NCBI GenBank assembly: GCA_964187785.1
Contig: OZ076409.1
Coordinates: forward strand, 52,764,001 to 52,828,000
Source of the DNA: Amphiscolops sp. MND2022
Lineage: Eukaryota
DNA length: 64,000 nt
Reading direction: 5' to 3'
The notes beneath the pieces were generated by a model, which did no database searches, had not been told where the DNA came from, and saw only the letters and a list, made by a program, of their open reading frames with translations. The position numbers were made by a program, and so were the translations under genes. Shown one piece after another: positions 1 to 64,000 of this stretch (positions within the stretch are counted from its first letter, which is position 1; every line of letters starts with the position of its first letter).

Positions 1-1001
1 GAACACTTTTTTGGTGCTTGGAAAAACCACTTGGCCTTAAATCTACTCTTGATTTAAATCAAAATTCACCTTTCCAGTTTGAAGAGGGGAGAAAGAAAAA
101 TCGACCGCGGCAAAAAAATCTTATTTTCCAAAAGAATGGAAGATGTTAAACTTGAGAAGCTTTTAGGAAAAGGTAATCACCTGATAAGAGCAAATGCATC
201 AGAGGTCGTACTCAGCATTCGTGAACATTTTTCACAAAAAGCCAAGCCCTTAGTATCAAACCTGTGACCCATTGCAGTTCCACTGGGGTAATCGGTAAAT
301 TACCTTATATTTTTTCAATTCTATTATTCAGAACATGAAAATTGCTGATGTCATTCTGTGGCATCTCAATCAGAAGTAAAGGAGGTATTGTTTGTAATTG
401 TTGCGTACATTGTTGCGCTTTTCGAGAACGTTAATTCTCATGTAACGTCCAGCAGAAGGAGTATGGCCTAGTGCTGGGAAATTGCTTAGGATGCCTAGGC
501 AGGAGAATCTAAACACTAGCTTGTACCCAATAATGGACTCCTGGAAATAATTTCCATGTCGAAGAAGATCCTCATTCTAGACTCTGGAGCGGCATGCAGG
601 CACACCCGAAGTCCGGACACGTCCTCCAAGCATTCAAAACTGTTCCTAGGCTTCATTGAGTTCCTACATGCTTCTGAAGTATAGAGAAACTATTTTGTCT
701 GAAATATATTAATTTGAACGTTTTTCACAAAATATGTTATCTAACAAATACATCTCACCGTAAAAAGCACACAAAAAAGTCCAGAATCACGTTTTTAGTC
801 TTCTTTCCATTCTACGGCTTCTTTCGAAATTACGCTCATCGTGCCAGGTCTCGCTGAGACCTGCATGAGGAACAAATTTGAATTTTATTCCGAAAAAGCC
901 AAAATACGCAATTTATTAGCAGATTTTGCTGAAATTTCTCATCTTCTGAATCTTCTTTACTCTTTCTCTGCTTTCAAGATTCTGGGAGTGTCTTCTTTTT
1001 T

Positions 1002-1443
1002 AGTCGGCGCTTCATGAAGTGAAACGCGACTATAGTGACTCTTTTTTTCAATCCACACGCACTGGCCAAAATAGTTCTTGAAAGTTCTACGAAATTTTAT
1101 GGTGTCAAATTGAGGCATTTGGCCCAAAAAACTGAATCAAAAAGGTTTTTCCTTTTTATTCCGCCGATCACACAATACCGAGAGAGACTAAAAGTCCCAC
1201 TTTTAGTTTTCTGTCGGCGTTGTGAGACAATTTTTCGAAAAAAAAATTTGTCCTCAAAGGGTCCTGCTTCAATTTTTTTTGATGTTTTGCGACAAAAACA
1301 TTGAAAATTCCAAAAAGGTCCTTCTAGCGCGCCAATTCGGTCCACTTTTTGGGTTTTTCGGGTACAATATAAAAATACTTAAGAATTTGAAGTCCTTATT
1401 TTGGAAGACCTTGCTATTTTTGAGCCCTATATATGGCGCTGAC
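1002..1443 (+). mobile_element. Helentron/DINE-1-like non-autonomous element (its 3' end continues at 2640-2660 after the LTR insertion)
   Basis: 5' AGTCGGCGCT..CGCGACT partial hairpin, AAAGGGTCC internal motifs, 3' TTTTGAGCC..ATATGGCGCTGACT subterminal inverted repeat followed by a short stem-loop and TT. Confidence 0.6.
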
Positions 1444-2634
1444 TGTCACAAGCGGCCGCCTGTAATGGGAACATTTATTCAATAAGCCATAACTACCAAC
1501 GGGCTTACCCAATACAATCCCATTGAACTAAAACACCCTCTTCCAAAACGGTGAACCATTATATATTGTTACTTCGTTTTAATATGCAAAATGTTGCTTA
1601 TGTTAATTGCAATCATGTTTTGATTTAATACCGATACTAGACACCAAGTGTACAAGCGAGAAGGAAACGAGTTCAAATGCCTTCCCGCTTGGCGTGGTGG
1701 ACTAGGTGTCCAAATTGCTGTCAGTCAGACAATCACGGTGCAGTGTCATTAGAATCAAAGAATTATTTTATTCTGTCACAATAGCTGACTGAGTCGTTGA
1801 GCCGTACACATCCTAATTATTTTTAGTAACATGACGACACTTCGTTCAGAGATGTATCAGATTAATGATAGCAAATACCTTGATCTATTTATAGCTCGAC
1901 GATCATGGAAATTACGGGTGTCATTCTGGCTTGGGTAATTATACCCGAAACAAAGAGGCCTTGGGACAAAAATGTAAAAGTTACCTGAAATCCAGTCTGA
2001 AAATACCACGTTACGAGAATAATTAACGTGTATTTTGTTTTTTGTGTAACGTGTAAATTAACGTGAAAATTTTTTCCTCCTGTATAATCTTTTATGCGAA
2101 GGCAGGAGAAAGAAAGCGAAAGCTAGAAAATCGAGGCAATTGGACTTGTTGTCTGAATTTGAGAATATGGACGTAATCTTAGGCGATGAGAATTCAAACC
2201 TCTTTGAACAAGAATTGGCAACTACTGTTAACGGGTTTAGTAGTAGAAATGACACTGAAGCCTCTTTTAACAGTGGAAATTCATCACAGGAAAAAGAACT
2301 CAGGGATTACAACGTTGAGAACGTAATATTTAGAAGGAATATATTCGCGGAGTCCATGGAAACTTTCTCAAACGAAATAAACATGAGACTTTCTCAGGAA
2401 ATGAATTTCCTGATGTCCATGATGCATCCTCAGCTTAACAGGGCCATAAGCTTATTCCAGCGATCCAAAATATCATAGGAACACTGTTTTCAGGGCATAA
2501 AGACACTGAGTCCAGTTCGTCTACTAACAACCAGGACAGCAATGAAGCAACAAATGGGTTTAAAACAAAAATGACAAAGAAGGACTCTAGGTCCGCAATT
2601 GACTTAAGAGACATTGATGACCTTAGTCTTTACA
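1444..2634 (+). mobile_element. Solo LTR (1191 bp) carrying a gag-N-terminus-like ORF
   Basis: Starts TGTCACA, ends TTTACA, flanked by a perfect 5-bp TSD CTGAC (1439-1443, 2635-2639). Removing it restores the 3' end of the host repeat (ATATGGCGCTGAC|TAATGCCGATCCCAACTTGTT). Contains ORF 2140-2478. Confidence 0.85.
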
Positions 2635-5600
2635 CTGACTAATGCCGATCCCAACTTGTTCTCTTTTAAAGTGAATTTGGGTAACTCTCTATCTGCAAGG
2701 AGACACTGAAAAACCCATCCGTACGTTGCCGGTGGTTTTAAAAAATATTTCAAAACGCTGGTCTTCAAGCTGCTTGACGTTACATCATCTTTTTTATTGT
2801 GCTTTCATTTGCTTCCCCTTTGTTCATTTTCGAAACGTGTTCAAAAAGATCATCTGTACTTTCTTTGTTTTTTTAAAACGTCTACTGCCATTGCTGGACT
2901 TTGTAGAATGATCTTTTCCTTGCATATGCTAAACGTTTGCAGACAATATCTAGCTGAGCCAAGTTACCATTCAAAACGGTGTGAAGTGTTTAGGAATCGA
3001 AATCGCGGAACAGAGTGAAACTTTTATCTATCATACTAAAACTTTTGGGAAAACCACAAAGCTAGCACTCAAAAGAAACTAATATTTTCAGTCATTTTAT
3101 AAATTCCAGGAAAAGAAGCAAAATCTAGACTATGGAGATGATTAGGTTGCCTGCACAGGAAACAACTGTCCTACACTATTCTAAACATTAGTTTATACCG
3201 AAAAAGAGTCTCCTGGGGTGAATAGTCTCCTTTTCATGCGTCGAGGAGGCTCGTGATTTTAGAGCTCTGGTACGACATGCCGACACATACAGTTTTTACA
3301 AGTCAGGATACGTCCCTCCAAATTGCAAAAAACGTATTTTAGGGTTCTTGAGTGTATCTACCTACTTCCCATGTCTGGAAATGGCAATTAGGCAAAAAAT
3401 ACTAAATTGACTGTTACGTATGAAAATAGGAGATTTACTATACCATACAACTGCAATCACCTGATGACCAAAATACAATTACAAACTACCGTTAGTAGAA
3501 CATTGAATCAAGACCACCCTGACCTGCGAAGCAGTCCAAACTGTGTAAAATATTTTCCAATATTTTTGTGTACATTCAGAAATACTGAAATTTTGTTTAA
3601 TTTTGTATACACTTTCGTTAAAAGAGTGTATTTATAATCCAAACGACCTATTTCGCCAAGCAGTACGCCTTTCGTACAAAAACTGGCAGCTTTCTAGTGA
3701 AAAAAAATTACAGATTGACCAAAACATTCGTATTCAAACAAGTTTCCAAAATTTGACGTTTTTAGTTTGCAAATTCTGTAAAAGTGACAAGTGGTTTTGT
3801 GTGTTTTAATAATAAAAATATTAGAAACGGTATCGATTAGTTTTGTTTGGGAAAACTGCAGTTTCTTGTAACAAATGGACTTGAATGACTCGAAATAGTC
3901 GAAAACGTCAAAACTTTCCGACTTTTGATATATTTAGTGATTTTTATTTCAAAACTAGAAAACGTCGGTGAGTTGAAAGGTTTTGACAATTCCCTACAAT
4001 ACAACTAGGTTCACAGCACGATTTCATTGGACAAGGTTGTAGTTTTTTGAAAGAGAAATACCTCAGAAGGACCCAAAGCTTTCAAAGAAGATGGCGTTTT
4101 TATACTTCTTTTATCTGTTTTTCTCGGCAATTCCGAGGCATACAAGAGTTAGAATTCTCAACAACAACTTAGACCGGTGACTAGTAAATGGATTTGTTTC
4201 TGTAGAAAAAAATACAGTTCCGTGTTAGAATCAGCCTTAAAAACACTAGAAAAACCAAGAAATACAAACACCACATCTTTTCACAACTGAGTGACAATTT
4301 TTGTTCAAATCATGAATGTTTTTGTAGAAGAAAACATTACTTGACCTGAACGTTGAAACAATAGGCTGTTCAAAACAATACCTGCGAAAAGTAATGGGGA
4401 AAAGTTTCTCGAAATGGAGGACAAAGGAGTAAAAAACTTCGAAGTTTCTGGTTTTTCGACCACATCCTCCCAATGTTGAACATTTTCTGAACAATTTCTC
4501 GAATTAGAAAATACAAAGGCTCAATCAAAGCATGTAGCTACCAGTACGGATTCCGAAAAGAAATTACACTACTGCAAAAACAATTACAAAAAATTTTAAA
4601 ACGAAATTCCTCGAAAACGCAAAAACAATTTCAAATTTTGTATTGAATATCCAAAATTTGTTAGGCTCCAAAAGCAGTAACTACATAGCCATTACGTATT
4701 TGACGTTTTCATGCAATTATTGTAAAATTTTTGAGTTGCTTCGTGGGTAAGATTGCTGTAAATATTCACCATCGTTTGAATCCGATATTCAGCAAGCTTT
4801 TTAGAAAAGATGTGTGCAAATTCTGGTTTGAAGAGCTCGTCAAAAGGACCCAAAGGAGTCGAACGTAACAAATTTTTCCGTTTTTGAAATTTATAGTGAC
4901 GTTTTGTGTACATAAACATAACATTTTGGTAGGTTAGGTACTGATATTCATTTATTTCAACAACAGAACAATTCGGTGCTCAGCGTATTCTTAAATCGCG
5001 TATTTCTTTTACAAACGGTATAAGATGAATCAAAAGGTGTCAAAAATTTCATTTTTTAAAACATATATGCATTTTCATTGGATACTTTTGAGCCTGAAAA
5101 TTATGTCGTAGTCGAACGAACAGTTTGGGGTCAGCGGACAAAAACTAAGTTTCCATTTCACGCCTCAACTATAATCAGCGTTTTTATAACTTTGATTCTT
5201 AGGGTTAGTAGTTGTTTTTAGTAGGCGCCAGTGAAGTATAGACCAACTATTATTGTCGCTTCCAGCTGGTTTTTTCAAATCTACTAGACCTGATCAAAAA
5301 AGTTATACTATATTTCTAAGATCCGAAGAAGCCCAAAAAACTACAACTATTTTGATTTTATGAACCTTTTAATTTGAATTACTACGCTTTATTTTATTGA
5401 ATTACTGAAATAACCAGAACGTTTTTCGGCATTGCGACTGGTCTCATTTTTGTTTTGGTTTTTCGAAGACGTTTCCAGTGCGAAAAAAGTCTTTTTGAGC
5501 TCAAGGGGCCCTTTTTAATTATATATTTCAACATATTAGGTTTTTTGTGAGTTTTTTTGCAACAGGTTTTAAGCGGTTTGAAGTACATTGCTCTTTTTGA

Positions 5601-6153
5601 CTGAAGCCGAGCACCAATTTTGACAATTCTCATTGGTGTTACTCAATTTTTATGTAGAATAATGATAAGTTTATGATTAAAAATTTAATTATTTCTGTTG
5701 GAAATAAAAGTTTAATGAAACACAAAACACGAGAAAAGCCCAAGAAATTCAGTGCAATTAAACTTGAAACACGCCAGTTTTACTTTCATTTGACAACTGA
5801 CTGCTCATGGATGCAAGAACTCGTGTTTGTTGTTTTCATTTTGAATATATTTTCAATGTTCATCTCAAATGGCAAGTATACTTTCTGTTTGATCACCCGA
5901 GTTTCAAATAAATTCATTACCGGTCAAGAAATAACTTGACCAGAAACAAGATTAAATGGGAATGGGACTAATTTATGATTTAAGATGAAAATCGTAGAGA
6001 AATCATTTAAGGCAAGATGAGCGTTAAAACACTTTAACATCGATGATAAATTATGGAGTGATTGATAAAACTCTTTTTAGAGAAGTTCAAAAAACACTCT
6101 ATATCACTTTGTCGGCTGTATTTATCATCCCTAACACTACATCAATTTGAGTT

Positions 6154-6184
6154 TTGAGAGAGAAGAGAGAGGAGAGAGAGAGAG
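6154..6184 (+). repeat. Imperfect (GA)n microsatellite
   Basis: gagagagaagagagaggagagagagagag. Confidence 0.8.
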
Positions 6185-7831
6185 TCTTTTGTTGCTACGC
6201 AAGTACTGCTATATAATTGGTTCCTAGAAGTTAAACCGCTAGGTAGTTGGCCGAAGAATTTAACAGTTTCAAATTTTTCTCAAGTATTGTTCCTGACAAA
6301 TTTTGAATGATTTTTTAAAGGTTTGTTTCAAAAACTGCTATCTAAGCAGCTAATATGTCTTGACTTTTCGCGACAAATTTTCGAAAAAAAATAAAACAAC
6401 CGCCCCATTTCTACTTGAAAACTTTTGAACTTTATTTTCGGCCCAAGTAGACAAACAAGGGGATCGGCTATTTTTGAGTCGGTTGTTTCATTAATACTAA
6501 AGCGTTTGAAAGCGTATCCACTTTAAATACGTTTTACGTGAACTTTTAATGGTAAAAATTACTCTTACCGTTACTCTAACAATAAGAACTTGCTAAGAAT
6601 AAAAAAAGTCAAAACATTTGAATGAAAAATCTCGATATAGAAACCGTTTATTAATCTCACAGTGGAAGATGGACAAATTTGGGGATTTCACTGCCTGTAG
6701 CTTTCAACTTTTTAGCAGTATGGAAGCCGGAGGAAGGCGCATTGTGGTTGTATCTTCGATCTACAACTAATAAATTATTCTTGTCTTTCAGTGTCGAAAA
6801 ACTTTTCATTTGAAAGCTTCATTTTTGAACCTGTTACAGCAACGAAACAATATATTCAACTGCGAAAGCAAACAATATTTATTCAAATGCATTGTATCCA
6901 CTTTAAATACGTTTTACTCGAAGTTTTTACGGTTTTATGAAAAAAGTGAAACTGCAGTTCAGTATGGAAAAATATAAAGCTATTGGGAACTAATCTGCGA
7001 GGGTCTCCACAGGACAAGCCAACCGAACCAGATAAAACTCTGTGAGCAGATGAGAAAATTTCTATTTATAGCGGAATGTTTGAAGAGAGATATTATTTAT
7101 ACATTTAAAGCTATTAGTTTCCATTCTTCTACAAAACGAAAACAAAATTATTTTTTCGACTGTGTTGGGTATACGCCGAACAAGCATATGGTCGTTTCTA
7201 AGTCGGCACCAAATTTTTCGCTATAGCAAGCCATGGTTCCAAATAAAATTTGTTTTGAGCTAGTTTTTTTTGTTTGTGTTGCTGGAAGAAAAAAGTTTAA
7301 CTTCTTTCCGCTTCTCGCTTGATTTCCTCCGCCAAAAACGTTATGATTTTGCCATGGTCATACCCCTAAGCAAAACTTTAAAGGACACTGGACACGCAAA
7401 TCATCAACGGACGGAAATTCGAACTCATTACAGCCGCAATTGAAGCTGAAAGCAGCAGTCACTACACCAAGTGCCCAAAATCTGGAAGAATTATGTATCA
7501 TCATTACATGAGGAACACCATTCAACATCAATTGTAACCCTCCTCCTATTGCTAACCTTCAGACAACAAGACAATGATTGAAATGAAAAGTTGAATGAAA
7601 AATTGTTTGAAGGTATTTTATCGTGACGAGTGTGTCTAATTATATGCAATATAAAAATAAAAGGTTCAATATTAAACAAACTACTACAGTGTAGAGTGAA
7701 ATTGTTTCTTTGGAACTGAATTACAGTCGTTCAAAAAACATTTTCGACATTTTCACCTCAAATTTTTTTGCACAAATCCATATTGATGAAAAACATGCCG
7801 GTAACGGTAAAAGTCGGTGCCCTGCTTACAG

Positions 7832-8817
7832 CCCTAGTTTTTTAGAATCACAAATTTTACAAAATTCGTTCTAAATTCTTACCAATTATGCATTTCTTAC
7901 AAGAATCTTACGAGTTTGTACAAAAATCGCAAATTTTGCAAGTTTGTTACAGTGTTGAATAGTCTGATAACAATGTTACAAGAGTCCGATAACATTTTTG
8001 CAAAATTTGCATCTGTTTGTAAGAAATTCTTACAAAAAATGCGATGTGCTTCTTCGACCAAAAATTCGTTCAAGATTTGCTGGACCCATTTTGTGTCTTT
8101 TTTGAATAACTTCTCAATTGGCCAGCGACGACTGAAGAATGTAAAGTTAATGAGATTTTGATTCGTTTTTAATGAATCCTAAAACTGGTTCAACATAATA
8201 ACTTTCTCACTCCAACCTATGATCTTCCTCACGTTTTTTTAAATAATCTCAAGGGTGTTCATTTCTCTGTTCTTTCAGTTTTGATTTTTGGTGTTTTACA
8301 TAATTTTATTTGGTTTTTTTAATTGTATTTTTACATAATTTCATTTGGTATTTTTAATTGAATATTTCCTCTTTTGCAGCCGTTTTAGAGAAAAGGTTTG
8401 AGCGAGAAACAGTTTGAGAAACAAAAATTATTCGATAGAATAGCGTCTAAAATCACCGTATTTTGGTAGGATAAGGTCCAAAAACACTGTATTGCACTGG
8501 AATAACGTCTAAAATAACTTTTTTGAGAGAGATATGATCCTTTTGTTGCGAAAGGCTAAGGTTGAGAATATGGAAATGGCATCATTCATCGCTCGCATAA
8601 TTTTTTCTGATTATTAGGTTAGGAACGACTTTTTTTCAGAATTCCTTTTAGTGGAACGATGCAAATTTTGTAAAAGATTTATGCATTTTTGTACCATTTT
8701 CAGCTGAAAATTGCAAATTTTGCAAGAATCTTGTAAGAGTTAGTGTCAAATAATGCATTTTCTTACAAGAGTTTTTGCAAGACTTTTGCAAAAGATGTGA
8801 ATTTTTTTCAACTGGGG
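7832..8817. mobile_element. Non-autonomous TIR element, CCC...GGG termini, 2-bp TSD (CMC/EnSpm-like)
   Basis: CCCTAGTT...AACTGGGG with TSD AG/AG and subterminal CTTACAAGAATC/TTGCAAG repeats. Both ends are shared with 28753-33689. Confidence 0.65.
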
Positions 8818-11691
8818 AGGTCAAAACGCGCTAAATCGCGTATCTATACCGTCAATGTACTGTTTTTGAAAAACTTTCCACTCTTTGCCAAACAAACACA
8901 TATAGCTCTCTAGTTTGAATGAAACCTTTAAAAAACGGAAGAGAGGACCCTTCGAAACATCTTGGCTCACTTTAGATCCTAGAGTTTTGTTGAATTTTTC
9001 TACAGGATTAAAATTGATGGAAAAATATTTTGAAAATCGGATGAAAAGCAACTATATTAGTTGCGTTCTGTTTCATAAAACATCGACTGAAAATCGAGCA
9101 AAACCTACCCGGCGTCTGTCTTCTTTGAAATATTTCCAAGAACATAAACACTGAGAGGGCGATCCATGATCTTGATAAGATTTCCAAGACAACCAAAGTC
9201 TCCTAAAATCTACCCTAGTTTTTACAGATAGTATTCATATTTTTCATATTGTCCCGGTATTCACAAAAAAAACCCAAGCACTTACTAATAATTCTAGCCG
9301 CCAAACTTTTAGGCTCTTGGCAAAATATCTAGTACAAGAACCTTGGTTCCTACAAAACTTTTTATTTTCCGGAAACATTCTATGAGGGAAAAATTGATAT
9401 TAGGGTCCTTTTTCTTACAAATTTTGCCATGTTTTAAACTTATAATCATATATATGATTTCTTGAAAAAATTCAACCTTAAAAAACTAAGTTCTTAGCAT
9501 GTTATATGGATATCTTTGAAAAATTTCTGAAAAATAGTTCCTACAATCAGAAAGTGCCAAATTGCCTCAAAAAAGCAGAAATGTCTTGTTTCAGGTTTGT
9601 ACGTTTTGAATACGTTTCATATAGATGTCCACCAATTCAGGAATTTCACCCAATTTAGGAGTTTATGAACCATAGTTACCATGAATAAGGAAAGGGAATT
9701 GACTCACCCAGAAATTTGTCGAAGAATTTTCTAGTACAGTCATGTTTAAAACTCGATGGGTTTCGGTTGATCGAATTGAAATGAAGTTGAAATTTACTGG
9801 CAAACGTTTCCAATTTTGCGCCTCAATTGACAATTTGATTTGAGCTCAAACAGTCTTTGAAAAATTCAACACTTTGTACGAATATTGACAGTGTTGTAAC
9901 TTTAACAGTGCATGATTTCTAGCAAGTTTTGACCAATCGAGAAAAGCACAAACAAAAAATGAGAAACTTAGGTAGTTGAAATTCGCTGATTAAAGAACAC
10001 TCTGAAGTCCAATGAAGTTTTAGCAATTTCCAATTTGAGTTGGGGAAAAGGCACAAAAGTGATTTAGCATTGGTTGCCTAATTTGTCCGTTTTTGATAGC
10101 GAATGAAATTACACAATCATTCAAGAAATATGTTCCTTTAAATAATTTCCAGCGTCGACGACAGCAGTCATAGAATCACCTCCAAAAATACTAAAATAAA
10201 AGTAAGGTTGACTGAAATATAGTAAGGAATCAGTATCTAATTTCAGTTTATTGGTCATTCTCTGGTCTCTATTTTCTTCGTATGAATGTAATTCATCACT
10301 ATTTGGAAAATATTGATAAAAAACGGGCTAAAAATTGCAAAATATGTTCTCACAATTAAGAAAACGAAGCCATTGGTTTAAAAAAAATTCATCTGGGCAT
10401 CCTGAATGACTGACTACTTATGGCTCCATTTTTCCGAGAAAGAATACTATTTCACTGCTAATCTAGAAGTAATTCTAAAAACCGCTTATTTGCTGTTTGC
10501 AACTATTTTCAAGAGCTTAGTTATGTATGAAATCAGCGTCAGATCATCTATCGAATTCAACGACGAAACAATAACCTCTTTGTACGCTTCCATGAATTAC
10601 AGTTTGTTCAAAAAGTGTCACCAGGAGACTCTAAAAACGCAAATCTTTCCAAAACGTTCTAATTTTTGAACCTATAATTGCATTCCTCCTGCGCAAGAAA
10701 ATAGCTATCCAGCACGCTTTTTGGAAAATTGACGTTGTTTGCCTTGAATATTCCACAACAGAACGAATTTGTTCTCTGTTTTCGAAAGTGCAAAGCAACA
10801 TTTGTATAGTTTTTGCTTTTTTTTTAGTTTTTGCAACTCACAGATTTTGCAAAAAAAACGATTTCCATTTTAACCTTTTTCTTGAGAAGAGAAACCCTGC
10901 AAATAAATAGGCCGCATAATGCTCGAAAAATGCGTGAAACTGTAAGAAACTGCATATGAAACGAACCAAGTTAGATTCTCCATCATCAACTCACCACCAT
11001 CAGGTTTCGAGCAAATCGTTAAATCCTGAACTGATACTGAGAGAAAAATTTTTTTAAAAAACCACGACCAGAAATCAGAAGAATCTTAGCGAGGCACTTC
11101 GAAATTGAAATTGTTTGACCACGTAGCTACAAATACAGCGCTGCAGTTTGGGATGATAGTATCCGGAATAGGCACTGTTGTAGAAAAGCAGAACTACTTT
11201 TTTGGCTTCCAGCCAGCGAAAATGGGGAATTGAACTTTTGTCTCTTCTTCTCATCTATCGACCGTTTTTCAGAGCGGGTTAAAAGTTTTCGGATGTTTTT
11301 AGTTCAACAACTAAACAATTATCTATTAAGCATACTCTTTTTTGTATAAAAAATATTTCCAGAAAAAGGTTTCAAATGAATCACTGAGATTCCAATTTTT
11401 AATTTTGTGACCGTTTTCGAACTTTTTGTACATTTTGGATGTTTTGTGTATGAGTTTCTACAGTTTTCAACAACAAATCAGTTAGCAACATTGCCTGCTC
11501 TTCATTATGGAACAATAAAGCAATTTAATTTTACAAAAAAATCTGTTTTTGGAATATTGTTTTTGATTGAACTTTTTGCAGTCTTGAAAACATGTTGCTA
11601 AATTAGTCCGTAGCGGAAAATATGCCGCTGCGCAGCAGATTCCTTGTTACAGAAAACAACGGGGGCAGACGAAGGATCATATTTTCTGTAA

Positions 11692-14600
11692 AGTAACGGC
11701 ACCCTCTCAGACAGCAAAATCAGTCGATATTGGAATTTTGGATTTGAACATGTTCAGAAAAATTCTGAAAAATTCTAATTCGATGTTTGACGTGGCACTG
11801 AGCATGTGATTGCTCTTTTCGTGTTTCAACGAAATTGGCAGGTACTTCGACAACAAAGAGCAAGATCGAGAAAAAACATAAGGCCAGCTGCCCGAACAGA
11901 CGCCAGAGACTGCAAAAACCTCTGAAATTAGACTCTTTTGAAGGTGCTAACCTTGATTTCAGCAGTATGCTACTTTAAGTAGCGAAAACCGTAAAAATGA
12001 GTCTTTTCGTCTAATTCACAAATCTGTGCCTGTCCCGGGCAAATACCCATATCATGTGTTCCTTTAGCTCTTATGGTTACGGCGACAATGGCGAGAGCTT
12101 GTCGTTACATAGAGAAATCATTTTTTGGCGACCACAGAGGGATCGCTTCGAAGTGCTTCCCTTAATGGTTTTAAAAGAGCCGACCCTCTGGTGATTGACG
12201 CCAAGTACGACCTGGCTCTGGTTGGAGATGTTAACGCAGAGTTTTCCTTCATTTTTTAAAGTTTGATGTATTGACAGGTTTACTCTGGCAGGTTTTCTAT
12301 CCGTTTTTTAGGTGACTTTCCCAAATACCGATGGTATATTAGTAAACGGTATTTGTTGTCTAAAATTGCAAGGTTCCCATCAGCGGGTCCTCTTTTTAGA
12401 AGCGTAGTGGACAGTAGCACGTCGCTACTGGTGTTTAACAGGTTTTTCTAGCTGTTTTCAGTGATTTGCGCTTATGTACGAGAGGTGAAATTGATGGGTG
12501 AACCATTTTCCATCCGACTGATAGATGAGCTGAAACGAGTGTTCCCGACTCTCCTTCCCAATTTCTCGTGGAGACGTCCTAGAGGGATGGTTTTTGATGG
12601 AAAAGTAGAACAAGTGCTGACGTTGCCGACGGTTCAAACCGTTTCTCTCTAGCTGGTCTGGGTGTTGGGAAAAAAGACGCCAAATGTACCACCCCTCAAT
12701 CCAGAAGTATCAGTTTTTCGGAGTATGGTATAAAAAAACTTTTCGATTGTGCATTTTTGATGGGGAGTCGCTTTTTCATGCTCGTTTTTCCCTGCTGCAA
12801 CTTAGTGTGTGCTTTTGCAGCCGTTTTCAGTGAGAAAAGTCCGATTTTGGCTGCGAAAGTAGCAAAAACGTCATTTTTGGCATTTTTGAATGTTTTTCTT
12901 GGTACGAGCGCGAGCGCTCTAGATGTTAGTCACAACAGTTGCAAAAATGTATGGGAAGTAGCCCAAGACCTCTAGGGTGCTGCTACATAATGTATTGTCC
13001 ACCAGAAAAGGCGTTGGAGTCCATTTTTGGACGCATTTTGTATGAAAAATCCCGATTTTTGGCAAAATTGACAAAAAACCACAATGAAATGCTACCGGAA
13101 GAATGCTGGATAGCACTGCAATTGCCTCTTCCGTGCTACTAAAAGCTTGGGGCACCTTTCACGGCACAGAATTAACGTTTGAGTAGTTTGTTTACGTTTT
13201 TGTAACAGATAAACTTTGAAAAACTTTGATTTTTAGTCAGTGTCAGGAGTGTCTGAGTACACAATTAAAACCCCTGGGCACTCTGTCTTTTTGTTAGCTA
13301 GGAGCTTCCATTTTCTGTTTTTACAATAAAAATAACGCATGGTGGTGAAAAAATGCACTGATTTCAACCAAATTTTCATAAAACCGGACTGTCCAATTGC
13401 TAAGGTCGGGTCATTGATTCTTCAACCCTAGCTAAAAATTGGTTGCATTTTCTTAACCACCACAAAAATTGATACTAGTGCCAAAAATTTGGTGAGCCTA
13501 GCGCTGACCAAAGTTGAGAAAAGCTCTCTGACGTTTTGACATCAGAAAGAGCTAAAGTAGCCGAAAATTTCCAAAACTGTAGGACCGACAGTGCCTCATA
13601 CCTAACGGGCACGGCTGATTGAGGGCTTTTGGCAGTGCTGTGAGTAGTGGGGCAACACGTTGACCTTATTTTGCTTGCTGTAACATTTGTAGTGTCGACC
13701 CTCTTAGCCAATTTATGAAAAAAGTGTCAAAAAAAGAATGTTTTTGCTGAAGTAGTGTCTGTACTCAGTCGAAACCCTAGGAAAGCTCGCGAGCTTTCAT
13801 CGAACCATTGAACCAGCATTTTGAGTGCCCATTGGCAGCGCTTGCCAAGTTTCAAGCCAATTGGTTCAATATTTGTTGAGAAATTGGCAAAAACGTACTG
13901 CACAAAAAGAGGTGCAAAAAGGCAATTTTTTTGAAATTTTTTTGAAAAACCTGAACACCTTAATCGAAGAAAAGTAGGGACAAATTGTAGCCCACCATCG
14001 TAATTTGTGCTACTTGGTGCATTGTTAGAGAGAATACCGAACCGCTAACTCATACCAGTGCTTAGAAATTGTATAATGAGCGTGCATTTTGACTCCTACT
14101 GAGACATAGGTGTCTGATAGGTGACCGCACGTCTGTACAAAGGCGAAACAGTGTACAAGCCTCGGAACCCAAATACGTGCTCAAGTCCGTGTACCTACGT
14201 GTGTGTAGGATCCTCTGGTCAATTTTGAGCAGGATTCAACTCTTCAGTGACGAATTCGAGCCACTTGTCTTTTTTTTTGTACTCCCCGAAAAAGTTCAAA
14301 ATTTGTTGTAAACGTCGCGTGATTGTCTTAGCGAAAGTTTAGCTGCAAACCAAACTCATTTTCTGGGCTTGTCAATTAATAACAACTGCTTGAGTGAATT
14401 TGAACTCGCTACGACCCCTAGATGTGATTTCGACCCATGTGAGACGTGCATACCCTTATTCTGGCTTAAGTCCTCACCGAGACGAAAACTTGGAAAGTGG
14501 GACAAAACCCAGTTTTACGTGTTGGAAACTTGTGAAAACCCCCTGGTCTGAACTCCTATTTGTGAATTCATTGCTGTACGTGCAATTTGTGGTCAATATC

Positions 14601-17093
14601 GAATATGCTGCTTTGCTGAAACATAGCATTTTGTTACTTACAGTTGTGATGTCCTGTGTATTGTAACGAGTTGGACCAGTTTTGGGAGTTGTCGCTGCAC
14701 CTAATCGGAACGTTGGGACTATATTGCTCTGGACCATTGTTGTCAGTATTGTTTGGTGCACTCTTGCTGAAAAAGTGAGCTTGCGAGCTCATCACTGTGG
14801 ACAAGAGTCTCTGGTTGCACGTGAAAAATTGTATCCCCATAAGATACGGTGATACGGAAAGCCTGTACAGCATCTGCAACTCATTGAATAGTCTGAGCCC
14901 CAATTCGTGCTTGTCACAGTGTACCTGGATATAGGTGGGGCCGCGTGGCTAATTTTGAGCCCGATCTTACGTCTCCAGTCTTGGTACGAGCCACTTGAGT
15001 AATTTTCTAAATTTTTTTAAATTTTCAAAAATCCTTTAAAAACTCTCTAGCTTGTAGCTGGAGGTAATTATCAGCCTCGGGAAGTCATTTTTCAAATTTG
15101 TGTAACTGAACAAACGTGCTGTGCAATTTTTTTGCCCAGTACGCCTGATAAAACTGATTTTGACTGTGCCCAGACACGCATTTTGGCCAAAATTCCGAAA
15201 AACCGTCAAAAAAAAACGAAAACATAAAACCTCAGTACTCCCACTATACGAAAGGCAGAGACCAAAAGCCTTCATTTTCCAACCGAAGGGACCCAGAAGG
15301 CCTTCCTGGGTGCAAACGAGGCAAATCCCACAGTTTGATTCCGATGTATACAACCACAGCTTGATATTAAAACTTTTTTGTTCCTCGTAAAAATGTATTT
15401 GATATAACATTTTCAAGGCTATCAGTGAGGCCTGACAAAAAAAACAAAAAAAAATCCTCGTTAGTGCAACTTTGGCCAGATGCTTTCTTTTATAGTTTCT
15501 TCTTTAGTTTCGTTATCTCTATAGTTATATTCTTTGAAGTTTCAATGTCAATATTCCTTTGATTCAGTTGCTTTTCTACGGAACAACTTGTTTAATGGAT
15601 CTCATTAGCCCCGAAATTTTCAATTACAGAATCTTGTCTAATTTTGTCTCAGTGCTAAATCTCACATGCAGTCAATTGGTAAATCGCCTTTCATTCTCTC
15701 CTCAACGGATGCTACTGATTTTTGTTTTGGTATGGAGCTGCACATCAGTGCGTGCTGCCCAAACCTAGTCAAACTTTGAACAAAGAATATTAGAAACTAC
15801 CTGTTTTCCTTTTAAACAGTGATCTTTCCGCTGGAAAGAAGTTTTACTGAAAACAAGTTTCAACTTTTCTGCAAACTGAATTTTTACTGGCGTGGAAAGG
15901 AAGTTTTGAGCGAAACGCGCCAGAGAGCCTCAGGGCTCCAAAAAATTTCTTAAACAACAAAAACATCAGTGCTATCAAGATCCTACCCAAACATAGTGCA
16001 GAAACCTTTTGCCAAGCCAATGATGCTCTCAGATTGATATATAGAATAAAGATTTTGATTTGTTTGAAGGTGCATTTTTGAGTGCTCGTTTTATAGCCCC
16101 AGGGCTCGCTCCAGTAACAGCAGTCAGTGGATGATGCAGGCTCGATAGATTTCAAGAAGCAAGACCTCAAGGTTGCCCAATCAGCGAAAGATGACAGTGC
16201 CACTGGACCCTTGCAACATCACCAGTTTGAGATCCCAGTGGATTGCAAAGATGATGTGGAGATGTTTTCAATGCCAGCTTCTCCGCGTGACTGGGACGCC
16301 ATGCATAAAGTCCGGGGAGTACGTAACGGCACCCTCTCAGACAGCAAAATCGGTCGATATTGGAATTTTGGATTTGAACATGTTCAGAAAATTTCTGAAA
16401 AATTCTAATTCGATGTTTGACGTGGCACTGAGCATGTGGTTGCTCTTTTCGTGTTTCAACGAAATTGGCAGGTACTTCGACAACAAAGAGCAAGATCGAG
16501 AAAAAACATAAGGCCAGCTGCCCGAACAGACGCCAGAGACTGCAAAAACCTCTGAAATTAGACTCTTTTGAAGGTGCTAACCTTGATTTCAGCAGTATGC
16601 TACTTTAAGTAGCGAAAACCGTAAAAATGAGTCTTTTCGTCTAATTCACAAATCTGTGCCTGTGGTGCCCCAGCTTGCGAGCTGAATGTGGATGTTGCCA
16701 AATCGCCGTTGTGGACGAGATTGCTGTACATTGTTGTAAGTTTATGGCTACTTTGACAATTTTAGAACTTATTTCGTAATTTTAGATATTATTCCCCAAG
16801 TCACCCTGAATAACGAAAATTTAACATAATTTCCTTTCGGAACGTTTTTAAAGGCTGTCTAAGTGATGGTTTCGAAGAAAAAGCGTAATTCGCGCTACTG
16901 ACAGCAATTAAAGTCTGGATCAGGCCGGCGAGCACTTCACAAGAAGCGGAATCCTCCTGTGACGGGACAGTTTTTACCCGAAAGAGGCAAAATGAGCTCA
17001 TGGTCATGGGCGCCTGTCCCGGGCAAATACCCATATCATGTGTTCCTCTAGCTCTTATGGTTACGGCGACAATGGTGAGAGCTTGTCGTTACA
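11692..17093 (+). mobile_element. Non-autonomous LTR retroelement (LARD-like) with no recognisable gag/pol
   Basis: Direct repeats 11692-12109 and 16322-17093 (GTAACG...CGTTACA, ~5-6 substitutions in 418 shared bp). PBS TGGCGACCACAGAGGGA at 12126 (tRNA-Arg-like) and purine tract GGGGAGTA before the right LTR. No clean TSD seen. Confidence 0.75.
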
Positions 17094-17526
17094 TAACATC
17101 CGCCGATTAGAGGCTTAAAAGATATTGCTCGCTTAAATTTGAAACTCGTTCAAGATAAAACGAGGTACTGATTCATCACTCCACAGTAAAACAAAAAAGT
17201 ATGCAGAAGCTGGCTGACTCTTCGATTTGACCCCGAAACAAGGAACGGCAATTTCAAGACGCAATACATTGCAAAAAACGTAGGCTGAATTTTGAAAGTT
17301 ATGGCATTTTCTTACCTTGAAACGAATTAAACTTCGATGTTTTCTCAAATAAGGGCAAGAAAAGGAATTTTCTACCTCAAGTTTCTCCAAAATCTACCTC
17401 TATCTAACTTGTACTATCAAAACCGATGAAAGCGTGAATTAACATTAGTTTGTTCTTGAAATAGAAAAACTTCATTCTGACTAAAACGTGTCTTGAATGT
17501 AAACGTCATGAGAAAAATTCCTTCGT

Positions 17527-18608
17527 TGTAAAGACAAGCAAAAATACCTCAGTAGCCACGCTAGGTGGAGAAACCAGCATGCAAACGTTTACGTCCGGAA
17601 CTGACCGTTTCACATACTAGCTCATATTCCTCCGTGGGGAATCCGGTCCCGAGGAAGCGGAACCGTCTTAAGGAACACCCTCCGGCCTAAGTCCAGTCCG
17701 TAACTGCTAAGAATAACGGGCATCCATCTCGGACCTTCGCCTGGGACCACCGTTTAGACAGCCTTTAAAACCAATACCAAGATAGAATACAGTAAATTTC
17801 TATCTTCAGGGTGGAATGGGAATAATATCTAAAATTGCAACAAACTAGCTCTCGGACTGGTAATTACGGCTAAACCCAGCGAAAATACATCAAACTGGCA
17901 GTCCACATAGCTACAAGCTGGGGCGCAGGGGATCCAATTAAAAAACAAGGATCTCTGAGCAAAAAATCTCGTTTCCCCGATCTCGCTACTTAAGGTAGCA
18001 TCATGCTGAAGATCAATAAAAACTGGGGTTAGCACCTCAAAAAGGTTTCTCGAGGTTTTTAGCACCTTCTCGAGGTTAGCACCAATACCAAGATAGAATA
18101 CAGTAAATTTCTATCTTCAGGGTGGAATGGGAATAATATCTAAAATTGCAACAAACTAGCTCTCGGACTGGTAATTACGGCTAAACCCAGCGAAAATACA
18201 TCAAACTGGCAGTCCACATAGCTACAAGCTGGGGCGCAGGGGATCCAATTAAAAAACAAGGATCTCTAAGCAAAAAATCTCGTTTCCCGGGTTCTCGCTA
18301 CTTAAGGTAGCATCATGCTAAAGATCAATAAAAACTGGGGTTAGCACCTCAAAAAGGTTTCTCGAGGTTTTTAGCACCTTCTCAAGGTTTTTACAGTCTC
18401 TCTGAGCTCTCAGGCTAACTTCTTCTCCGTGTTCCGCTCGGTCTCCTCTCGTCCTCGTTTTGCATTGAAAATGGCGGAAAAAGCGAAAAGAGCAATCACA
18501 TGCCTAGTGCCACGTCAGACATCGAATTAGGATTTTTCCATCAAAATTCTGAACATTCCATCCAAATTCTATAATCGACGGTAACACCACACAACGGAAA
18601 ACAGTTCA
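17527..18608 (-). mobile_element. Diverged solo LTR related to the 11692/16322 LTRs, inverted
   Basis: TGTAAAGACAAGC at 17527 matches the reverse complement of the LTR end GCTTGTCGTTACA. 18484-18580 matches the reverse complement of the LTR 5' part (GAAAAGAGCAATCACATGC..AGTGCCACGTCA.ACATCGAATTAG). Confidence 0.6.
17770..18388 (+). repeat. Tandem duplication, 311-bp unit x2
   Basis: ACCAATACCAAGATAGAATACAG starts at 17770 and again at 18081; the units are near-identical. Confidence 0.9.
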
Positions 18609-19802
18609 TATTCACTAATTGAAAGCAACTTATTCTGATGTACACATAGTTACACATGTTACACATAGTTAGTCTTGAGTGGCTAATATGTCTGAAGTCT
18701 GTCTAAAACGTTAACACTGCTCTTACAATAAGACGCCCCGACCCGAAATAAATTAACTACAACATTTTCTCAAGACTCGAGCGTAAAATGTTTATACACT
18801 GAGTATATCTTTCACCCAAACAAGTATATTTAATGGCCAATGATTTTGTTGTTAAAGTCCATGAGTTTTCTCATATCTACAAGAACAAATATTGATCCGA
18901 AATCATCCGGAAAGCATGAAACGGTCGATTATGAAAACTTTGGTTTTGATTGAGCATTTTTGTCGTCGAAAAACGCCAGCTTTCTTACCTAGAAACAACC
19001 TACGGAGGCCATTATTGTTTCGTTTTGATTTATCGTACCCACGTACCCACTACAAGTTCAAAAATGTACAGTAAATGCCTAAAACGGTTGAAATAAGAAA
19101 AATTGATTTTATATGGGCCTGTGATGGCTTTTATTGATGTAAAACATCAACTTTTTTCGGAGTTTTGATCCTCTTTGAGTTCGCTGGATTTTGTAATCAA
19201 CGTAATTGTTTATAAACTGGCTAATAATTGCCACTAAATTGAAAAATGATTTTTTGGTTATCTTGCACTTTGATGCTTTTGTTTAGATTAAAAACCTAGG
19301 GTTTCTTTCCTGAATATTATGGAAAATTGACACCAATTTCATATCTGAATAATGTGTATAAGAATGCCCACTAAATTATCCAAAGCTTGGATAAAACTTG
19401 CATCGAAGTGCAAAATTGAATAAAAAAGTACATTAAAAAAGTTCCTGAAAAGCATTTAAAGGACTTTAAAATAAAGAAAGATTTGCTTTTGAACTGTAAA
19501 TGATGATTCACTCGAACACTTTCTAAAGTTGGACAAAAACTGCTCTAAATAGTCGAAATTTGAGAAAATGTTGTTCTTGGAGGAATAAATGCATTTTTTC
19601 ATGCAACAAAAAGCCAGAAAATTCGACATGTTTTGATTCAATTTGAGGCTTTTTTCAATCCATAAACGTAGAAGTATTCGTCGTGAAAGCTGTGTGTTTC
19701 GTTTTTGAACTCTGTGGGTATTTGAATTTTCCCATTCCAAGCCTAAATGAGTCAAAGTTCGAAAACTTTTTTGCAATAAACCCGTTCGAAAAACCCTAAT
19801 AA

Positions 19803-20485
19803 AATAAGACAGGTACGTGTCTAGTCGGTGCTACACTTAAGGCTCAAACTGCGCAAGTTTTTAAAATAATCTCAGGACTTTTGATGAAAATCTGACAAAC
19901 AAAGTGTCAAAACACGCAGAGGGTTCCAATATAGCGTGCTATGTCACATGGAAGCCCTTTTTTTGAACCACGGCCTCCTCCTTAGTAAAACGCATTTTAC
20001 TTCGGATAAAACGTCAGAACTTCGGATATATCGCAATCTTTTCGAACGTCGTCCTCGTCTTTCGTGAAACGCAACAATGGATAAAACTTTGGTTATAACG
20101 TCTAAATTTCGGATAGCATTGAAACAAATTATTAGTGGATATATATTGAGAAAATATTAGCTGTTGTAACATCCAATTTGGTGCAAAACATCAACAAAAA
20201 GTTGAACAGAAGACCCTTTGAAGTCATTAAAGAATTTTCGAAGAAACGTCTGACAGTACTGAAAACTATCTAAAGGTGGGACCATTTGGTCTCGTCCGGT
20301 TTTGTATGATACATTGAAAACTCGAAAAAATGAGGATGAACCTTTACCTCAATATATATGTGTTTCCGAAGAGTTCGTTCAGTTGCACAAACTGAACAAA
20401 AAAGTGGTAAATTCAGTAGTATGAGTCTTCAGAAAAAACATGCCGTTGAAAGCCGGACACCTGTATCTCACAAAAAGCGTCAACA
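19803..20485 (-). mobile_element. Diverged Helentron/DINE-1-like element
   Basis: AGTCGGTGCTACACTTAAGGCTCAAA is the reverse complement of the family 3' end; GGACC..TTTGGTCTCGTCCGGTTTTGT internal motif; decayed 5' end near 20485. Confidence 0.5.
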
Positions 20486-20607
20486 GAAAAATATGGAGAT
20501 TGAAAAAACAATATTAGGCATCCACTGACAGCTAAAATGTATCCAATGAGCACGGACATAGATCTGTAGATTCCCCAAAATGAAAGGCAGACCTAAAACC
20601 CTTATTT

Positions 20608-21815
20608 TGTAAGTTGGCGTTCAACCCACTCAGCTAGTCACCGAGACCATGGATATTACATGACTTACCCACCCAGTGTCTTTTTGTTCTAAAGCCAAGT
20701 TTCCAAAAATATTTTGCATTTCGAGAATAGCTCTGTCGCTAATAGCGGCATTTATGGTCCTATTATTCTGAGTATCGAACATTATTGTTAATCAGTCCAT
20801 TTCGTGAGGCCTCATATTCATTTCACTCATCAAAAAATATCCATCGATTCTAGTAATATCTCATGTCTAGGAGCTTCATTTCAAGTTTCAATGTCTCTAA
20901 TCTCATTTTCTTCAGATGAATTTCCTCGAAGATGCGGAAGAATCTCAGTGTGGTCACGGCCTATAGGCACATTTATGATATTTTCTGATCCTCTTTCAAA
21001 TGAATTGGAATTACCTCCTCCTAACAACAAATTCATGTTAGCGTTATTAGACAATATGTCCATTTTTCTAGATCTCATTGCTTTCGCTTTTTGTCTCATA
21101 GTTGACGGCATAAAAAAGTGGTACAGAAAGGTGAAATTATATTTGCGGTGTTACGTATTTCAATCAAAATTTCAACTAAGCGTTTCAACAAGTGCCGATT
21201 GTAAAATTTGTCCGAGCCTTCTCGCGTGGGATTTATATCCCTGAGAAGGATGACATTTAAATTTTTGATAGTCTACGCGCTATATTCAGCACCTCAACAA
21301 TGTAAAAATAGCAATAACGCAAGATATAAATAGCATCAAAGGCTTCACATTCCGCATAGCTGTATTCGGCTGCACAGGAATGTGGAATGTGAGGGCGTAA
21401 TAATATGGCCGTCATGTAACATACTTCAACACTGCATACAACGTATAGCCACATTACAAAAAATTTATCACAAAACTTTATATCCATACGTGATGGGTCG
21501 TATTGTATTGGCCCTATACTGCCAAATGTAAATATGCAGACTATTAGGCACATTTGGATTCTAAATGAGCCCAATAATTAGGATTAGGAAGGAAAAGATG
21601 ATGAGCTTTCTGCGTAATATTACAATGTATTTTTACAAGTTGTAAATTGCACATAATATAAGACATAGTTTGTCTGGCATTTTCCTCAGTTTTGTGGCGC
21701 CGCTCTTTGATAATTGTGTTGCTTTGAGTAGACGTTTCTGTCGCAGGTGTCATCGTGCGATACAATGTTATATTCCAAACAATCTAAACAATTTTATAAA
21801 ACGACCGCAGGACGA
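20608..21815 (-). mobile_element. Diverged solo LTR (~1.2 kb) of the same family as 1444-2634
   Basis: The minus strand ends CTTACA at 20608; the other end resembles the copy-1 start; flanks are TATTT/TATTA. The decayed ORF (MPSTMRQKAKAMRSRKMDILS...GNSSEENEIRD...ESMDIF..SEMNMR..HEMD..QNNRTINAAISDR) aligns with the copy-1 peptide. Confidence 0.65.
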
Positions 21816-22107
21816 TATTAAAAGCCGAAAAAATTCTAAACTTAGTGTGTAGCTCAAAACAAATTTGGAAACTTCGAAACGCAATCGTTGTTGAAATCTT
21901 TTCAATGGTTTCTATGCGTTTTGCAAAAAGTGCAATACTCTCACGTTGGGTAATTTAGGTATTTCTCATTCAGCTCGAGAAAAACGTTAGTCGAACCTAA
22001 AGGGCCCACCTTTGGTTGATTAGGCACTGAGATATTCGAAAAATTTTCACACGACTTTGCAATTTTGAGCTTTAAGCGAACACGAACTTTAGGCGATTCC
22101 CGTTTTC

Positions 22108-22902
22108 AGTCGGCGCTTTTCCTTTAAAGGAAAAATGCCCGACTATAGCAGTGACTGTTTTTTAGTCGGCGCTTTATCCTTTTAAGGAAAAATGCCCGAC
22201 TATAGCAGTGACCCTTTTTCTTCAGACTACAATCCTCACACTGATAGGTTCACTTTTTAGAAACAATCTCCCCTTTCATTTTTTATTTTCTCAAGGAAAC
22301 CTACAAAACCCGACGTGCCTCAAAGGTCCCCCCTTTTGATTTTTTCGGCACTGTGCTTCTTTTTTTGAAAGAAAGAAAATTTTCAAAACTTTCAATTTTT
22401 TTCCAAAAAAGTGTTTTGCGCTTTTTGAGCCTTAGATATGGCGCCGACCTCGTTCTCGTCTTGTTTTTTCTTCAGACTACAATCCTCACACTGATCGGTC
22501 CATTTTTTAGAAACAATCCTGAAACCACCAAACCACCTAAGGCCAAGTCCCGCCAAGGCAAACTTAGTCCAAAGGGTCCCCTCTTTCATTTTTTACTTTT
22601 TCAAGGAAACCTACATAACCGGACGTGCCTAAAGGGTCCTCCCTTTGGATTTTTTTTGGCACTGTGCGACTTTTTTCGAAAATTTTTCAATGTCCCCAAA
22701 AGGTGCCTCCTTGGAGTTTTTTGATATTTTGCAACAGAGTGTATTTTAATAAATCCAAAAGGGTCCCCTTTTTTATATTTTTCGGCACTATGCGACATTT
22801 TTCGGCAGAAAAAAATTCAAAAATTTCAATTTTTTTCTTTAAAAAGTTTTGCGCTTTTTGAGAGATAGATATGGCGCCGACTTTAGACGTTCTCGTCTTG
22901 TT
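22108..22902 (+). mobile_element. Tandem Helentron/DINE-1-like elements (two 5' ends, two 3' ends)
   Basis: AGTCGGCGCTTT..GGAAAAATGCCCGACT hairpin twice (22108, 22164). ATATGGCGCCGAC 3' subterminal repeat at ~22436 and ~22869. Shared TTCAGACTACAATCCTCACACTGAT body start. Confidence 0.7.
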
Positions 22903-24336
22903 CTATCTAATCGTGGTTTTGGCCATAATCAACTAGGTGAAAACTTAGGCTGTTAGTTTTTTACCACCTTTTTTCAATGCTTGTTCCAATTTAGTACTGA
23001 AATGAAGTCACTTTTTTACTGGATAAAATTGAATGATCCCGGCATCTGGCGTATGTGTTATAAACGAGTGAGTTGAAGTCGAATTAACTCGTCTTCTTTG
23101 CCTCGGCTCTCGACCAATCAGATTCATAAGTTCATTTGAAATACTTTCGCTCGTTCAGTTTACTTTAGTTAAGCCACAGTTGTGTATTTGTATAATGGCT
23201 TTTTTTCTTACATCTAAAATTGGGTGGAAAATTGAAATCTGCATTTCTAGACGAAAAATTTTATTAGAGTCTTCGCCAAATTCTATTTTTTTTTCAATTG
23301 AAATTACGTAAACACTCAAACTAAAGTTTTCGTTTCAATCACCAATTGTGAAATTTGTGTCTTGCTAATTTAATTGATCGTATTTTTTCCGAAAATCTTG
23401 GTAATGAAACGTTTTTGACAAAGATGCATTCTCTTCAACCTGAAGAGGGAATAACTACGTCACCAGAAAGTATTACAAATTCAACTGAGCGGTGATAAAT
23501 AGTAGTCTTATAAACCAGGGAGTAGTTTTGAAAATTATTCCTTTTTAGGTAGGAAAAAAGGAGGAGAATTGATATTCGGAAAAATAATATCTCTGTCAAG
23601 GATCTGAATTTGCTTCATTTTATGATGCTCATTACTATAATTGCTCCATTTTCGTTGTAAATTATTATTTAATGATCCATACTTCTGAATTTTACTCAAG
23701 AAATGTGAAATGAAAGGCATTTATTTTGGTACTTTTTGCTTTCGGGGGATTTCAACTTTCTATTCTACGGTGCCCTTATTTGAGCGATCAATTTTAACGG
23801 TTTATTTTTGTTTCTGGTGTAAATTTTGAGTACCTCAGTTTGATTCGAAAAAGCTAAGTTTGTAATTTTGGATGCATGTAAATTATAGTGTACGCATGAT
23901 TTCCGTTTTTTTCTATAATTTTGAGTAACATACATCTGAACAAGTTCCTCATGGAAAAATGACATAAAAATCATTGGCTTCAAGCTTCGACCACGAAGGA
24001 CATAACATTTTAACTTTTTTTGAGGAAAAAAAATTCTTTCAGAAATTAAGATTTCGAGGGTGAATATATTTTCCTGAAAATGTAACTACCAAAATAGTTT
24101 TTACTGGGTGACGAAAAACTTGCAAACTCAACTAGTTTCGCTCTCAAAGTGTTTACTTGACACGTTTGAACTGACCAAGAATAAAAATGAATCCTAATTT
24201 TATTTTCAAAGGGAAAATACCGTCCATTTCTTATTAGATAGATTGAATTAATCTGACGGCTCTGCCTGAAGGAGTATCTCTGAGAGTGACACCTAGAAAT
24301 GAAACTGCTGATCAAGGGAGTTGACTTTATTTTTAG

Positions 24337-24980
24337 AAATGGTTAAGTTACGATGTGAAACAAAAGTTTATGTTTTGCCAACTTTAATTACGACAAAAAT
24401 AGTTGGACAATTCGCTAAAGAAAAGGCATAACTGAAGCCAATCTCTTAGCGAAAAACACAGCAAACATCATGTTGAAAGTTGAGTTTCAAATATCACTAG
24501 AGTGAACATTGTTGATAACGAGCATCTAATTTCTCTCAGGATCAAAAAGTAAAGAAATATTATTGGCCCCATAAGTTACTTGGTTCTTTGTACAAGGTCA
24601 CTGAAACTTAAAACCCAATCAGATTCTCGAAGGGTATTGCGATATATGATTTTTCCAATCTAGTTACTGTTTAATCTGAACTGCTGTCTTCATCGTAAAT
24701 CGAGAAATTCTGTAATGTTTGCTAGGGGAAGGCCAATTTCTTAAAAATCATTTCTTGACATTCCTTTTTGAGATGGTTGAGTTACGAGGTGAAACAAAAA
24801 ATGGTTTTCTTTAACTGTAATTACAATTAAAATCGTAAGCCATTCATCTAAAGGAAACGTTTAACTGGTTTACTTGAGTCATTTTTTAGCCAAATAGACT
24901 CAGCCAATTTCAAGTTTAACGTTCAGTTTCAAACATCACTACAATGAACATTGCTGATAACGAGATTCTAATTTTTATCT
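24337..24980 (+). repeat. Old, diverged tandem duplication (~430-bp period)
   Basis: ATGGTTRAGTTACGAKGTGAAACAAAA ... AGTTTCAAAYATCACTA..TGAACATTGYTGATAACGAG..TCTAATTT occurs at ~24340-24535 and ~24774-24976. Confidence 0.7.
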
Positions 24981-25715
24981 TGCTCAAAAAATAAAGTGTT
25001 AATATTGGCACTGTAGTTTATGTCCCTTCCAGTTGCAGGAAATAGATGATCATAGTCTGAGTTATTAATTAGTTGCCTAAATGTATGCTTGAGCCGAAGC
25101 CGAATGGGTTCCCTCGATGTGTCTGTTCTTTCCAACAGAATTAACTTTTCTTCCAGAAACACCTATTTAGCCGAAGTAAGCTGTATTTGCGAACACTCTT
25201 CTCAGCTGGCGATTCACAGCACAATTCTCTGGCAATGTGTAGCCTCCCGAAACTTCAACGTGAAGCCAGCTACCCTGATTGAAACAATTCAAATTTTTCA
25301 CACATCTCTGTGGGTTGCCGAGCAAGCTCAATTTGATTTTGGAAAAAACTTGGAAAACCCCCTATTCTTTGTTCAGATTGATGTTTATCAAGCTGTCAGG
25401 AAAATTTTCTTGAACTTGGCGGCAATCGGAACGTTTGCCGGTTTCAACATGCGATAGTTCCGTTTGTAAATGCAGTTGAGACTTTTGGAACTTTACTATC
25501 GTTTAATTGTTTATCAACTTCGGTTCTTTCATAAGTTTTCAAGTAGAGGTTTTGAGCGTGAATTTTGACACATCGCGAGTACATCAATTGAGACTTTGTG
25601 AGAGAGCTTAGCAAGACTCTCAAACTGACATCAAAACAATTTAGAAAAACGATTTGTTGTTGACAAATATTTGAACAAACAGAAAAATATAAAGATAAAA
25701 AGATACGAAACATCA

Positions 25716-28230
25716 CTTGCCACGAGGTCTTGATATAATCCAGTTAGTAAACAATTCTCAACTTTTCTCGTCTTCTCCAAGTTAGTAGAGAGTAAAAGTT
25801 ACTCGTTAACATGGCGCTGCGAAATTCATCAGACTCAGGCAGAAGGTCAGCATCCAGCGGGTCATCAGCCTTATCGGCACTGCCAACATTTTTCAATCAG
25901 CCCACCTAAAACTGAAGGGGAGAAAATGGTGGGTTATGACGGTAAACGCAAAAAAATCCTTTTCTGTCGCGGAGTTAACAAGAACCCAACGGAACAACAA
26001 CCACGACAGGCATCAATGATAAACAACTCGAACGAAGAAGCAGCAGAACGAAAAACTGTTAGCATCTTGTGTTCGGCACTGGCATCAGCCGGAACGAGGA
26101 ACCTGAAGGACAACCTTCCAATCATGGTTGCAACATCAGCAAAATGGGAACAAATTCAATAGAAAAAAATAACTTTTGTCAAGTTGCGGAATCGAATTTT
26201 GGACTAGTATAACTTCTTCTCGAAGAAGTAACATTAAAGTGAATCGCTAAGGTCACATTGAACGTCTCGACAAGATAACCGGTGATGTGTTTATACAGCC
26301 CGTGGTTATAACAGTCAGAAAGAACCAATGTGCCGACGGCGCCCTAGATGCCAGATCGCCAAATAATGCCATATTGAAAGATGCGTTTCAGATGTCGAGC
26401 CTATTGGAAAAAGTGGCAGAAATCGCTATTGATAATCAGATGGGGAGATGCTGTTCACATCTCTGGATATGCTATACGCAATTGGACAGATAATGCTACA
26501 TCTAGGAACAGCACACCACAGCAACTTTCAAACAATCATGGGAAAGACCACCAATTCTTACGAGTTTAGAGCAAGCTTTTGTGGACTAACAACGATACCA
26601 TCCGAATTCCAGAAAGGAATGGATAAAGTTTTACGTGAAACAAAATACCTCGTTTGTTCATTGACAACATTTTATTGGTAACGAACGGAATGAAAGAAGA
26701 GCATATGAAAAGAGTTGAAGAAGCAGTGAAAGCGATGAACGAAGTAGGAAGAAAAATTGAACAGAATGGATGGAGTACTGCTTATCAGCAAATGGAGTAA
26801 ATCCTGTAGACGAAACACTACAAGCAGTAACTGATAGTTGGGGAACCTAACAGTTGTAAGATTTTTATGGGAGCGATAAATCAATATACAAATTTGTTCC
26901 AACTTTGACAATTTTGTGCGCTTCATTACGACTATAATTTAGAAAGATGGAGACTGGATCTGAGAGGCAGAACATGAGAAGATATTTAATACCATCAAGG
27001 ATGCAATAGAGATGATGGCAGAACTCAAACATTCAAACCGAAATCTACCACTACACACAATTCGTGACGCAAGCAAAGACGGGGAGGCGTCTCAGTTCTG
27101 CTAAAAACTCAGACAAACGTTTTATAACCACACAATTTGCATCTGTTTTTAACAGAAATTGGACAAAAAAATTTGATAAACGAATTAAAACTACTCGTCG
27201 TAGTTTTGGTCCTGAAAAGGTCTCAAAACGACGTCTATGAAATCGAATTTTAGTGTCCGATCATTAGCAATGATGACAAAATTAAAAGACAATCGAGCGA
27301 AAAAAAAACATTTTCCTTCAGACTAACAAGGTGGGTGGATTGTCTTCTTCCGTTTCAGTCCAGTGAAGTACCTGCATCTGGCAGGACAATAATTGGGTTG
27401 TTGACTATCTCTTCCGCATTCCCTCAAAACGTTACAGCATTACCAGCAGAAAAAAAGCAGAGGAACGATGGCAAAACTGGTTCACTGTGAATAAAAAAAA
27501 GAGAAATCGAGTCGTTTCACCAAATCAGATTTAGCAGAACAGACCGAAGCAATGAGTCAGAGTGAAGCTGGAAAGTGAGACCAAGCCGCGTGATAGTGAG
27601 AAAGTGTCAAGTGGAAAAATTAGGCTTAAGCGAATATACGAAGAATCAAACAGATAGCGGCAGTAGTTGAATCAGAGACCACTAGTGAGAACGTGCAAGA
27701 AGTTGATTATGGCACTGAGATGGGTAATCACTTGGTTGAAGCGGCAAATAAGCACCAAAGAACACACTGATTTGCTATTCTGTAATTTAGGTTGATTTTT
27801 TGCAAACTTTGGGTAGCCATACTTTCACGGCCCATGATGAAACTGACGAATTCATCGATGAATGTATTGGATTGTTAAAGAAACCGCAGACAACCAAAAT
27901 TAGTCATCTTCCTATGACATGGAGGGAAACATTCAAGTGTTTGTGCAACGACTTTAATGATTTTGTCTAATTGGCCAAACGTTCAGCAATTCCAAAGGCC
28001 TTACGTCCAATTATCATGCGATCATCAAATTATGGACACCCGGGAGAAGGACAGTACGCTGACAACAGTATCAAACGTGTGGTGGCAGACACTGTATAGA
28101 TAGGTGGTTGCGATAGCAAGAGCATGCACGCAATGCCAAGAAGCAGTTTAGAATAGAAAAACTGCACTCACACCAAAACAAGTAGGCAAGCTTCCTGAAT
28201 GCACCGAAAGTAACCAGGCAATATCAATAG
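25716..28230 (+). mobile_element. Degenerate, internally deleted Ty3/Gypsy retrotransposon (gag start, RT, RNase H, integrase Zn-finger)
   Basis: RT motifs FIQPVVITVRK..ALDARS, FTSLDMLYAIGQ, FCGLTTIPSEFQKGMD, FIDNILLVT (26290-26730). RNase H motifs DASKDG, ELKLLVVV, RLTRWVDCLLPF. Integrase motifs YGHPG, NVWW, CTQC (~28030-28140). Many stops and frameshifts. Confidence 0.9.
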
Positions 28231-29036
28231 GCTCCGGAGACTATATATTGTCCAATATATATTGTCTCGTGATCAAAGGTGATCATCGTGGAAATGGGAA
28301 AGTAGAAAAAATAAGTAGGTGTTTTTTGTGGAAGGACCAGCTGAGGAACTGTGTGTCAGATCATTATACAGGATTCACTCTGAGTTGAATTTTGTCTATT
28401 CATCGAAACGATCACTAGGGACATGTTACAAATGATGACTGAGAAAACTGTTACCAGTAAGAGTGTCGGCCCCTACAACTGGCATTTAAAGATGTTTAAA
28501 GGCTGTTCAAACATTTCAAGTGGTTCTCTAGCTTTCTATCATTACATCTTTTTAAACTTTGTTTTGGAAAGATGTTATCGTTCTTTCAAACAGGTGTCTC
28601 AAGTTGGGTCAAATTGCTACCACTTCATGCTCTTGTTGTTGCATTAGTCTGAACCCCTATGTAGGTAGACTGCTGAAACGTAGAATGGATGAAAGTATTA
28701 CGCGTCTTGATGTTTTTGAAATTCGGAAGAAACAGTTGGATGATAGAGGTAGCCCTAGGTTACAGGAATCACAAATCTTGCAAAGTTCGTCCGAAATTCT
28801 TGCCAGCTTTGCATTTTTACAAGATTCTTACAAGTTTGTACAAGAATCGCAAATTTTGCAAATTTGTTACAATGTCGAACATTTCTTACAAGATTCTGAT
28901 AACATTTCTGCAAAAATTGCACTTTTGCGTAAAAAATTCGTACAAAAAAAGCGATGTGTAATTCCGACTAAAAATTTGTTCAAGACGGTAACATTCGTTC
29001 AATTTTTCGTTCTTTTTTTAATTACATCTGTTTAAA

Positions 29037-31811
29037 GGGGAAACGGAAATCGGACTAAAGAAATTGAACTAATGGAATTAGGACTAACAAGCTCAAAATT
29101 TCTGAAACGTTCATGTGGAATAGAACTAATTTCGTATTTTCTCAAACAGGAATTAGAACTAATTTGTTACGGGAATTGGAACTAAAAACAGGAATTAGAA
29201 CTAATTTGTTACGGGAATTAGAACTAAAAAAAAAATGGGAATAAGACCTAAAATGCGGAATGAGACCCAAGGGGAGAACGGAATAGTATCTAAAGGAATA
29301 ATATCTAAAGTTTTTCAAAGTATAAAACGTGCCTTTGATATTTCCCCATTTCCTCTAATGCCCCGCGGCCCCTTGGGGCCGCTTATGTTCTCATCTTGCT
29401 AAGCGAGGTCGAACAGGAGCAAAGACCCAGCGGGAACGGAGACCGCGAAGCGATCGTAGTGGGAACTGGTCTTTGCGACGGTGAGGGCGAGCGTGCATAC
29501 ACCGAATATGCCCCGAATTTAGAAGGAGACAGTACTGAAAATTTTGTGAGACATTTACGAAAGGTAAAATTTTATTCTTGATTGAAATGATTTGAGATCT
29601 GACACTTTTATAAAATCAATGGAAGGAAAAAATAATGATTGTATTAATTTTATGTTGATCAATTGTATTACGTTACTTTTGTACTACTTTCATTCAGATA
29701 TAAGTGTCATTTCCTACTTTCATGTTCCACGTTTCCAATTTGAATTTTGTTGTACCACTTTTGTGTTGGATGTTTACAATTGAACATGTCGTGATTTTGT
29801 CAATTTGATCTACGTAATTGCAAATTTTCCGTGTCAAAAGTTGTTTTAGTCCTCTTTCAATTAGTTCTACTTCCATTAGTTCTAAGGCGGCACTAAAAAA
29901 GAATCAATCCTATTTCCATTAGTCCTATTTCAGTTTTGATTATTAGTCTTTTTTCATTAGTCCAAATTCCTGTTTCCCGAACGGAACAAGACCTAGGGAA
30001 TCAGAACTAAATCGAAAACGGGAATAAGACCTAAAGTAAAATCCATTTTTCAGGAATATGACCTAAAAATTTAGGCCTTATTCCTACTTTTTGGAAGAAA
30101 ACCTATTGGCGAAAAACGACAAACAAGACCTAAAAGAGTGGGAATTAGACCTAAAAACGGGAATAAGACCTAAATGCGAAATGAGACCCATGAGGAGAAC
30201 AGAATAGTCTTCAAAGGACTAATATCAGAAGTTTTTCAAAGATTGACACGTGCTTCTGATATTTCCCCATTTCTTCTAGTGCCCCGCGGCCACTTGGGGC
30301 CGCTTATGTCCTCATCTTGCTAAGCGAGGTCGAACAGGAGCAAAGACCTAGCGGGGACGGAGATTGCGAAGCGATCGTAGTGGGAGCTGGTCTTTGCGAC
30401 GGTGAGGGCGAGCGTGCATACACCGAATATGCTCCCACATTAGAAGGGGAAAGTATTGAAAAATTTGTGAGACATTTACGAAAGGTAAAATTTTATTCGT
30501 GAATGAAACGAATTGAGAAATGACTATTTTATAAAATCAATGGGAGGAGAAAAACAATGATTGTATCAAAAGTATTACTTTTGTACTACTTTCATGTTCC
30601 AGGTTTCCAATTTGCATTTTGTACCATGTTTTTATCCGCTTCTGCGTTTTTTTGTTGTACTACTTTTATGTTCGTACAATTGTACACAAATTTTTACGAT
30701 TGAACATGTCGTGATTTTGTCAATTTGATCAACGTAATTGCAAATTTGCGTGCCAAAATTGTTTAGTCCTATTTCAATTAGTCCAATTTCCATTAGTAGT
30801 CTAAGGCGGCACTAAAAAAGAATTAGTCCTATTTTCAAGAGTCCTTTTTCAGTTTTGATCATTAGTCCCATTTCATTAGTCCAAATTCCTGTTTCCCGAA
30901 CGGAACAAGACCTAGGGAATCAGAACTAAATCGAAAACAGGAATAAGACCTAAAGTAAAATCCATTTTTCAGGAATATGACCTAAACATTTAGGCCTTAT
31001 TCCTACTTTTTGGAAGAAAACCTATTGGCGAAAAACGACAAACAAGACCTAAAAGAGTGGGAATTAGACCTAAAAACGGGAATAAGACCTAAATGCGAAA
31101 TGAGACCCATGAGGAGAACAGAATAGTCTTCAAAGGACTAATATCAGAAGTTTTTCAAAGATTGACACGTGCTTCTGATATTTCCCCATTTCTTCTAGTG
31201 CCCCGAGGCCACTTGGGGCCGCTTATGTCCTCATCTTGCTAAGCGAGGTCGAACAGGAGCAAAGACCTAGCGGGGACGGAGATTGCGAAGCGATCGTAGT
31301 GGGAGCTGGTCTTTGCGACGGTGAGGGCGAGCGTGCATACACCGAATATGCTCCCACATTAGAAGGGGAAAGTATTGAAAAATTTGTGAGACATTTACGA
31401 AAGGTAAAATTTTATTCGTGAATGAAACGAATTGAGAAATGACTATTTTATAAAATCAATGGGAGGAGAAAAACAATGATTGTATCAATAGTATTACTTT
31501 TGTACTACTTCATGTTCCAGGTTTCCAATTTGCATTTTGTACCATGTTTTTATCCGCTTCTGCGTTTTTTTGTTGTACTACTTTTACGTTCGTACAATTG
31601 TACACAAATTTTTACGATTGAACACGTCGTGATTTTGTCAATTTGATCAACGTAATTGCAAATTTGCGTGCCAAAATTGTTTAGTCCTATTTCAATTAGT
31701 CCAATTTCCATTAATTCTAAGGCGGCACTAAAAAAGAATTAGTCCTATTTTCATAAGTCCTTTTTCAGTTTTGATCATTAGTCCCGTTTCATTAGTCCGA
31801 ATTCCTGTCTC
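29037..31811. mobile_element. Three head-to-tail foldback-like MITE units (29037-29978, 29979-30897, 30898-31811), each with core type B
   Basis: Outer TIRs GGGAAACGGAAATCGGACTAA / TTAGTCCGAATTCCTGTCTCGC. Arms are built of inward-facing GGAATTAGAACTAA, GGAATAAGACCTAA and TTAGTCC sub-repeats. Units 2 and 3 have a 919-bp period. Cores at 29321-29511, 30242-30432, 31161-31351. Confidence 0.8.
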
Positions 31812-32084
31812 GCTTTTTTTAAAGGTCTTGTTTTAAAAGTCGTCTCAAACAGGGTTACCTAAAGGACCCTGGTAGCATTGAGGACGCTTTTCGGCACCGC
31901 GTTTCCTGAAGCCGCTTGTAGGTAGGATTTTGATTTATGGATTTTGGGTTATGGATTTTGGATTAGATTGGCGTGAACTTTAGATGAAAATGGTCAAGAT
32001 TTGGAAGATTGTCAAAAAATTTTAGATGGAAATGGTCCAGATTTGAATAATCGATGAAATAAGATCTTAAAACACTATTTCACT

Positions 32085-32525
32085 GGAATTACGTCTGAAG
32101 TTTACTATTTTCTAAAGAATAACGTCTGAATTCACTATTTTTTTGGGAATAGCGTCTAAAATCACTATTTTTGCGCAATAACGACTAAAATCACTTTATT
32201 TTGGTAGAATAGAACCTAAAAACACTGTATTTTACTAGAATAACGACTAAAAAACTGTATTTTGGTAGAGTAACCTCTAAAATTACTATTTTCGTTGGGT
32301 AACGTCTAAAATCACTTCAATTTGGGAATAACGTCTAAAATCACTATTTTTGCGGAATAACGTCTAAAATCACATTATTTTGGTAGGATTGGATCTAAAC
32401 ACTCACTTTTTTACTGGAATAACGTCTAAATTAACTGTATTTTGGTAGAATGACGTCTAAATTTACTATTTTAGTTGGGTAAGCCTAAAATCATTTCATT
32501 TTGGGAATAACGTCTAAAATCAGTC
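32085..32525 (+). repeat. Degenerate ~30-bp minisatellite (GGAATAACGTCTAAAATCACTATTTT)
   Basis: About 14 units; a shorter array of the same motif occurs at ~8435-8525. Confidence 0.85.
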
Positions 32526-33901
32526 TTTATGCGGAATACCTTGTCGTGACTCGCCTCGACGATCCTAATTTGGTTTTTTCTGCGATAAATTTTTAGTTGA
32601 TGTTTTTGAAACAATTATACGATGCTCTAATTTTAAAAAATTTCCCCTTGATGCTGTTGATGCTTGTTTCATGCAGGGGACCGTTATTGACACTGTTTTA
32701 ATCTTTGGTGGACCTGTTGGATTGCATTGTTTCTCAGTTTGCTCCATAAAACTCAAAAATATTTTTTCCAAAGAGTTGACGTTTTTTTGATAGATCTAAA
32801 AACAGATCAATTATTCATTACAGTCTTTTCTTTGATTTTCGTCTTTTTAGGGTGCTTTTCAGAATGTTTTGCTCCTTGGTGGACGTGCTGGTTTCCAGTG
32901 CTCCTCATTTTGCCCCAAAGAGACCAAAAAAGAATTGCTCTAAAAAGACGTGTATTTGATGGATCTCAGAACGGATCGAACATTCATTACAGTGTTTCCT
33001 TTGAAATCGCTGTTTAAGGTGCCGTTCCAAAAGTTTTGCTCTATGGTGGATCTGCTTGTTTCGGCTTCTCAGTTTGCGTCGCGGAAGCCGAGAAAGAAAT
33101 GTTTCCTCAAGAAATGACACATTTTCTGGAAACATTCCCGACATCGATGTTTTTCTGATTCAAATTTTTTGTTCAAATCTGATTGAACAAATTTGTTTTG
33201 ATTCAAATTTGTTTTTCTGATTCAAATCTTTTATATTCAGCTACTTGTTTCATATGAATATACATTTAATTTTGATGTGTTTATGTATTTTAAGTTTTTC
33301 ACAGCCGTTTCAGATCGTGATTTCAGAGCTTAAGACTAGGGATTTTGAAGTGAAAAGATCTAAAAGATACAAAAATTCCTTCATTTTAAGGAATTCGTTC
33401 TTTTCCGAGAAGGAAGTTGTTCCTTTAGAATAGCTTAGCTGTACAATGGGCGTTTGTAACATTTTTCGATCGTTTTTTTTTCTGCAGCTGTTCAAATTTT
33501 TTGAGGCACGAAATGTAATTTTTCAAGAAGTTTGTCAGATTTATGCATTTTTGGTAACATTCTGAGCAGAAAAATGCAATTCTTGAAAGATTTTTGCAAG
33601 AGTTAGATTCTAAAAATGCATTTTCTTACAAGACCTTACAAAAATTCTTGTAAGCATTCTGCGAGAGTTGTGATTTTTGTAACCAAGGGAGCCTTGATTT
33701 ATTTTCATGAACTTGTTCATCGCCACGACTTGCTACCTGGAAAGTACGAACATTTCCATCACCCACAAAATTTCACCATTTTGCAAAGAAGACTAGAAGA
33801 CATGCTGAAGATTTTTTTTGATATGAAAGAAAGTGGAGCCTAGAATACACTCTCGCAATGACTGTTCTTGGTCATCGAAATGTTGTCCTGTCACCTTCTT
33901 T

Positions 33902-34631
33902 AGTCGATGTTTTCGAAGAAAATGCACGACTCTTACATTGGCTAGATTTGTTCGTCAGTTCATAGCGATCGGTTCACTTTTTGTGCACTGTGCACTTTTG
34001 CCATAAGTACTTAACACTTTATTATGAATGCAACCACATCCTCTAACATGAAATACAAAATCATCCAAAACTCAAAGGTCCCCCTTCCCACGTTTTGGCA
34101 CTGAGACATCCCTCTCTTCTCAGGTTTGTAAGACTTTTTTTATAAAACTTTTCAGATGTCTTTTCTTCTTCATTTTCGGCACTATCAGACTGTTCGAAAT
34201 TCTCATTCTTTGTCTGATATCAAGTTTTCTCAATATATATCCACAAATATATATTTTTTTCAATACTATCCGAACGTTTTAAGTCCTATCATTTTTTGGT
34301 GCTATCAGACTTTTTCATTTTTTTAATTTGCTAGAACCAACGGTTTCGCGAGCATAGAGGACCCCTTCGGGTTTTCGGCACTATGCGACTTACTGGAGGC
34401 TTTTTTAAATATGCTTTTGAGAGGTTTTTCGTTGACCAATTTAGGATTTTTGCTGTTTCCACTAGGGGAAAAAGTGGGTTTCGAGATTTATGCGTAACCT
34501 TTCGGGTATTTTTGGCTCTGTAAAAATTATGAATTTTTAACTATAGAGTCCTTTTGCATATTTAAAAACCTTCACTTTTTCACTTTTTAGAACCTTTGGC
34601 GGGGCACTGACTTGGGCTGTTCCCGTCTGTT
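33902..34631 (+). mobile_element. Helentron/DINE-1-like element
   Basis: 5' AGTCGATGTTTT..GCACGACT, TTTTCGGCACTAT motifs, 3' GGCACTGACTTGGGCTGTTCCCGTCTGTT. Confidence 0.6.
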
Positions 34632-35519
34632 TCTTTCGTGCTAAATTTTGAGGATCCAGCAAGAAAAAAATTGACAATAGTACTAGGCTTCGCAGACTTC
34701 GTGAATTGATTCTATATGTGCTGACACCTCTGAAAGTTTTTGTAATTCGAGACTTGTAACGATTGATTCCAAACCAGATCGAACTTCAGTCAAAACTGAA
34801 TTTCTGGAAAGCAAGTTTAGTTCTGCTGAAGATACAGAAGAATCAGGTGTCAGGTTAGGGCTTAGTTTTTTACAGGAAAGCCATGGCGATCAGGTGAATG
34901 TATTAGGGTAATTCATCAGAAACAATTTCAATTGCTTTGGCAAATCAACATACAAGCTCTCGACGGAAAATTTCCAACTCATCTTCGACAGGAAACTGAC
35001 ATATGTATCAACCTTGGTTTCATTGCAAACCACCGGAATATGTCGAGTTTTTAGAGAGTACGTTTTTTTTCGAGTTTGGCGAAAATGGTAGAAAGTTCGT
35101 GAATTTTTCCCTCTCAACTTACCATATTTTCAACAAAAAAAAAACAAACTATCAGCGAAATGTGTCTAAAGACAACATCTCCACTTTTACCAGCGCACAG
35201 TGGCCGCTTGAGGTCGCCAGCGGACGTCTCGTCAAGTCACCTAAAGTAGTTGGAAAGATTTAGATTTCTGCAAACTATAGACTAAACTTACTACTGATCT
35301 TACGACCATATCTCATTGACATGTAGTTATTGAGCGAAAACCATCCTCACTTTCAGATACATTAGCTAACGTTGAAACATTCTCAAGAAGCAGAAAACAA
35401 CACACAAGGCTTTCGACCCAGATTGATTTCACACGAAACATATTTGAAGATCCTCCGGTCCGTCTACTTCTGAAATGTCCGTTCTGTGAACATCCGGAAC
35501 ACGGGAAATGAGTCTAAAA

Positions 35520-35805
35520 AGAGGGAAATGTTTTTTCCTAATCAAAACTGGAAAAAAACACAACCTATATGCTAAAAACTGCTGACTCACCACAGTTCGG
35601 TTGTATGGACTAACATCTTGAGTCAATAACTGAGACCAGAGTGAACCGACTTGAACACAAACATCTTTCTAGATGATAACCAAGGAGTTTTTCGGAATGG
35701 ACGATGTACCTAAACGATGCCTAAAAAAATTTCGGAGTTATAAAACGAATGAAAAGAAGAAGCTGTTGGGATCGATTTTGAAAAAAACTATTGACAGTGT
35801 AGATG
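35520..35805 (+). mobile_element. Decayed non-LTR retrotransposon RT fragment (also ~37760-38045, ~41060-41340)
   Basis: LDDNQGVFRNGRCT and IDFEK..DSV resemble the non-LTR RT motifs QxGFR and D(L/F)xKAxDxV. Confidence 0.5.
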
Positions 35806-35820
35806 TAGAGGTGAGTCCGA

Positions 35821-36760
35821 TGTTGTGAACCTAAACATGTTTCTTTCAATTCCATGCTGTGCAGTATAAAACTAGTCATCTCTTATTCATGGCCACCTTT
35901 ATATATTCCCGCCTAATTTAATTGTTGTGCTAATTTCATCACGCTTATCATTCACTCAACAAAAAGCCGTGCTTTCAGAATATAGACTCAACTATCTTAA
36001 ACTTTGCTCTCCTGCACAAGAATAATTGGTACTTTGTGATCTAGAAAGAGGAATTCGTAAATAAGGAAGCACTGATGCCATCGAAATTAGGACACCGTCT
36101 TAAGACTGGAAAACCAGCTGAAAACAATTCTGACCACACCGCTCAGTCAATTGACGCTTCTCGAACTCGCTACATTGAAAGTTGGGTTGAATAAAATGAA
36201 GAAGCAGTCAGAAAATTTCTCGAGGTCACCAAACAGATTCGAAAGAAGTTTGAAATGGTTGATGTAACACCTGAACAACTGGAACAAGAAATCAATAAGG
36301 TTTTTAATGTCGACTTCAAATTAGAAACATTCATCAGCCATATTGAGACTGTAATTGCTCAATACGAGGGAGGATCAAGTACTGAACCACAACCTTGCAA
36401 CGATTTGAATACACAACCGCACCGACATTCATCGGAAATGAAAAAACTCCCGACGATCAATTTGCCCTGATTAAATGGCAAGAATTCGAATTGGATGCCA
36501 TTCTTCGGCCTCTTCAGAGGCACTATCGATGGCAATACCTCTTTGAGCCCCATCAACAAACTGTGCAGTACTTGAAAACTTCATTTAAAGGTGAACCCGC
36601 TGAAACATTCGCTCACCTTCCAACGACAAGCGCAAATTTTGAGCTTGCTGTTCAACTTTTATTGCAAAGATATGCCAATGAACTTATGATCAACTTCACG
36701 CTTATAGACTCAAAAGTCGTGTTCAGGCCTTCACAGCAAGAATTATCAGAAGAGCTATGA
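35821..36760 (+). mobile_element. 5' fragment of a Bel/Pao LTR element: LTR (35821-36018), PBS, gag (also 38062-39001 and ~41358-42312)
   Basis: TGTTGTG...TGCACA LTR-like segment with TGGTACT at 36027. Gag DUF1759-like sequence KLPTINLP*LNG...WMPFFGLF...KL-YLKTSFKGEPA...NFELAVQLLLQRY. Confidence 0.75.
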
Positions 36761-39014
36761 AATATTCTCAAAGTTAATCTTGAAAAACAATGGCTTTTGA
36801 ATCAGTGGTTGTCGAGACAAGATTTTTTGCGACTGTGAAGGCAACTTGGTAGTTCTCTTGCTTTACCAAAATTTTAGCTTGTGTGGTACCAGGGAGTCGC
36901 CATTTACCAACGCAGTCACATTGCGTTTCGCACGGACCTATGAACTTGTTCCTAGCGTCCGGGGGTATTATGCTGACTTTCAGAATGGCTGGTGGCTGAT
37001 CAGTACTGCACAAAGCAGCAGCAGTCTCGAGTTCATCATCTGATGACTGATGCAAGGCGGCAACCGTGGATCTACATACTGACGCCCAGTGTCCTTCTTT
37101 AGAGCATTCGAGACAAGCGTCTCTTCTGGCTGGGCACTTTGAGCGTGGGTGCTGGTTCAGACAGCAAAACTGACAGTGCGAACGAGGCTTTTGGTCTGTT
37201 GGGCAGCGGAGGTGCCAAGTCGATCAGGCTGTCGCCGAGTTGTCTGGGAGAACAGCCTGGCCGTGACTAGAGTTGCAGGTTCAGCACTTCGAAAAGGTTT
37301 CGAAAAGTCACTTGATTGTTCGACAACACAAGCAAGCGATATGCAGCTGTCGATCTCGTCCTGGGAGTCCTCCATCTCCAAATGTCACCAGACCTGAGCC
37401 CCGTTAATAAGGTCTCTCGTACGCTATAGTCTTTACGTGCTTGGACGGTCAAACTGGTGCATTCGCAATCTTCAATGAGTCGTTTCTGCCTTCCTGAAAA
37501 CTCTACGTTGACAACTATAGACTAAACTTACTACTGATCTTACGACCATATCTCATTGACATGTAGTTATTGAGCGAAAACCATCCTCACTTTCAGATAC
37601 ATTAGCTAACGTTGAAACATTCTCAAGAAGCAGAAAACAACACACAAGGCTTTCGACCCAGATTGATTTCACACGAAACATATTTGAAGATCCTCCGGTC
37701 CGTCTACTTCTGAAATGTCCGTTCTGTGAACATCCGGAACACGGGAAATGAGTCTAAAAAGAGGGAAATGTTTTTTCCTAATCAAAACTGGAAAAAAACA
37801 CAACCTATATGCTAAAAACTGCTGACTCACCACAGTTCGGTTGTATGGACTAACATCTTGAGTCAATAACTGAGACCAGAGTGAACCGACTTGAACACAA
37901 ACATCTTTCTAGATGATAACCAAGGAGTTTTTCGGAATGGACGATGTACCTAAACGATGCTTAAAAAAATTTCGGAGTTATAAAACGAATGAAAAGAAGA
38001 AGCTGTTGGGATCGATTTTGAAAAAAAACTATTGACAGTGTAGATGTAGAGGTGAGTCCGATGTTGTGAACCTAAACATGTTTCTTTCAATTCCATGCTG
38101 TGCAGTATAAAACTAGTCATCTCTTATTCATGGCCACCTTTATATATTCCCGCCTAATTTAATTGTTGTGCTAATTTCATCACGCTTATCATTCACTCAA
38201 CAAAAAGCCGTGCTTTCAGAATATAGACTCAACTATCTTAAACTTTGCTCTCCTGCACAAGAATAATTGGTACTTTGTGATCTAGAAAGAGGAATTCGTA
38301 AATAAGGAAGCACTGATGCCATCGAAATTAGGACACCGTCTTAAGACTGGAAAACCAGCTGAAAACAATTCTGACCACACCGCTCAGTCAATTGACGCTT
38401 CTCGAACTCACTACATTGAAAGTTGGGTTGAATAAAATGAAGAAGCAGTCAGAAAACTTCTCGAGGTCACCAAACAGATTCGAAAGAAGTTTGAAATGGT
38501 TGATGTAACACCTGAACAACTGGAACAAGAAATCAATAAGGTTTTTAATGTCGACTTCAAATTAGAAACATTCATCAGCCATATTGAGACTGTAATTGCT
38601 CAATACGAGGGAGGATCAAGTACTGAACCACAACCTTGCAACGATTTGAATACACAACCGCACCGACATTCATCGGAAATGAAAAAACTCCCGACGATCA
38701 ATTTGCCCTGATTAAATGGCAAGAATTCGAATTGGATGCCATTCTTCGGCCTCTTCAGAGGCACTATCGATGGCAATACCTCTTTGAGCCCCATCAACAA
38801 ACTGTGCAGTACTTGAAAACTTCATTTAAAGGTGAACCCGCTGAAACATTCGCTCACCTTCCAACGACAAGCGCAAATTTTGAGCTTGCTGTTCAACTTT
38901 TATTGCAAAGATATGCCAATGAACTTATGATCAACTTCACGCTTATAGACTCAAAAGTCGTGTTCAGGCCTTCACAGCAAGAATTATCAGAAGAGCTATG
39001 AAATATTCTCAAAG

Positions 39015-39937
39015 TTAATCTTGAAAAACAATGGCTTTTGAATCAGTGCTTGTCGAGACAAGATTTTTTGCGACTGTGAAGGCAACTTGGTAGTTCTCTT
39101 GGTTTACCAAAATTTTAGCTTGTGTGGTACCAGGGAGTCGCCATTTACCAACGCAGTCACATTGCGTTTCGCACGGACCTATGAACTTGTTCCTAGCGTC
39201 CGGGGGTATTATGCTGACTTTCAGAATGGCTGGTGGCTGATCAGTACTGCACAAAGCAGCAGCAGTCTCGAGTTCATCATCTGATGACTGGTGCAAGGCG
39301 GCAACCGTGGATCTACATACTGACGCCCAGTGTCCTTCTTTAGAGCATTCGAGACAAGCGTCTCTTCTGGCTGGGCACTTTGAGCGTGGGTGCTGGTTCA
39401 GACCGCAAAACTGACAGTGCGAACGAGGCTTTTTCGAGGTCTGTTGGGCAGCGGAGGTGCCAAGTCGATCAGGCTGTCGCCGAGTTGTCTGGGAGAACAG
39501 CCTGGCCGTGACTAGAGTTGCAGGTTCAGCACTTCGAAAAGGTTTCGAAAAGTCACTTGATTGTTCGACAACACAAGCAAGCGATATGCAGCTGTCGATC
39601 TCGGCCTGGGAGTCCTCCATCTCCAAATGTCACCAGACCTGAGCCCCGTTAATAAGGTCTCTCGTACGCTATAGTCTTTACGTGCTTGGACGGTCAAACT
39701 GGTGCATTCGCAATCTTCAATGAGTCGTTTCTGCCTTCCTGAAAACTCTACGTTGGATTCGTTGTCCTTTTGACTAGACCTGAGCATTTGATGACGAGCA
39801 TAGAGGACTCTCTTGGGCTTCAGAAACTGCCTGTCCAACGTTATCAGAGCAACGGGAAACCTTGCACAAATTTCGAAGAATGCGAAATATTCGGAGCCGA
39901 CAAGTGTACGAAGAAAAACTAACTTATCTGCATCCAA
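39015..39937 (-). mobile_element. Ty3/Gypsy gag fragment with Cys/His knuckles (also 36774-37510 and 42368-42985)
   Basis: CQFCGLNQHPRSKCPARRDACLECSKEGHWASVC is a typical Gypsy nucleocapsid; the upstream gag core is frameshifted. Confidence 0.8.
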
Positions 39938-42900
39938 TGTAGGGGCGTGAATAACGTCTAAGGATTAACGTCTAAAGAAATACCGCCTGAATTTTACTCA
40001 ATTTTCAGGTAGATGTAGACGTTATTCCTGTGTTGTAGATGTTATTCCGGATTTTGAAATATTGATTCTTGTGCTGATAGGTTCTTCTCTTGCTCTAAAT
40101 TTTCAGGAATGAACTATGGAGTAATCGAAGGCCACTTAAGAGGAACAAATGTCCATGTGTCTGATGGGTATTTCTCCATTTTGGTGTTAAATTTGGAGGA
40201 TCCAGCAAGAAAAAAATGACAATAGTACTAGGCTTCGCACACTTCGTGAATTGATTCTATATTTGCTGACACCTCTGACGATTTTCGTAATTCGAGACTT
40301 GTAACGATTTATTCCAAACCAGATCGAACTTCAGTCAAAACTGAATTTCTGCAAAGCAAGTTTAGTTCTGCTGAAGATACCGAAGAATCAGGTGTCAGGT
40401 TAGGACTTAGTTTCTTACCGGAAAGCAATGGCGATCAGGTGAATGTAATAGGGTAATTCATCAAAAACCATTTCAATTGCTCTGGCAAATCAACATACAA
40501 GCCCCCAACGGAAAGTTTCCAACTCATCTTCGACAAGAAACTGACATATGTATCAAATTGGGTTTCATTGCAAACCACCGGAATATGTCGAATTTTTAGA
40601 GAATAGGTTTTTTTCGAGTTTGGCGAAAATGGTAGAAAGTTTGTGAATTTTTCCCTCTCAACTTACCATAATATAAAAAAAACTATCAGCGAAATGTGTC
40701 TGGAGACAACATCTCCACTTTTACCAGCGCACAGTGGCCGCTTGTTGTTGCCAGCGGACGTCTCGTCAAGTCACCGAAAGTAGTTGGAAAGATTTAGATT
40801 TCTGCACACTATAGACTAAACTTACTACTGATCTTACGGCCATATCTCAATGACATGTAGTTATTGAGCGAAAACCATCCTCACTTTCAGATACATTAGC
40901 TAACGTTGAAACATTCTCAAGAAGCAGAAAACAACACACAAGGCTTTCGACCCAGATTGATTTCACACGAAACATATTTGAAGATCCTCCGGTCCGTCTA
41001 CTTCTGAAATGTCCGTTCTGTGAACATCCGGAACACGGGAAATGAGTCTGAAAAAAGGGAAATGTTTTTTCCTAATCAAAACTGGAAAAAAAAACACAAC
41101 CTATATGCTAAAAAATGCTGACTCACCACAGTTCGGTTGTATGGACTTACATCTTGAGTCAATAACTGAGACCAGAGTGTAGCGACTTGAACACAAACAT
41201 CTTTCTAGATGATAACCAAGGAGTTTTTCGGAATGGACGATGTACCTAAACAATGCCTTAAAAAATTTCGGAGTTATAAAACAAATGAAAAGAAGAAGCT
41301 GTTGGGATCGATTTTGAAAAAAAACTATTGACAGTGTAGATGTAGAGGTGAGTCCGATGTTGTGAACCTAAACATGTTTCTTTCAATTCCATGCTGTGCA
41401 GTATAAAACTAGTCATCTCTTATGCATGGCCACCTTTATGTATTCCCGCCTAATTCAATTGTTTTGCTAATTTCATCACGCTTTTCATTCACTCAACAAA
41501 AAGCAGTGCTTTCAGAATATAGACTCAACTATCTTAAACTTTGATCTCCTGCACAAGAATAATTGGTATTTTGTGATCTAGAAAGAGGATTTCGTAAATA
41601 TGGAAGCACTGATACCATCGAAATTAGGAAAACCAGCTGAAAACAATTCTGACCACACCGTTCAGTCAATTGACGCTTCTCGAACTCACCACATTGAATG
41701 TTGGGTTGAATAAAATGAAGACGCAGTCAAAAAATTTTTCGAGGTTACCAAACAAATTCGAAAGAAGTTTGAAATGGTTGATGTAACACCTGAACAACTG
41801 GAACAAGAAATCAAAAAGGTTTTTAATGTCGACTTCAAATTAGAAACATTCATCTGCCATATTGAGACTGTAATTGCTCAAGACGAGGGAGGATCAAGTG
41901 CTGAACCACAACCTTGCAACGATTTGAATACAAAACCGCACCGACATTCATCTGAAACGAAAAAACTCATGAAGATCAATTTACCCTGATTAAATGGCAA
42001 GAATTCGAATTGCATGCCATTATTCGGCCTCTTCAAAGGCACTATCGATGACAATAGCTCTTTGAGCCCCATCAACAAACTGTGCAGTACTTGAAAACTT
42101 CACTTAAAGGTGAGCCGGCTGAATTTTTCGCTAATTTTTCAACGACACGTACAAATTTTGAGCTTGCAGTTCAACTTTTATTGCAAAGATATGCCAATGA
42201 ACTTATGATCAACTTAACGCTTATAGACTCAAAAGTCGTGTTCAGGCCTTCACATCAAGAATTATCAGAAGACATACAAAATATTCTCAAAATTTATCTT
42301 GAAAATCAATGATTTTTGAATCAGTGGTTGTGGAGACAATGTTTTTTGCGACTGTGAAGGCAACTTGTTAGTTGTTTTGGTTCACCACAATTTTAGCTTG
42401 TGTGGTACCAGGGAGTCGCCATTTACGAACGCAGTCACATTGCGTTTCGCACGGACCTATGAACTTGTTCCTAGCGTCCGGGGGTATTATGCTGACTTTC
42501 AGAATGGCTGGTGGCTGATCAATACTGAACAAAACAGCAGCAGTCTCGAGTTCATCATCTGATGACTGATGCAAGGCGGCAACGGTCGATCTTCATACTG
42601 ACGCCCAGTGTCCTTCTTTAGAGCATTTGAGACAAGCGTCTCTTCTGGCTGGGCACTTTGAGCGTGGGTGCTGGTTCAGACCGCAAAACTGACAGTGCGA
42701 ACGAGGCTTTTTCGAGGTCTGTTGGGCAGCGGAGGTGCCAAGTCGATCAGGCTGCCGCCGAGTTGTCTGGGAGAACAGCCTGGCCGTGACTAGAGTTGCA
42801 GGTTCAGCACTTCGAAAAGGTTTCGACCTGAGCATTTGATGACGAGCATAGAGGACTCTCTTGGGCTTCAGAAACTGCCTGTCCAACGTTATCAGAGCAA

Positions 42901-43228
42901 CTGGAAACCTTGCACAAATTTCGAAGAATGAGAAATATTCAGAGCCGACAAGTGTACGAAGAAAAACTAACTTATATGCATCCAATGTACGGGCGTGAAT
43001 AACGTCTAAGGATTAACGTCTAAAGGAATACCGCCTGAATTTTACTCAATTTTCAGGTAGATGTAGACGTTATTCCTGTGTTGTAGATGTTATTCCGGAG
43101 TTTGAAAAATTGATTCTTGTGCTGATAGGTTCTTCTCTTGCTCTCTAAATTTTCAGGAATGAAATATGAAAGAATCGAATGCCGCTTAAGAGGAACAGAA
43201 GTCCATGTGTCTGATGGGTATTTTTACT

Positions 43229-43757
43229 TAAATCGGAAAAAACGTCCAAAATATCAGAAAACTATGCAATTACGTCCGAAAAACAGGAAAAGGGTGTAAG
43301 ATCAAGAATCAAACGCCCAAAATATCTAAAGGTCATCGGAATACGACTGAAAAACGGAAAAAAACATAAATTTGGAGTCAGTTAAGATCTAAAACTGAAA
43401 AGTGATATGAAGTATAAAACGTGCTTCGGATGTGTCCCCATTTCGTCTAGTGCCCCGCGAGGCCCTGGGGCCGCTTATGTTCCCATCTTGCTAAGCGAGG
43501 TCGAACAGGAGCAAAGACCTAACGGGAACGAAGATCGCGAAGCGATCGTAGTGGGAGCTGGTCTTTGCGACAGTGAGGGCGAGCGTGCATACACCGCATA
43601 TGCCACACATTATGATATTTCCGGGAGTTGACATATTTATTCCTTGAGTTGGAATGGAGTTGGCTTAATTTTGTGGTCACTTGGCATAAAATTTTTGGGC
43701 CAAATGACTCGACGAAAAAATTAAGCCAAATGGTATTAAGCCAAGTCACTGGTAACC
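43229..43757. mobile_element. Core type B (43413-43603) between arms unrelated to those at 29-31 kb
   Basis: The core is highly similar to 29321-29511. The left flank has ACGYCYRAAA sub-repeats; the right flank has TTGGCTTAA/TTAAGCCAA sub-repeats ending GGTAACC. Confidence 0.65.
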
Positions 43758-43913
43758 ATTTATTTAACTGTGATTTTTTCAGAGTGTGATCATGGGTGAC
43801 ATTGGTAAAGTTTGTGATCTTCTAGATCTTGTAGATTTTGATTCAGATACAGATGAAGGAGATGAAGGCTTTCCTGAAAACCCTTATCCGCCAAAGCGAA
43901 CGAAGAATCAAGA

Positions 43914-44331
43914 GGGTGGCTGTAAATAGGACGAATTTTTCTGGTCGAAAGGATAGAGGTCGAACCTTTTGAACGAATTGCAGGGATCGAATTGAATGCG
44001 GTCGATTTTTATTGTATTTTTGTATAGCTCGGTCGCTTCGCTCCCTTCGCCAAGTAGCAACATTGAGGCATGGCCATATGGCACGTCGCTCCGCTTCGCT
44101 TCGCTCCTGCATTCAGGGCACTGGGGGTATGTGAACATATGTGACTACGTTATAATAATAATTCCGACAAAATCTGACAAGCGTTTTCATCATAGTGAAT
44201 TCAATTCGATTTGAAATTTCAGCCAATCAGATTGCAGCATAAAGAAATATTCTGCTGAATGGGACCGAATTTTCATTTTCTGCTGTATGAGACTTCTGCT
44301 GTGTGGGAATTCCCCGTAAAATTGGGTTTCC
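43914..44331 (-). mobile_element. Hybrid MITE: core type A with one CAGCAGAA-family arm and one GGTCGAA-family arm
   Basis: 43914-44014 matches the GGGTGGCTGTAAATAGG arm of 46558. Core at 44015-44154. 44155-44331 is the reverse complement of the 44517-44690 arm. Confidence 0.75.
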
Positions 44332-44364
44332 AATTTAGTAAGAGAAGTAGTAACTCTTTAAGCT

Positions 44365-46734
44365 CTCGAAAATATTGTAATGGAAGTATCTTTAGACGTT
44401 TTAGCCTTACTTTATAATCTGTTTGACATTAAAAAGCGATTTTATGTTTCACATAAAATTCGAGAAACTGATTTTTCTGTTTTTTACATGATTTTAGTGA
44501 AAAATCGGATCTCCACGGAAACCCAATTTTACGGGGAATTCCCACACAGCAGAAGTCTCATACAGCAGAAAATGAAAATTCGGTCCCATTCAGCAGAATA
44601 TTTCTTTATGCTGCAATCTGATTGGCTGAAATTTCAAATCGAATTGAATTCACTATGATGAAAACGCGTGTCAGTTTTTGTCGGAATTATTATAACGTAG
44701 TCAGATATGTTCACATACCCCTAGTGCCCTAAATGCAGGAGCGAAACGAAGCGGAGCGACGTGCCATATGGCCATGCCTCAATGTTGCTACTTGGCGAAG
44801 GGAGCGAAGCGACCGGGCCATACAACAAATATGCAAACCTGGCTGTAACAACACTAAAAGCTAGTAATTTGAATTCTGCTGTATGGGACCGAATAATCAT
44901 TTTCTGCTGTATGAATAGGCCCCAATTTTATACCCCAATTATTGGATTAGGACCCCAACCCAATAACCCAACCCAACGAAAGGCTTATACTCCCACCCAA
45001 TACAAAACAATTTTATTGAGAGACCCCAACCCCAATTATTTATAAACCCAATTCATTGGCAACTCTGAGATGGAGCGAATTCCACTGATGGCTCTTGGTG
45101 GATGTCGTCCCCAGTTTTGTGCTGTTCGACGCCGTAGATGCTTCGTGATGTGCCTCGGTAATACCACGGCGATTTTTGCTGCCATTTAGGAGTCGATTTT
45201 TTGCCTTGGCCTGGTCAGGGATATCTAGATGTGAGAAACCGCGTTATTAAAGATCTAGATATTATTGAATCTAGATCACCCATCTACGTGAGTTTCTTTC
45301 AAACTGATAAGTTCCTCTCACCGAAGTTGAGGATCCCTTTACTTTTCATCATTTTCGTCATCGTTGTTTTTCCGGGTGGCTGTAAATAGGTCGAATTTTT
45401 CTGGTCGAAAGGACCTTTTGATCGAATTGCAGGGATCGAATGGAATGCGGTCGAATTTTATCGTATTTGTTGTATGGCTCGGTCGCTTCGCTCCCTTCGC
45501 CAAGTAGCAACATTGAGGCATGGCCATATAGCACGTCGCTCCGCTTCGCTCGAAAATATTGTAATGGAAGTATCTTTAGACGTTTTAGCCTTACTTTATA
45601 ATCTGTTTGACATTAAAAAGCGATTTTATGTTTCACATAAAATTCGAGAAACTGATTTTTCTATTTTTTACATGATTTTAGTGAAAAATCGGATCTCCAC
45701 GGAAACCCAATTTTACGGGGAATTCCCACACAGCAGAAGTCTCATACAGCAGAAAATGAAAATTCGGTCCCATTCAGCAGAATATTTCTTTATGCTGCAA
45801 TCTGATTGGCTGAAATTTCAAATCGAATTGAATTCACTATGATGAAAACGCGTGTCAGTTTTTGTCGGAATTATTATAACGTAGTCAGATATGTTCACAT
45901 ACCCCTAGTGCCCTAAATGCAGGAGCGAAGCGAAGCGGAGCGACGTGCCATATGGCCATGCCTCAATGTTGCTACTTGGCGAAGGGAGCGAAGCGACCGA
46001 GCCATACAACAAATATGCAAACCTGGCTGTAACAACACTAAAAGCTAGTAATTTGAATTCTGCTGTATGGGACCGAATAATCATTTTCTGCTGTATGAAT
46101 AGGCCCCAATTTTATACCCCAATTATTGGATTAGGACCCCAACCCAATAACCCAACCCAACGAAAGGCTTATACTCCCACCCAATACAAAACAATTTTAT
46201 TGAGAGACCCCAACCCCAATTATTTATAAACCCAATTCATTGGCAACTCTGAGATGGAGCGAATTCCACTGATGGCTCTTGGTGGATGTCGTCCCCAGTT
46301 TTGTGCTGTTCGACGCCGTAGATGCTTCGTGATGTGCCTCGGTAATACCACGGCGATTTTTGCTGCCATTTAGGAGTCGATTTTTTGCCTTGGCCTGGTC
46401 AGGGATATCTAGATGTGAGAAACCGCGTTATTAAAGATCTAGATATTATTGAATCTAGATCACCCATCTACGTGAGTTTCTTTCAAACTGATAAGTTCCT
46501 CTCACCGAAGTTGAGGATCCCTTTACTTTTCATCATTTTCGTCATCGTTGTTTTTCCGGGTGGCTGTAAATAGGTCGAATTTTTCTGGTCGAAAGGACCT
46601 TTTGATCGAATTGCAGGGATCGAATGGAATGCGGTCGAATTTTATCGTATTTGTTGTATGGCTCGGTCGCTTCGCTCCCTTCGCCAAGTAGCAACATTGA
46701 GGCATGGCCATATAGCACGTCGCTCCGCTTCGCT
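44365..46734 (+). repeat. Tandem duplication with 1184-bp period
   Basis: CTCGAAAATATTGTAATGG at 44365 and 45549; paired ORFs are offset by 1184; few substitutions. Confidence 0.92.
44517..44913 (+). mobile_element. MITE with core type A and CAGCAGAA arms (copy at 45701-46097); right arm truncated by CCCAA-rich sequence
   Basis: TCATACAGCAGAAAATGAAAATTCGGTCCCATTCAGCAGAAT is inverted relative to ATTCTGCTGTATGGGACCGAATAATCATTTTCTGCTGTATGA. Core at 44691-44831. Confidence 0.7.
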
Positions 46735-46887
46735 CCTGCATTCAGGGCACTAGGGGTATGTGAACATATCTGACTACGTTATAGAAATTTCGATCCGAGT
46801 TGTTTCGATCCGCGCATTCAAAAATTTGGTATGTCGACCTGAGGACTAACTCTGATTTTCGTTCCTTCGACCTATTTCCGCCCACCC
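46558..46887 (-). mobile_element. Complete MITE with core type A and GGTCGAA/GATCGAA arms, 8-9 bp TSD (Mutator- or hAT-like)
   Basis: GGGTGGCTGTAAATAGGTCGAA ... TTCGACCTATTTCCGCCCACCC with flanks GTTTTTCC / GTTTTTTCC. Core at 46648-46783. Truncated copy at 45374-45550. Confidence 0.8.
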
Positions 46888-47413
46888 GTTTTTTCCAATT
46901 AAATCATAAGCACTACAAAAACGCTGACGTTACCACATTCCTTGTCGAAGCGTACACCGCGGAAAAAATCAGAGCCACAGTGTGTTCCAAAAACAAACCT
47001 GAAAGAACGAAAAGAATTTGAATTTACTCTTATGCGTATGTATATAAATGAACGTATACAAAACTTTCAAACAGCTAAATAAACACAGCACCAGAGGGGA
47101 CCCTCCAAAGGTGTACCTTATCGTGGGAGGGCCCTCCAAACACAGGGGCATCACCAAAAGACTACGTCTACCAGACGTTCGCAATTTGTTTTGTTCTTAA
47201 TTTTTAATATCAACTTTTTGTCGTTTCACCGATAGATTCATAATTGCGAGGTAACATCTACGTTTTCAGTAACGTAGATGATTCAGTAACAGGGTTCCGC
47301 GATATTTAAGTGATATTCGATTGACTTCTGGTCGTCACTGACATCTGTTCGATTGATAAAATTGTTAAAATGTTAGCATGAATGAATAAATATCTTATCA
47401 TCTTTTTCTCCAG

Positions 47414-50400
47414 ATTGCAATGGCTGTCGCATTTCCCCTTTGGTTGCAGAATAGCAAAACGGAAATTGTCGAATCAGAGGTTAGTGCAGAAGCAGCATTT
47501 TTGGTTACTTGTGTGGGTCGCTCGAAATACTATAGCACCATCACGAACTTTATTTTGGTTGTTGAGACCGATCTTCAAACTTCAGCTCTGAAAAGTCATT
47601 TAGTTTGACTGTTCCAACCAACATTTATACGTTTTTCAATTTAAACATTCACCAGTGGCCAAAATTGAAGTTGCTTTTAGGAGTGGCTCAACGTTACAGA
47701 TGACATCTTTGACGCAATTCAACAACAGTTGGCGCAAAATCATGTAGCATACTTTACGGACCTTACAGACGTAGAAAAAGCCTTGTTCATGGACCGCGCT
47801 GCAAAATCTATCCAACACTGTAATTCACATACTACTATTTTTACACTTTCTGTGCAAACTGTTCGAACTTTTTAGATTTCCGATGACATTGATTGTTGCT
47901 ATTGTTCAATTGATCTCTGGCACCTTTACTTTTGATCAGCACTGTAAATGTTTTCTATATCACGTACCCAGTACATTCTCATTTTTATCAAATTAGCAGA
48001 TGCTTTCTCTTCCTTTGTTTCCCAAGTTCATTTTCAATTTCAGCAGAAAATTACAAAAACATGATGGCAAAAGTATCTCGCACTCTCGATCGACATCTCA
48101 GTAATGAAGTGGCAAGGGAACTATTGGAAGAAGATCCAGTTGAAACTAAACCGGAATTAATTTTAGGTATGCCTTTTTCATTTCCTGAGCTAGATTTTTA
48201 CTGTAGAGTTTTATTGACAGGAAGGCGCATCAAAATTCAATACTTGAAACCATTTTCATTAAACTCGCAAGTTAATTGATAGTCGCAGTTGGTTTTAATT
48301 TTTCCTAAACAATGCAATCAAATGGGTTTCTTTCAACCAAGTCTTGATTCTTTCCTGGGCGTAGTTGGAATGAATCAACATATAGATAATGAATCAACAT
48401 ATTCGAGCTTTCTGGAAGTAATTTAAAATTTGTAGTATTCTAAAACCTTGATGTTTTTGAAACAGAGCATGTTCGTGAAGGAGCTGTCAGTTTGCTGAAG
48501 AAGTGGCCTGATATGAAAGGCAAAATGCATCTCTGTTTGAATCAAAGATTGCCTGAAAACTTGCGCTACATATCGTGGAAGCTCTTTTTACAAAACACAC
48601 TTGGTTAGAAACATTTATTTTGCTGAGTTTGTGTGAGTTTTTCGAATTATCTCGTTACATTTTTTGCAGCTCGGAAAGTATTTTGTGATACTTTATCAGA
48701 AGACCCAGGAGCTGTCAGAAGCGCCCATGAGAAGGATATATTTCATAAATGTGAAGCTCTGTTGACAGCTGTTCCAGTTTTTGCAAGGGCTTTCCCTGAA
48801 GCCAAAGCCTCATCTAGTTAGTTGCATCGTTAAAAGTTTCTGAGCTTTAGTGATGATTCAATTCATGATTTATGAGCTTTAGTGATGAAATCTTCATTCA
48901 ACCGTTGAGCAAGCCGATTTTATCCATAATTTAAAAAACACTACTGTAATTTTTCAGAACCCTGAATATATGACTATTAAGGAGAGTAAAAGGAATCATG
49001 CGAAAATAGATTCGTTAACATTTGGTGCAAATCATTTCTTACAAGATCCAGTTTTCTTTGTTAGGGGTGCGAATAACGTTCGAAATTGTTTCGGGTTTTA
49101 AAGTGATGCAACAATTTTCAGCGGTGGCTACTACAATGTGCAAGGTGCTTTCGTATTATCATGCAAAACTGAGAACAACTAATCGACTGATAGATGTGCA
49201 GTATCTCTTGCTGATCCCTCTTCTGAAAGCTACCCTGGACGTCCAACAAGCTTCCAGTCTTTCCAACTCTATTGTACTGGCTAATCTCGTAGAACAATAC
49301 ATCACTCTTTTGGAATCGAGGCCCTCGTTCGTCAGAGACGCTTGGGGCGAAGTTAGTCGTTGGAGCTTATTGTCAGTGGTTTTTGTAGAAATATACCTCC
49401 TGCATTCAATTGGTTGTTTCGAAAATTGATTTTTCACTAATAATTACTAAAATTGAAATTAACTAATAAACTCCGTGCCTTAACGAAAAGGTTGAAGACA
49501 TTTTCTGTACATTTTCCTCTGATCTAACTTGAGTTAGTTTTGGTTGCATTTTTGTTGACCTGATTGGATTCCGATTTTTTTTTAGAATTCAGCTGGCGTT
49601 TCTTTGACGGATTTCTGTCGGAAAGTTGGCGATGCGTTGGTCAAAATAGACTCTTCTCTTACTGATTACATCTCTCAGCAGTATTCACAGGAGAAGTTAG
49701 CTGAAAAAGATTCTTCTCAGAACGGAGTTCTCGTTGCTGGTCTCCGGCTCATGTTGAAACCTCTTATACGCAGCATGTTTGTTGGTTAGTTTCTTATCGA
49801 GTTCCATTGTGACATACTGCACTGAATGAATTCGCGTATTTTAGTTGACGAAATTTTAAGAAAATGAAAAGACTTTGTTCACATCGCTTTCTTGGCCCGC
49901 CACTGGGACTTAACTGGGTGCCGACTTTTTATTGTCTCGTATGAAGATTTCAATGTACAGTCAACTCCTGTTAATTCGTATTCAGATGATTCGGATCTTC
50001 GATTAATCCATATGTTGTCTGAGAACCTATTTCGCAACGACCAAAGTAATAATATCCGGTTAATTCGTATTTCCATTATTCGTCCTATTTTCTGATTCTA
50101 GCGATACGAATTAGGCGGATTCAACTGTATGTAGATTACAAAAATTTTTGTTCAAAATCACCGAGATCCAAATGTAAAAACTTTGAAACCGTGCATCTCA
50201 TCTCTGGTTTTGCTTTCCAGTTAGTTTAGATTGAATTTCAACTGTCCTGAAAGCCTTATTTTGCTCTCAGATAGATAATGTCCAGCAAGAGTGTCAACTG
50301 AAATATTTTTCATGCAAGATTTTGAAAACTTACTTGGACGTGACATTTCGGAGAGAAAACTTGTTGCAATATATAAAGATTCTGTTTGAAATTCAACATT

Positions 50401-53400
50401 AATCAATAGCTTTGTTAAGAATTTTCAGTTAACAAAAGACCTCATTGTATCTAGGGAAAGTAGTTTTCATCAACTATGCTAAAATGCAAAACGGTGTCTG
50501 GGCCCTAGTCGAGATTGCTTGAACTTTTTACATGCTGCATGGAAACATGCAGGCTAGTTTTTTTAAACAAAACATCGAAAACTCAGTGAGCATGCATGCA
50601 AACATTTTGTAAAACTTCCAAGCAGTTGGTAAAATACTTGAAGCACATCCATGCATTCTGTAAAAACTTCCAGAACTTAACGAAGCCGTTTCCGGATTTT
50701 TTTTTAAAAAATGAAGCAAGAAAACGAGAGCTCCGATTGATCTTAAACATACAAAAAAGCTTGGAAAACTTATTCAAACGCTTTCTCTTTATCTTGAAAC
50801 CTACTGTACTTCATCAAAAAATAAATCCAATAGAAAAAATCAATTCAATCATTACAAAAGGGGACAATTCAGCGGTCATTACCCAGAGATATGTTTGAGA
50901 GATTTATTTGTTCTCCTGCGTTAACCCTATCCATGAGCTCAGCGGAAACCACAAGTTATTGTCAATTACCTAATCATTGTGTTGCTGTAGAAGAAAATTG
51001 GAATGATCTTACTTTAAATGGGGGTCGAAACTCTTGACGTTGATGAATCACTTTATTCAATATTGACAATGATTAATAATGGCACGTGGCAAATTATTCA
51101 AAGATTTCCATTACACTCCAGGGGACATAACTGGTGGGCACTCTTGACAGTTTCGCCAGTTTTCGTTTTGAGTTTACATTTTCGAACAATGTTGTCCGAC
51201 CCTGGATAAACTTCTGTCACAAGACCCAAGGGCCATAGTCCTCTGGGCGAGTTGTTTTCAAGAATCCACACCACTTGACCTTTCATTTTGGGATCTTTGG
51301 TCGTATGCTACTTTGATTGGGGCCTGAGAGTCGGCAAGTACTCTTTCATGAGCCTTGTCCAGAATTGATTGGCATTTGACTCGCACTGTCTATTTAGTTG
51401 AACTAGTCTATCGGTGTGTTTGTTAGCCTCTAATGTTGTCGTTGGGAAGTTGCTGCGTCGTGGGATGATGAAATGGTTGGGTGTGAGGCATTCTATGTCG
51501 TTGCTATCTGCTGAAGCTTTTGTCAGAGGTCTGCTATTCATAATTCCTTCCACTTGGCAAATGAAGGTATTGAATGTCTGTTGGGTCCAACTTTGGGTTC
51601 CAGACATTGAGTAGATGATTCTTTTTGCCATCCTGATTAGACGTTCCCAAGCTCCTCCTTCATGTGGCGTTCCAGGGGGTATGAATTTCCAATCAATTTG
51701 TTGGGATCCTAGTTTTTCTTCTATCTTTCCCAGGTCCAAGGATTTGGCTGCTGCGTGGAATGTACTCGCGTTGTCAGATGTTAAACTTGTTGGTTTTCCT
51801 CGTCGGCTTGTGAATCGTCTGATCGCTAGTAAGCATGAGTCAGTTGTCAGGTCTTCAACAACTTCGAAGTGCACTGCTCTTGTTCTGAAGCAGGTGAAAA
51901 TGCAGACGTATTGGCTGGTGCGTTGATTTCTTTGATATACAGGAAAGGGTCCAAAGTAGTCCATTCCAATGTCTTCGGAAGCTGCATGTGTCTTCGCGAA
52001 TCTAAATTCCGGCAGGTTACCCATTTTGGGTTGACTAGGTAGTTGACGTTGGCGTTTGCAGATGAAAGTTGTAGATTATTTGTTTGAGTGTGGTTGTCAA
52101 ATGGGTCATCCAGTGTTCTTGTTGCAGTATTACTCTCATGTGTTCTAGTCCTACGTGTCCTTCATCTTCGTGTATGTGCTGTATGTAGAGTCGTATGATG
52201 TAGTGTTTGGCATCTACGATTTGAGGGTTTTTTATTCGAAAGTTGATTGGGGCTTTTTGAAGTCGGCTGAGTGATCGAAGTGTTCCTTCTTGATCGAGAT
52301 ATGGGTTGAAGCTGACAATCTTGATGCGTGCTTTAACGGTTTGTGTTCTTTGGATGTCCTTGATGTCTTCTGGAAAGCTTTCATTTTGTGCGACTCTGAA
52401 AAGAATGTCTTTACTCCGTTGATAACGTTCTTTTACTGTGGATAGTCGTCGTTTGGCAAGATCCAATGTCTTGAGAATATAGAAGGTAGTTCGAAGCAAT
52501 CTTTTCCACGATGAGAATTGTTTGTAGTCCACGATTGTTTGTAGGTATGCGGTGTATTGCAGATTAGGCTGTAGGTTTGTATGTCGTCTGTTTTTGATGT
52601 CGGCATATTGTCCAGGGTGTTGGGTGTGGTGTCTTCGATAGTTCGAGGCCATAAATGTGAAGGCAACTTGAGAAAAGCTGGTCCATTCATCCATTGTGAG
52701 TGCTTGAGTTCTGTTGTCTTGATTCCTCGGGTTCCTTCGTCGGCTGGATTGAGTTTTGTAGGTACGTATTTCCAATCATCTATAGCTGTCGTGTGTCGTA
52801 ACTCGTGTAGTCGATTGGCAATATACGTTTTCTGTCGGTTGTTAATGTTGTAGATCCAATGTAAGACAACTGTGCTGTCAGTCCAGTGTGTGATCTTTGA
52901 GACTGACAGGGTCGTGTTTTTGATGAATGCTCTTTGTAATCGGTTCGACACACGACAGCTATAGATGATTGGAAATACGTACCTACAAAACTCAATCCAG
53001 CCGACGAAGGAACCCGAGGAATCAAGACAACAGAACTCAAGCACTCACAATGGATGAATGGACCAGCTTTTCTGCTATGTTCTTTGTGAGGAAGCTTGAC
53101 GTACTTCCACTGTCAAGTAGAGCATACACTGCTGTAAAGCGGTGTTGATTGTGCAGGTTGATTGGTAAAATCTGCACAGTGGCTGCTGGCTGATGTGTCT
53201 CTGTTCTGTAGTTTTCGGCTTCTGTGTTCCTTTGAAGGCAGTTGTTTGTCGATACCTTTTGTGTCACGTGAACTGATGCAGTTGTTCCTTTGTGGCTCGG
53301 GCTTTTGTCTTGAGATGCTTCCAGTGGCTGATTTCTGTTGTTTGTTCTGAATCCTTGTCTTCCGGTGAGGTGTGATGAGCTACCGGCTATCTGGAAGTCT

Positions 53401-56400
53401 CTATGAAGTAAAGTGTTGTGTCGTTTATTGCAGTTGCTATGTTGGCAGTTCTTCTTTGAAGGGCAGTTGGCAATGCGGTGGTCTTTATTCAGGCAGTTGA
53501 AACAGACCACTGTTTCTTGTAGTCATCTCTCTCTCTTCCGGGCTCTGTGCGATGAAAATTGGGCATTTGAAAATTTGGTGTCGTCCATCTCCTAGAGGGC
53601 AGGTTGCTGATTGACTTGTTGATCCTTTGCTGTTGATGGTCTGTGTTGTGAATGTCTGTAGTGTATGTAGTTGTTGGTTATCATTGTCTTCTAGTAGCTC
53701 GTATGCTTCTGCTATCGGCTTCAACCAATCGCAGAAGGTAATCAGATTTGGTCGGTCGATGCTGCGGTTGACGATGTATTGTTGCCATCGTATAAGATCT
53801 GAGGTGGGTAATTTCTTGATGGCATGTCGCAAGTTTGTTGTTGATTCCAGGTCAGCTGTGTGTTCTAAGTGCTGCAGATTGCGGATCATTCCTTTGATGA
53901 ATGTTGTGTAGTTGATGTATGATTCAGGGTTACCTTTGATTGGTGGTTGGTGGTCCAGGAGTTGTTGTATGTACGCATTGACAATTGTCGTTGCTTTTCC
54001 AAATTTTCTTTCGAGTTCCTGCAGGGCATCAATGTAGAATTGTCCGTTGCAGTGGAAATGAAGAATGGCGTCTTTTGCTTTTCCTGTAACTAATCCTTGT
54101 AGATACGCGATCTTCTGGCTGTTGCTGAGTGGCGTGTTGCCGATCATGAAGTTGAAGCGACTTCTCCAATCAGACCACTGTAGAGGGTCCCCAGTGTAGG
54201 GTTCAATGTTCATCTTTGGCAGTGTGTTCAAGTAGGGTCCAAATGTCAGGTCATATGGTATTCCATAGTGGTCTGCGGTGGCATTCGTAGCTGCATGGAC
54301 TGCGGATGCTGTTGGCAGTGACCCTTGTCGATCCTCTTGGTTGTCTGCTGCATTTGCTTGACGATTGTTGACAGTCTGTGGGGTTGAGTTGCTGTTGTCC
54401 GGTTGGGTCTGTTGTCGTCTGTGATCTTCTTCATCGTTGATGGCGTCGAAACTGACATTGGCTGCACGTCCCGTTTGATTGTTAGCGACGTCGGGTTGTT
54501 GATTAGCTGTCATGGTTTGAAAAGTGGACGCTGGCGTTATGTTCGCCTGTGTTTCGCTGAGGTGCATACTTTTCTGCGCAAGCTCATCGACTTGTAGATG
54601 AAATTGCGAGAGCTGGTCGATCAGTTCGGTTTGTTCTTCGGCTGGGGTTTCGTCAATTGCTTCATAAGTTTTCTCTTCTAAGTCTTCAAGTCTTAGTTGT
54701 ACTGTGTTTTTGTAATGGTTAATTGCAATAATGTTTGGCTTTTCTGACTCTAATTCTTTTGAAAAACTGTTCAACGCTGACTCCATTTTAGTTTTTGCAA
54801 TGTGAAGTTTTGCCTTTATTGTGGCGATTGACTTTTTCGGGGGCATGTTCATTCAAAATTGTCGGAGGGGTCACTAAAAATTGTGGAAGAAAATTGGAAT
54901 GATCTTACTTTAAATGGGGGTCGAAACTCTTGACGTTGATGAATCACTTTATTCAATATTGACAATGATTAATAATGGCACGTGGCAAATTATTCAAAGA
55001 TTTCCATTACAGTTGCTGACTTAGTATTTGAACTTCTAAATATTCTTTGAGCTTCAATATTATTTTAGCTGTGGAAAAATAAAAGCACTGAACAAACAAG
55101 ATGGAAACGTCTCACGTCGGCGCCCGCTTAAGGCTCAAAGAGCGAAGTTTTTAAAATATGCTCCGGGTGTTTCGAGTAGAATTTATTAATCATAGGAAGT
55201 ACCAAACAGGTGGCAGTTGGATGGTACTAAATTAACTTGTAGAAAAGCTTATACAAATGGCAATTCGCTGGTCTTGAATTATAGTTGATTTTTTGGAGAC
55301 CGCAAAATTGCACCATTTTTATTAAGTGCTTCAAATTCATCGAATATTTGATATCACCGGTTCGTGAGCATTTGTCAAAATAAAATTCGAGGCCAAAATG
55401 TCCATATCATTTGTATTGTTGGCAGTTTTATCCTATCAGGACATCTTCACTTAGAGGAAGTAGTCACTCAACACAACAGGACAAAACATAAGTTACTGAA
55501 GTTAGGCTCTTGTTGATATATGTTCCGAATAGTTTTTTTTACTTCAATGGAAGTCGTTACAAAAACTATAGCGCTCTAGTCATTCTAATTTTCACGTGTC
55601 GCGTTATTTTACGCTCCACAACAGTATTGTATATTTTTACCTATATTGTATATCATGTTAAGTACAATGAAGTGATGTCCCTGAATCTTTCGTTTGCAAG
55701 GTTTCGTGGAATGCCCTGTCGTGATGTACCTGTGGGACCAATGGATTTTGGGGCTAGACTGTAGCGACTATGATGTATGGGTACCTTTGGCTACTGTTGT
55801 CATCTATCTGCTGAAAGAACCTCTCCTGAGGGCCACTAATGTTAGTACTAACTTTATTATTACTGCTTATTCTTTATTTTTATCAATTTAATTTTTCAAA
55901 AGTCCTTTATTATTAATCTCCAAACCGCACTCCAGCTGCCTTTAAAAATGAAAGTCTTGTAGAAATAGGGTTGTAGATGCTTTGTGATCCAGTTTGGTGT
56001 TAACACGATGTGTATACGAAGGAAATGTTTTTCAGGTCAAAAATTTTGCTACTCAAACTCAAGAGTATGTATGCCTTCTTAACTTGATTATGACTTTTCA
56101 ATGTCTTACAGGCTCAACAACTAGAGGAAGTTATTCAGAGACAGTCGATTCTCCTTACAGTAGATAACATACAATATGAGGTTACTTTTCTTTTTATAGT
56201 TTTCTTAACATAGTTATTAGTTCTTAACCCTCAACGTTGTGTTAAAATTTCTGAATCTTTTGATTGGAAGTCTTCCCACTGTCATATAACCAGGGCTTTA
56301 TCGTGAAAATTGAATGAGTGTGTTTCAAGAGAAACCGTTCTGCATTCAGAGAACTGGTTTCAAAGAATGTTGTCTTGTTTCAGTTTCAAAAGCGCTTCTA

Positions 56401-59400
56401 CAGAGAATTATTCAATAAACTCAGTAAATCCGAAGACAAAGATTCCCTAGCCGTTGATCCTCTCTCAAGTAAGTTTTTCATTCATATTGAGAACAAATTC
56501 TATACTAGGAAGCAATCAGACCTATGTGCTTATAGCCAGCGCTTTTTGAAAAAAGCAGACTCACAGTATCTAGTTAGTCGGCGCGGGAACATTTTTTCTC
56601 AAATTTGGAGTTTTCAGTTAAATAAAAGTTTTTTTAGTTGATTTTGTTCATTAACAGATATGTTTCCCTGTGAAAGGAATGCATTTTAAGTGGGCGTTTT
56701 TTGAAGAACGGACCCTTAAAATGATTAGTTTTTTCTTCAATGTTTGACTATCTTTCAAACAGATCACAGTATGTATTTGTGAATGGGAATCGGAGTGATG
56801 TTGCTGAAATTGTTACGGGAGTTCCCCAAGGGTCAGTTCTCGGTCCCTTTTTGTTCCTGGTATATATCAATGACTTTCCACAGACCTTTCAAAATGATAT
56901 TAAAATTGCACTTTTCGCAGATGACACATCCATCATTAAAACTGCAAAAGGGAGTTGTAACATGCAAAATGACTTCGATAAAATTTGTGATTGGTTCAAT
57001 TATAACAAATTGTCTATCAACACCACAAAATGTGAGACTATGTCTTTTGGTAGCAACTACTAAAATTTGCTAACTGTTCATTACGAAGTTATTTCACGAA
57101 ACACATGTTGTAAGTATTTGGGTGTGTACATAGACTCTAAGTTAACATTCAGAGACCATATTAATCACGTAGTAAAAAAACTCAATAAATTTTGCGGCCT
57201 GATCTATAGAGTTCGGGATATTTATCCAATAAAATGTTTAATGTCGTTTTACAATGCGTATGCTAGGAGTGTAATTTGCTATGGCCTATTGATTTATGGG
57301 AGCGCAGCGAGAACAAACCTTGAAAAAGTTGAAATGGCACAAAGGCGAATTATTAGAGCTATTCTATTCAAAAAAAAGTCTGACAGTTTACAAGATATTC
57401 TGCGGCAAACCAAGCTCAATACAGTTTTTGAATTGTTCAATTTGGATGTTTTCCGAGAAATCTTTAATCAACTGACATTTTGGATGTTTTCCGAGAAATC
57501 TTTAATCAACTGAGATCTAATGGAACAGCGAAATTTTCAAAACTGGTTGCTGAAACGAAACATCAAAAAACGAGAGGATCGAAAAAAGGTATCTTGCCAA
57601 TACCCTATAGCCGAACAAAAAGTAAATCAAAATCGGTTGAACATACACTAATCAGAGGATATAATTGGTTGCTGAAATTGAACTTAATACCTGTTGGTAT
57701 CGAAACCATGTCACAGGCGCAAATCAAAACTTACCTGAAAGACCTAAATAGGCTTTATATAACAGATAGTAGTGACCTTTTTGCATTATTCTTCCAATGA
57801 AGAAGTTGGTCGCTGTTCTTGAGATACTGCTGGATCTATAGCATTAACTAAAGAATAAACGATTTTTTTTTTCGTGTAAACTTAGTGGTGACTGTGAATA
57901 ATAAATGAATCAGTTTGATTTGGTCTGAATTTGGTTCTCTAATGTCCAGGGCAGAAACTCGAAGAGCTGATTATGCTCCTTTTCTGTCCTGCTTGGACGT
58001 TTTTGTTACTTTAATTTTTTTGATAATTGTCATTGTAATATGCATACGTTCAAGAAAAATAAAACTTCAAACTTCCGCTCACTCTGAAGTGTTCACTTTC
58101 ATGAATAATACCATGTTTATAAATTCACAACGCTTGAGCCGCCGCTTGTCCAGTAGTTGACATGCGTTTGTTTGTTTTTTTTTGGGGGGGGGGGTTTGGG
58201 AGGGTGTCAGGAGTTTGTGGGTTCAAATTCCGCGTTAGTTGAAAAAGTTATATTTGCAAAACTAAATGAGATCAAAGGGTTCCCTTCGGTTCTTAAAACT
58301 GTTTCCACTAAGTGAAACGTTTTTCGATTTGTTTTTTTTTGCACATGACGAAGTCAATGTGCATTGCAGTCCAGCTAAGTAAGTTTTTTTCCACTATAGT
58401 CAACTTCATAATGAGCGCCTTTTAGAAAAAAGCCAAAACCCCAGAGAGATTCGAACCTGCAGCTTCCCGATTGCACAGCATAAGTGTTGACCACTGTGCC
58501 ATAGGGACGTTATTGAACAAAGTTGAACTGTTGAATATATACGCATGCGATTGAATATATACGATTTTTCGGCATTCGTATATAAATTATTAATGTATAA
58601 ATTCGTATATATTAAAATAATCGATGTCTTCGTCATGTGTTGCGAAGCACCGCTTCGCCTCTGTGTTGAAATAGGTTTTTACCCAGTGAAAGTCGTTTGT
58701 CGATTAGGGTTTTTGGTTATTCTTCACAATTTTGGATTTTCTTGAAAGTTTTCACCCAGGGATAAACGTTTTTTTTTCTGTCTGAACGGTGCTTCATTGG
58801 GGTATTTTTTGTCACTATGAGATTGATAAGGGTTTTCTCAATAATTTTCCTTAAGCATGTTCTGAAGTTTTGCTCTGTTTGAGTGAATAAACAGAGATTA
58901 TTTAACGAAGAGAGATTTAAAGAATAAGAAACCCCATAATAAGACTTTATAGGATCGTAATTCGTTTTTTTCATAGGATCCTATTTTCTGGTGATCGTTG
59001 CTTTTTGCTTTAAGTTTTGTAAAAAAAAACATTTGTAAAGCATCCAAACAATCTACCCTTTAGTTACCTTTCTTTTGTGCTATCTACAAAACGAGAAGAG
59101 CTGAAATGTTCCGTTCGTGGATTTTTTGACATTTCTGGATTTTCAAAAAAATTCATTATCCAAAATAGTCCGCTCTTTGACAACTTTACTAAATTTTTTG
59201 GTACTTTGGGGTTTGTCGGAATTTCTCAAATACAGCTTCTTGGGAAATTGGAACTACTTAACACTTTCCAAGAGCGGGAAATTTCCGTCCCTATTTCCGT
59301 CCGTAGCAGGACTTAGACCGAATGTTCAGTTACTGTAGCCGCTGAATACTGGCTGGAGAACGATTATCCGATTTGGACAATTGCGGTTTTGTGAACGTTT

Positions 59401-62400
59401 GTGCGTTTCTTTACATTGAATCAAATCTGACTTTTCATTGACAAAACGTCCTTAACGATCAATAAATCTCTTCGGCGGTCCCGCACCGTTTTTCACGTTT
59501 CCTAAATCTAAAGTTGTCAATAAAACTTGTTACTCGGATCTTATTAGACAAAACGAACGAGTTTTTATTCATTCAAGGTATTAAACTTGATTGGGTGTCG
59601 CTAAATTCTGTGGGCGTCATTCTTTGAGTATAAAATTAGCAGTGAACATGTGGAGCGGAACAAGACGGAACAAGTCGGCGCTATATCTAAAGGCTTAAGA
59701 AGCACAGTTTTTAAAATATGCGTACCACGTTTTCATGAAAAATATAGTTCACGCAATATAGTTCGGATATAACCCTTTAGTCTCGTCCGTTTTGTAGGTA
59801 ACATTTAAAAAAGTTAAAAAAATGAAAGGTTGACCCCTTGCACTACGTTTCCGCTGGCCGGACTTGACCTCAGTAGTTTTAGTAGTTTCTGTAAAAAGTG
59901 GACCGATCAGTGTGAGGTTTTTGGTCTGGAGAAAAAAAGGGTCAATGTTAAGAGTCGGGCATTTTTCCTTGAAAGGAAAATGCGCCAACTAAAAATTACT
60001 CGAGTGAAAATTTGGTATTTTGATAAATGCACTCTATTTGTAGCGATGGGATTGCCCGCCCCGTGGGTGAACTGGACAAAGGAGGTGTTGCCCGAGAGAA
60101 CTAGAGCCGAGGACAGGAGACTGATGCGCGAACAGAGAGCTGTGTTCAAACTCAGACAACTGCGCAACGAACAGAGTCTTGCTCAGAACGACAACAGACT
60201 CAATCTTCCTCCTCAGTAAGAAAAGCATGAACATATTCATTTTATCGTTTTGTAACATTGCATTTGAGACTTGAAGAGGATGTTCGAGTTGTGTAGAAAT
60301 TTGATTAAAACGACTTCCATGTGTTGCCTGTGCAAGAAGCTACCCATAAGCAGTGATGACCAATTAAATTTTTTCAAAGGAAAATTTAACATTTAACGGG
60401 TAGACCTTGAATTTAAGGGATCCATTAAATGGATTTTTCCATGAAAATGCATTGGAAAAAATGAATTTATTCATGTTCACAATCAAGACAAATCAATCGC
60501 AAAAGTAAATTTTGCATTGAGAGTCTATTTCTTCGTTTCTCAGTCAGAAACGTTGCCCTCAAAAACATGCGCTCTGTTCATGTATCAACTTTTCAACCGG
60601 CTACTTTTATGATTTTCATATTTGGCGATACCTTTTTTCCTGCAAGTGTCTTAATGCTGTAAGTCTCAATAATAACTACTGAAATCCATTTCAAGCAAGG
60701 TGCAACTTCTATTTTAACCCTAAATAGCCAAGCGGTACTTTAAAGCAGCCTGTTTTTTCAACTTCTGATCGTTTTGCCAGTAGCCCATATTCGTTAGCGC
60801 AATTTCTGTTGAACAATTTGTTGGTACCGTGTTTGGTCTCAACGGCACAAGCATTCGCAAAAGTAAATTTTTCTTCAAAGCTGAAAAATGGTGTTTTCTT
60901 GCAAAAAAGGTTATACCATTCTAAAATTCCAATTTTGACAAAATCCCGTTTTTTTGAAAAGTCATGGACCCATAAAGAAATGCAACCCCATACCCTTTCA
61001 CAACAAGACCTTGCGCGACAAAAACCAAATAATATGCTGTTGTTACAAGCCCCCAACTAAAATTCTGAAGAATGGAGCGCCAAGAGCTCATCAAAGTGAA
61101 AGCCCAGTTTCAATCACATCGTTCAAACGCGCTATCGTTTATTTCTCTTGTATGCGTAGTTGTGCAGGTATTATTGATTAATCAGATTTTTCGAAAAATT
61201 GCACAAACGCCAAGGTCAATATGAATGCATAGAATGGTTAATATTTGTGATGTAGAGGTGATGGCGTAGCCATGTACGACAGGCTGACGGAAGAGAAGCA
61301 GCAGTTGGAAGAAGACAGAGAGCACCTGGAGCAGATGGTGGAACAGGAGAGACGCAAGAGGGAAGACGTGGAGAGGAGGGCCCAGAGGGAGATATCACAG
61401 CTGCAGGCGGAGCTCCAGAAGCTGCGAAGAGTACAACAGGTAAGCAAGGCACGAATAGGATGTGAAGTTGGGAAAACATATACTACTACGTTGCAATTTT
61501 CCATGGTCCGTCGCCATAATTCGAAAGTTTTATCATCTGTTCTAAAGATATGTGCATGGGGTCCATTCGAATCCGGTGTGGAATATGAGTTGCTTGATTT
61601 TGAGTTCCGGTTGCTTGATATGAAAGTCATCAAAATGTGACGGAAACTCAGTGAGCAGTTTGTTTCTCTCGACGATTCTTAGTCGGCGCTTTATGAAATA
61701 AAACGTGACTATTACAGTGGTGGCTTTTCGTAGTGTTATTTAGTCGGCGTTTTTGAAGAAAATGCACGACTCTTACAGTGGCTAGTTTTTTCGTCAGTTC
61801 AACGCGATCGGTCCACTTTTTTGTTCATTTGTTCAAATTCTTCGCCAACCAATTTTCAGACTTTCAGAAGGAGGAGAGCGTGGGTTCGAGTCTCGCACTA
61901 AACCACAAGTTTTTTAATGTTTCCAAAGTAGAGGGTAGCCCAAAGGGTTCCCCCTTTGGGTTTTTTGGCACTATGCAACTTTTTTCCGAAAATTTTTAAA
62001 ATTTTATCAAAGGGTTCCCCCTTGAATTTTTTGTTGTCGGTTTGTAAAAAACGTTTAATGAGCCTAAAGGGTCTTTTTTGGGTTTTTCGGCATTATGCGA
62101 CTTTTTTTACCAAATACTTTTTTGGAAAATTTTTAATTTTTTTCAAAGGCAAATTAGTTTTTTTCTGATGTTTCCAGTGAAGAAAAAACTTTGAGTTTTG
62201 GGGAAAACCCTTTCGGGATTTTTCGGCGCTGTGTGATAAATGAAAAAGTTTTTCCTTGAATATTATTGAACCTTAGATATGACGCTGACTTGACCGTTCC
62301 CGGCTTGTTTTTCAATCCGGTCGAAGTTACCATTCCGTGCCGAATTCCAAAATTCTACAAAAATTCTGCAAATTGGTCGGAATGGTCTCCTCATTCTTAT

Positions 62401-63105
62401 TATTCAGATTATTGAGGAATTTGAGTGTTTTTTCGAAAAAAAAACATTCTATTTACCAAGAAGTGTCTCTACTTCAGTTTTTAGTGTCCCTACGAAACGG
62501 GTGGGCTTATCAGTTCCGATGTTTCGTTGCATTCAAATATCGAAAGAAAAGCACCCTATATCTAAATTTTTGACATTATATCCGAAGTAATTGATGTTTC
62601 TGATGAGCATAAAAGCAAAGAGGCCTTTTTAGGCTCCAAAGGGTCCTCCTTTATGTTTTTTTTGGAAGAGGTCCTCCCTTAGGTTATTTCGGTACTGTGA
62701 AATTGATAATTTATTCAAGTCATTGACGCTTTGAAGTACTTTGGCTCTTTTTGAGCCTTAAGCTGCTCGCTGACTCTTAAACATTTCCTTATTTGTTCTA
62801 TCGAATTCTTAAAACCAATTTTGCATGCTTTTTAATTTTCAAAATTCAGCTGGAAACCAAATGGTAGAAGTTGTATTCCGATTTTTTGTATACCTTGTTT
62901 TTGTTATAGCCTTCCCCTGGAGGATCCACAGAGAGTGGGCAGTATGCCTTGCAAGGTGATGCCATATCTCAAAACTCACCTTCTAGATTGAGGTTAGTGT
63001 AACTCTTAACTACTAACTCGTCCCCTGATGCGCTCTAGAGGCTTCAAATGCCCAATCAGTAGCCTAATAACTACTAACACCTAACCTGGTTGTTTCAGTC
63101 TTTGA
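47414..63105 (+). CDS. Multi-exon gene: uncharacterised divergent TBC (Rab-GAP)-fold protein with C-terminal coiled coil; 5' and 3' ends uncertain
   Basis: Phase-compatible AG/GT exons: 47414-47442 (tentative), 48044-48166, 48466-48603, 48670-48816, 49122-49351, 49586-49784, 55701-55840, 56112-56180, 56384-56468, 60044-60215, 61256-61439, 62910-62992, 63099- (tentative). The spliced frame is open, with TBC-like LPENLRYISWKLFL and VVMYLWDQWILG and an E/R/Q-rich coil. Confidence 0.8.
48044..48166 (+). CDS. Exon of TBC-like gene
   Basis: tttcag|...ENYKNMMAKVSRTLDRHLSNEVARELLEEDPVETKPELIL|gtatgc, phase 1/1. Confidence 0.75.
48466..48603 (+). CDS. Exon of TBC-like gene
   Basis: aacag|HVREGAVSLLKKWPDMKGKMHLCLNQRLPENLRYISWKLFLQNTL|gttaga, phase 1/1. 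Confidence 0.8.
48670..48816 (+). CDS. Exon of TBC-like gene
   Basis: tttgcag|RKVFCDTLSEDPG...EAKASS|gttagt, phase 1/1. Confidence 0.8.
49122..49351 (+). CDS. Exon of TBC-like gene
   Basis: ttttcag|VATTMCKVLSYYHAK...RPSFVRDAWGE|gttagt, phase 1/0. Confidence 0.8.
49586..49784 (+). CDS. Exon of TBC-like gene
   Basis: tttttag|NSAGVSLTDFCRKV...KPLIRSMFV|gttagt, phase 0/1. Confidence 0.8.
49958..50127. mobile_element. Tc1/mariner-pogo-type MITE, TA TSD
   Basis: TA|CAGTCAACTCCTGTTAATTCGTAT ... ATACGAATTAGGCGGATTCAACTG|TA. Confidence 0.7.
51098..52945 (-). pseudogene. Bel/Pao pol C-terminus (RNase H tail plus integrase), frameshifted
   Basis: GMDYFGPF, FTCFRTRAVHFEVV, SDNASTF, PHEGGAWERLI, NSRPLT, LTPNHF, PRGLWPLGLV, LCPLE. 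Confidence 0.9.
53074..54852 (-). pseudogene. Bel/Pao gag-protease (frameshift near 53510, truncated at 53074)
   Basis: LPKMNIEPYTGDPLQWSDW..QKIAYLQGLVTGKAK; CPLGDGRHQIFKC, CFNCLNKDHRIANC, CQHSNCNKRHNTLLH; ALLDSGSTSSFLT. Confidence 0.9.
55701..55840 (+). CDS. Exon of TBC-like gene
   Basis: ttgcaag|FVECPVVMYLWDQWILG...EPLLRATN|gttagt, phase 1/0. Confidence 0.8.
56112..56180 (+). CDS. Exon of TBC-like gene
   Basis: ttacag|AQQLEEVIQRQSILLTVDNIQYE|gttact, phase 0/0. Confidence 0.75.
56384..56468 (+). CDS. Exon of TBC-like gene
   Basis: tttcag|FQKRFYRELFNKLSKSEDKDSLAVDPLS|gtaagt, phase 0/1. Confidence 0.75.
56740..57860 (+). mobile_element. 5'-truncated CR1/L2-clade LINE (RT C-terminal half)
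   Basis: GVPQGSVLGPFLFLVYIND, LFADDT, KYLGVYIDSKLTF. Stop at 57061 and a ~33-bp internal tandem duplication (~57441-57513). AATAAA near 57854. Confidence 0.9.
58438..58508 (-). pseudogene. tRNA-derived SINE head or tRNA pseudogene (His-like GTG loop)
   Basis: Minus strand GTCCCTATGGCACAGTGG (A box) ... CTGTGCA ... GCAGGTTCGAATCTCT (B box). Anticodon and T stems pair poorly. Confidence 0.6.
59659..59990 (-). mobile_element. Helentron/DINE-1-like element
   Basis: Reverse complement of the family ends: AACAAG..AGTCGGCGCTATATCTAAAGGCT and AGTCGGGCATTTTTCC..GCGCCAACT. Confidence 0.7.
60044..60215 (+). CDS. Exon of TBC-like gene
   Basis: ttgtag|MGLPAPWVNWTKEVLPERTRAEDRRLMREQR...NLPP|gtaaga, phase 1/2. 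Confidence 0.8.
61256..61439 (+). CDS. Exon of TBC-like gene (coiled coil)
   Basis: tgtag|GDGVAMYDRLTEEKQQLEED...LQKLRRVQQ|gtaagc, phase 2/0. Confidence 0.8.
61681..62310 (+). mobile_element. Helentron/DINE-1-like element with duplicated 5' end
   Basis: AGTCGGCG at 61681 and 61742; 3' CCTTAGATATGACGCTGACTTGACCGTTCCCGGCTTGTT. Further partial copies at ~55093-55160 and ~62620-62797. Confidence 0.7.
62910..62992 (+). CDS. Probable exon of TBC-like gene
   Basis: ttatag|PSPGGSTESGQYALQGDAISQNSPSRL|gttagt, phase 0/2. Confidence 0.6.
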
Positions 63106-64000
63106 TACGATAGTGAATGTTCCTTCCACCTTCTCACCGAAGTATCTCGATGATGCACAAATGATGTCGTAATGTTTCAGCATGGAACAGGTGATATTTC
63201 TATGGAGATTTTCAGGTCATAATGTCATCAAATTGAAATTCAGTACTAAATGCCCAAGAAACTCGAAATGGTGTATTTTTTGTTAGTGTAAGATTAATTA
63301 TAGAAGAAATAACTTTTATTTCTGTGATGTTTTAGTGACGCCACTTTGATGACTGGTTTTCACCCTCCTATGAACTCTGCTAGAATCTCTGATCAGCCCA
63401 AACCCGCTTTGGACACAATACAGCACTTCATAGAAAACATGTTGAAAGACATTTCTCAAGGTACACACTAACTTCAAATACCACAAAACAGTTTTAAAAA
63501 GAAAAACTGCATTTGAATTCTGAATTTTCGGACATCGCTCAGTATCTTCAAATTCCAAATTGTTACCTTAATTTTACTGTTGATGAAAAGTTTTAGTATG
63601 GATGTGACAGTTTTTTTCATTTTTTTCCGATAGCATCATTTTTAGCTGACTCGCTTTCGACTAGCGGTCAATTTTTTTACAGCAACTAATTGTTGAGAAA
63701 TCAGATTGTAAAAGATATCGGTTGTATGCAAAAGCTTTTTGCTTCTAGTTTTCCAATTCATTCGATTGAATATTGGGAGTTTTAATTTATTTCAGAGAAT
63801 CTGTTACTTTTTACAAATGGAAGATCTGCTCTAATTCTGTTTAAAAATAGCTTTTCTTACAATCTTTTTTACTGCCGAACTTGGATTTTTAACAGCGCAT
63901 CGAAAATTTGGTCATTAGTTGTGGTTTCGAATGTAGCTAATATTGTTCTGCCGTTTTTCTCGTTTTATACACTTCTTTTTCGCGCGATGTGGCGAAATAG

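Follow-up and report, generated by a model that had tools for sequence, protein, structure and literature searches.

Conserved centres with exchangeable ends are known from the CORE-type SINE superfamilies, which are retroelements with a Pol III head in which a conserved central domain is kept and the ends change to match whichever helper element is current. Among DNA transposons, the CMITEs of Acropora corals form families with different ends around a shared, better conserved interior of unknown origin (Wang et al. 2010, PMC2872659). CMITEs are piggyBac/TTAA elements of about 100 bp in six families, with a 75-bp core and 13-14-bp TIRs that have one common terminal motif; the only autonomous element that matches them lacks this interior, and the authors suggest that the interior aids transposition. 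Another point of reference is Muta1 and the MULEs of Aedes aegypti, of the Phantom subclass that includes Tm1. They are described (PMC5225508, PMC5499845, PMC3169594) with a short terminal motif, 9-15-bp subterminal repeats, an 8- or 9-bp TSD, a FLYWCH + MULE transposase of about 500 aa and many non-autonomous derivatives. Interiors can also be acquired: Pack-TIRs gain theirs via template switching in gap filling, with nearby templates preferred (PMC8277862). In the Stowaway element Ost35 an internal enhancer raises transposition, also when combined with other TIRs (as cited in PMC3660474).

Here we describe, in the genome of Amphiscolops sp. MND2022, more than 20 MITE families with unrelated ends that carry one of two related centres of 140-190 bases, called core A and core B. 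As in the CMITEs, the interior is more conserved between families than the ends are, and since the CMITEs show the same reversal of the usual MITE pattern, the architecture is not new in kind. The two systems differ in several respects. The elements here have variable 8-9-bp TSDs and G termini, whereas CMITEs have a TTAA TSD and CC[C/T]T termini; their ends are long MULE arms built of sub-repeats, of more than 20 types, with transposases 23-41% alike; and there are two homologous, interchangeable cores, capture chains, core-less ancestors and cores that are also insertion targets. With Muta1 and Phantom our elements share end structure, TSD and domains, but the derivatives described for Aedes MULEs are heterogeneous inside, whereas here unrelated families converge on two cores. 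The acquisition of interiors resembles that in Pack-TIRs and Pack-MULEs (gap filling or FoSTeST), where the source describes template switching and microhomology followed by amplification (PMC8277862); the cargo here, however, is the same non-coding module taken again from MITEs many times and not a piece of a host gene taken once. The effect of Ost35, as cited, was shown by assay in one Tc1/mariner-type family, whereas here we infer a benefit across many transposase lineages.

The locus lies in a 64,000-nucleotide stretch (the window) of contig OZ076409.1, assembly GCA_964187785.1; the genome measures 1.07 Gb. A first-pass annotation had reported five copies of core A there, and BLASTN of the core against the window recovers exactly these five (Table 1). 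The 1184-bp duplication that it described is likewise present, with the two units three substitutions apart. Other parts of its description stand with corrections. Both C elements exist (family letters such as G, C, D, E, F, H, J and K are our own labels), with a TSD that agrees at 7 of 8 bases, but their starts had been placed at 44517 and 45701, where the first 16 bases are flank. The complete G element is there, although its 8-9-bp TSD is imperfect, with one T more in the right copy. The hybrid does combine C and G arms around a core, but the element, which spans 43914-44315, had been extended to 44331 across 16 bases of copied flank. Finally, the claim that similarity between families stops at the core edges is true for G against C only; the other comparisons have nested extensions in common, of about 14-62 bases to the right of the core and up to about 25 to its left. 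Core B is present in four copies in the window. An assembly artefact at this locus is unlikely, since the duplicated units differ at three sites and the C arm of the hybrid differs from the copy at 44533 by two substitutions and a 3-bp indel.

Table 1. Features of the repeat cluster and of core B in the window; position 1 is the first base of the window.
Feature	Positions	Strand	Remarks
Core B, three copies in a tandem array (29321-29514, 30246-30442, 31165-31361)	29321-31361	+	
Core B, then K-family right arm to 43757	43413-43613	+	300 bases left of the cluster
Hybrid, G right arm (GGTCGAA sub-repeats)	43914-44012	-	fits G consensus; without the 9-bp deletion of the 46558 copy
Hybrid, core A	44154-44015	-	96.5% (BLASTN); C-type left junction; G-type allele at core position 41
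Hybrid, C left arm (CAGCAGAA sub-repeats)	44155-44315	-	
Hybrid, copied flank, 16 bases	44316-44331	-	as beside the C element at 44533
Tandem duplication unit 1, 1184 bp	44365-45548	+	end cuts G element inside core A
C-family Mutator-type MITE (CAGCAGAA sub-repeats)	44533-44923	+	core A at 44691-44831
Core A	44691-44831	+	98.6% (BLASTN)
G element cut by duplication breakpoint	45374-45550	-	core A part at 45464-45550
Core A, partial (core positions 55-141)	45550-45464	-	BLASTN
Tandem duplication unit 2, 1184 bp	45549-46732	+	3 substitutions against unit 1
C-family MITE, duplicate copy	45717-46107	+	core A at 45875-46015
Core A	45875-46015	+	BLASTN against the window
G-family MITE (GGTCGAA), complete	46558-46887	-	core A at 46648-46783; imperfect 8-9-bp TSD
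Core A	46783-46648	-	95.0% (BLASTN)

The core reaches far beyond this locus. Its first 29 bases have 1,789 exact matches genome-wide against none for the reversed control, which excludes chance; 363 of the matches have a left junction other than that of G. Exact terminus patterns match 1,738 times for G, 166 for E, 165 for C, 146 for F and 80 for D, and such patterns pick out young copies preferentially and make core-bearing members look more frequent than they are. A sample of 60 random 10-kb stretches (600 kb) contains 8 fragments of core A and 15 of core B, making up 0.50% of the bases and lying in 10 of the 60 stretches. Each core would thus have roughly ten thousand or more copies, an estimate with a wide error because the cores cluster.

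From fetched loci we obtained 166 full-length copies of core A, a pattern-selected and not a random sample that includes some segmental duplicates. Both ends could be typed in 133 of these, across six families: 34 are G-G, 29 C-C, 24 E-E, 21 D-D (plus one miscalled D/F), 20 F-F and three H-H, and the one hybrid is that of the window; the remaining 33 are truncated, diverged or of other families. Free interchange of the arms, as first proposed, is thus not supported, as 132 of 133 typed copies have matching arms when the miscalled copy is counted as D-D. Core A occurs with 13 arm types (G, C, D, E, F, H, S, T, U, V, W and two more, L383/L391/L402 and L438), ten of them with at least one TSD-bounded copy, and G arms carry either core A or core B.

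The elements are non-autonomous Mutator-like (FLYWCH-MULE, type-2 foldback) MITEs. Their terminal bases are G...C, with about nine unmatched terminal positions followed by family-specific inverted sub-repeats, and perfect TSDs flank 22/34 G (9 bp), 23/29 C (8 bp), 19/21 D (9 or 8 bp), 17/24 E (9 or 8 bp) and 12/20 F (8 bp) copies, compared to one false TSD in 55 trials of a mismatched-locus control. Variable TSDs of 8-10 bp, a terminal motif with inverted subterminal tandem repeats and coding partners with the same ends are all features of Phantom/Muta1-type MULEs. Elements that have the same ends and code for transposases or their remains were found for F, K, N, Q, L, T, U, X, O and two more families, with open frames of 443 aa for F (L287), 528 for K (L317) and 505 for N (L316). 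Seven partner proteins were scanned: PF10551 is present in all seven and FLYWCH in five, both domains being found in the partners of F, K, N, T and U and the MULE domain only in that of L. The partner transposases are 23-41% identical to one another; a quick, unfinished tree served only to place K, Q, N and L319/L330 together (support 100). Coding partners have no core of their own, and the cores inside the coding spans of L291 and L323 belong to a MITE nested in or adjoining the element. MULE-domain matches in the genome number at least 150. No coding partner was found for D, H or G, in the case of G among 100 transposase loci, some of them redundant; the C relatives L283/L291 have arms 78-86% alike and a MULE domain with no FLYWCH match, and the coding partner of E is broken. 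Merlin elements have an IS1595-type transposase and GGNRM termini; the C and D termini fit this motif, those of G, E and F do not, and every partner found is a MULE.

Core B came to light at the right ends of G, 4/30 of which (two duplicated pairs) lead into another interior of 190-200 bases. A 28-mer from it has 2,559 matches in the genome, it is nearly invariant over 37 aligned contexts, and it occurs with at least ten arm types, seven of which have a TSD-bounded copy among 65 full copies. By alignment we regard core B as homologous to core A: over the first 45 bases none of 1000 shuffles scores as well, while beyond them the alignment is weak (5/1000 as good). The shortest families of each core begin at the same homologous spot, at position 9-10 in A and 12-15 in B. 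Both contain GC-GAA-GC loops with GA mismatches, a type known as unusually stable DNA mini-hairpins; the folding program gives them no score. For core B the predicted fold is a series of hairpins (z -2.3 as DNA, -2.6 as RNA). Core A is predicted to be no more stable than its shuffled versions (z +1.7 as DNA), and strong folding of it is rejected. A joint A/B profile was applied to 1.9 Mb of loci, partly redundant and with the known cores masked out; it returned only a cut-off start of core B and no third core.

Some other identities of the core find no support. A SINE or small-RNA gene is not backed by the Rfam comparison, which gave no match near the gathering score, or by ARAGORN, which found no tRNA in the window; the one tRNA-like call in core B has no anticodon and appears only at a 70% threshold. 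In this the core differs from those of CORE-SINEs. A role as a TATA box was dropped from consideration, since that part of the core is absent in families T, K, P, O and one more. No original source of the core came to light.

Core-less versions of the arms, which the first-pass annotation had proposed to look for, do exist. Among 30 left ends of D, 22 lead into a full core, one into a partial core, five into an AT-rich native interior, one into arms only and one is truncated; among 30 ends of F there are 19 full cores, one internally deleted core, eight J composites, one interrupted copy and one native interior. The D copies with native interiors have arms mostly 83-95% identical to the D consensus, compared to 98-99% in 5/7 tested core-bearing copies (the other two being lowered by indels). 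To judge by this divergence, the core-less D copies are older than the core-bearing ones; the core-less version of F is an older one too. Similarly, G with core B deviates by about 9% from its consensus (eight copies, a figure inflated by rearranged ones) and G with core A by 2-2.7%. The edges of the cores also show chains of capture. The right extension of C is retained over about 47-62 bases in E, F and H and over 14 in D, and is lacking in G; a piece of the F left arm is retained in D, the C inner left arm and first right sub-repeat in H, and part of the L right arm in Q. Such nested extensions and leftover arm pieces imply that the new interiors were copied from other MITEs in place of the old, and together with the older core-less D and F they indicate that cores were copied into new ends repeatedly. 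The route was probably gap repair with template switching, as it would be by analogy with Pack-TIRs.

Is the core then under selection? The consensus cores of five families differ at 0-1/141 sites (99.3-100% identity), although their arms are unrelated, while the co-inherited extensions differ at 3/47 sites between C and F, at 4/45 plus two gaps between C and E and at 2/45 plus two gaps between E and F. This contrast between families is weakened because the extension is also more variable than the core within families (4.5 vs 1.6% in C, 3.7 vs 2.9% in E, 1.7 vs 1.2% in F). In D and G core and arms decay alike; the equal rates in D, the youngest family (1.13% in the core vs 1.1% in the arms), imply that the core is there not simply a slow mutator. 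A consistent excess of change at CpG sites was not found. Of 283 core A fragments, J alone is an amplified partial core, and it is carried along inside a larger repeat. The recurrent internal breakpoints of these and of 172 core B fragments are accounted for by insertions, duplicated loci, one deletion common to two single copies, the J passenger and one possible partial-B group. In the 600 kb of random DNA, where cores make up 0.50% of the bases, 7/11 intact G...C/TSD elements have a core (a small sample, in which one is dubious and one a nested composite). Taken together, these results favour selection on transposing lineages, short of proof.

Cores are also places where some MULEs land. Coding loci of the K/N/Q/O/X clade have a core within about 4.5 kb in 35/47 cases, compared to 10/120 random 4.5-kb windows and 2/31 other MULE loci (mean 3.7 kb). 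Five of 20 mapped insertions into core B, from five families, start at positions 12-14 (simulated P about 0.002, with positions collated by hand), and those into core A are scattered over its length. Of 27 G insertion sites, 16 are accompanied by another core no more than 1.5 kb away on the outer side, and three sites lie directly inside one. The sites of D (2/29), F (2/23) and E (3/30) are near background and those of C (4/25) slightly above it, and flank bases of D, E and F fall in cores at 0.6-0.7% vs 0.48%. The core as a universal target hot spot is thus rejected. As D, E and F carry core A without inserting near cores, attraction and benefit need not be one property.

The reading that we prefer, and that we consider about evenly poised between right and wrong, is that the core is a selected cis module favouring the mobilisation of whatever ends carry it. 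That several transposon families have such a module in common was already suggested by the first-pass annotation; the sharing is strengthened by the 13 arm types, the second homologous core and the core-less partners, and it is the function that we infer. The ends of the MITEs would come from many different transposons. After excision, repair would copy the element's own arms and switch to a nearby core-bearing MITE. The core could then act in cis as a landing pad, be it by binding host factors or transposase, by being accessible or by forming hairpins, and favour mobilisation; for one clade the same property would draw new insertions and thereby supply the next capture. Cores would persist since they likely raise the mobility of the ends that carry them, and homologous switching at the core may also yield one-armed hybrids that are unable to move. 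It is possible, though more doubtful, that the cores are a lasting replicator that draws Mutator transposases, is copied between the ends of each newcomer, lets the new MITE out-amplify its core-less relatives and outlives each transposase family: a parasite of transposon ends and the DNA-transposon counterpart of CORE-SINEs, in two long-diverged, interchangeable versions and present in roughly half or more of this genome's intact MULE MITEs.

A functionless core, spread by abundance, is the strongest rival, and we consider it rather unlikely. MULEs would cluster for reasons of chromatin or tolerance, and gap repair would copy whatever lies nearest, for which the preference for nearby templates described in gap filling (PMC8277862) is a precedent. 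Such clusters are real, as the surroundings of the G sites show, hAT-like elements insert into cores too, and the spread of insertions along core A fits as well. Passive capture does not predict, however, that the whole core is kept while its flanks are cut freely, that A and B have a common left edge, or that the core was captured also by families that stay out of clusters, namely D, E and F.

The hybrid in the window raises the alternative that the core is a break-prone recombination site, whose hairpins stall forks or get cut and whose repair from other cores homogenises them and swaps arms. Its G arm is an independent G copy and no duplicate of that at 46558. Core position 41 is G in 26/29 scored G copies and A in all 84 scored C/D/E/F copies, so that a C-type left junction together with the G-type allele places the crossover inside the first 40 bases of the core. 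The junction between flank and terminus occurs three times in the genome, always within the window, and the hybrid has no TSD; its 16-base flank marks a local template switch, not transposition. The best reading is that in a G element the left arm was replaced by a copy from the inverted C element next to it, with the switch in those 40 bases, which makes the hybrid a dead local recombinant. J (F left arm, old-C right arm and broken core, spread only within a larger repeat) and L014/L015 also join unlike arms across a core, while the apparent D/F hybrid L116 is a fuzzy-match artefact. The non-G allele at position 41 in 3/29 scored G copies and the hairpin chain of core B would fit such a site too. 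Arm exchange at the core, as first suggested, thus occurs, but its products are dead ends: hybrids are rare (1/133 typed core A copies, a frequency that rests on fetched loci), none of these has a TSD, and no mobile hybrid family was seen in the fetched loci. Moreover, the G allele is found in 0/84 scored C/D/E/F copies, core and arms decay equally in D and G, and capture by a new family needs non-homologous junctions, which homologous repair does not supply. We therefore regard a recombination site as improbable.

Helitrons and Helentrons have fixed ends, TC...CTRR inserted in AT or in TT, and no TSD. A separate mobile cassette that targets the centres of foldback elements, also raised in the first-pass annotation and taken here as Helitron-like or recombinase-moved, is largely refuted and very improbable: the minus strand of core B does have a GC-rich hairpin ending 10 bases before the end of a CTAG, as in a Helitron 3' end, but the CTAG is followed by A or G and not T, is changed in several B variants and is overrun by the A-B homology, none of the 166 full core A copies stands free with unique flanks on both sides, the junctions are family-specific, the core edges show neither a TSD nor a fixed target, and the native interiors were not interrupted but replaced.

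In the openly accessible literature searched for MITEs with a common interior, CMITEs were the sole like case; the same literature yielded no Mutator case, no two homologous interchangeable cores, no visible capture chains and no cores doubling as targets. Our finding is thus a genome-wide variant, in Mutator elements, of a rarely described architecture. How MITEs rise to thousands of copies, and what role their interiors play, is an old question with little direct experiment, Stowaway Ost35 being the case found. The genome described here offers a natural replicated experiment, in which one module stands under more than 20 kinds of ends with core-less relatives as controls, and in which two homologous versions of the core mark the conserved positions. 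The long open transposase frames belong to a type whose activity in yeast has been demonstrated. There is also a practical consequence, as repeat libraries built on similarity will merge such families into false chimeras. If the preferred reading of a selected cis module is true, a portable enhancer that serves transposases with 23-41% identity would be biologically new and possibly useful as a tool.

Core A, the ~140-bp interior shared by Mutator-type MITEs with different arm families, is abutted at its positions 37-40 by ends of the L arm family at three loci and of the P family at one (L028, L140, L279, L318), making these positions a possible second preferred insertion site, a candidate drawn from four loci of possibly non-independent events. 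CCAAT-box-like motifs recur beside core A, in the inner arms of families C, F, S, T, U and V, and at one locus the C left arm is folded back on itself exactly at the core start, forming a perfect palindrome. The J composite is a hybrid of an F left arm and an old-C right arm in which core A positions 41-88 are replaced by about 285 bases; it has been multiplied within a larger repeat and adjoins a hAT-like end.

Each C element of the window begins 16 bases inside a CCCAA-rich stretch starting with G that looks like another foldback element, further copies of which were absent among the fetched loci. Immediately left of the core A cluster (43914-46887) lies a second element with unlike arms, for which no TSD was seen and which contains what looks like the beginning of a transposase frame. 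The homologous core B (190-200 bases) also occurs in each unit of the tandem array at 29213-31811, flanked by AGAACTAA/GACCTAA-type arm sequences; relatives of these units are found at L253/L254, L321 and L379.

Coordinates of the features described (window positions unless a fetched locus, L, is named)
Location	Feature	Composition
29213-31811	Tandem array	Unit ~920 bp
34634-42826	Triplicated 2.2-2.7-kb stretch	Zinc-knuckle-like frames (label from reading the ORF list only)
about 42990-43757	Element with unlike arms	GAATAACGTC-type left arm, apparent transposase frame start, core B, K right arm
44517-45070, 45701-46254	CCCAA-rich stretch	
51308-54852 (-)	Apparent Bel/Pao-type LTR retrotransposon	Frames like gag and integrase (labels from reading the ORF list only)
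L134:1500-1740	Palindrome	
L038, L043, L044, L064, L072, L084, L092, L165-L189	J composite	
L288-L291 (G000:C10 about 484-506 kb)	Tandem array	Unit about 3.5 kb
L323:2122-4481, L324:2409-4817	MITE beside coding partner	

The units of the L288-L291 array carry open MULE frames of 470-472 aa, and a C MITE is inserted in the array. At two further loci, coding partners (MULE transposons with the same ends as a MITE family) are directly adjoined by their own core-bearing MITEs, with a gap of 16 bases in L324 and a single TSD enclosing the pair in L323. This adjacency suggests local hopping and composite transposition.
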